NCBI GenBank assembly: GCA_951406725.2
Contig: OX597829.1
Location: forward strand, 13,764,001-13,828,000
DNA length: 64,000 bases
Reading direction: 5' to 3'
Source: Octopus vulgaris
Lineage: Eukaryota
The position numbers were made by a program, and so were the translations under genes. The notes beneath the pieces are model-generated. The model worked only from the letters and a program-made list of their open reading frames with translations. It had not been told where the DNA came from and searched no databases. Below, piece by piece: positions 1 to 64,000 of the stretch. Numbering within the stretch: the first letter of the stretch is position 1; the number at the start of each line of letters is the position of its first letter.

Positions 1-524
1 AAACTGACAGAAAGATAGATGCAAATAGGCCAGACACCATATTGAAAGACTTCAGACAAAGAACATGCCTCCTCATTGATATGACTGTCCCAATCGATAT
101 AAACGTATCTGTCAAGACCTACCAAAAACTGAGCAAATATAAAGATCTTGAAATAGAAATCAGCAAAATGTGGAACCTGAAGACTAAAACAATACCTGTT
201 GTCATAGGTGACCTGGGAATGATGGCAAAGGGGCTGATTGCTATCTAGCTCAGATACCAGGAAACCCCAAAATCGCAGAAATTCTAAAGGTAGTGCTCAT
301 GGAAGCAGCCCATATCCCACATAAAATACTGTCTGTGGAATCTCAAATTTTAAAACAAACATAACTTTCTTATGGTTTCTTAAACATTCTCTAGAACAAT
401 ACTTTGTGCAAAACCAAATATATGGCACCCTAGACATAATAGCAAATTCTAACTTGTTCTCTATTGAGTTCCCTGGGTGAGACTTGGAGTCAATTTGTAC
501 AAATATAAAGCAAAAGTCAAACAT

Positions 525-525
<1 letters not shown>
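1..525 (+). mobile_element. Dong/R4-clade non-LTR retrotransposon, 3' fragment (family 1: RLE C-terminus + 3' UTR)
   Basis: Translates ANRPD...CLLIDMTVPIDINVSVKTYQKLSKYKDLEIEISKMWNLKTKTIPVVIG (PD-D/ExK endonuclease); ends directly in (TAA)n; near-identical to 46617-47087. Confidence 0.85.
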
Positions 526-556
<31 letters not shown>

Positions 557-608
557 AATAATAATAGTAATAGTAATAATAATAATAATAATAATAATAG
601 TAATAGTA

Positions 609-702
<94 letters not shown>

Positions 703-722
703 TGATGATGATAATAATAATC

Positions 723-820
<98 letters not shown>

Positions 821-889
821 AAGAAGAAGAAGAAGAAGAAGAAGAAGAAGAAGAAGAAGAAGAAGAAGAAGAAGAAGAAGAAGAAGAAG
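526..889 (+). repeat. Compound microsatellite (TAA)n then (AAG)n
   Basis: Directly visible; switches to AAG at ~792. Confidence 0.98.
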
Positions 890-4164
<3,275 letters not shown>

Positions 4165-4749
4165 AATGGGAGCTGTGCTTCAAAATTAAACACCTAAAAA
4201 TTCTGTAACTTACTGGTTTATAAAAAGGAAAATAAAATCCTTATTAACACTTTCCTGCCTATTCATTTCTGCACTGAGGTAATATTTATCACCACTTAAT
4301 CGTCGATATTACCATGCGAGAATCTGTCATATTGACTTTTTGGTACACAATGCACACTTGTTTATATTGCTAGGAGGGAGATAAAACCCTGTCACCACCA
4401 GTGCCGAGACCACCAGATCATATGATTTCGACCTTTATTGGCCTTGTCTATGATGGACACTCGACCGCTAGAAACAGTAGCGATTCATCTCCCTGTCAAC
4501 GATATATAGATTGACAGTGCCAAAATAGATGTTTGTGTCGTGATTAGCCAGTGAGATTCATAAAAGATATGTATTAACGAGATAGACAGTAGTTATTCCG
4601 AGGGATAATATTTAAACCTGCTTAAACGTCGACGTTCTATTAGTACAAACTATACTGTATTATAGCAAATATGAAAGTTTCTGTCTTGGTAACTACCACA
4701 GTAAAGTTTGTTCTAATAAGAACATCCATGTTTAAGTGAAGCAAAATAT

Positions 4750-4925
4750 TGATTTCAAACTTTGGCACAAGGTCAGCAAGTTTGGGAAAGGGCGCTCAAC
4801 TGATATTTTTTCGACCCTGAAAGAATGAACGGCAAAGTTGACTTCGGTGATAATTTAACTCAAAACGTAAAGACAGACGAAATGCCGCTAAGCATTTTAC
4901 TAGACGCGGTAACGAATCTGTCTCC
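4750..4925 (-). mobile_element. tRNA-derived SINE of a second family (Meta-domain-like), degenerate
   Basis: Minus strand reads aaatgcttagcggcatttcgtctgtctttacgttttgagttaaa...gtcaactttgccgttcattctttcagggtcga, resembling a tRNA head plus the gccttcatcctt-ggtcga core recalled from MetaSINEs. Confidence 0.55.
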
Positions 4926-5646
4926 TAACCCTTTAAGTAGGGATAAATATTAACTCTTGATATTGATACTGCCTCTGTCGCTAGTATATATTTTAAAACA
5001 TTTCTGCCCTAATGATTTTTTTTTTTCTTTTTTGATACGTACATTCTTCAAAATATGATTGTTCTGCTTTCCGAACATTAAGCAATGTTTTGACTATTTT
5101 TAAATATTCATTACGTTTCTAGAAAGTCTAATAAGCGCATGAGATGTAATCAAGAATTGAAACCGTGGCTGACAGTTAGTTGTTATAGTGGGTGTCCCCG
5201 AGCTGTGTTTTCCGTGTTGAAGTTAAGCTCACCTCTGATCTTGTATTGAAATCTTCTACGTTCCCTGTACCAACTATTACCCATTAATATGTTATATTTG
5301 GTTCGGCAGGCCAATGCAGGATGAGCAGATGTGTGGCAGGTAGAGGAAAAGTGGTGAGAGCAGGCGACGGAGTTTCGTTGACGGAGCCGGGTTTTTGCAG
5401 CCGACATAACTGAGCATCGGCAAAATGAGATCAATAGAATAAGTAAGAGGATAAGCAAAAAAAATAAGTTATTGGGTCGATTCATTCGACGAAAAATTCT
5501 TCAAGGAGGCGCCCCAACGTAGCCATATATATAAAACATATGGTATAGTTATAAATAGGGCAAAGTTTAGCCATTTCTCTGCAGACTGAAAATATGGTGA
5601 ACAACCTTAATCGATTTTCGAACCTTATTGGGTTCTCAATATATAC

Positions 5647-5790
5647 GACGGGCTTCCTCCAGTTTCCGACCTCCAAATCCACTCACAAAGCTTTGGTCGA
5701 CCTGAGCCTAAAGTAGAAGACACTTGCCCAAGCTACCACTAAATGGGTCTGAAACCAGAACTGTTTGGTTACAAGGCAAGCTCCTAATCA
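5647..5790 (-). mobile_element. Octopus-type tRNA/CORE SINE, 5' half
   Basis: Homologous to 7190-7375 and 10041-10205. Confidence 0.75.
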
Positions 5791-6019
5791 TATATATATA
5801 TTTAACCATAATTAAAGAATAAAATCACTAAAACTATGCATTTTATTACTGGCCAGCATATATAAAACAGCCTTTTAGGTTAGACGTATTTGGCGTCTAT
5901 TTTCAGCGTGTAGGCATGGTAGGTACTGTGCCCTTAAGTATAATTTTACCCTATACAGTTATCTCTCTTTCTCACTCTCTCTTTCTCTCTCTCTTTCTCT
6001 TTCTCTCTCTCTCTCTCTC

Positions 6020-6060
<41 letters not shown>

Positions 6061-6268
6061 ACGTATGCATATATGTACATATATATATGTATATAATTAA
6101 ATATCTATAAATGTAGGTTTGTATGTTTGTATACATGTATCTATGTATGCATACACATATGTGTGTCTAATTGTATGTACATATATATCTGTATCTGTAT
6201 TTCTGTATTTCTGAATTATGTGTGTATGTGTATGTGCTTTTATGTAATATATCTATGTAAGAACGAAC

Positions 6269-6302
<34 letters not shown>

Positions 6303-6798
6303 AGTTAAATTAAGTGTACGTACATGCACAAAAAAAATGCATTGGAAAATTGACGGAATAAATAACTCAATGCATAATGTGCGCTAAAATATTTTATTAG
6401 AAAATTTATTACTAGTGACTTCGAAATTTCGCCGACTACGTTGTTCTGACAGGTATTGAAACATCTGTACGTACACAAATACACACACACACATACACGC
6501 ACATACATATAGGGTGAAATAAAAAGAATGAGTGAGAAAAAAGAATCACTCATGTACACAGACTCGCACGAACACATGTATGCACGAATGTTCACAAGCA
6601 ATGTCTGTGCGTGTGTGTATGTGTGTATATATATGCATGAATATACGTATTTTTAAATATATATATATATGTATATGCATATGTGTGTGTGTGTGTGTGT
6701 GAGTGTGTATGTATTTATATTTGTATGGGTATGTGTGTTAATGCGTGTCCTAATGCTAAAAGTATCAACTTTTGGTTTTGTTCATCTGAGTATATATA

Positions 6799-6900
6799 AA
6801 AGACTTGTTCTATTTCTATTCCTGAGTGCCATATTAATACGTTTGTTTGTTTGTACTCCACCTGCCTTCGTCTTTTGTTTATTTTTGTAAATCTTCCCGT
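6799..6900 (+). mobile_element. Short copy of the hammerhead-bearing pLTR-like repeat (part downstream of the ribozyme)
   Basis: Matches the reverse complement of 16979-17080; flanked by (TA)n. Confidence 0.7.
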
Positions 6901-7189
6901 TATATATATATACATACATACATACACACATACATACACACATACACACATACATACACACACACATACACACATACATACATACACACATACACACATA
7001 CATACATGCATACATATATACATACATACATGCATGCATACATACATATATGTATATGTATACACGTATATGTATGTAAGCATAACGGGTATAGAAGGAA
7101 AGAAAAACATTTAAGACGAATGAATGGGAATTAATATTACAGACCTGAAATGATATTCTGCCACCACTCAGAGTTTTATGCTATTCACG

Positions 7190-7517
7190 TAAAGGAGTGG
7201 CTGTGTGGAGGGGCAGGAGTGGCTGTGTGGTAAGTAGCTTGCTTGCCAACCAGATGATTCCGGATTCAGTCCCACTGCGTGGCACCTTAGGTAAGTATCT
7301 TCTACTATAGCCTCGGGCCGACCAAAGCCACATAAGTGGATTTGGTAGATGGAAACTGAATGAAATCCGTCGCAGTACTTGTATCAAGTCCCCGTTGATT
7401 TTTCATGCTTGTTTTTGTTTGGATTGACTATATATATATATATACATATGTATGTATGTATATATATATATATATATATACATATGTATGTATGTATATA
7501 TATATATATATATATAC

Positions 7518-7548
<31 letters not shown>

Positions 7549-7810
7549 TGTATGTATGTATGTATGTATGTATGTATATGAATGTATATGTATGTAAATA
7601 TATATAAGTGTGTGTATATGTTTGTGTGTCTGTGTTTGTTGTCCCTCCCCAACATCTCTTGAAAACCGATAATGGTGTGTTTACGTCCCCGTAACTTAGC
7701 AAGACCGATAGAATAAGTACTAGGCTTGGGGTTGATTTGCACGACTATAGGCGGTGCTCCAGTATGGTCGCACTGAAATGACTAAAACACATAAACAAAA
7801 TAAAAGAATA
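7190..7810 (+). mobile_element. Octopus-type tRNA/CORE SINE with internal microsatellite
   Basis: A-box-like TGGCTGTGTGG, B-box-like GATTCAGTCCC, core ggcaccttaggtaagt, internal (TA)/(TATG)n, tail ggcggtgctccagtatggtcgc. Confidence 0.85.
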
Positions 7811-7831
7811 TATATATATATACAAACACAC

Positions 7832-8147
<316 letters not shown>

Positions 8148-9097
8148 ACACATTCATGTGACGGTACTGTCTGATGTGACGTTCATGCCTTTCTCAAGAT
8201 CACTACCAAAATAATTGAACTAAATTGATATTCGCAGAAACGGATAGCCGGGAGTCACTTGTCGGTTTATTAAAAATGATGGAAAGCATTATTATTGAGC
8301 AGACAGAAACTATTCGAAAATAAAGATAAAATTAACATTCTCACATATGCAGATTAAGTTAATAATGATACCGCATGATACCTTAAACAAAATCTTAATT
8401 TTAACTACGGCTTAGTTTTCAGACAATTATGAGGTTGTACGCCAAGTACTCTCGGCAACTCTCTCTCTCACTCTTTCTTTCTCCTTCTCTATCCCTTGTT
8501 CTCCATCTCTTTCTCTCCATCTTACTCTCTCTTTCTGTCTATTTATCTATCCATATCAGTCACCCTCTCATGAACACGCATGCATACATACTTATGTAGC
8601 TAGCTTGCTGCATAGAAAGATAGTTAGATATTATAGATAGATACATACATACATACATACATACATACATACATACATACATACATACATACATAGATGG
8701 ATAAATGAATGTATAAATGAATAGACATTCATATATATGCACATATATGTATGTATGCATGTAATATATATATATATGTATGTGTGTATGTATGTATGTA
8801 TCTATGTATGCATGCGTGTGTGTGTAACAAAGCTTTATACAAAACGTATATATATATATATTTACATGCTCAGTCATATTGTTTCAGCATATACGTTGTT
8901 TCAGTCATTTGATTGAGGCCGTGTCGAGGCACAGCCATGGAGGGTTCTAGGTGATCAAATCGAGCCTAGACTTATTTTATTTTAAGCATAGTATTTACTC
9001 TGTCGGTCTCTATTGTCCAACCATAGACATATACATACATGTATGTATATATATTATATATATATATGTATGTATATATATGTATATTTACATATAT

Positions 9098-9155
<58 letters not shown>

Positions 9156-9156
<1 letters not shown>

Positions 9157-9376
9157 ATATAATTATAATAATAAGGGTTATTTGCAACAAGTTGCTTAAG
9201 CACATATCGAAAATTTTAGAAATAGCAGCCAAAGGACTTGTATTTCCTTTTACTACAAAAATATGTCTTATTTTTGCAGTAAAAAGAAATAGAAGTCCTT
9301 TGGCTGCTATTTCTAAAATTTTCGGTATGTGCTTAAGCAACTTGTTGCAAATAACCCTTATTATTATAATTATATA
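9156..9376. repeat. Foldback element, ~108-bp near-perfect inverted arms centred ~9266
   Basis: aataagggttatttgcaacaagttgcttaagcacat...atgtgcttaagcaacttgttgcaaataacccttatt; abuts (TA)n. Confidence 0.92.
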
Positions 9377-9467
9377 AATTTTTATCGAATATGGTCCTTT
9401 TCCATACCGAAATACTACTAGGTGAAATTTGTTGATTTTATTAAATTAATTATATTTCACCCTATAT

Positions 9468-9509
<42 letters not shown>

Positions 9510-9510
<1 letters not shown>

Positions 9511-9720
9511 TCGTTTACTCGTTTACTAGTTTCAGTCATTTGACTGCGGCCATGCTGGAGCACCGCCTTTAGTCGAGCAAATCGACCCCTGGACTTATTC
9601 TTTGTAAGCCCAGTACTTATTCTATCGGTCTCTTTTGCCGAACCGCTAAGTGACAGGGACGTAAACACACCAGCATCGGTTGTCAAGCAATGCTAGGGGG
9701 ACAAACACAGACACACAAAC
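9510..9720 (-). mobile_element. SINE 3' half
   Basis: Reverse complement of the 7620-7810-type sequence. Confidence 0.8.
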
Positions 9721-9730
9721 ACACACATGC

Positions 9731-9792
<62 letters not shown>

Positions 9793-9916
9793 TAAATATG
9801 GAATTAATACTCTGTGTGGTCAGAAACAAATTTGAGACTGGATTTATATCTACCTGGACTTGTCTCCCTACTTTGTTATATATATATTATATATGTCTGT
9901 GTGTGTATGTGTGTGT

Positions 9917-9956
<40 letters not shown>

Positions 9957-10040
9957 GCGCGCATAAATACATACATGCACATATACATCAATGCATACAT
10001 AAATGTAAACAGTAGAAATATATGGTAGTATCTTTCCTAT

Positions 10041-10205
10041 AGGCGCAGGCGTAGCCGTGTGGTAAGAAGTTTGCTTCCCAATGACATGGTTCTGGTTACA
10101 GTCCCACCGTGTGACACCTTGGCAGAATGTTGTCTACTGTAGCCTTCGGGCCGACCGAATCCTTGTGATGGATCTGGTAGACAGCAACTGAAAGAAGCCC
10201 GTCGT
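10041..10205 (+). mobile_element. SINE 5' half (tRNA head + core)
   Basis: ggcgcaggcgtagccgtgtggtaagaag...aactgaaagaagcccgtcg followed by (TA)n. Confidence 0.85.
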
Positions 10206-11172
10206 ATATATATATATATATAAATATACACAAATATATGTGTGTGTGTGTGTCTATATGTGTATGTGCGTGTGGTTTGCTTGTTTGTGTGTATTTCGTT
10301 GTGTGTGTCCGGGCGTGTGTGTCCCTGTGCGTGTTTGTGTGTTTACAAATAGATGGAAAGCGGGTTATATAGGTAAATACATGTAAAATACATACATATT
10401 CATACATGCTTAAATACATGCTTATATGAATAGGAACGTTTATACGAATATGTATTTATATACTGGAGATCACCGTAAACGATTTAGCAAGGTGGAAGAA
10501 GCTGCTACCGGGAACCCGGGAAGAGATTCTCAAACTTTTGATACACACACACACATACACACACACACATACACACACACACATACATGAACAGCATATA
10601 TCATTGAACAAAATTTCTTTCGGATCCATGCAACATTTACGGACTGTCAAACAAACCTATGTCTCCAGCTTTTTGCATATAGGTGTGTGTGAGTGTGTGT
10701 GTGTGTGTGTGTGTGCATGTGTGTATATATATGTATGTATATATACGCATAAATATGTGTGTGTATATATTTGTAGATAATATATATATATATATGTGCG
10801 TGTGTGTATTTATATATTTGTATGTATTTATATTTATATATGTGTATGTGTGTGTATGTGTGCGTGTGTGTGTTTATATATATCTGGCAAACGATATTTA
10901 TAGATATTGTTTTATTTCGGGATGGTCATTTTATTTATTACTATTCTCTCTCTTTTTTTTCCAAATAAACACATGCACCATATATTTTATTCTTCCATCA
11001 CTTGCTTATTACTGCTATTTTGTTATTTTAAGCTTGTCCATTGTCCTGAGATGTTCATTGTTCCGGACACTCGACAGACGTTAAAATAACTAAATAAAAG
11101 TATGAAACGAGTAAAAAAATATATATATATATATATATATTGCGAGTGTTTATTTGATTTGGCAAAAAAAAC

Positions 11173-11217
<45 letters not shown>

Positions 11218-11218
11218 G

Positions 11219-11319
<101 letters not shown>

Positions 11320-11724
11320 AATAAATAAATAAATATATAAATAAAATGTCAACCCCGACATACAACAATACTTATTTCAACACACAATTTCACATCAGGA
11401 ATTGTACAAAACGAATTAATTTATATGTGTGTGTGTGTGCGTATATACATATATATATGTATATACACACAAATGCATATATAAATATGTATGTGTATAG
11501 AGGTATATATATATATAATGTTTGCTAAATACATATATAAACCGCTTCACAACTAGTGTTATAACATTTACATCAGTGTTAAGAGTGATCGATGGAAGTG
11601 TCAGGCTTAAAAACAAAAGAAAAAGAACTGGCTTCGATTTACTCGACTACAAATTATTCCAGTCAGTGCCCCAGCTCAAAAATATAAATGAAATGATAAA
11701 TAGCACACAAAAACATGTATATAT

Positions 11725-11756
<32 letters not shown>

Positions 11757-12094
11757 GTATAAAGACATTTGAGAAATTTGAGAGTTAACACGAAACCGGT
11801 AATTTGTCCAAAAACTACGTTACTATACGCAAAATTTTATAACATTTTTCTAACATAACGACTTAAATATATTCTTTAACCTTATAAAACAAGCTTTCTG
11901 TAGTTTTTTCACTCTTTTCTATTTTCTATATATCCAACCACGTGCTTTCACACACTAACTTTCTCACCTATATATATATATATATTTAAAAAAATTTTTT
12001 TTTTTTATTTTATCTAGTTTCAGCACACGAGCTGTGGCCATGCTGGGGCACCGCCATTAAATATTGTATATATATATATATTTTATATAATATA

Positions 12095-12650
<556 letters not shown>

Positions 12651-13119
12651 CATTGATGCCCTCTGCGTATGAATGTTATTGCATATATGTATGAAATATA
12701 TATGATTATATTAGGACTAGGAAATATTACTATCTTTCCTAATGTTATTTTTTCATTAATATTAGTGCATTGTTTGAGAAATAATTATGTATTGTGTATG
12801 GTATATTATATATTTTCACGATATATACCATATGAATTTTTGTTCTCTTTCAGATATTTCGGAGATATATCGCAAAATAATTATCTTTATTTCACACGTA
12901 CGTACACACGCACATATAAATATGCAGTTATACATATATACGAATATGCACATCTACATGTGTATGTACATATATATATGTGTGTGTGTATATATATGTA
13001 TATATATATGTGTGCGTGTGTATGTGCATGTGTGTTATGTATGTATATATATGTATATATATGCACATATATATATATATATATATACATACACACACAT
13101 ATATTCTTTTTTCTTTTGT

Positions 13120-13542
13120 TCTTTTATTTTTTTCAGTCGTTTGACTGTGACCATGCTGGAGCACCGTCTTTAGTTGCGCCAATCGAGCCCAGGACTTATT
13201 CGTTGTAAGCTTAGTACTTATTCTATCGGTATATTTTGCCGAATCGCTAAGTTACTGGGTCGTAAACACACCGGCATTGATTGTCAAACGATGTTGGGGG
13301 GACAAACACACACACGCACGCACACACACGCACACAAACACACACACGAATACACACAAACACACACTCACATATATATATATGCGACGGACTTCTTTCA
13401 GTTTCCGTCTATCAAACCCACTCACAAGGCTTTGGTCGGCCCGAGGCTACAGTAGAAGACACTTGCCTAAGTGCCACGCAGTGTGACTGACCCTGGAACT
13501 ATGTGGGAGTGAACCTGGCAAGCAGCTACTTACCACACAGCC
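13120..13542 (-). mobile_element. Full-length tRNA/CORE SINE
   Basis: Both halves present around a (CA)n tract. Confidence 0.85.
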
Positions 13543-13779
13543 AGTTCTATGTATGTATGTATGTATGTATGTATGTATGTATGTATGTATGTATGTCTGT
13601 ATGTATGTATGTATGTATGTATGTATGTATGTATGTATGTATGTATGTGTGTGTGTATGTATGTATGTATGTATGTATTTATGTATGCATGTATGTATGT
13701 AGGTATGTATGTATGTATGTATGTATGTATGTATGTATGTATGTATGTGAAGATTTGTATGTATGTATAGACGGAGATG

Positions 13780-13927
13780 TACCTATATGGTAAGAAGTTT
13801 GCTTCCCAATCACATGATACCCGGTTTAGTCTCAGTGTGGTACCTAGAGCAAGACTATTCTACAATAGCCTCGGTCCGACCACGTCCTAGTGAGTGGATT
13901 TGGTATGTGGAAACCGAAAGCCCGTCG
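13780..13927 (+). mobile_element. SINE 5' half, degenerate
   Basis: Homology to the other SINE heads. Confidence 0.7.
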
Positions 13928-14119
13928 TGTGTATATATATATGTATGTATGTATATATATATGTATATATGTATATATGTATATACCTATAGTGTGTGTG
14001 CGTGTGTCTCTGTGTGTGCGTGCGTGTACGAACATGTAAATTCTGTAAAACATTCTTTCTTGCAAAAGAACTACCGTGTTTTCATATAAGGATGGTGATG
14101 ATGATGATAATTGTCAGAG

Positions 14120-14670
<551 letters not shown>

Positions 14671-14989
14671 GCCGACGTCCAGGTGCAAATTTCTTTATTA
14701 AGAAGAAGAGGATTAAAGGAATATGCAATATTATTTTATATAATTATAATAGTTTTTAATTATTAAAATCATTAATGAGCAGCCATTATTAACAATTACA
14801 CTCACAAAATACTGTCTAGCATTCATTTAAGCCTACTTACTTTACATAAATATATAAGTATGTATGTGTGTGTACGCGCAAATCCCTATGTGTGTGTGCG
14901 GGTGAATGCATATGTGTGTGTGTGTAGGAGTGTGTGTACAACTAGAAAGGGTATAGGTAGATAGATAGATAGATAGACAATTAGATATT

Positions 14990-15024
<35 letters not shown>

Positions 15025-15049
15025 TATGGATAGATGGATAGATGGATAA

Positions 15050-15084
<35 letters not shown>

Positions 15085-15094
15085 TGGATGGATG

Positions 15095-15127
<33 letters not shown>

Positions 15128-15214
15128 ATAGCCGCTCTATGACAAGATGCTTACTTCCCAACCAAACGAGATGGTTTCGGGTTCAGTCCCACAACATTAC
15201 ATCTTGGACGAGTA

Positions 15215-15323
<109 letters not shown>

Positions 15324-15342
15324 ATGTATATATGTTTTTTTC

Positions 15343-15445
15343 ATAGCGTTTTTCAGATGGCCAGATAACCGAAGAGATGGTGTTGTGGATTTCCACCTCG
15401 GCATCCGAAACTCAGAGTTTTATATTGGCTATTGAATAATTGTCA
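15343..15445 (+). mobile_element. Solo pLTR-like unit with hammerhead-like motif (15363-15425)
   Basis: Close match to the right arm of the 31966-32202 palindrome. Confidence 0.7.
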
Positions 15446-15450
15446 CATAC

Positions 15451-15533
<83 letters not shown>

Positions 15534-15870
15534 AAAACCTTGCATTTTATTTCTTATTTTACTCCGGGAAATAAATTTTTCCACTGGATGTATTTATTAT
15601 TCATAAGAAAAGGCAACTCCATTAGCATCGGAGAATGGTATGAATTATAAATATATATGCATACGTGTGTATGTGTGTTGTGTGTGTGTGTGTCCTTCCG
15701 TGCGCGCGTGTATGTGATCGAGCGCGAGTTCGTCTGTGTGTAAGTGTATGTATGTGCACTTATACATACATCAATTAGATATATGGTTGCACATTAATAT
15801 TACATACATATGTAGACATACATACATACCATACATACATACATACATAGACAGAAATACAGATAGAAAA

Positions 15871-15904
<34 letters not shown>

Positions 15905-16041
15905 GATAGATAGCTGACATCTCTAGCGATGCACAAAAACAATAAAAAGCGTAGCCAGTGCATATTCTATGCAAAAAGTGTATGTTTGCGTGTACGTGCG
16001 GTGTTTCCTGTATATAGTTGGGTGCATACATTCATTGTGTA

Positions 16042-16110
<69 letters not shown>

Positions 16111-16766
16111 ATGTATATATGTATGTATATATGTAATATATGCATAGTTATATGTACATATATACATACATATGTAATATGCATACATTTATATAATTTT
16201 ATATATGCATATGTATATATAGATATATGTATGTATATATATGTATCTATATATAAATATATATATATATATATATAAATATATATATATATAAACATAC
16301 ATATGTATATATGTTGAGTAATCATGAGAGAGAGAGGGAGAGAGAGAGCTAAAGCGAAAATATGTAATTAACTAGGTGACAAGAATAACAACAACAACAA
16401 CAGCAATAACAACAACAACGACAATGTTTTCCATCATAAAATTCAAATTTTTCCACTTTCAGCCACTTGGTATATTTCTATTGCTCGGCTACATAAAATA
16501 TATCTTTGGCAGTTGCAAAGTTTATCCGATATTCTTACTGCTCGAAAACTCTTCATAAAATTGGGTTTATTTCTTTTAACGAGATGTTAACAGCGTTCAC
16601 ATGTACGAGGGAAGTTAAATATTTCAACATGTATATGTGGATGGATGGATGGATGGAGGAGTGGACGGAGACATGCATGTACGTATGTATATACTTATGA
16701 TTATAAGTCAGTAAACACCCGTATATATTCATAAATGCATAAGTGTATATGCGTATAAACGTGAGC

Positions 16767-16900
<134 letters not shown>

Positions 16901-17075
16901 ATATGTATGTATGTATGTATATATATATGTATATATATATATATATATATGTGTACATATATATATATGTATATATGTAATGGGAAGGTTTAGGAAAATA
17001 AACAAAAGACGAGGGCAGGTGGAGTACAAACAAATAATCTATCAGAATGGCGCTCAGGAATAAAAATAAAACAAG

Positions 17076-17113
17076 TCTTTTACGTTTCGAGCCTACGCTC
17101 TTCGACAGAAAGA
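17076..17113 (-). ncRNA. Minimal type-I hammerhead-like motif, variant core CUGUCGA
   Basis: RNA: UCUUU CUGUCGA A GAGC GUAG GCUC GAAAC GUA^ AAAGA; 5-bp helix I, 4-bp helix II, loopless palindromic ACGU helix III. Confidence 0.65.
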
Positions 17114-17199
17114 TACACAGAAAGGAAACAAGGAGAGAAACAAGGAGAGAAAAAAATTGCGTGTAGGGGCTAACGATCCAACATATACATATGTATGTT

Positions 17200-17460
17200 T
17201 GGTGGAAGTCATTCTCATTTAGAGCCTTATTTTTTAACATACTCACCGGTAAAGTTTTCACTCGTTTCCTTATTTATTTTTTCCTAAGATTATCGTTGCG
17301 CCTTGCGGGTTTTGCAACAGTCGTTGACAGTCACGTTAAGAGTCAACGACTATTGAGAAGGTTGCAAAAATTTTAGGAAATATAAATAATAAATGAGTGG
17401 AAACTTTACCGGTGAGTGTGTTAAATCATAAGGCGCTAAAAGGGAATGACTCTCCCCAGA
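17200..17460. repeat. Imperfect foldback centred ~17330
   Basis: actcaccggtaaagttttcactc / gagtggaaactttaccggtgagt and agtcgttgac / gtcaacgact. Confidence 0.85.
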
Positions 17461-17528
17461 CATAATGGAATATGCATCAACAGACGAACTCACATAAAGA
17501 ATCTTACAAACTAAATCCCAAACCGAAG

Positions 17529-17657
<129 letters not shown>

Positions 17658-17666
17658 ATATATGTA

Positions 17667-17703
<37 letters not shown>

Positions 17704-17794
17704 AATATGGATATATATATATATATATTTATATGTAAATACTTTGGTGTATGTTTATGTATATATATATATACGTATATATATATATAAACAA

Positions 17795-17945
17795 CGAGCG
17801 TTTTTCGGCTACCATCTACCAAATTCACTCACAAGGCCACGACTCGTGGCTATACAAGAAGACTAATGTACCACACAGGGGGACTGAACTGGACTCATGT
17901 GGTTCGGAAGCAATTTTCTTATCGTACATCCACACCACCGCCACT
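17795..17945 (-). mobile_element. SINE 5' half, degenerate
   Basis: tctaccaaattcactcacaagg...gggactgaac. Confidence 0.65.
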
Positions 17946-17961
17946 AAGTATATACGAGTGC

Positions 17962-18000
<39 letters not shown>

Positions 18001-18301
18001 TATGTATGTATGAATGTGCGTACGCGTGTGAGTATGTGTGTTTATATGTGTTTGTATATTTATATGCATATGTACGTATAGACAGACAAGCAGACAAACA
18101 GACGGTCCGAGAGATACAGAGATAGATAGGTGTACAGTTAATTATATCAATGTCCAACTTATATATATCAGTCGACATATAGACACATATGCCTATATCT
18201 CTGTGTATGAGTGTGGTCTGTGTGTGTATATAATTATTCGTACATATGTAAGCATTGATTTATAAATAAATACGTGTCTGTACATGTAAATGTTTATTTA
18301 A

Positions 18302-18375
<74 letters not shown>

Positions 18376-18786
18376 AATATATATATATATTTATGTATGT
18401 GTGCATCTAAATATATATGCATATGTATATACACAGATACACACAGTCACACACACACACACACACATCTTTAAGAATAGAAATGTTAAAATATATACGC
18501 TGCACACATACATACAAATTCACATATGTGTAAATACATTCATACAAATATGTATGCAAGTATAAATACGTTTACACGTATATATCTGTGTTTATGTGTG
18601 TGTGATCATTATGTCTGCTGATGTATATATTTGTTTGAGTGCGTGTAAGCGCTTCGCGCATATTGTAATGTGGCTGAATATGTGTGTATGTAAATTAATG
18701 TTTGTATATATTCACACACATATTTCTGTACATGTTTATGTAAATGTTGATGCATATACATGTGTATGTGGGTATATATTTGTGTG

Positions 18787-18829
<43 letters not shown>

Positions 18830-18890
18830 GCACACACAAATATATACCCACATATACATTTGTATGTGGGTATATATTTGTGTGTGCATG

Positions 18891-18930
<40 letters not shown>

Positions 18931-18962
18931 CATACATACACACGTATATATTAATACATACA

Positions 18963-19011
<49 letters not shown>

Positions 19012-19477
19012 TAGGTATATGTGGGTATATATTTGTGTATATATATATATATGTATATGTTGGTATATATTTGTATATATTGGCACAAACAGCTATACGC
19101 GAATACACATACGCTAATATGCACACACACATACACACGCTCACACAAACACACACCCACACACTCACATACACACGAGTTTCTTCGACCAGATTCCAAC
19201 ATACATTTGAAGAGAACATACATTGCCTCGTGTATCTCTTTCACAGGTGAAATATTCCGCCATAAGAAACGGTATAAGCACAAAACAAACATAACAAGCT
19301 TACGTTCACTTGTTTGCTGTAATTTATGATAGCTTTAAAGTGAGTTCACGTCTGCTTTAAAACTTTCTGCCATCTCACTGGAACATTTGACATGTTTGAA
19401 ATGAAAGAGACAAGATTAGACTGTCTGTGTGTATGTTGGTTTGTTTAGCACGCTGTTGTCTTCGTGTGCGAACATCG

Positions 19478-19508
<31 letters not shown>

Positions 19509-20106
19509 TGTATGTATGTATGTATGTATGTATGTATGCATGCATGCATGCATGCATGCATGTATGTATGTATGTATGTGTGTATGTATGTATGTGTGTA
19601 TGTATGTATGTATGTGTGTATGTATGTATGTATGCATGCATGTATGTATGTATGTATGGATGGATGCATGTATGTATTTATGTATGTATTTATGTATGTA
19701 TGTATGTATGTATGTATGTATGTGTGTATGTATGTATGTATGCATGCATGTATGTATGTATGTATGGATGGATGCATGTATGTATTTATGTATGTATTTA
19801 TGTATGTATGTATGTATGTATGTATGTATATATAAATATACTCACACAGACGCACACACATGTCAGTTTATGTCTGTGTATATTGAACTGTAAGTTACAG
19901 AGTGTTTATATCTCCCTCTCTCACTATATTTAAGCATACTTATAGATGAACTTATATAGATAGATAGGTATAATACTACATTTACATGCATATACATATA
20001 TATATGCACATATGTATATGCATCATTCCTTCATTCTGTCTGTCTGTCTGTCTCCCTCTCTGTCTCTCTCTCTATATATATACGTTTGCATAGAAAGAGT
20101 TTATGC

Positions 20107-20154
<48 letters not shown>

Positions 20155-20252
20155 AGTTAATCCAAACAAGAAAACAAAAACAAAAAAACAACGCTAGGAC
20201 GTGGAACAAATAAAGTATTATTGGACGCTCAGAAAAGAAGGGAAGAAGGAGG

Positions 20253-20287
20253 GTTTGACGTTTCGAGCATAGCTCTTCGTCGGAAAC
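20253..20287 (-). ncRNA. Minimal type-I hammerhead-like motif, variant core CCGACGA
   Basis: RNA: GUUU CCGACGA A GAGC UAU GCUC GAAAC GUC^ AAAC; lies in a pLTR-like repeat ~20153-20345 next to (TA)n. Confidence 0.7.
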
Positions 20288-20459
20288 ATAGGAGAAGGAA
20301 AGATCCAGAGAAGGGAAGACAGGGGAAAAAATCGCTAGTGATACAGACGAGATCACCTACTAAAAGACGGGAGTGGTAAAAAGTAGAAGAAAAATGTTTT
20401 TAAAAGACAGGAGAGCTATATCAAAGAAAGTATGGTAAAGAAGGTGTGCGATGATGACA

Positions 20460-21913
20460 AGTGTGTGTGTGTCTGTGTGTGTGTGTGTGCGTGTGTGTGT
20501 GTGTATGGCGAACAACTGGGTAGCAGGCTAGTAGTAAGAATTAAGGAGTGGTGTCGTGGGTCCAATCGCAGGTCAAAAACAAGGAGGTATGTGTGTGTGC
20601 GTGTATGTATATGTATCGTGTGTGTGTTTTGTTTGTAGTATGTGTGTGTACGCGTGTGTTTTTCTGTGTGTATGCGTGGAGTTTGGGTGTGTGGCGAGTA
20701 ACTGTGCGTAACTTAGTGTATGTGTGCGTGTGAGCTTGTACGTGCGTGTGTGTGTATATATATGTATGTATAATTGTGTGCGTGTATGTATGTGTGTGCG
20801 TGTATGTATGGTTGTGTGCCGTGTGTATGGGATGTATGTTTGGGTTCATTTGTGTGTGTGTGTGTATGTATGTGCGTGTAGTAGTCTGTGCGTGTATGTG
20901 TGCGTTTGTATGTGTGTGTAAGCGTATATGGATGTATACGCGTGTATCCGTGGGGTTGTGAGTTTTTTCGCGCGTGTGCGTGCGTGCGTATGTGTGCGCA
21001 TGTTTTGGTGTGCGTATGTATGTGTGTGTCTGTGCTTATATGTGTGTACGTATGTGTATGTGTGCGTGCGCGGGTAGGTATATATTGTGTGTATGTATAT
21101 GTGTCGGTGTGTAAGTGAATTAGTGTGTGTTTGAACGTGAGTATGTGTGTGTGCGTGTATTGTATATATATGTAAATGTGTGTATATGCGTGTGTGTGTG
21201 TACGTACGTGGGAGTGAATGTATGTATATATGTGCGTGTGTGTACAAATGTAGGGGTTTATATGTGTGTATATGTATGCAAGCACGCAACCCACAATTGA
21301 AAGACCGATGGAAAAAAATTCCCCCGGTGCGGGTGCATGCGAATCTACAGGCACATGCACACACGCACTGACGCAGGCTCGAAACACAGCCAACCCCACA
21401 TGCATGCACGCATGCATGTATGTATGTATGTGTGTTCGCGTGCGTGCATGTATGTGTGTGTGTGTATGTATGTATGTGTGTATATGTATGTATGTATGTG
21501 TGAGTGTGTATGTGTGTATGTCTGTCTGTATGTATGTATGTGTGTATGTGTGTAAGTGTGTGTCTGTGTATGTATGTATGTATGTAGGTGTGTGTGTGTA
21601 TGTATGTATGTATGTGTGCATGCGTGTATGTGTGTGTGTATGTATGTATGTATGTGTGCATGCGTGTATGTGTGTATGTGTGTGTGCATGTATGTATGTA
21701 TGTGTGTATTTATGTGTGTGTATGTGTGTATGTATATGTGTATGTGCGTATGTGTGTGTATGTATGTATGTGTGTGTATGTATGTGTGTATGTATGTATG
21801 TGTGTGTATGCATGCATTGTGTATGTATGTGTGTATGTATGTATGTGTGTGTATGTATGAATGAATGTCTGAATGTATGTATGTATGTGTGTGTACGTAT
21901 GTAAGTATATATA

Positions 21914-21960
<47 letters not shown>

Positions 21961-22030
21961 TTTTGTGTGTAAGTATGTATGTATGTATGTATGTATGTAT
22001 ACATGCATATACATACTAAAATACATACAT
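20460..22030 (+). repeat. Degenerate (GT)/(GTAT)-rich low-complexity tract
   Basis: Directly visible. Confidence 0.9.
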
Positions 22031-22075
22031 AGTTAGACAGACAGATGGACGGGTAAACCGACAGACAGGCAAATA

Positions 22076-22672
22076 GATAAGTTTCTTTATTGGCCACACA
22101 GGGCTGCACACAGATGGGACAATTTACAAGGTAGAGCTTTTCTTTTGGGGGAGAAAAAAAAAGGTGGCGTAGGTTTTCGATTAAAAGGGATCGTAAAAGG
22201 GAAAAAAGAACAAAAAAAAAAGAAAAAACGAAAAAAAAAGATAAAGGAAAAAGAAGAAAAAAGGGAAGAAAAGAAAAGAAAAATTAAAAAATAGGAAAAA
22301 AGGGGGAGAGGGGAAAAACGATCAATAGGGATCGTGTATCACAGTGTCATGATGTATGGAGGTAAAGGGGAAAGCAAGTAAGGGATCTCTGGAAGTTGTC
22401 CATGGGCCCTGGCCCGGAAGTCGTCCCGAACAGGCGGGTCAGGTAATCCTCGTCGACGTCCAGGTTCGCCCCGAGCTCGTCGTTGTACCTCCCCTCCACT
22501 AATCCCCTATAGAATACTTTGGATGTGATGGAGTCATTCAAGGTTGAGCCCAGGACGGCAGAGTTGCTTGAGAGCAACGCGACACTCGCGGTGCCATTCG
22601 CTCTTCCTCGGTCTCTTTTTGATCCACGATTGAAGTTCGGTCGTGAGATGAGCTGCGGGAAAGCGTGCCTCA
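22076..22672 (-). mobile_element. Tx1/L1-type element copy 1: short, 5'-truncated, internally deleted
   Basis: 3' UTR homologous to 22746-23056; ORF2 C-terminal fragment; 5' end joins (GATA)n. Confidence 0.85.

Positions 22673-22745
<73 letters not shown>
22673..22745 (+). repeat. (GATA)n between two Tx1-type copies
   Basis: Directly visible. Confidence 0.97.
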
Positions 22746-22746
<1 letters not shown>

Positions 22747-25700
22747 CTTTATTGGCCACACAGGGCTGCACGCAGATGGGACATGTTGCAAAGTAGAGCT
22801 TTTCTTTTGGGGGATGAAAAAACAAAAATCAAAAGAAACAAAAAAAATGTGGCGTAGGTTTTCGATCAAAAGGAATCGTAAAAGGGAAAAAAGAACAAAA
22901 AAGAAAAAAAAGAAAAAAAGGAAAAGGAACAAAAGAAAAGAGAAATGAAGAAAGAAGTAAAAAAGGTGACAAAAAGGGGAAGAGGAAAAACAAACGATCA
23001 ATAGGGATCGTGTATCACAGTGTTATGATGTATGGTGTAAAGGGGAAAGCAAGTAAGGTTTATCCGTGGGAAGAAAATCCTACAAAAAAGACCACGGTGA
23101 ACTTGGTCAATATTGTTATACGTTACCACATTTGTTTGCAAGTGGGTAACCCGCTGTTTTCAATTTCTGGGTTCATAGGATCATGCTCAAGGTGGCTTCG
23201 TCATTCATACGTGCCATTCTTGCTACATTCACCCATCTTTTTTTAAAACATTCGCTAGACGAAACTTGCCTCTCTACTCTCACTTTCCTTTTCAAGTGGT
23301 ACTTGAAGAAGTTGATGAGAGATTGACCAGACAGGAAAGTGTTTCTCTCCAATCCTTTCAGACGCGTCCACCAGATACATTCTTTCGCCAAAGCCACAAG
23401 GATGATGAAAATAGCTCTTCCTTCCCGTTTGAAGGAAGGAGGCGTGACAATATTGACGATAGACTCGGCTGATAAACCTACTCGTCCCTCACGTGACAGC
23501 AGTCGTTCGACATAAGCCCACAGGTTCCGACCTGTGGGCTTATGTCGATTGTTGGACACAGCACGAGTTCGTGCAGAACGGTTTCGTCGCTCTGACCGCA
23601 TCTCGGGTAGGTCGGCCCTGCGTTTCTCGAGCCTTGTCTGTAGAGCTTATCCGAACGGGTAGCGCTTCTCGGTAGCGCTGCTAGGCCAGGGATCTCAGCA
23701 AGTTCTCCATGGGCCCTGGCCCGGAAGTCGTCCCGAACAGGCGGGTCAGATACTCCTCGTCAACGTCCAGGTTCGCTCCGAGCTCGTCGTCGTACCTCCT
23801 CCACTAATCCCCTATAGAATGTTTTGGTTGTGATGAAGTCACTCAACGTCGATCCAGGACGGCATAGTTGCTTGAGAGCAACGAGACAATGGCGGTGCCA
23901 TCCGCCCTTCCACGGCTCCTCTTTGATCCACGACTGCAGTTCGGTCATGGAGACGAGCTGCGGGAAAGCGTGCCTCACAAACGGTGACCACACCTGTTCA
24001 CTGTCGTCTACATAGAGCCTGAGATGTCGCAGTTTCAGCGCGTGTCTACGCATCATCAACCACGGCATGCCCAGTCCTCCTTTTAACGGGTGTTGACTGC
24101 AAATGGATCGCCTGACCATCGGGACGCATCCTTTCCACAAGAAGCGAAAGAGAATGCGTTCTAGTTTGGTGATGGTAAGGTCGGGACAAGGCACGACGGT
24201 CAGGCGGTAGTAGATGATGAACGCGATGTACGTGTTCGCCACCTCCGCCCGACCTTTTAGGGACAGTTTCCTCTCGGCCCATTGCCGGGTGAGAGTGACC
24301 ACCCTACTCGTTATCTCGTTCCAGTTCTTCTCCACTTGGAGGTCCAGACGGAACCAGACCCCGAGCAACTCGACCGGACCGTTGGTCCAGCGTCCCACGA
24401 CGGTGGATCTGGTGGATGGCATGGGCTTGCTTTGCCCGACCGTTCAGTAGTTAACTACCAGGTGCCTAGTCGCAAGCCCACTGACTTTTCCCGGTTGATT
24501 TTTGATCCTGTCACCGCTTCGTACTGCTTCAGTGTCTCGCCGACCTATTCGATGTGCTCGTGGCCAGACACTATGACGGTGACGTCGTCCGCGTATGCAG
24601 AAACGCTCGTCCCGCATCCCAGTTCTCGCGGGATGCTCCTCAAATTTGCCAGCTTCCGCAATAATGGCTCGAGAGTCAATACGTATAGAAGCGACGAGAG
24701 GGGGAATCCCTGACGGAACGAACGTGTGATGTCGAAAGGTCTCGATAGATGTCCATTTACGCGAATTACCGAACGGATGCCTCTGTACAAAGCGGCTATC
24801 CAGCCGTGGAAGACGGGACCGAAGCCAGCCGCTCTGAGGACTGCCTCCAAGTATCGATGGTCTACCCTATCGAAAGCTTTCGATTGATCCAATTGAACAG
24901 CGCCCCACTCATACCAGGTTCGTTAACTACCCTGTCTATGATGTAGCGCATCAGCTGGAGGTTTCATGGATGGTCCGGCCCGGCACGGCGCACGTTTGCG
25001 CCTTGTCGACCAGTTTCTCGATGACAAGCGCCAACCTCTTGGCTAGTACCTTGGCCAAAATTTTCAAGTCTGCATTAAGCAGAGTGATGGGCCTAAAGTT
25101 ATCTATTACGTTTCCCTTGTTTAGATCTTTCTTCAGCAGTGTTACGGCTCCTCGGCTATCAAAACCAGGAATGCTCCCGTTTTGCTGCCAGTTGCAGTAT
25201 ACCGCTGCCAAGATGTCTCCAAACAAGTCTGGCATACAATTGTAAAGCTCGTAGGGTAGACCATCCAAACCCGGTGATTTGTCCTCGAGCATTCTGCCAT
25301 CGCGTCCTGCACATCCGCCGTCGTGATGGCACCTTCGCAGCACCCTGCCTCTCTTGTCGAGAGTCGTGTTACGCTGTGTAGGTAGGCACTGAAGTCCAGC
25401 CTACGTTCTTGCCCGCCACTCGTCCCGAACGGTCGGGCAAAATGCTGTTGAAAGGCCTCACGCATTTTACTTGACTCAAGAAATTCGCGCCCCTGTTCAT
25501 CTACCAGAGACCGAATGGTGGCTTTGTTGCCCTGTTGCCCTGTTGCGCCTCTGCCACCCGGCCTCTCTCGCGGCTCCAACACCTTCGTTCCTTAGAGCAC
25601 GCATCCTAGCTCTGACAGCACACCCTTCGTGTTTGGCGTTGAAGTGTTGGTCGAGGTCCAACCTCGCCGCCAAAACGTCGGATGCGATGCCGCTTCTAAT

Positions 25701-27887
25701 TGCCTCTTCTAGCTTCTTAACTAGCTCACCCTCTACTCTATTTCTATCTATGGCTAGTGCTTTGCTGTACCTAATCGCTTCTGCTTTTACTGCTCGCTTG
25801 AGGGCAAACCACCATTTGTTGTTGATGATGGCTCCCGTCAAAGCCCTCTTTACTAGTGCTAATCCGGTCTCTGAAAACCTGTCTCGATGGGAAAGACGCG
25901 TTTAGTTTTCAGTATCCGGGACCCTGCCTAAGTCTCTTACCTAAGTCTAGCGTACATGTCACAAGTTTGTGATCCGTGTAGCTGACTATGTGGAATTGTG
26001 GACATCCTATGCTATCTCTATCTACTGTTCTACACAGTATCCTATCTAGATACGATCTCGACGACCCGATGCGGTTGCTCCATGTCACGTTGGCGCATAT
26101 GGGTAGACTAGTCAGACAGTTGAAAGCGTCTGAGCAGGTCTCTGAGGCATTTGCACCCCGTCTATTCCTATCTCTACACACGTAGTCTACATGCGTGTCC
26201 AAGGTAGCATTCCAATCCCCCACTAAGAGTAAAGGACGAGACGTTCCCAAGAATACTTCTAGACGTTGAAAGAAATCCGCCCGACCTGTTAAGGGCAGTG
26301 CGTAGACTGATACGAGTCGAATAGCGCACCTATTGCTGACGTCGACATCCAGGACGACCAGTCTACCCTCCGGGTCTACGAATATTGTCTTTACTTTGAG
26401 ATCCAGACTCTTGCGAAAAAGTACCGCGGTGCCACTACCGTCCATTCTTGGCAGACAGGGGGAAAATAAATGTTGAACTGTCCGCCAAACATGGTCTTTA
26501 AGGCCCGCGGATTGTGGAGTCTGGTCTCACTTATGGCTATGATTTCTAACTTATGTGACTTTTTGTCATTTAAGAGGTACCCTTGTTTCCAAGGGGACCC
26601 CAAGCCACGCGCATTTACACAACCAATCTTGCTCATAATCCTAATGAATTAGAATACAAGTGAAAGGAACAGAGGGTTACTTACTGCTCGAAAGTTTTTG
26701 CTTTCTCCTCCTTTGGTTTGTCCTCGAGGAGATCCCAGTAGGGTTTCTTTGTGAGATATTTTTGGCATTTACCAACCGCACTGGGGAAAATGCCTTTTAC
26801 TGTGTGGTGCAGACTTTTGGAGATGTGTAATATTTTGATGTGGTCTGGTGGTGTTGTGTATGGGTGATTGTTTATTTTTACGTCATCTTCTGTTATGTTT
26901 GTTTTTGATTTGATGTATTCCATCAAATTTGTGTTTTTGCTGTCTATAGCTGTGAGCATGTTTGCTGTATATATTTTTGTGGTGTTGGTGTGGCTGTTGT
27001 TTTTGTTGGGTTTTGAAATGTCTTCAGGAGATGTATTTCCCCCTGCTTTGTTTGTGTTTGCATTTGGTTTGGTTGTGTTTCTACTCTTTATTTTCCTTCT
27101 TTTGTAGCTATTTGCCATTCCTCTCTGGTTTTGTCTTCCGACGAAATTTCTGAGGAATCAGTAGGGGGTAGGGGTATGTTGTAGGCTTCTATGTATGTCT
27201 GTGTAAGTTGTTGTGCTGTTGTTTTCGTTGCTGTTGGTTGTTGAGTGTTTGTGTGTGGTGAGTGCGGTATGAGTGATGGGGAATCAGTTTTTGTGTATTT
27301 TCTTTGTTTTTCTGTTCCTTTGGTTCTTGCTGTTGTTGGTGGTGTTGGTATTTTCTCAGGTGTTGAGTAATTTTTGTTTGTTGACGGATTAGCTTGGTGT
27401 GCTTCTCTTGTCGTCTTCTGTGTTGATGGTGGTGTGGGTAGTAGAGGTTTTTTTCCGGAGTGTTTTGGTTGTGGTAGTGGTTGTTGTTGTTGCTCTTGGT
27501 GTGCAGTGGTTGGGCACGTCTTTTTCAAGTGTGTTTCGCTTCCACACAAATAGCAGCGTGGTCGCCTGCCGTCTACCACTACATAAAGTTTGTAGCCTCC
27601 TGGCAGTGTTCTATAGTGGTGGGTATCTTTTCTCTTGCTGTTTCATCCAATTGAAGAAGGAATTGGATTGATTTTCCCTCCCAGTCTTTCTGTCCTAGAA
27701 CAGTGATTTCAAGGATGTTTGTCTCTGACATTGTCTCTGCCATTTCAAAGCAGATGGCAGAGACTAACCATTGTGTTTCGACTTCAGGTGGTACATTTTT
27801 TATTTGGACTTTCGTCACTCTCTGGTTTAAGTAGGTTGGTATCATTACCAAGTCGTCTGAATGCAGTTCCAATGTGGAAAATCGTTT

Positions 27888-27888
<1 letters not shown>
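22746..27888 (-). mobile_element. Tx1/L1-clade non-LTR retrotransposon copy 2 (partial ORF1 + frameshifted ORF2)
   Basis: ORF1 CCHC knuckle CYLCGSETHLKKTC; ORF2 starts MSKIGCVNARGL (APE; GDWNA and YTDH motifs); RT motifs KSPGLDGLP, FRPITLLNAD, DQSKAFDRVDH, RQGFPLS, AYADD; (GATA)n on both sides. Confidence 0.93.

Positions 27889-27970
<82 letters not shown>
27889..27970 (+). repeat. (GATA)n
   Basis: Directly visible. Confidence 0.97.
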
Positions 27971-28264
27971 GCACGGAAAAGAATACTTCGGTAGCCCAAA
28001 TACATGTCTCTATATTTGATATCTAAATAGAAATGGCCTTTGTCCTGTCATGGAAACTTTCTTTGTTAGTGAGATATTAACAATAATCTGAATGTTCATA
28101 TATACACATACTTTTACATGTATATACATTCATATGCATAGAGATCATACATATACACATTCCTACATACATAAATCCACTCATAATACATCCACTTACA
28201 TGCATTGACTTACATATATACGTACATATCTATAGAAGTATGTATATATATATATACATACCTT

Positions 28265-28920
28265 ATTATGGCTGCCTCCTCGTTATCGAGTATGACCATT
28301 GCACGAAGCTTAACTGTTACTGGTGCTGTGATCGAATGTGACTTTTTAGCCCAGCTAAAGATCTACAATGTCTTGTACAAAATTGGCAACCAAAACCTTT
28401 ACTGGTAATAGCCGGCTGTAGTTGTAACTGGGCTTCATGTACCTTTGCATGTCGTTTAAGACCTCCTACCGAATTACACTCTCTTCCACATGCCCGACAG
28501 ATATGATTAGTATGGTGTGTTACACCACTACCAGTGGCCAGGTTGTCACTCATCCGTCTCGTTTTATGACAACGAAGATGACTCTTGAGTCCAGCTTTAC
28601 TGAGGCAGGGTCTTGCACAGATATTGCATGTCAGCATCAAAGGAAGACCCTTCTCTTCAGGAAGTGTAACAGCGATGCCCTTCCTCACATCCCTCCTTAC
28701 TTTCTCATGTGCAACTCGAGATTTCTCAAACGTGGCTGTCCCCTCATGCACAATCCTTCTCCACCTGCTACGTTCAATAGCTATGCCCACACATGTGTCA
28801 GGAGAGATGCAAGCATATCTTAAGGAAGCCTTCAGCAAGTCCTTATACCTCTTTTTTGGTTATGTGGAGGTCGTTGTCCTTTAGCTAACTCTCCATAAAA
28901 GAGTTGTTTTGGCATCCTTG
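28265..28920 (-). mobile_element. RTE-clade LINE 3' fragment with three C-terminal C2H2 fingers
   Basis: PKQLFYGEL...PKKRYKDLLKASL...AIERSRWRRIVHEG RTE-type C-terminus; fingers CNIC..H..H, CRAC..H..H, CQFC..H...H; short 3' UTR stem-loop ctcg-ataa-cgag. Confidence 0.85.
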
Positions 28921-29008
28921 AATGTATATGATTATATACATACATGCGTATGTATGTATACGGACTTACATACATATTTACTTACACACTCACACACACG
29001 CACACACG

Positions 29009-29110
<102 letters not shown>

Positions 29111-29129
29111 AATACTTATAAGCACACAT

Positions 29130-29510
29130 TCATAAATAGACAGAACAAAGTTGGCAATATCAAGACCAATGGTGGAACTTAAAAATTAATTCAGTCACCA
29201 AATTCAAAAAATAACGCCCAGATATCGTTGACTGAGACTACAAACGAAACATCTGTTCTATTATGAAAATCAGCAGTCCTTTTTCAATATGGTTAGAAAA
29301 ATACAGGAGGACATCTGTGGACCATTGATAAGAATGTAACAAATCCAGTACCCAAGATACATTTTCAGCTTCATACCTATTATTTTGGGAGCAACAGGAC
29401 ACATACTAACCCGTCTGGAGCAAAGTATGGCCGAGTTTGAGTTCTTGAAGGGGAACACAAATGTTTAATCCATAAACTACAAATAATCTCGATATCCGGA
29501 ACTGATGATG
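29130..29510 (+). mobile_element. Highly degenerate RLE-endonuclease fragment of a non-LTR element
   Basis: Broken frames give WWN, RPDIV, YPRYIFSFIPIILGATG and LIHKLQ. Confidence 0.55.
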
Positions 29511-29714
29511 AACAAAACACGATGTTTTCCTTCACAGCCTTGTCACCAAGCGGGTGGCCAGCCCAAATTAAGTCTACGAAGAGAAAAAGAAAGCATACAT
29601 GTGCAAATAAATACATACATGCTTATATACATACATACATATATACATACATACATACATATATACATACATACATATACATATATATACACACATATAC
29701 ACATATATATATAC

Positions 29715-29806
<92 letters not shown>

Positions 29807-29979
29807 AAGCCTTATGAGTGGATTTGGTAGACGGAAAATGAAAAAGGCCAGCGTATACATGTGTGTGCGTGTGTATGCGTGTGTGTGTGTGTTGTGTGTG
29901 TGCGTGCGTGTTTGTCTTCACCCAGCGCTTGACAACCGGTTCTGGTGTGTTTACGTCAAAAGAGACCGATAGAATAAGC
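29807..29979 (+). mobile_element. SINE fragment cut off at the Penelope-like element
   Basis: gagtggatttggtagacggaaa...gagaccgatagaataag; the tail is missing. Confidence 0.7.
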
Positions 29980-31414
29980 ATGTATGTATGTATGTATGTA
30001 TGTATGTATGTATGTATGTATGTATGTATGTATAACAACAATACTAGTAATAATAATAATAAATCGAATGGAAAAAAATATATATAGTTATATAGTTATA
30101 TATAAAACATATATAGTTATTTATTTCTATTTGTTTATTTATCTGTGTATTTATTATGTTTTCGGGATCCTCTAAAGAACGCCTAACACAGAACTCCATA
30201 CTCGTAAACATGTACTCGCTATGTTGATGATATCAACATAGTGGTAAAGGCACCCCCACAAGAGAGTAATGTTGATATAGTAATAGAAACTAATACTATG
30301 GAGAGCATCCAGCAAATAGCTAACTCCATCCACCAGAGTATTAAGGTCACAATAGACTACCCCACTAAACACCCCAACCATAGACTACCAGTACTAGACA
30401 CTGAACTCTGGCTAGAAATTGTGAATAATAAAACCCAAATCCTTCATTCATACTATGCCAAACCTATGGCCTCAAAATACTTGATCCACCGGAACTCAGT
30501 CATTGCGGACAATGCCAAATTCAACATTTTAATGGCAGACCTCGTCAGAATAATGAGAAATGTGTCACGCATGTGATGGCCCACAGAGTTAAAGAGACAC
30601 ATACAATATTTCATTCACCGCATGCAATTCTCAGGTTACAGCCATAAGGAAATGATCAGAGTATACAAAGGAGCAATGAAGAAATTTGATAATATATTAT
30701 GTAATGATAAGAATGGGATTTGCCCACTCTATAGGAACAAGTCATGGAACACTATAGAAAGGACAAAAAAGAAAATAGCGAAGGCCAACTCTTGGTATGA
30801 TAGCCATAAATACCAGAGTGTCATGTTCGTTGAAACCACCCCTGGAGGTTAAATGGCGTACCGCTTTAGAAGGACCCTAGAAACCTTAAGCTAAGAATTA
30901 AGGTTGTTGAAAAGCCAGGCAACCCTATCAAATCTATAATTGGTAGAACCTATCCTTTTAGTAGAACCCACCTGTACGGATAAGTACTGTACTGTATGTA
31001 GATTTAGCCCACAAACAAACTGTAAAGCCAGAAATGTAGTCTATAGTATAAGATGTATAGAGGGACGATGCAGTAACAAGACAACGACATACGTAGGGGA
31101 AACGGCAAGAAGCATAGGAGAGCGGGTAAATGTACATTGGAGACAACTCAAGGAAGGTAAAAGCTCATCGATTCTGTACCAACACGCCGAACAGGAACAC
31201 GGGGGATCAATCAACAATATAGAAATTAAAATATTGTCCACACATAGAACAGATGCAACAATCACACAAATTACAGAAGCTACACAAATAATAGAAAATA
31301 AACCTAGCCTGAATAGAAAACTAGAATGGAGCACTAGCACACACCACAACATATGACGATAGAGGATTCCGAAAACATGATAAATACACAGATAAATAAA
31401 CAAATAGAAATAAA

Positions 31415-31460
<46 letters not shown>

Positions 31461-31513
31461 TATTTTCGATTCGATTTATTATTATTATTACTAGTATTGT
31501 TGTTATACATACA

Positions 31514-31542
<29 letters not shown>
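29980..31542 (+). mobile_element. 5'-truncated Penelope-like element (Neptune/Naiad-like) with an inverted copy of its 3' end at the left
   Basis: RT C-terminus IKVTIDYP..RLPVLD..YAKPMAS..MQFSGY; Cys linker CTDKYCTVC; GIY-YIG NVVYSIRC..YVGETARSIGERVNVH..ILYQH..H..EATQI..KPSLN; 29980-30174 is the reverse complement of 31360-31542. Confidence 0.9.
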
Positions 31543-31544
<2 letters not shown>

Positions 31545-31793
31545 GTAATGATAATAATAAGTGGATGTAAACACATGAACAAAATAAGAATAAACAAAAA
31601 CAACAAAAGCAAAATACAATTTACATGAACATATATAAACAGAAGATACAAATAATACACAGCATCCCCCCTCATACACACACTAAATAAACATAGACGC
31701 ACATAGAGATATAAGCATGCGCAAATGAAGACATACAATAGAAATACAAAATGGCTAACGGAGAGACAGACGAATAAGAAAGAAGAAAACAAA

Positions 31794-31838
31794 GGACCAC
31801 TGATGCGGTCACAGGAGTGTGACGAAAGAACTCTGGCC
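31794..31838 (+). ncRNA. Minimal hammerhead-like motif, probably mutated (A9 to C)
   Basis: GGACCA CUGAUGCG GUCAC AGGAGU GUGAC GAAAG AA CUC^ UGGCC; perfect 5-bp helix II. Confidence 0.5.
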
Positions 31839-31965
31839 GAAATAAAATTAAGATTAATGTAAAAAATAAATAACGCTGAAGCAAAATAACACCAAATATA
31901 TAGTGCGTGTGTTTTTATTGGTTGAACTGGCAATATGACCATTCCGAAATATAACAATATATATA

Positions 31966-32202
31966 TATAAAATAATATGTTACATTTACTCAATTGTCAA
32001 GATAAAACTCTGAGTTTCAGATGCCGAAGTGGAAATCCACAACACCATCTCTTCGGTTTTCTGGCCATCTGAAAAACGCTATCAGATAGCGTTTTTCAGA
32101 TGGCCAGATAACCGAAGAGATGGTGTTGTGGAGTTCCACTTCGGCATCTGAAACTCAGAGTTTTATCTTGACAATTGAGTAAATGTAACATATTATTTTA
32201 TA
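31966..32202. mobile_element. Head-to-head pLTR-like foldback (118-bp arms, centre 32084), hammerhead-like motif in each arm
   Basis: Arms differ at about two positions; + arm 32106-32168 reads AGAUAA CCGAAGA GAUG..CAUC U GAAAC UCAGA GUU^ UUAUCU. Confidence 0.8.
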
Positions 32203-32271
32203 GATAAATTTCTTCTATTGACATAATATTGAGGTCCCTTTCTTTCTTTTGTTTTCATACTGTTTTTACCT

Positions 32272-32325
<54 letters not shown>

Positions 32326-32735
32326 TCATATGTTTTAATATTTCACTTAGGCTTTGCAAATCTAATAACCTGATATAGAACACAGTATACATATGCTTCA
32401 CTACTACGAAGCTTTAGTCGCTCACAGAGCGGTTATGAGTAAATGCGATGACATTCATATTCGAAACTCCATGGAAGCTATAATGTACTCAACTATGAGT
32501 CCACCGCATACCATAGCAGAAACAGCTGCAAGCTAGGGAAGTTCATATGATAATCGTTTATTCTTTTGTCATCACATTTACTGATATTTATATATATAGA
32601 TATATACGCATACATATGAAGGTGCAGAGCTAGGGGTATAGGTGTTTGGTGTAAATGGGATCGCCACGATTGTAAGATAAGCAAGTAGTTAAATAATTAA
32701 AAGGTAGATTGATAGATAAGCAGGTATGTCTGCAA

Positions 32736-34200
32736 TTAAGTAGGCAGGTAGGTTGGTAGGTAGGTATGTAGGTAGGTATGTAGGTAGGTATATAGGTAGG
32801 TAGGTATGTAGGTAGGTAGGTAGGTAGGTATATAGGTAGGTAGGTAGGTAGGTATGTAGGTAGGTAGGTAGGTAGGTAGGTATGTATGTATGTAGGTAGG
32901 TAGGTAGGTAGGTATGTAGGTAGGTAGGTAGGTAGGTAGGTTGGTAGGTAGGTAGGTATGTATGTATGTATGTAGGTAGGTAGGTAGGTATGTAGGTAGG
33001 TATGTAGGTAGGTAGGTATGTAGGTAGGTAGGTAGGTAGGTAGGTAGGTAGGTATGTATGTATGTAGGTAGGTAGGTAGGTAGGTAGGTTTGTATGTAGG
33101 TAGGTAGGTAGGTAGGTAGGTATGTAGGTAGGTAGGTAGGTAGGTAGGTAGGTAGGTAGGTAGGTAGGTATGTAGGTAGGTAGGTAGGTAGGTAGGTAGG
33201 TATGTAGGTAGGTAGGCAGGTAGGCAGGTAGTTATGTAGGAGGTAGGTAGGTAGGTAGGTAGGTAGGTAGGTAGGTAGGCAGGTAGGTAGGTAGGTTGGT
33301 AGGTAGGTAGGCATGTATGTATGTAGGCAGGTAGGTAGGCAGGTAGGTAGGTATGTAGGTAGGTAGGTAGGTAGGTAGGTGTGTAGGTAGGTAGGTAGGT
33401 ATGTAGGTAGGTAGGTAGGTAGGTAGGTAGGTATGTAGGTAGGTATGTAGGTAGGTATATAGGTAGGTAGGTATGTAGGTAGGTATGTAGGTAGGTATAT
33501 AGGTAGGTAGGTAGGTATGTAGGTATGTAGGTATGTAGGTTGGTAGGTAGGTAGGTAGGTAGGTAGGTAGCTAGGTAGGTAGGTAGGAATGTAGAAATGT
33601 AGGTAAGTAGGTAGGTTGGTAGGTAGGCAGGTAGGTAAGTAGGTAGGTAGGTAGGTAGGTAGGTAGGTAGGTAGGTATGTAGGTAGGTAGGTATATAAGT
33701 AGGGAGATATATGGGTAGGTAGGTTGGTAGGTAGGTAGTTAGGTATGTAGGTAGGTAGGTATGTAGGTAGGTATCTAGGTAGGTAGGTATATAGGTAGGT
33801 ATATATGTAGGTAGGTAGGTAGGTAGGTATGTAGGTAGATATATAGGTAGGTTTGTAGGTAGGTAGGTAGGTATGTAGGTAGGTAGGTATGTAGGTAGGT
33901 ATATAGGTAGGTATGTAGGTAGGTATGTAGGTAGGTATATAGGTAGGTAGGTATATAGGTAGGTAGGTAGGTAGGTAGGTAGGTAGGTAGGTAGGTTGGT
34001 AGGTATGTAGGTTGGTATTTAGGTAGGTAGGTAGCTAGGTATGTATGTAGGTATGTAGGTAGGTATATAGGTATGTTGGTATGTTGGTAGGTAGGTATGT
34101 TGTATTTAGGTAGGTTTGTAGGTATGTAGGTTGGCATGTAGGTACTACGTACGTACGTTCGTACTTAGGTAGGTAGGTAGGTAGGTAGGTAGGTATGTAG
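32736..34200 (+). repeat. ~1.45-kb degenerate (TAGG)n array
   Basis: Directly visible; TATG, CAGG and TTGG variants. Confidence 0.97.
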
Positions 34201-34651
34201 TGCTAGTACACTATGCCCGAAAAAATACTTGTATTGTACATGGAAGGAGACTTTTGAGGCCTGACCGGAAGTTAGGGGACACCAACAGCAACAGTGTTTG
34301 TTTTATATCAACTTAGCTTTACTATGAACAAAAATAAAATAACAATAAAACTTTTGCTTTTATTTTATTTTATTTTCAGAGTCTCAGAAATGTTTACATA
34401 ATTTACTTCTATTTAGCGTGACCAAAGACAGTGCCTTGGGATTGGCATATGTCCCATTCCTGGCAATAACATCTGTTTATTCCCTTGCTAGACCTTCCTA
34501 TAACTGTTGTTAAAGCCTCGCAATGTAAAATGATACTTTTATTGCTATAATGTACAATAAAACAGTTCAGGTGAGAAGTGTCAACCACGTTAAACGACCA
34601 GATTTTTTTTATATACTTCTATTTAATTGTTTTATTATACACATTATACTT

Positions 34652-34875
34652 ATAGGAGGAGGTGCTGAAGAGTTACCGGCTTTAAGTCTATCGTGAAAGG
34701 CCTGGTTGGAGGCCCAACCTTCCGAGTCTTGTTACAGGGTTTTCAAAAACTGAAGGACCGCTGCAATAAGTGTGTGAATCTGAGAAGGGAATATGTTGAA
34801 TAAAATCATAATTAACTGATCCTCCTGTATTTTCTTTTACGCAAAACAAGTAACTTTTCATCACTCCCTCATGTA
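34652..34875 (+). mobile_element. Internally deleted mariner-like element (MITE-sized)
   Basis: Imperfect TIRs gaggaggtgctgaagagtt / aacttttcatcactccctc, TA-flanked; transposase C-terminus WLEAQPSE...KLKDRCNKCVNLRREYVE*. Confidence 0.75.
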
Positions 34876-35859
34876 TGGAATCTGACATTTTTTTCATGGC
34901 TCACCAGTATATATGCTTTACTTGTTGTTCACTATTGCTCATGTAGTTTCGTTGTTGCTCCTAAGATCTAGGTCGACCTTAACTTATAACCAAATGTGTT
35001 TCATCCATGAGAACTTCCTTTTTCTTTGTCTTATTTTCTTTCTTCACGCATTTCTTCTGTGAAAGGTCGTTGTCGAATGTATCAAATATAATCTTTAAAA
35101 AAACATTCAAAGCAAATATTTCTGGCAGATCTTCTTATTAACTTAGGGGAGTTAATAAATATTGAATCACTTCTAAAAAGCTTGGTCTTGTACAAGACAA
35201 TTCCAGTGACAAATCACGAAAGTAGATAATAAATGAATGATTAAATGAATGAATGAATGAATGAATAAATAAATAAATAAATATGCGGATTCAAATTTGT
35301 AAATTTTTAGTCTTGCTGTAAAATTAGACCCCAAAATGGCTTTTATGACAACTCCTAAAATCCCGTATGTCCTAACTTTCAACACTGTATTGATAATCTG
35401 GATTGCTAACAATTATTCCAAAACACCGGAACCACTCGAGAGAATGTGAGATGTCTCTAAGAAACCTCTCTACTTGTTATAAATAGGAGCAAGATCCTTC
35501 AAACCTTGCTCATATCTCAACTCAACCACTTCTTACTTGGTGGGGAGGGGGAAAACAATAACAAACTCGTATATGTGTTACAGAAATGTGCCGTCCCATT
35601 TCTGAGAAAAGACGTATCTCGAAAATTGGGATCTTTGGGAGTAAAATGTTAAACACCGAAACTAAAGGGAATTTGGTGATTTTAGCCATTCCGTTATATT
35701 CATGACATCATGCCACCTATCCATGCCCATCGCGTGATATTTTTTCTTTTACTTTTGCGGAATCGGGGACCCAATGCCCCACTTCCAAAATCATAGTATG
35801 GTCATCTGTGGTAATAGGTTGCTTTCACAAACCCACTAAGACCGATTAAAATGGATTCC

Positions 35860-36125
35860 GTTAAAGGTGTTTGATGCAGGTTAGTACCTGCAGCATATAC
35901 ATAACTTCAGCCAGATCCAGAGGTTCAATATTCTGGTGGAAGAAGGAATGGGTATAGGGGTTAGTGCGTGTGTAAAGCTTGGACACAATGTGGATTACGA
36001 CAGGAGAATTACTTGAGGCGAGGATGCTTAGTGGTGGCCTGGAACTAGCCGGTTCGGAGAAAAAGCGATAGCGGTAGAACGAAAGATGAAAGCGCTTGTG
36101 TGAGTTAGACATTGGAAATGCCTCT
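35860..36125 (-). mobile_element. Degenerate CR1/L2-group LINE 3' fragment
   Basis: LSFYRY..SE.A..PP...RTNPYTHSFF resembles the conserved C-terminus of this group. Confidence 0.5.
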
Positions 36126-36289
36126 AATCTAAACAGTAACAATATCATTTCTATTTCTCATAAAGTTTGTATACTATGCTTTTTTTCTGGTTTTTTTTTT
36201 TACATTATTATTTTTTTATTGCCTTGGCTCACGATTGATGTTATTGCTGTAAAATTAATGTGGGCAGCAGGTTAGTACCTGTAACCTTA

Positions 36290-37120
36290 AATATCCACAT
36301 GAATTTTAATAATCCTTCAAGCTCTAAGAGAGAAACCTTCCGTAGAAGCTATACAGGACATTCCATTCCAATCAACTTTAACCATTTGTCTGTCATCACT
36401 CACAGTCCTTAATGCATCAATTATTACTGGTACAACCTTTACAGATTTCATATTCTAAATTTTCGCAATCCAAAATTTTAAGGTGTTGTATTTTTATCAA
36501 CTTTTCAAGCTAGATATAACAATATGTATACTAACTGACTCGTCATGTCCACTTGATGTAGGGATTTTGAAATCCCTACATCAAGTGGACATGACGAGTC
36601 AGTTAGTATACATATTGTTATATCTAGCTTATGTTCTGTCTACTTATCCGTTTAAATGAGAAAACGCCACAAATTCCTGCTTGTTTACGACTCAAGTACT
36701 CTTCCTACCCGATGATTGTACCATGTACTTCCTAATTCAACCCCCATTGTTGACAAAGCATCCAGGGTAAATCTTTCACAACTTGATGACGTCTTCATTT
36801 CTTATATTCTCCCTGGTCCAACTTGGGGTATTCTGTAACAATGTGTTCCATTGTTTTATCCCAGTCCCCACACACTGTACATTTTGTTGGCACCTTCTCA
36901 CCATGCATATTTCAATCTGTTTCTTTGCAGCGCTTGTTGTTGAGCTGCTATAACAAGGCTCTCTGTTTCTTTTCTCAATTGTCCTTTTTTCAACCAAACC
37001 CAAGGTTTTGTTCTACATCCATCATTAGTGACTTTTCCCAATTAACCAGGCAATGAATATATTCTGTTTGAATTTTATTTTTGTCTTTTTCACTTTATCC
37101 AGTTTTAATCACCAACTCAT
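36290..37120 (-). mobile_element. Old, decayed Dong/R4-type 3' fragment
   Basis: Broken frames give WYNH, LW.F.I.TDK..EH, KLDITI, CILTD.SCPLD and VKVVPVII.AL. Confidence 0.65.
36507..36630. repeat. Perfect palindrome, 61-bp arms with a 2-nt spacer
   Basis: 36507-36567 is the exact reverse complement of 36570-36630. Confidence 0.95.
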
Positions 37121-38161
37121 TATTCACTGTTGTAGCGAATAGACGCTGGTTGAATCCACTATAAGCGATACTATATTTTAGAAATGATAAAAAAATATGA
37201 AAAGGGTTAAATGTAGAAATATTTTCCTTTTACTATTGAAATAACGAGGAATACGAAAATAATATTTTCATGATTGTTATTATTTAAACATCTCGTATTA
37301 TCATTTTGATAGCCTATATTGTCATATCTATATTGTATATTATATGTGGACTCATAGCTAAACCTGAATATGTGAACGGGTGTGTGTCCGCGTGCATGTG
37401 CGTTTGCGCGCGCGCTTGCGTGAACGCGCGCGCTTGCGTGAACGCGCGTGCGTTTGTGTGTATGTGTGTGTATTAGAGAACCATGTTTCTATATAATGCA
37501 ATAATTATCACTAACAAATGAAAAAAGGAAACTTAATTTAATTTGAAGTATGTATAATGTTCTACAGAAGTTTCAATTCGCAGCGTATATAAGCAGGTTA
37601 AATTTGACATAATTTAGTGCATACTTAATATTCTATACCCCTAGAAAGTCTCGGTTTATAGTGTATATAGACAACTTTAGATATAGTCTTGCGTTTGATG
37701 CTTTACGATTATAGCTAAGCCTGCTACGTATAATAACCAAATGGCTCTCAAATTACACGCACTGTCTTCTAAACAAAATGTTGCATTGTGTCATCTAGTT
37801 GTAAAAGTTTCTAGCAACTCGAAGGCAATAACTGGGATGTTTTTCATTATATCTTCTGAATGAGGGTTCACTTAAAGCTAAACAAGAACAACTACACTAA
37901 CAATTTCACGCATACTTCTGAATGAGTATCGAAGTTATCATGCTTTAAACAGAGAAAAAACATCATCTAAAACTGCGATTCTTAACCAGGGAAAAATTTA
38001 TTTCAGGAAAATTATTTCAGGAATCCAGAAATAAATTCTCGGATTCCAAAGGAGAAATTTTTTTATGTTGAAAGAATCTTTTACTGTTAAGCACTGTCTA
38101 TTTATGAGTTTATTGTCATTAATGCTGATGATAAGGGTGTAAAAGTTAAAGTAATATGAGA

Positions 38162-38750
38162 CCGTTAATGTGATGTAATAGTGATGTATATAAGACTACT
38201 TTAATATAAATCCATTAATGTCATGTAATAATGTTGTATACAAAACTACTTTATTATAAAGCCATGTAATAGTATAGTGTACTAGACAACTTTAATATAA
38301 AGTTGTTAATGTTATGTAATACTGTTGTAAACAACATTACTTTGATTAGTAAACTGAGACGGCTATAGAGCACGATTAAACATTGAACTATATGTAAAAT
38401 TTTTATCTTTTGTTATTTTTTTAATAAAGAGATGTTCATTTAACGTAATAATATTGTATATATGACAAATAGAATGCTGTTAATGTTATGTAAAACAACT
38501 GGGTTATACATAACAATACTTTAGTGTAATTCCGTTAATGATTTTTAGTACTGTAGTATACAAAATTCCTTTAATATGAGATTATTAATATAATGTAATA
38601 ATATGTAAGACTAATATAACTGTTAATGTTATGTAATGAAGTGGATGCATGAAAGACTACGTCAATATGAAGTATATAATACGACGTATAGAATATGATT
38701 CTCTTGTATGCAGAACAAATTTAATATCAGCTATTAACGTTATGTAATAA
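38162..38750 (+). repeat. Degenerate ~50-bp minisatellite
   Basis: Unit like ccgttaatgtgatgtaatagtgatgtatataagactactttaatataaat recurs about ten times. Confidence 0.75.
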
Positions 38751-38869
38751 ATTGTGAAGTCTACAAAGATAATTGTTTTTCTTATAATATGTACTGCTAT
38801 AATACGTGCTGACGAATTGCTAAACGAAAGAAACACACATTAAAGAGTTTGATAGTATTTTTTTAGATA

Positions 38870-39245
38870 AGCGCAGGCGTAGCTGTGTGATAAGAAGCTT
38901 GCTTCCCAACCATATGGTTCGGGTTCAGTCCCACTGTGGCAAGATTCTTCAACTATAATTTCAAGCCAACAAAAGCCTTGTGGGTAAATATGTTAGACGG
39001 AAACTGAAAAGAGCATGTCATATATGAGTGCGTGTGTGTGAATGTGTGTGTATTTGTCTTCCATTACCACTTGATAACAGGTGTTGGTTTGTTTATGTCC
39101 CCATACTTAGCGGTTTGACAAAAAGAAACCAATAGAATAAGTATCAGGTTTTAAAAAATAAAAACTGAGGTCGAATCATTCAATTAAAAAAAACCGGTAC
39201 CCCAATATAGCCGCAGTCTACTAACTAAAACAGACAAAAGATTAA
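38870..39245 (+). mobile_element. Full-length tRNA/CORE SINE (an opposite-strand SINE tail follows at ~39285-39450)
   Basis: gcgcaggcgtagctgtgtg...gggttcagtcccactg...gccgcagtc. Confidence 0.8.
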
Positions 39246-39819
39246 AGATAGATGAGATGCAAATACAGGACCTTTATCGTTTATCTTTATTCATAAGACT
39301 ACAGCCATGATGAAGCACCACTTTGAAAGATTTAGCCCAACAAACCGAACCCAGTACATAATTTTAAGCCTGCAACATTTCCTATCGGCTCCTTTTTCGA
39401 AGTACTAAGTTATGTGGACGTAAACAAGAGACCATTGGAGACAAACACAAAGATACATACTCACATACATAAAAATATGTGTGTATGTGTGTGTGTGTGA
39501 ATATATGTATGCATGTATATTTATATATACATATCTATCTATCTTTATATATATATGTGCGTGTGCGTGTGCGTGTGTGTTTGTGTACATGATCCAAATA
39601 ATATGACAAAAATACTTTAACATCTTTAAAAATCAGTTACAATTGCTTCTGTACCAACTCTGCTTGCAATGCCAATTTATGCAGGTATGTATGTTTGTAT
39701 GTATGTATGCATGTATGTTTGTATGTAGGTATGCATGTATGTATGTATGTGTGTATGTATGTATGTATGTATGTATGTATGTATATATTTATGTATGTAT
39801 GTATGTATGTATGTTTATG

Positions 39820-40372
39820 TCAGGTCACTTTCGAGTGCTACTCGTAACATGTAACCCAGTACAACCTGTTGCATGGTCGGGTCGTCGGCGACTAAACCGG
39901 CAACCCCACCAAGCTTGCTTGGTGAGGAGGGTGTTTATTGGACACCCTGCGGGATGAAAAACAAAACCCGTCAAAGGGCGGAGGAACTCTTGAGAGTCAA
40001 CGGCCACCCAATAAATGTCTTAAGGATGCGTCATGCGCGAGGACATAGAAATAATCGGACTGAATACCCGATCGCGCGGTTAAACCATTGGTAGTGAAGG
40101 ACTCCTAGCCTTTGTTAGGGCATCCTTCTAGGAGAAGGTAACTCAGGTAACTGGGATAACTCCGACATAAAACCTACGGCTCAGTGGTTACCGATGATGT
40201 TGACTTGTTCTTCTTTTCGGATTATGGCTGCTGTTGCTTAGTGAGTGGGATTGACTCGGTGCACAGCCTTTCCTCACTTTAAAAACAGTCTTCTTGCACC
40301 GGCATTGCACGATAACAACATTGATTAAGCTCCGTACAATGGCCATACACGATAACGAGGGGGCAGCCACTA
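39820..40372 (+). mobile_element. Non-autonomous bipartite RTE-derived element
   Basis: RTE 5' UTR-like motif ctaggagaaggtaactc...aaacc; 3' end caatggccatacacgataacgagggggcagcca matches the RTE 3' end at 28268-28310 (-); (TATG)n flanks. Confidence 0.7.
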
Positions 40373-40414
40373 TGTATGTATGTATGTATGTATGTATGTA
40401 TGTATGTATGTATG

Positions 40415-40479
<65 letters not shown>

Positions 40480-40728
40480 GAGCAAAACGCCCCCCGTCCA
40501 ATGGACGGTGCTGAGTTGTCAAACATTTAAACTAAATTTTCTCAAAACAACTTGTCCGACCGTCCCATAGGCCTACCCTTTGGGAAACACTGATTTAACC
40601 TAAATTTGAGACACCAGCAAAAGAAGAAATAAAGATAGACATTTTTCTATTCCAAAGGAAAACGAATTTTATTCACATAAATATGCAACTGAAGAGTTTA
40701 AAAGTACCAGTAATGATAAGGCTGTTGA

Positions 40729-41032
40729 CTAGGAGAACACAAACATGGTTTAGACCGTAAGCTTGGCAGGAAAGAAACGTGCCTTTAAGCAGTACAAAAA
40801 CAACAAAAAATGGAAGGTGCAATTATGTACAGATTGACGGAAGAAAAGCAGGACAAAAACGGCTTTATTGATCGCATTCTCACTTGGAATCGATTTTTAA
40901 AATTTTTCAAGACTTATACATGCCTTGATACCGTCGGTATCTACATATCAAATTTGAGCGCAATCGGATGGAGGATGCTCGAGATTGGAGAAGACACACA
41001 CACACACAGACAGAACGATTTTATATAATAGA
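40729..41032 (-). mobile_element. Non-autonomous Helitron-like element
   Basis: Minus strand: host A, 5'-TCTATTATATAAAA, (TG)n, ...weak subterminal hairpin, CTAG-3', host T; no TSD. Confidence 0.6.
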
Positions 41033-41129
41033 TATGCACGTGTGTATGTATACACACACATATATATAATATACATATACATAAATGTGTATATGCGTGA
41101 GTGTGTGTATCTGTGTATATATACACACA

Positions 41130-41285
41130 CGACGGGTTTCTTCACAGTTTCCAACGTCTACCAAATCTACTCACAAGATATTGGTCGGTCCGGGACTATA
41201 CTCATTTGCCTAAGTTGCTGCGTGGTGGAATAGAATCCTATGATACGTAGTTGCAAAGCAAAATTTTTAACCACACAATCATATC
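41130..41285 (-). mobile_element. SINE 5' half, degenerate
   Basis: gacgggtttcttcacagtttcc...tctaccaaatctactcacaag. Confidence 0.65.
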
Positions 41286-41466
41286 TGTGTCCATATGCAT
41301 TGCTTTGATTTTATTTTTAACATTCTTTTGGTGAAGGGGGGTGGGCTCAAACCAAAATGACATTGTTGATAAGTATATAAAGCAATTAAAACCGTCAATT
41401 GTCAACGAGTTGAAAAATGTTCAGGAAAAATCGATGATGATAATGATGATGATGATGATGATGATG

Positions 41467-41532
<66 letters not shown>

Positions 41533-41682
41533 TAGACATTCACTAGTACAACACAAAAAAAAAACAAATATATGGCACACTAGGCATAACAACAATGTGA
41601 ACTTCCAACCTGTTGTCTCTTGAGGTCTCTGGGTGAGACTTGGAGCCAACTTGTACAGACATAAAGCAAAAGTCAATCATAG
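41533..41682 (+). mobile_element. Dong/R4 family-1 3' UTR-only copy inside (TAA)n
   Basis: Matches 46941-47087; (TAA)n on both sides. Confidence 0.8.
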
Positions 41683-41698
41683 AATAATAATAATGATG

Positions 41699-41784
<86 letters not shown>

Positions 41785-41799
41785 TATTATTATTATAAT

Positions 41800-44122
41800 A
41801 GAGACCCAAAAAAAACACCTGAATGGTTAGCAAGTGGCATTACTTACCTACTCCCAAAGAATAACGAAACCAACCTTCCAAAAACTATCGGCCTATTACC
41901 TGTCTATCCACCACGTATAAAATCCTAACATCTATCCTGGCGGAGAAAACATATGCATTCATGGAGAAGAACGATATTTCCCCCATTGAACAAAAAGGGT
42001 GCCGCCGAGGCTCTTACGGATGCAAAGATCAACTGCTAATCAATCGTATGATCCTTGAGAACTGTCACGACAAGCGCAGAAATCTCAGCACCGCATGGAT
42101 TGACTATAAAAAGGCCTTCGACAGTATACCGCATCCATGGATCTTGAGATCGCTGGACATCTTCAAAATTTCCCCTGTGATTTCAAACTTCCTGAAGCAC
42201 AATATGTCGTTGTGGAATACGAATCTCCAATTATACCACTCTAATGGAGTACTTGCCTCGAGAAAATATAAACATCAACTGTGGAATTTTTCAAGGTGAC
42301 TCACTTTCAACTTTAATATTCTGCATAGCCCTAATACCCCTTACAAGTGAATTAAACAGAACAGGGTATGGGTATAAAATTGCCAATAAAAAAATAAGCC
42401 ATCTATTTTATATGGATGACTTAAAACTTTATGGTAAAGACAATAATGAACTTGAAGGCCTATTGCGCACCGTGAAAGCATTCAGCGATGACATCGGAAT
42501 GGAGTTTGGACTTGAGAAGTGTGCCAAGGCCACTTTCCAGAAGGGAGAAATTAGAAGACCACAAATTCAGTCGTGTTAGATGTTGACACAATCATAAGAG
42601 AGCTTGAGCAAGAACAAACATACAAATATTTAGGGATAAATGAAGGCTCTGGTATTCAGCATGCAAGCATGAAAGAGGAAATCAGGAAGGAATGTTATAG
42701 GAGAGTTCGTGCAGTCCTGAAATCTGAACTCAAATGCACGTAACAAGGTGTTAGCTATAAATTCCTTAGCAGTTCCAGTTGTTACTTATAGCTACAATGT
42801 GTTGAACGCTGGAATATGAGTGAAGTAAAGAATATAGATAGAAAAATACGCAAGCTGCTGAGTTGTAATAGGATGCACCACCCAAAGGCAGACGTAGATC
42901 GCCTTTACCTTCCCAGAGCCAAGGAGGTCGAGGCCTGATCCAATTTGAACTAGCTTACAAAACAACCACAATTGGACTGGCCAAATATCTCGAAATATCG
43001 AATGACTGGATGCTAAAGCTCGTGGAACATCACGAGAGACGAAAGAAGCTTCATTCTATCATAAAGGAAAGCAAAAAATTTGCTATTGATCTCGTGCAGG
43101 ATACCCAAACTGAACAACCCGAGGGGAAGTACGGCAACTATTGTTGCAAAGAAGGTGAAAATGATGGCAATGAAAAAAGCGCACGAGCAATTGGCTGATA
43201 ATTGGGAGGAGAAACCTCTGCACGGCAAATATGTGACCCGTAGCAAACAAGCTGATGTTGACCAGAAGCAAACCCATCAGTGGCTACGGAGCTCAGGGCT
43301 AAAAGCAGAGAGCGAAGGTTTCATCCTGGCTGCTCAAGATCAAAGCCTATTAACTCGGAACTACCAGGCCAATGTGATGAAAAATGGAGCAGACCCAAAA
43401 TGCCGATTCTGCAACGACATGGTTGAAACAGTGGACCACCTGAAAATCTCTGGATGTAAAGTCTTAGCACCAGTGGAGTATAAATTAAGACATGACAGAG
43501 TTGGCCAATATCTACACTGGCTAATAAGTCGGCATTACAATATCAAAACCGCCGACAAGTGGTATAATCACCACCCTGAAGCTGTAACTGAAGGAGAAAA
43601 TGTAACGATTCTGTGGGACTTTCCAGTACATACAGACCGAACCATCAAAGCCAATAAACCAGATATTGTTGTGAAAGACCAAAACAATAAAGTTTGCTTA
43701 TTGATCGACATGAGCATCCTCTGTGATCATAATATCTCAGCGAAAGAGTTTGACAAGCTCAGAAAATATAAAGACCTACTCATTGAAATTGAGAAAATGT
43801 GGCATCTCAAGGCGGTTACAATACCAGTGATCGTAGGAGCACTAAGAATGATCAAGAAGGGAACCGAAAATTATATGAGAATGATCCCTGGCTTACCATC
43901 CCTGCAAGAAGTGCAAAAGATTGTCTTAACTGGTACATCACACGTATTGAGAAGAGCATTGTCGATGTGAGAACTGTTGCTGCTCAAAAAAAAAAAAAAA
44001 TGAACGAACTACTGAGTTTGGTTTAATGGCCTACCAATGTATACTATGAGATTCTTTGCCCTAGGAGTCGGGAAGACACTCGGCAAGAAATGATAGCAAA
44101 TTTGAAAGAAGAAGAAAAAAAA
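41800..44122 (+). mobile_element. Dong/R4-clade element (family 3), 5'-truncated, frameshifted RT + RLE
   Basis: PEWLASGITYLLPK, YRPITCL, EQKGCRRGSYGCKDQL, QGDSLS, YMDD (42409-42420), CRFC..ETVDH, RHD, NKPDIVV, KLRKYKDL; TAA flanks. Confidence 0.93.
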
Positions 44123-44195
44123 GTAATAATAATAATAATAATAATAATAGATATGCACGTGTGTATGTATACACACACGTATATATATAATAACA

Positions 44196-45332
44196 AATGA
44201 CTGGATGCTAAAGCTCGTGGAAAATCACGAGAGACGAAAGAAGCTTCATTCTTTATAAAGGAAAGCAAAAAATTTGCTATTGATCTCGTGCAGGATACCC
44301 AAACTGAACAACCCGAGGGAGTACGGCAACTATCGTTGCAAAGAAGGTGAAAATGATGGCAACGAAAAAAGCGCACGAGCAATTGGTTGATAGGTGGGAG
44401 GAGAAACCTCTGCACGGCAAATATGTGGCCCGCAGCAAACAAGCTGATGTTGACCAGAAGCAAACCCATCAGTGGCTACAGACCTCAGGGCTAAAAGCAG
44501 AGAGCGAAGGTTTCATCCTGGCTGCTCACGATCAAAGCCTTATTAACCCGGAACTACCAGGCCAGAAAGTATGATGAAAAATGGAGCAGACCCAAAATGC
44601 CGATTCTGCAACGACATGATTGAAACGGTGGACCACCTAATCTCTGATTGTAAAGTCTTAGCACCAGTGGAGTATAAATTAAGACATGACAGAGTTGGCC
44701 AATATCTACACTGGCTAATAAGTCGGCATTACAATATCAAAACTGCCGACAAGTGGTATAATCACCACCCTGAAGCTGTAACTGAAGGAGAAAATGTAAC
44801 GATTCTGTGGGACTTTCCAGTACATACAGACCGAACCATCAAAGCCAATAAACCAGATATTGTTGTGAAAGACCAAAACAATAAAGTTTGCTTATTGATC
44901 GACATGAGCATCCTCTGTGATCATAATATCTCAGCGAAAGAGTTTGACAAGCTCAGAAAATATAAAGACCTACTCATTGAAATTGAGAAAATGTGGCATC
45001 TCAAGGCGGTTACAATACCAGTGATCGTAGGAGCACTAGGAATGATCAAGAAGGGAACCGAAAATTATATGAGAATGATCCCTGGCTTACCATCCCTGCA
45101 AGAAGTGCAAAAGATTGTCTTAACTGGTACATCACACGTATTGAGAAGAGAATTGTCGATGTGAGAACTGTTGCTGCTCATGTATTTTAATTTAACTTAA
45201 AAAAAAAAAAACGAACTAACTATTGAGTTTAGTTTAATGGCCTACCAAGGTATACTATGAGTTTCTTTTGCCCTAGGTGTCGGGAAGACACTCAGCAAGA
45301 AAATGGAAGCAAATTTGAAAGAAGAAAAAAAA
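44196..45332 (+). mobile_element. Second, near-identical 3' copy of Dong/R4 family 3
   Basis: Repeats 43001-44122 with scattered substitutions and indels; followed by (TAA)n. Confidence 0.92.
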
Positions 45333-45431
45333 ATAATAATAATAACAATACTGATAATGATAATGATAATAATAATGATAATAATGATAATAATAATAAT
45401 AATAATATTAATAATAATATTAATAATAATA

Positions 45432-45984
45432 CCTGATGCAGTACCAGGCAGTGGCTCTCATGGCTTCTGATCTTAACTGATTGGAAGTGTCATCATGTAC
45501 CTTGTTTTGTCTTGGTATAAAAGATGGGCTACAGCAAATATTCTGCTCAATACCACAGATTTTCTTGTCAGTTGTTTGACCTTAACCAGTTGAGCATGTC
45601 CCTTAGTGGCTGACGATATGTGCATTTCTGATCACGAGCAGAAGTAGTGGGGGAGCATCATAGCCATTTGTTGAGAGGGATTCTTTGGGGTTTGAATAAT
45701 TCACCTCTGGAAACATAGGTGGTTTTTTCAACATCCTTAAACAGCCCTTATTCAGGGACCGTTTGAGCGGGATGGGCTACTCAAACTGAAGAAAATTCTA
45801 ACTGGGCCCCACCTGCAAGGTCATGTGCTGTTTATCTTGATATGAGATCACCATCTCATGCACATATGGTTATGATGCATGTGCCTGGGGTACCCTTATC
45901 AGACGGGTAGTCATGATGGGTATATTGGGCTTCGTATATTTTACCCCAGTGTCACTTTGATGGCATGAACTAACTCTCTCACTC
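45432..45984. mobile_element. ~550-bp non-coding element inserted in (TAA)n, copy 1
   Basis: Repeated at 47594-48054 with the same boundaries; no credible ORF. Confidence 0.8.
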
Positions 45985-46616
<632 letters not shown>

Positions 46617-47086
46617 TGATATGACTGTCCCAATCGATATAAACGTATCTGTCAAGATCTACCAAAAACTGAGCAAATATAAAGATCTTGAAATAGAAAT
46701 CAGCAATATGTGGAACCTGAAGACTAAATCAATACCTGTTGTCAATACCTGTGCCTTGGGAATGATAGGAAAAGGGGCTGATAGCTACCTAACTCAGATA
46801 CCAGGAAACCCAAAAATAGCAGAAATTCAAAAGATGGTGCTCATGGGAACTGCTCATATCCTACGCAAAATACATTCTATGTAATCTCAAGGTTTAAAAC
46901 AAACATAATTTTCGATTTAAAAAAAAACAACTTTTTTTTTAGACATTCATTAGTACAACACCTCCTCCCAAATATATGGCACACTAGGCATAACAACAAC
47001 ATGAACTTCCAACCCTGTTGTCTCTTGAGGTCTCTGGGTGCGACTTGGAGCCAACTTGTACAAATATAAAGCAAAAGTCAAACATA

Positions 47087-47087
<1 letters not shown>
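46617..47087 (+). mobile_element. Dong/R4 family-1 3' fragment
   Basis: IDMTVPIDINVSVK..KLSKYKDLEIEI..MGTAHILRK; followed by (TAA)/(TGA)n to 47590. Confidence 0.88.
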
Positions 47088-47146
<59 letters not shown>

Positions 47147-47181
47147 TGATGATAATGATGATGATGATGATGATAATGATA

Positions 47182-47214
<33 letters not shown>

Positions 47215-47221
47215 GTGATGG

Positions 47222-47283
<62 letters not shown>

Positions 47284-47290
47284 GTGATGG

Positions 47291-47327
<37 letters not shown>

Positions 47328-47359
47328 AATAATAATAATAATGATGATGATGATGATGT

Positions 47360-47390
<31 letters not shown>

Positions 47391-47397
47391 AATAATG

Positions 47398-47486
<89 letters not shown>

Positions 47487-47490
47487 TAAC

Positions 47491-47593
<103 letters not shown>

Positions 47594-48054
47594 GCCCTGA
47601 TGCAGTACCAGGCAGTGGTTCTCATGGCTTCTGATCTTAACTGATTGGAAGTGTTATCATGTACATTGTTTTGTCTTGGTATAAAAGATGGGCTACAGCA
47701 AATATTCTGCTCAATACCACAGATTTGCTTGTCAGTTGTTTGACTTTAACCAGTTGAGCATGTCCCTTAGTGGCTGACGATGTGTGCATATGAGATAACG
47801 AGCAGAAGTCATGGGGGAGCATCATAGCTATATGTTGAGAGGGATTCTTTGGTGTTTTTATTCAAAGATATTTTTGAGTAGCATGGGCCACTTAACATGA
47901 AAAAAGTCTTATTGAGCTCCACCTACAAGGTCATCTTATGTTTATCTTGATATGAGATCCCATGTCGTGCACATATAATTGTGATACATGTGTCAGGTGA
48001 ACCCTTATAAGGTGAGTAGTCATGACGGTTATATTGGTCGTTGCTCTCTCACTG
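47594..48054. mobile_element. ~550-bp-family non-coding element, copy 2 (internal deletions)
   Basis: Homologous to 45432-45984; TAA on both sides. Confidence 0.8.
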
Positions 48055-48250
48055 AATAATAACAGAAAATATTGACATTCCTATTTTGCCCCCAAGAACT
48101 CATGTTCTACCAGGAAGTGTTTTGAAAAAAGTGGTTAGAAAGGCTTGAAGTAGTAGAGCAACATGTGGTATTGTATTATTAAATTATTTTAAGTTACACA
48201 AATAAAGGAATGAATGGATACTCACAAAAATATACTCAAATATATATATA

Positions 48251-48681
48251 TAAATTAAGAAATGGTGTCAAACGCAGGTGATATTGAAATATTTATACTT
48301 CCGACATATGTTTCGAAGAAAACATTAATATTATTCCGGAGGGAATGAAATGATGTAAAACAATGCAGTCATCTCGTCAGGAAAAGAAAAAGAGAAACAA
48401 AACATCAATAAGCCATTTTTACTGAATGTGATTACTGCATATATGATAAAGGGGAACGCTGGCAAGGTATTTTTTAGCGTTCCCCTTTATCATATACGCA
48501 GTAATCACATTCAGTACAAATGGCTTATTGATGTCTTTGTTTTCTCTTTTTTTTCCTGACGAGATGACTGCATTGTTTTACATCATTTTATTCTCTCCGA
48601 GAATAATATCAATGTTTTCTTAGAAACATTTGCCGGAAGTATGAAGAATAACACCTGCGTTTAACTCCATTTCTTAATTTA
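48251..48681. mobile_element. Head-to-head foldback (~205-bp arms) with a hammerhead motif in each arm
   Basis: Imperfect inverted arms around ~48468; abuts (TA)n on the left. Confidence 0.85.
48298..48385 (-). ncRNA. Type-I hammerhead ribozyme motif, canonical core, long helix II insert
   Basis: RNA: UUUUC CUGACGA GAUGAC...UUC GAAAC AUAU GUC^ GGAAG; palindromic helix III ACAUAUGU; the + strand twin (48551-48639) has GUC changed to GCC and a helix II base change. Confidence 0.7.
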
Positions 48682-48834
48682 TGTTATACAAAAAACATTT
48701 CACTTAAGCCTGGAATTTTTACCTTTATAAGTAGCCTGTAACATCCTTGCACTTACGTGAATTTTTGCCTCCCTGGTAACAATTTATTTATTTTTACCGT
48801 GTTATTTGTACACATTGCAAAAATACATAAACCT

Positions 48835-48866
<32 letters not shown>

Positions 48867-49120
48867 TATATGTATGCATATATGTATACATATATATACA
48901 CATACACACACATATACACGCACACACAAACACACACGCACACACTCATCTCTTTGTATATCAGCCAATTTTCTCTTACTATGATTTCTGTTTCTTCGTT
49001 TCCTTTCTTCTAGCTAGCTACAACGAAGTAGTGTTTCAGGATTGATTTGTAGAAATCTTCAAGATTTGCATGTCCGCTAGGTCCTACCCGAACAAATGTT
49101 ATTTTGCATCACTTTGGTGC

Positions 49121-49193
<73 letters not shown>

Positions 49194-49332
49194 ACCTGCA
49201 CTGAGGCGGCGAAGATTATCATATCGCACCCAGGCCAGGGATTTCACATAACTGCTAAAGTGAAAGTCTTCAGGAGTAGAGAGAGTAGCTGATTTTCATT
49301 AACACAGTATCTCTCAAATATTATCGAAATGA

Positions 49333-49369
<37 letters not shown>

Positions 49370-49379
49370 ACATACATAC

Positions 49380-49453
<74 letters not shown>

Positions 49454-49462
49454 ATATACACA

Positions 49463-49561
49463 CGACGGACTTCTTTCAGCTTCCGTCTACCAAATTCACT
49501 CGCAAGTCTTTGGTCGACTCGAGGCTATAGTAGAAGACGCTTGCCCAAGGTGCCACACGCA
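49463..49561 (-). mobile_element. SINE core fragment
   Basis: gacggacttctttcagcttccgtctaccaaattcactcgcaag...cccaaggtgccacacgcag. Confidence 0.75.
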
Positions 49562-50194
49562 GCTTGAGCATCTTTCTCATCATCATCATCATCTTCATCA
49601 TTATCATCATCATCATCATCATCGTTTTCATCATTGTCATCACCATTATCACCCTTTGTGGAGAAAGCAGTTTAACCTTGAAAATATTTTGTTGATTTAA
49701 AAGCAATCCGCATGAAATAGGATTCGGTCTAACAGTTATGTATGACAAGAAGTAAACTTCTTCCTAAACTCGTATTCCCCAAACTTCATTTTTTTTCTTT
49801 TTTAAACACCAGAAGAAAGAGAATGTTGCTGTTAATAACGAAACAAAGCTAAAACAGTTAACCCCTGAAGACGTATTCGCAGAGTTTGTTTATCAAGCGA
49901 TAGATATACCAGCCAATGTGTATAGCGTTGAAGGCTCATGCTCTCTTCTATTGCAAAACATCAAAAGCTGTTGTAGGCATCGGAGCGAACTACCACTAGA
50001 TTTCAAAATGGAATTGACTCGACCGTTATGTAGAAATAATACTTTTCTGTTTACATGTGTCGTTCTACGCATCACTAACGTTTTACAGCACCGGCTACGT
50101 CACATAATGCAAAAGAAAAAATCATTATAATTTTTTTAGTTGTTATTGGTCTTATTATTGTTGTTGATTTTGCAGTCATTATTTTTATTACTAT

Positions 50195-50208
50195 TAATAA
50201 TAGTAATG

Positions 50209-50293
<85 letters not shown>

Positions 50294-50304
50294 CAATGAT
50301 AATG

Positions 50305-50403
<99 letters not shown>

Positions 50404-50610
50404 GTAATCATAATAATAATAATTTTTCCTTTTTTTTTTCTGGTTAGCTCTTTCCTCTCCAGTGAGGTGATAGAGGTAGGGGCTATAAAACTTTCATTGC
50501 CTGTTTGTTTAGACCGGACTTCCGCATATGTCAGCGATGAAAATAATGACAACGACAATAACAACAACAATAATAATGATGATGATGATGATGATGATGA
50601 GATGATGATG

Positions 50611-50677
<67 letters not shown>

Positions 50678-51014
50678 TAATAATAATAATAATAATAATA
50701 GTGATAATAATAATAATAATAACAACAACAACAACAAAAATAACAATAACAACAACAACAGCAACAAAAATAACAATGATAGTAATAATAATGCTAAATG
50801 AATAAATATTTACAATAAAAGAAAATTAAATAAATACAACCAAAATCAAAACCGTGCTGTGGAAGAAGTGTCCAGGAATTATCATAGTGTTTAATTAAAG
50901 GGAATGTTTTTTTGATCTCTCTTTTATTCCGTTAGATAGATTGAAGAATTTATTATTGTACTTGTCCTGCTATCGGTGTTTTAATTATTGTTATTGTTAT
51001 TGTTGTTATTATTA

Positions 51015-51088
<74 letters not shown>

Positions 51089-51128
51089 GTTATTGTTGTT
51101 GTTGTTGTTGTTATTATTATTATTATTA

Positions 51129-51192
<64 letters not shown>

Positions 51193-51195
51193 CAT
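50195..51195. repeat. (TAA)n/(TGA)n/(CAA)n arrays followed by an oppositely oriented (TTA)n array
   Basis: Directly visible. Confidence 0.92.
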
Positions 51196-51359
51196 TGTCG
51201 ATACTTGGTCAAAAGAAGTCATTATCGTTCGTATTATATTGTATACTTTACCATTGGGGACGATGTTGTATACTTGTGCGTATGCATGCATATGATATAT
51301 ATGTTCTTATGCACATATGCATATATAAATACACATATTAATACATATATAAATATACG

Positions 51360-51392
<33 letters not shown>

Positions 51393-51487
51393 AATTATAT
51401 ATATATATATATACGTATATAAATATAAGTATATATATATATACGTATATACGTATATATATATATATATATATATATATACGTATA

Positions 51488-51544
<57 letters not shown>

Positions 51545-51911
51545 GCCTGAATGTATGTATATATTATATATAAACACATGTAATCATATATAAACATACA
51601 TGTATGTATGTACATATATAATTACATATATACATACAGACAGACATACAAATATACATATATACATACGTATATACATACATACATACATACATGAAAA
51701 CGTGCAAATATATACGCATACCCAACATACATACACATAAATATACATACACATATACATACATACATACATGTATGCATGCATACATACATACGTACGT
51801 ACATACATACATGCACACATACATACATACATACATACATACATACATACATACATACATACATACATACGTATAGTTAGACAGACAGCCTGACTAATAG
51901 ATAGATAGATA

Positions 51912-54900
51912 GATAAGTTTCTTTATTGGCCACACAGGGCTGCACACAGATGGGACAGTTTACAAGGTAGAGCTTTTCTTTTGGGGGATGAAAAAAACAA
52001 AAAAACAAAAAGAAAAGAAACAAAAAGAAGGTGGCGGTATGTTTTCGATCAAAAGGGATCGTAAAAGGGAAAAAAAAGAACAAGAAATAAAATGAAATAA
52101 AAAAAGAAAAAAAGAAAGAAAAGGAAAAGGAACAAAAAGAAAGAGAAATGAAAAAAAAAAGAATAAGGGGGAAAAAGGGGGAGAGGAAGAAAAAACGATC
52201 AATAGGGATCGTGTATCACAGTGTTATGATGTATGGTGTAAAGAGGAAAGCAACTAAGGTTTATCCGTGGGAAGAAAAGCCGACGAAAAAGACCACGGTA
52301 ACCTTGGTCAATATTGTTATATGTTACCACATTTGTTTGCAAGTGGGGGTAATCCTCTGTTTTCAATTTCTGGGTTCATAGGATTATGCTCAAGGTGGCT
52401 TCGTCATTCATACGTGCCATCCTTGCTACATTCACCCATCTTTTTTTAAAACTTTCGCTAGACAAAACTTGCCTCTCTACTCTCACTTTCCTTTTCAAGT
52501 GGTACTTGATGAAGTTGATGAGAGATTGACCAGAGAGGAAAGAGTTTGTCTCCAATCCTTTCAGACGCGTCCACCAGATACATTCTTTCGTCATAGCCAC
52601 AAGGATGATGAAAATAGCTCTTCCTTCCCGTTTGAAGGAAGGAGGCGTGACAATATTGACGCAATAGACTCGGCTGATAAAACAACTCGTCCACACGTGA
52701 CAGCAGTTGTTCGACATAAACCCTCAGGTCGGAGATTGTTGGACACTGCACGATTGCGTGCAGAACGGTTTCGTCGCTCTGGCCGCACCTCGTGCAGGTC
52801 GGCCCCGTGTTTCTCGAGCTGTGTCTGTAGAGCTTATCCCGAACGAGTAGCGCTTCTCGGTAGCACTGCCAGACCAGGGATCTCTGCAAGTTGTCCATAG
52901 GCTCTGGCTCGAAAGTCTGAACAGGCGGGTCAGGTATTCCTCGTCGATGTCCAGGTTCGCCCCAAGATCGGCGTCGTACCTCCCCTCCACTAATCCCCTA
53001 TAGAATACTTGGGTTGTGTTGAAGTCACTCACGGTCGACTCTGGACGGCAGAGGTACTTGAGAGCGACGCGACAATCGCGTTGCCATTCGCCCTCTCTCG
53101 GACAATTTTTTGATCCACGACTACCCAGTTCGGTCACGGAGACGAGTTACGGGAACGCCTGCCTCACAAGCAGCGACCACACCTGTTCACCGTCGTCTAC
53201 GAAGAGCCTGAGATGTTGCAGTCTCAGCGCGTGTCTGCACATCATCACCCACCTTATGCCCGTCCTCATTTAAACGGGTGTTGATCGCCTGACCATCGTG
53301 GCGCATCCTTTCCACAAGATGCGAAAGAGAATGCGTTCTAGTTTGGTGATGGTAGGGTCGGGACAAGGCACGACGGTCAGGAGGTAGTAGATCACGGACG
53401 CGATGTACGTGTTCGCCACCTCCGCCCGACCTTTTAGGGACAGTTTCCTCTCGGCCCATTGCCTGGTGAGAGGGAACACCCTACTCGTTATCTCGTTCTA
53501 GTTGGAAGTCCGGACCAAACCAAACTCCGAGCAACTCGACCGGACCGTCGGTCCAGCGGCCCACGACGGAGGCGCTGGTGTATGGCCCACTGACTTTTCC
53601 CGGTTGATTTTCGCTCCTGTCACCGCTTCTTAGTTTTTCAGTCTCACCGACCAGCTCGATGTGCTCGTGGCTAGAAACTATGACGGTGACGTCGTCAGCG
53701 TATGCAGACACGCTCGTCCCGCATCCCAATTCTCGCAGGATGCCCCTCAGAGTTGCCAGCTTCCACAATAATGGCTGGAGAGTCAATACGTCTTGAAGCG
53801 ACGAGAGGGGGCATCCCTGACGGACCGAACGTGCAACGTCGAAAGGTCTCGATAGATGTCCATTTTCACGAAGTACTGAACGGATGCCTCTGTACAAAGA
53901 GGTTATCCAGCCGCGGAAGACGGGACCAGAACCAGCCGCTCTGAGGACAGCCTCCAATTATTGATGGTCCACCCTATTGAAAGCTTTCGATTGATCCAAA
54001 TTGATCAGCGCCCCACCCATGCCGTGTTCCTTAACTACCCTATCTATGATGTAGCGCATCAGATGGAGGATGTCATGGATGTTCCGGCCCGGCACGGCGC
54101 ACGTTTGCGCCTTGTCGAACAGTTTCTCGATGACAAGCGCCAACCTCTTGGCTAACACCTTGGCCAAAATTTTGAAGTCTGCATTAAGCAGAGTAATGGA
54201 ACTAAAGTTGTCAATTACATTCCCCTTGTGTAGATCTTTCTTCAGCAGTGTTACGGCTCCTTGGCTCGAAAAACCAGGAATACTCCCGTTTAGCTGCAGT
54301 ACACCGCCGCCAAGATGTCTCCAAAGAAGTCTGTCATACAACTCGTAGTAAATCTCGTAGTGTAGACCATCCAAACCCGGAAATTTGTCCCTCGAGCATT
54401 CTGCCATCGCGTCCCGCACTTCCGCTGCCGTGATGGCACCTTCGCAGAGCACTACCTCTTTTGTCGAGAGTCGTGGTAGGCTGTGTAGGTAGGCACTGAA
54501 GTCCATCCTACGTTCATGCCCGCCACTCGTCCCGAAAAGTTGGGCAAAATGCGGTTGCTCCATGTCCACGTTGGCGCATTCGGGTGGTCTAGTCGGTACC
54601 TGTCAGACAGTTGAAAGCCTCTGAGCAGGTCTCTGAGGCATTTGCATCCCCGTCTGCCCACGTAGTCTACATGCGTGTCCAAGATAGCATTCCAATCCTC
54701 CACTAAGAGTAAAGGACGAGACGTTCCCAAGAATATTTCTAGACATTGAAAGAAATCCGCCCGACCTGTTAAGTGCAGTGCGTAGACTGATACGAGTCGA
54801 AAAGCGCACCCATTGCTGCCGTCAACATCCAGGACGACCAGTCTACCCTCCGGTTCTACGAATATTGTCTTTACTTTGAGATCAAGACTCTTGCGAAAAA

Positions 54901-57077
54901 GTACCGCGGTGCCACTACCGCCCATTCTTGGCAGACAGGGGGAAAATAAATGTTGAACTGTCCGCCAAACATGGTCTTTAGGTCCCAAGGATTGTGGAGT
55001 CTGGTCTCAATTATGACTATGATTTCTTACTTGTGTCATTTAAGAGGTACCCTTGTTTCCCAGAGGACCCCAAGCCACGGGCATTTACACAACCAATCTT
55101 GATCATAATCCTAGTGAATTAGAATACAAGCGAAAGGAACAGAGTGTTACTTACTGCTCGAAAGTTTTGCTTTCTTCTCCTTTGGTTTGTCCTCGAGGAG
55201 ATCCCAGTAAAATTTCTTTGTGAGGTATTTTTGGCATTTACCAACCGCACTGGGGAAAATGCCTTTTACTGTGTGGTGCAGACTTTTGGAGATGTGTAAT
55301 ATTTTGATGTGGTCTGGTGGTGTTGTGTATGGGTGATTGTTTGTTTTTATGTCATCTTCTGTTATGTTTGTTTTAGATTTGATGTATTCCATCAAATTTG
55401 TGTTTTTGGTGTCTGTGAGCTGTGAGCATGTTTGCTGTATATATTTTTGTGGTGTTGGTGTGGCTGTTGTTTTTGTTGGGTTTCGAAATGTCTTCGGGAG
55501 ATGTATTTCCCCCTGCTTTGTTTGTGTTTGCATTGGGTTTGGTTGTGTTTCTGCTCTTTATTTTCCTTCCTTTTCTAGCTATCTACCATTCCTTGTTGGT
55601 TTCGTCTTCCGACGAAATTTCTGAGGATTCAGAAGTGGGTAGGGACATGTTGTAGGCTTCTATGTATGTCTGCGCAAGTGGTTGTGTTGTTGTTTTCGTT
55701 GCTGTTGGTTGTTGAGTGTTTGTGTGTGTTGAATGCGGTATAGGGGATGGGGAATCAGTTTTTGTATATTTTTTGTTTTTCTGTCCCCTTGGTTCTTGCT
55801 GTTGTTGGTGGTGTTGGTATTTTCTCATGTGTTTTTTCAGGTGTTGAATAATTTTTGGTTGGTAATGGATTCGCTTGGTGTGCTTCTCTTGTCGTCTTCT
55901 GTGTTGATGGTGGTGTGGGTAGTTGTGCTTTTTTCTCGGAGTGTTTTGGTTGTGGTAGTGGTTGTTGTTGCTCTTGTTGTGTAGTGGTTGGACACTTCTT
56001 TTTCAAGTGTGTTTCGCTTCCACACAAATAGCAACGTTGTCGCCTGCCCTCTACTACTACATACAGTTTGTAGCCTTCTGTCAGTTCTATAGTTGTAGGT
56101 ATCTTTTCTCTTGTCTTTTCATCCAATAGGAGAAGGAATTGGTTTGATTTTCCCACCCAGTTTTTCTGTTCTAGAATAACGATTTCAAGAATGTTTGTCT
56201 CTGCCATTTCAAAGCAGATGGCAGAAACTAACCATTGTATTTCGACTCCAGGTGGTACATTTTTATTTGCATTTCGTCACCCTCTGGCCTAAATAAGTTG
56301 GTATCATCACCAAATCGTCTGAATGCAGCTCCAATGTGGAACATCATTTTACTAGATTTTCGTTGTGGAAACGTACTTGGATTGTGCCAAATTTATTTCC
56401 CCATCTAATATACTCCTTTGAATCCCATGCAGGACGAAGGCATTTTTCAATTTTTCCTGCGGTGCATTTTTTGGTTGTCTTGTTTTCTTGTTGATGTCTT
56501 TGTAAAGTGTTGTTTTTAGTGTGTGTTTTCCACGATGTGTTGTGGAATGTGAAGATGCAATTTATCCCCTTTTGTGAAGAGTGCTTTTGTGAGGTTTATT
56601 TCATGTGTGGCGAATTTTACGATTGTCCGTTTTTGTTTTGTCGCTTCCGTAATTTCGTTTTAATTTTGGTGATGTTAACAGCAGAGGAGTTAGTTGTAGC
56701 GGTTGAAGTTGTGGTAGTGGTGTTGGCGTTGGCGGTGTTGTCTTTGGTAGGAGGTTTTGTGCTGATTTCGTTGTTGTTGTTGTTGGTAGTGATAGTGGTG
56801 GTGCTGGCATCCATGTTTGCGTCTGCATTCGTTTTTGAAATCCCTTTCTCCGTCCTTCTTTCATCGACAAGTGGTGTAGGGAGTGGGGGAAAATCTAAGT
56901 TAATGTCTTTGGTGGAGGCGATGGTGAATGGTCTTACGACGTTAGTTTTGTTGTTGTTGTTGGTGGTGGTGGTGGTGGCGATAGCGGTGTTCAAGCTGCG
57001 AGGTTTAGCAGCTTATGGCAGCAATAGTGTTTCGCTACCGTTCTGCATTACTGGCGGGCTAGCCACGTGGTTTCTAG
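51912..57077 (-). mobile_element. Tx1/L1-clade copy 3, near full length, degenerate
   Basis: ORF1 from ~57000 (DFPPLP, CYLCGSETHLKKKC); APE start at ~55106; RT AYADD; C-terminal CTRCGQSDETVLHAIVQC; 3' end AATAAAGAAACTT joins (ATCT)n. Confidence 0.92.
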
Positions 57078-58442
57078 TTGCCCCTCAGAGTCGCCAGCTT
57101 CCGCAGTAGTGGCTCAAGAGTCAATACGTATAGAAGCGCCGAGAGGGGCATCCCTGACGGACCGAGAGTGCAATGTCGAAGGTCTCGAGAGATGNNNNNN
57201 NNNNNNNNNNNNNNNNNNNNNNNNNNNNNNNNNNNNNNNNNNNNNNNNNNNNNNNNNNNNNNNNNNNNNNNNNNNNNNNNNNNNNNNNNNNNNNAGTGCA
57301 ATGTCGAAAGGTCTCGAGAGATGTCCATTCACGCGAATTACCGAACGGATGCCTCTGTACAAGGCAGCTATCCAGCCGCGGAAGACGGGACCGAAGCCAG
57401 CCGCTCTCAGGACTGCCTCCAAGTATCGATGGTCTACCCTATCGAAGGCTTTCGATTGATCCAAGTTGATCAGGGCCCCACCCATGCCAGGTTCGTTAAC
57501 TACTCTGTCTATGATGTAGCGCATCAGATGGAGGTTGTCATGGATGCTCCGGCCCGGCACGGCGCACGTTTGTGCGTTGTCGACCAGTTTCTCGATGACA
57601 AGCGCCAACCTCTTGGTTAACACGTTTGTCAAAATTTTCAGGTCTGCATTGAGCAGAGTGATTGGTCTAAAGTTATCTATAATGTTCCCCTTGTTTGGTT
57701 CTTTCTTCAGCAGTGTTACAGCTCCTCGACTCACAAAACCGGGTATGCTCCCGTTTTGCTGCCAGTTGCAGTATACCGCAGCCAAAACGTCTCCAAACAA
57801 GTCTGGCATACAATTGTAAAACTCGCAGGGCAGACCATCCAAACCCGGTGATTTGTCTCTCGAGCATTCTGCCATCGCGTCCTGCACATCCGCCGCCGTG
57901 ATGGCACCTTCGCAGCACTCTGCCTCTCTTGCCGAGAGTCGTGGCAGGCTGTGCAGGTAGGCCCTGAAATCCACCCTGCGTTCACGCTCACCACTCGTCC
58001 CGTACAGTCGGGCAAAGTGCCGCTGAAATGTCTCGCACATCTTGCTGGGCTCGAGCAATTCGCGCCCTTGTTCATCTACCAGAGACCGAATGGTGGCTTT
58101 GTTGCCCTGCTGCGCCTCCGCCACCCGGGCCTCTCTCGCGGCTCCAACACCTTCGTTCCTTAGCGCACGCATCCTAGCTCTGACAGCACATCCATCGTGT
58201 TTGGCGTTGAAGTGTTGGTCGAGGGCCAACCTCGCCGCCAAAACGTCGGATTTGATGCCGCTTCTAATTGCCTCTTCTAGCTTCTTAACTAGCTTACCCT
58301 CTACTCTATTTCTATCTATGGCTAGTGCTTTGCTGTACCTAATCGCTTCTGCTTTTACTGCTCTCTTGAGGGCAAACCACCATTTGTTGTTGACAATGGC
58401 TCCCGTTAAAGCCCTTTTTACTAACGTGTTGATTCTGTCTCT

Positions 58443-58444
<2 letters not shown>
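57078..58444 (-). mobile_element. Tx1/L1-clade copy 4, RT-region fragment spanning an assembly gap
   Basis: ORF 57114-58241 with KSPGLDGLP, FRPITLLNAD and DQSKAFDRVDH; 5' truncation joins (GATA)n at 58445. Confidence 0.9.
57195..57294. other. Assembly gap (100 N)
   Basis: N run; ~28 bp are duplicated on both sides of it. Confidence 0.99.
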
Positions 58445-58479
<35 letters not shown>

Positions 58480-59554
58480 AGAGGGAGGGAGAGAGAAAGA
58501 AAAAAGAATTACAAAGAAAGAAAGAAAGAAAGAAAGAAAGAGCAAGAGAGTTTCCTTATAGCTTCTTACATTGACATTTAGGCTTCTTTGTCAATATTGA
58601 ACCCAATTGAAAGTTGCATATTGTATACATTTACATACATAGACACTTATATGGTGTGCATATATATGTATGTGTGCGTGTGCGAGCGTGCGTGTGTGTG
58701 TCTTACAACTCCAAATATCAAGAGCTACAATTATTTTTAGAAAATCAATTGCGGAAACTATGAAATATAACTACTACAACATATATAGAAAGATTAAATA
58801 GAGCGACAGAAGTATTATTAATACTAAAAGTTAAGACATTCACCACGTTAAAGTGGATGTTGCAATATTTACTCAGAGAGAAAACTCTCATATGGTCATT
58901 TGGTGCTTAAAAGCACATCATAGCTATTGCCAGCAACAGACTCTCACCGCTACTTCCGCTGACCTAACTACCAGATCACGTGATTTCGGCTTATTTTGAC
59001 CTTGTACTCGTTCACCTTTCTGAGCATATTTGTTCATATGACTATCTATGGCGTTACTGAAAACTTCTTTTTATGAAGTAAAATAGTTGAAATATCGACG
59101 CGGTTATCATCAAATCCTAGTTTTTTCTTTAATGCTCGACTATAAATACTCCTGTTTGTATTATTCGCTTACACAATTAGTGCAGAAATGAGCAGAAATG
59201 GTTCTGCGATGATTGGAAGTATAAATAAAACTTACAAGAAGAAGGAAGTTGAAAACATAGTAAGAACCTCGTTCACTGATAAAATAATTTGTTTGTTTCT
59301 GACTAAGTGCAAAAGAGAAAATGTGGTGTCGCTGGATATACTCAGGTCCTCCAAATATTATAAGAACGAAGGCTGGAATTTACCTTGAGATAGAAATCCA
59401 CATTTGCTGTTGGTTGCGTTTGCCACCAGGTTCGTCTTCTACTGAAACGAAGATAATTTCAATCAATCAAAAGTTATTCTTTTGATTTTATATACTTTTA
59501 TGTGTTTATTTCGAAGCTGGTAATATATATGTATATATGTATGCATATAGGTAG

Positions 59555-59711
<157 letters not shown>

Positions 59712-59863
59712 TGTGTGTGTGTATATATACACACATACACAGACATAACAGAAGTAAATAGACTTCCCCATAAAACATCGTTTTATGTTTATTCTAGTTC
59801 TAGCTTTATATTTTTCATTAATAGACATTTTTATGTTTCAAGTCCTATATGTGACTATTTAAT

Positions 59864-60577
59864 CATGCCACATACAAAAGAAGCCTTGGAACTGTCAGAA
59901 TTTCAAAGAGGCCGCATTGTGGGGCATTCTGAAGGTGGACGTAGCGTAAAATCGCATAAAAATAATCTTGGGATCCCGCTTTCTACAGTTAATAGAGTGA
60001 TTGTGCAATTCTCTAGGGAGGAGAAGGAGTCCACATCGTCTCGCCCAGATCAACCAGGGCTCTCTGACAGGACCTTTCTCTTTGTTAAGAGAAGTGTGGA
60101 AGATAATCCTCGTTGCAAGGCTTCTAACATAGAAGAACAAGTTGATGTCAGTCCCAGAGCAGCTGTCAGGTATCTCCACAAACTTGGCTTCTATGGCAGA
60201 GCAGCTAACATCAAGCGGAGAAAAGATTGGCCAGTGAGATGGTGGAGAGACATTTGAGGACACCGATGAGTTCAGACTTGCTGTATTTCTTGACAGTGGT
60301 TGAGTGTGGGTCTGTAGACTCAGTGATCAAGACTTTGATGTGAAGAGATTGCAGCCAACAATGAAACACGACAGCTATTCTGTGATTGTCTGAGGAGTAA
60401 CTTGGAGCCATGGTTGATGAGGGGTGATGGAGTGTGAGGGAAACAGAAACTCAGATAAATATGTGTCCATATTGCAGAAACGACTCCTTCCTCTGCTAGC
60501 CAGTGGTGAAATGCTTAAAGAAGACGCTTTATTTATGGTAGATGAGGCTCGTTGTCACACGGCTAAAATGACCCAAG
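59864..60577 (+). pseudogene. Tc1-like transposase remnant
   Basis: MP...[12 protein letters not shown]...[12 protein letters not shown] (paired-like HTH); DKYVSILQKRLLP...LFMVDEARCHTAK (decayed QDNAPCH). Confidence 0.85.
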
Positions 60578-60735
60578 ATTTGTGTATTAAGGCTACCATT
60601 GGTTTCATGTTAAGGAATACATTCCACAATTATCAAGCCTATCACAAATCGAGAACACCGATGTTTCCATGTGACAGGCTTGAAAATTGTTGAGGTGGTC
60701 CTTAACACAAAACCAATGGTAGCCTTAACACAAAT
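60578..60735. repeat. Imperfect foldback, ~68-bp arms
   Basis: taaggctaccattggttt / aaaccaatggtagcctta and acaattatcaagcctatcaca / tgtgacaggcttgaaaattgt. Confidence 0.85.
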
Positions 60736-60925
60736 AAAGTGTGTGTGTGTGTGTATGTGTGTGTGCGTGTGTATGTATGTATGTATACGGATATATATAT
60801 ATATATATATAGTGTAATAAATAAAATATATGCATACATACAAACATATATGTACGTACCTACATCTACATGTATATATACATGCATATATATAAATATA
60901 TACGTGAGTACAGGACACCACAACT

Positions 60926-61046
60926 AGACGTAGAACTCAACGAAAAACGAAAACGGAAAAACCATTTTTTACAACAGAAAAACAGAGACGTAGAACTCAA
61001 CGAGAAACGAAAACGGAAAAACCATTTTTTTACAACAGAAAAACAG
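60926..61046 (+). repeat. Two tandem ~60-bp units
   Basis: agacgtagaactcaacga...ttacaacagaaaaacag twice; gagtacaggaca on both sides. Confidence 0.9.
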
Positions 61047-61956
61047 AGTACAGGACATACTACACAAGGAAAAATCCCCTTCATCAGCTGTCACTAGTTC
61101 GATTCAAGCGTGTTTCGAAGGCAAGACAGAACACGACTCGCCAAACTAGTCCTTCCTGCGAGAGAATTAAAATAAAATTACCTCGCATAGGGGTAAAAAC
61201 AAGCAAGAAAAAAATGTAACACAAACAGGACGTAAAAACGATACAAATAAAACTACAAAATAAAATACAAGATAAAAATACAAGTACAAGAAAATACAAT
61301 ACGAGAAATAAAAATAAACAAGGAAAACAAACGAAAAGGCCATTTTCTGGCTTAGACGGAGGAGGTTCTGGCAGCGCATGGGAACACAAATGTGTGTCTT
61401 TACAGTTTGAAGGCCGCGTGTAAAAGGAAGTAGTTTTGGCTAGCAGTGACAAAGATGAGGAGGAATGAGAGAGAGAGAGAGATAGAGGAAGACAAGCGGC
61501 TGAGAGAGAGATGAGGAAGAGTGAGAGAGAGAGAGAGAAGGGAAAGTAAAGCAAAGAGATAAGGAATTTCGCGTCATAATTATATATAAAACAGTACTGG
61601 GAGAATAAGAACGTAACGAAGCGAACGAATCGAATCTAGATAGATAGATAAATAGATAGATACAATATTATAGAATACAATTATAATTATAATTAAGGCA
61701 CAGACGCTACTATGCCTATACACTAGGCATGGTACCGTCTGTGCCCTTAATTTATTATTAGAAAGAGATGCCAAATACGTCCAACCACTATAAATTTTAC
61801 TTCAATATATACAAATTAAAAACGGGAAAAGTGGACCGACATAAAATTCGTAAAATAATTCAGATGGTTCTAGATTGATCAATTTCTGGATAAGTTTAAT
61901 AATTCTTCCTTCGCCACTAGAACATATTAGGCGAAATAAATGAAAACATTTATCCA

Positions 61957-62107
61957 TGGTTGTGTGGTGGTAGCTTTCTTCCCAACCACATAGTTCCAAG
62001 TTCAGTACCACTGCATGGCACCTTAGGCAAGTGTCTTCTGCTATAGCCTCGGGCCTACCAAAGCCTTGTGAGTGGATTTGGTAGATGGAAAATGAAAGAA
62101 GCCCGTA

Positions 62108-62164
<57 letters not shown>

Positions 62165-62167
62165 TAC

Positions 62168-62216
<49 letters not shown>

Positions 62217-62362
62217 TGGCCATATGGTAAGTAGCTTGCTTACCAACCACATTGTTCCGGGTTCAGTCCCACTGCGTGGAATCTTGGGAAAGTGTCTTCT
62301 ACTATAGCCTCTGGCCGACCAAAGCCTTGTGTGTGGACGGAAACTGAAAGAAGCCCGTCGTA

Positions 62363-62435
<73 letters not shown>

Positions 62436-62850
62436 GATATGTGTGTCTGTTTGTCTGTCTGTCTCTGTATGTAAGTATGTATATGATGGCTGTGTGGTAA
62501 GAAGCTTGCTTCGCAACTACATGGATCCGAGTACAGTCCCACTGCGTGGCACATTGAGCATGTCTTGTACTATAGCCTTGGGGTGACCAAAGCCTTGTGA
62601 GTAGATGAGATGGATGGAAACTGGAAGAAATCATCGCATGAATTTATATCTATGTGTGTCTTTGTGTCTGTGTTTGTTATCCTCCACCGCTTGACAACCA
62701 GTGTTGGTGCATTTATATTCCTGTGACCTAGCGGCTCGGCCCAAGACTTGGATACATTAAGTACTGGTTTTAAGAAAATAGGTACTGAGGTTAATTCATT
62801 CGACTGAAAATCCTTCAAGGTCTGATGACTGACGTAAGTAAAAGATAAAT
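61957..62850 (+). mobile_element. Three head-to-tail SINE heads separated by (TA)n; only the last has a tail
   Basis: Heads at ~61957, ~62215 and ~62487. Confidence 0.85.
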
Positions 62851-63128
62851 TATAAAGTTATTGTATATATTTTATATTATATATATATTTAAATGTATAT
62901 GTGTATGTACATATGCATACATATATACGTATATGTATGTGTAGGTGCACACAGTATACACTGGCACGTGCATACACACAGATGCACCCTTCCCCATATA
63001 TATACAGATATATATGTATACATAGTGTTTATGTGCATACATATATGAATATACATGTACATAACAGAGATCGGCGAGGGATCAATAAGCAAGTGTATTT
63101 ATTTGACGCTCAGAAAAAAATAGAAAAG

Positions 63129-63166
63129 TCCTTGACATTTCGAGCCTACGCTCTTCGACACAAAGA
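63129..63166 (-). ncRNA. Degenerate hammerhead-like motif, same family as 17076-17113
   Basis: RNA: UCUUU GUGUCGA A GAGC GUAG GCUC GAAAU GUC^ AAGGA. Confidence 0.5.
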
Positions 63167-64000
63167 AATGCAGAGAGAAAGCAAAAAAAATATGGAGAGA
63201 GGAAAAAAGTGTCAGAATTAATGGCTTCACATGTTGAGATGACCGGAATAAAGAGGCCGCTCGAGGGGAAAATAACAGTGATCGGCTGGACTTGGGTGCG
63301 CAAACGCACGTTTTTATATGAAATGTGTGTGAGCGAACTTAAGCTTATGTAAGCCTGTGTGTTTGTATGGGAGCGTGTGTGTGTGCAAGTGTATTATTAA
63401 ACAAGTACATGCACTGTGAGGAGCGATGGGGTCCATGTATTTATGTGTGTATGTGCGGACGTGTGTATCTATGAGGGAGTATGAGAGGATGTGTATGGTA
63501 TGCGTGTATGGCGGGGGCTATCAGATGTGTGTGCATGCCTGCAAAAGCATGAGCGTAGCAGCTAATGTGTGCGTGTGCGAGTAACGTGTGTATGTGTGTG
63601 TATTTGAGCATGAAATGTTTGTTTGTGTCTCAGGTATATGTGTGACACTATAATGTACGTGTGTATTGTGTGTGTTTTTATGCGTGAATATTCTCTCTGT
63701 GTGTATATGCGTGTGTGTGTATGTGAACGAGTGTAGTCACTGTTATCAGTTGGAGTTTGTGTATGGAGCAGTTGGATCAAGTATGTGTATATGGAGTTGA
63801 TATGCGTGATGTTCTGTGTCTGTGCATGTGTATGAGTAGTAAGGTGCTTTTATGTATGTGTTAGGTCATCCAGCATATATGTGTGTGTTGTACGGGAATG
63901 CATGGAGGAGCGAGGTGGGATAGGGGTGACGAGTGTTAGGAGTTTAAAGGTGTTGGGTGCTAATGTGTGTGGAGTAGGAAGGAGTGTGTGTGCATGTGCA

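Follow-up and report, generated by a model that had tools for sequence, protein, structure and literature searches.

What is the long inverted repeat near position 48250 of this Octopus vulgaris sequence, and does it represent a new kind of self-cleaving element? A sequence-only reading of the 64,000-nucleotide stretch of DNA that was analysed (hereafter the window) had proposed a minimal, non-coding Penelope-type system, a foldback at 48251..48681 in which each arm carries an outward-pointing hammerhead ribozyme. We are confident of a plainer answer, that the foldback is a single, heavily 5′-truncated, two-ended insertion of a protein-coding Penelope-like retrotransposon (PLE). The insertion is likely inactive.

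The inverted repeat itself is real. The two arms are identical at 189 of 212 columns of an arm-versus-arm alignment (89%), and the foldback RNA has a predicted fold of -282.8 kcal/mol (z -40). The right end lies further out than had been read, since the sequence of the repeat family to which both arms belong (family A) continues for about 150 nt, to ~48833. The locus contains the following features:

48250..48477, minus strand: left arm, a 5′-truncated, tailless family A pLTR whose 3′ end adjoins (TA)n
48298..48385, minus strand: type-I hammerhead motif of the left arm, from the both-strand motif scan
48477..48477, no strand: head-to-head junction of the two 5′-truncated arms, with a 1-nt overlap; unique in the genome
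48477..48682, plus strand: right arm, a 5′-truncated family A pLTR, from the arm alignment
48551..48639, plus strand: decayed hammerhead of the right arm (C11.1>A, helix III palindrome broken, U16.1>C)
48683..48833, plus strand: right-arm tail of ~150 nt of family A sequence, followed by (TA)n

Both outer ends of the foldback adjoin (TA)n, and no TSD is discernible in these flanks. The left arm is 9.3% diverged from the family A majority and the right arm 7.3%, and the tailless left arm reaches 16 nt further 5′ than the tailed right arm. In full-length family A copies the tail leads to an ORF that starts ~60 nt further on. A genome-wide exact search of the centre junction returned one match in 2.80 Gb of microsatellite-rich genome.

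Do both arms carry a ribozyme? Both strands of the window were scanned for type-I hammerheads and compared with 30 block shuffles; three cores were found, at 48380(-), 32112(+) and 15369(+), where the shuffle mean was 0.1. In the left arm the core CUGACGA occupies 48380-48374 and GAAA 48314-48311, followed by ACAUAUGU and GUC. Helix I pairs UUUUC with GGAAG (two G-U pairs), and the helix III palindrome is ACAUAUGU. Helix II spans 59 nt (48373-48315), a length that is indeed unusual, as had been remarked of an insert then put at ~55 nt. The predicted cut falls after C17 at 48303, so the predicted cleavage product of the left arm would start at 48302 on the minus strand, just as the sequence-only reading had it. 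Its second ribozyme has fared less well: the right arm has C11.1>A at 48622, a broken palindrome, ACAUUUGC, and U16.1>C (GCC) at 48633. With C11.1, U16.1 and the helix III palindrome lost there, only the left arm is intact.

The left-arm copy is decayed too, and neither it nor the full foldback transcript is expected to cleave. The active fold of the left-arm copy is calculated at -4.0 kcal/mol versus -18.7 for the free fold, and its G10.1-C11.1 pairing probability is 0.0, a value that is at least 0.5 in 15 of 29 sequences. In read-through RNA from either strand the hammerhead motif is predicted to pair into the long hairpin. As the arms face outward, the antisense copy of each hammerhead is transcribed before the hammerhead itself, and the ribozyme would be trapped in the duplex; it is thus unlikely that transcription yields both a ribozyme and a long dsRNA hairpin, as had been suggested. 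The two foldback motifs cannot dimerise in cis because they lie on opposite strands. An Rfam scan of the window produced 311 matches, and the 150 listed include no hammerhead. Its miRNA matches were dismissed as microsatellite or hairpin artefacts below the gathering score.

The wider family explains the arms. The family A arm has 1,519 first-look candidates, 40 of which were scored, at 83-90% identity, and the family is old, with a mean distance of 7.0% from the majority. Among 35 arms in 30 fetched loci, the shared sequence extends 5′ of the arm by anything from 0 to >1,430 nt, as 5′ truncation would produce. In the longer copies there are broken frames for RT (‘GLYHDDCL’), thumb and GIY-YIG, in this order and on the hammerhead strand, with Pfam matches below the curated cut-offs (RVT_1 E 0.009; GIY-YIG E 0.004-0.007). 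An open frame on the opposite strand was considered as the end of a transposase and rejected, the real ORF being on the hammerhead strand. Of 30 loci retrieved with the ORF N-terminus, 16 have pLTR/tail sequence immediately before the ORF, and nine of these 16 have a whole hammerhead upstream of it; the family A pLTR with its hammerhead occurs both downstream and upstream (9/30 loci) of the ORF. The arms are the 3′ pLTR of an abundant PLE family whose other copies continue into RT and GIY-YIG ORFs, and the notion of an ORF-less, non-coding system is not supported. Among 30 position-ordered matches, only two have a same-strand ORF within 1.5 kb upstream, and ORF-less stubs accordingly outnumber coding copies.

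Three further families help to place the foldback. Families B and C have copies in the window:

15336..15466, plus strand: single tailless family B pLTR, from the motif scan
29983..31965, plus strand: family C coding PLE, with RT thumb, linker CX4CxxC and GIY-YIG
31966..32083, minus strand: left, tailless family B arm of a second foldback, from the motif scan
32085..32277, plus strand: right family B arm of the second foldback, with a hammerhead-like motif and a 68-nt tail

The second foldback had been given as 31966-32202; its geometry is as described, and its right arm continues as a tail to ~32277. The motif of this arm departs from the type seen in family A, with a CCGAAGA core at 32112, a 31-nt helix II and GUU at 32160-32162. 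The U4>C core (CCGAAGA) is found in both pLTRs of a full-length copy (L079) and in all three family B arms of the window. Family B is young, and is arranged as pLTR-ORF-pLTR in L079 and as an inverted pLTR followed by pLTR-ORF-pLTR in L078. The family C element had been placed at 29980-31542 with both 3′ ends facing out. An inverted piece is present at its 5′ junction (29983-30173). The element itself extends as far as ~31965, and the inverted arm ends ~420 nt before the element 3′ end, where it meets an internal (ATAC)n tract. In family C a motif resembling a hammerhead lies at 31797-31836; its core has A9>C (CUGAUGC), and a pattern built on this window motif finds it in 8 of 11 other loci. 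A candidate hammerhead at 31354-31380 was rejected because C3 is absent in 12 of 12 copies. Family C was also rejected as the autonomous partner of family A, as it has no tblastn match to five long family A loci. The TA-rich 3′ end of element C (31959-31969) is exactly where foldback B is inserted, so that one PLE is nested at the end of another. Family D is a young sister family (L153, L154 and L123-L152) with 2,054 first-look candidates and copies up to 100% identical. It has a long Asn-rich stretch between thumb and endonuclease that resembles the N-rich inserts described for Adineta Penelopes.

A simple rule holds across families A, B and D. In all 35 loci of a tally (11 from A, 11 from B and 13 from D), the nearest outward-facing pair joins a tailed arm to a tailless one; the tally is one that drops one T/T cross-pair (L032, where a second copy lies further out) and one double count (L078), and that excludes L120, which may have two short ends. 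The tails measure ~145-150 nt in A, 68 nt in B and ~134 nt in D. The tailed arm is the longer in 17 of 33 pairs, the tailless arm in 11, and five are equal, with L051 and L062 ambiguous in this comparison. That either arm can be longer fits two independent primings. The junctions of family D contain short snap-back copies made at a TCACWGTGA palindrome, and then joins with 3-4-nt microhomology; at the L143 junction there are three tandem snap-back rounds at this palindrome between the arms. The arms of a locus also share more private variants with each other (mean 2.2 in 10 same-locus pairs) than with arms of other loci (0.61 in 893 between-locus pairs). This excess fits a shared donor, and it also fits arm-from-arm copying or later gene conversion. 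Shared private non-CpG variants number five in the window foldback (L001) and eight in L011, over the background of 0.61. Hammerhead-breaking changes shared by the two L011 arms are among these variants and hint at conversion from one arm to the other.

How could such an insertion arise? The element protein would cut both strands of a (TA)n target, and reverse transcription would be primed on each strand, at a short start site and at a site ~150 nt downstream, the latter giving the tail. Both cDNAs would stop early, and microhomology would then join their 3′ ends in head-to-head orientation, in some cases once a palindrome had allowed a short snap-back. Given one tailed and one tailless arm, either of which may be longer, one priming per strand is the simplest inference, and the snap-back copies at family D junctions suggest that self-priming plays some part. 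In the parent element, the hammerheads of tandem pLTRs are predicted to cleave as a dimer. Several components of this scheme have precedents. Inverted 5′-truncated copies and one-sided tails have already been published for PLEs, dual min-HHRs 100-700 bp apart on opposite strands have been read as truncated PLEs (PMC4209133), and the PAc protein is described as cutting and extending both target strands, with two RT start sites that define the tail (PMC11167929).

Could self-priming explain the whole inverted arm? On this account the arm would be snapped back from the first cDNA or antisense template, and the endonuclease would trim one end. Self-priming at junction palindromes has been proposed (PMC3846280), and both the clustering of family D junctions at TCACWGTGA and the private variants shared by the arms of short foldbacks (the window locus and L011) are in keeping with it. 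We nevertheless consider it rather unlikely, because the tailless arm extends further 5′ in the 11 pairs noted above, the window locus among them with its 16 nt, and a copy cannot gain a tail or outreach its template without a second template. 

It is far less probable still that the foldback belongs to an ORF-less, non-autonomous or retrozyme-like family, mobile as a unit through PLE proteins acting in trans. The excess of stubs over coding copies, the recurrence of short foldbacks (L001, L011 and L014) and the existence of non-autonomous PLE derivatives might all be taken that way; but the stubs do not form a family, as the centre junction is unique and the other short foldbacks have centres that differ from the 48477 junction. 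The 5′ ends form a continuum into the ORF, second arm matches in the 30 loci are always inverted, with no direct tandem monomers, and the ribozyme is predicted to be sequestered in the hairpin. A DNA-type MITE or foldback transposon that carries a hammerhead-like motif by chance is, we believe, practically out of the question. Such an element could have a long, AT-rich inverted repeat in high copy number, as here, but it would not account for the asymmetric ends, the variable centres, the linkage to RT and a hammerhead that covaries. Fixed TIR and TSD ends are not seen, and the sequence-only reading was correct to set MITEs aside, as it was in calling the insertion Penelope-type and two-ended. 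The two-ended insertion of a coding PLE is the reading we retain below.

Is the hammerhead of these elements a genuine RNA structure? Core and flank conservation within family A (0.964 vs 0.943) does not discriminate, as expected of copies that decay neutrally, and sister families are needed; the hammerhead core is kept in 21 of 43 family A arms. An exact genome search with the pattern CTGANGAGA-N48-60-TTCGAAACA gave 7,139 matches, from several sister families, against five for the reversed pattern used as control. The first 30 matches, less two partner arms, make up with the window arm a set of 29 sequences, in which 7 of 13 helix II pairs are changed on both sides, with the proviso that the sequences are related by descent and that the search pattern itself prescribed the core and three of the helix II pairs. 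The helix II covariation score is 0.225 versus 0.160, with 0 of 500 shuffles reaching the score, and the number of compensated cells exceeds that of all 500 shuffles; two pair-count measures, of five helix II covariation measures applied to this set, are not above shuffle. Slid helix II registers pair at 35-49% versus 85% in the true register, and RNAalifold predicts the stem unprompted. One of five helix I pairs covaries in the same sequences, and the centre of the helix III palindrome varies between UA, UG and CG, as a dimer would need. This is a real hammerhead family, and its helix II of 53-59 nt is a conserved rod, modelled as ~13 bp, an internal loop and a hairpin of 5-7 bp. 

What might this rod do? 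We raise, as a rather improbable reading, the possibility that the long helix II evolved as a selected control module (an RT-EN docking site or a folding switch), and that the one-tail rule records a dimeric enzyme priming two strands at fixed sites 70-150 nt apart.

Family A likely belongs to the Hydra clade, judging from motifs compared by eye, with Hydra-1_Obim included. The traits given for this clade are DKT, RWK, no CCHH, CxxC/CxH around a conserved E and N, CxCX5C and (TA)n insertion (PMC8557442). The octopus families have QSDKT (A and D) or FSDKT (B), and the RWK motif is exact in B and RWL in A and D. By eye their GIY-YIG domains show CGLC..E..N..CPH (B), CGIC..E..N..CMH (D) and CPLC..E..N (A), with no CCHH. 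The (TA)n insertion is seen at both flanks of the foldback and at most other copy ends inspected. The CxCX5C linker is present in B (CSCRNKKLC). In A and D it was not seen, and an Asn-rich stretch occupies the place where it is expected in the Hydra clade; for this reason we call family A Hydra-like instead of filing it outright.

Comparison with published systems shows where the octopus elements differ. The EN+ PLEs of the Hydra clade (Craig et al. 2021, PMC8557442, including Hydra-1_Obim from Octopus bimaculoides) have the same RT with a C-terminal GIY-YIG, and they also share a CxxC...E...N...CxH end, DKT, (TA)n insertion and a type-I HHR near the 3′ end; one of them, Penelope-13_HM, has a comparable 5′-truncated inverted copy. 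However, none of the 26 Hydra rows in File S2 of that paper has a helix II longer than 26 nt, compared with 53-59 nt here, and the stated tails are 30-40 bp, compared with 68, ~134 and ~145-150 nt. The min-HHRs of Cervera and de la Pena (2014, PMC4209133) have the same short helix I, G10.1-C11.1 pair and palindromic helix III. Their helix II is 7-8 bp, whereas ours has ~13 bp and, beyond these, a distal hairpin, and carries no additional base at 9/10.1. The Poseidon element PAc (Frangieh et al. 2024, PMC11167929) resembles ours in its two-start-site tail and AT-rich targets, although our case is read from sequence alone. PAc belongs to another clade, and its ORF begins within HHR stem II; in family A, ~260 nt separate the cut site from the ORF start further downstream. 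File S2 of PMC8557442 also lists a 53-nt helix II region (9+35+9) for the hammerhead of PLE-X1_sMoe of Selaginella, an EN-minus, Chlamys-related plant PLE flagged there as departing from the canonical structure. Non-LTR retrozymes (bioRxiv 10.64898/2026.07.22.740005) carry a type-I HHR and are related to pLTRs, as here; they are reported as tandem direct monomers, whereas our copies are inverted and ORF-linked. Long helix II and long tails were not found described for the Hydra clade in the literature searched; Lunse et al. 2017 may contain long stem II variants. On long helix II or cephalopod PLE hammerheads, that search found only PMC8557442 to be relevant, as far as the available text of these sources goes.

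The foldback geometry, then, is already known; the variation lies in the long, covarying helix II and in the tail length. The practical message for annotators is that such a foldback is what a known insertion mechanism commonly leaves behind, and that labels such as MITE, miRNA hairpin or new RNA system should be avoided. Two features offer a modest handle on the role of hammerheads in PLEs and on the priming of both insertion ends: a long helix II that covaries and recurs in thousands of copies from several families, and tails of 2-4 times the published length, strictly one per insertion. If the control-module idea is correct, the young sister families would make the function of the hammerhead in PLE transposition directly testable.

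Some minor observations concern the surroundings of the foldback. Similarity between 48218-48332 of the window and 2192-2304 of L032 runs ~30 nt beyond the end of the arm, into the left flank. Contigs that span the left junction were found in two DNA-type runs, and these runs may contain the sample used for the assembly. Disrupted ORFs of non-LTR retrotransposons (RT and endonuclease-like frames) lie nearby, at 41865-45164 and 52376-58508, and there is a run of N near 57.2-57.3 kb of the window.
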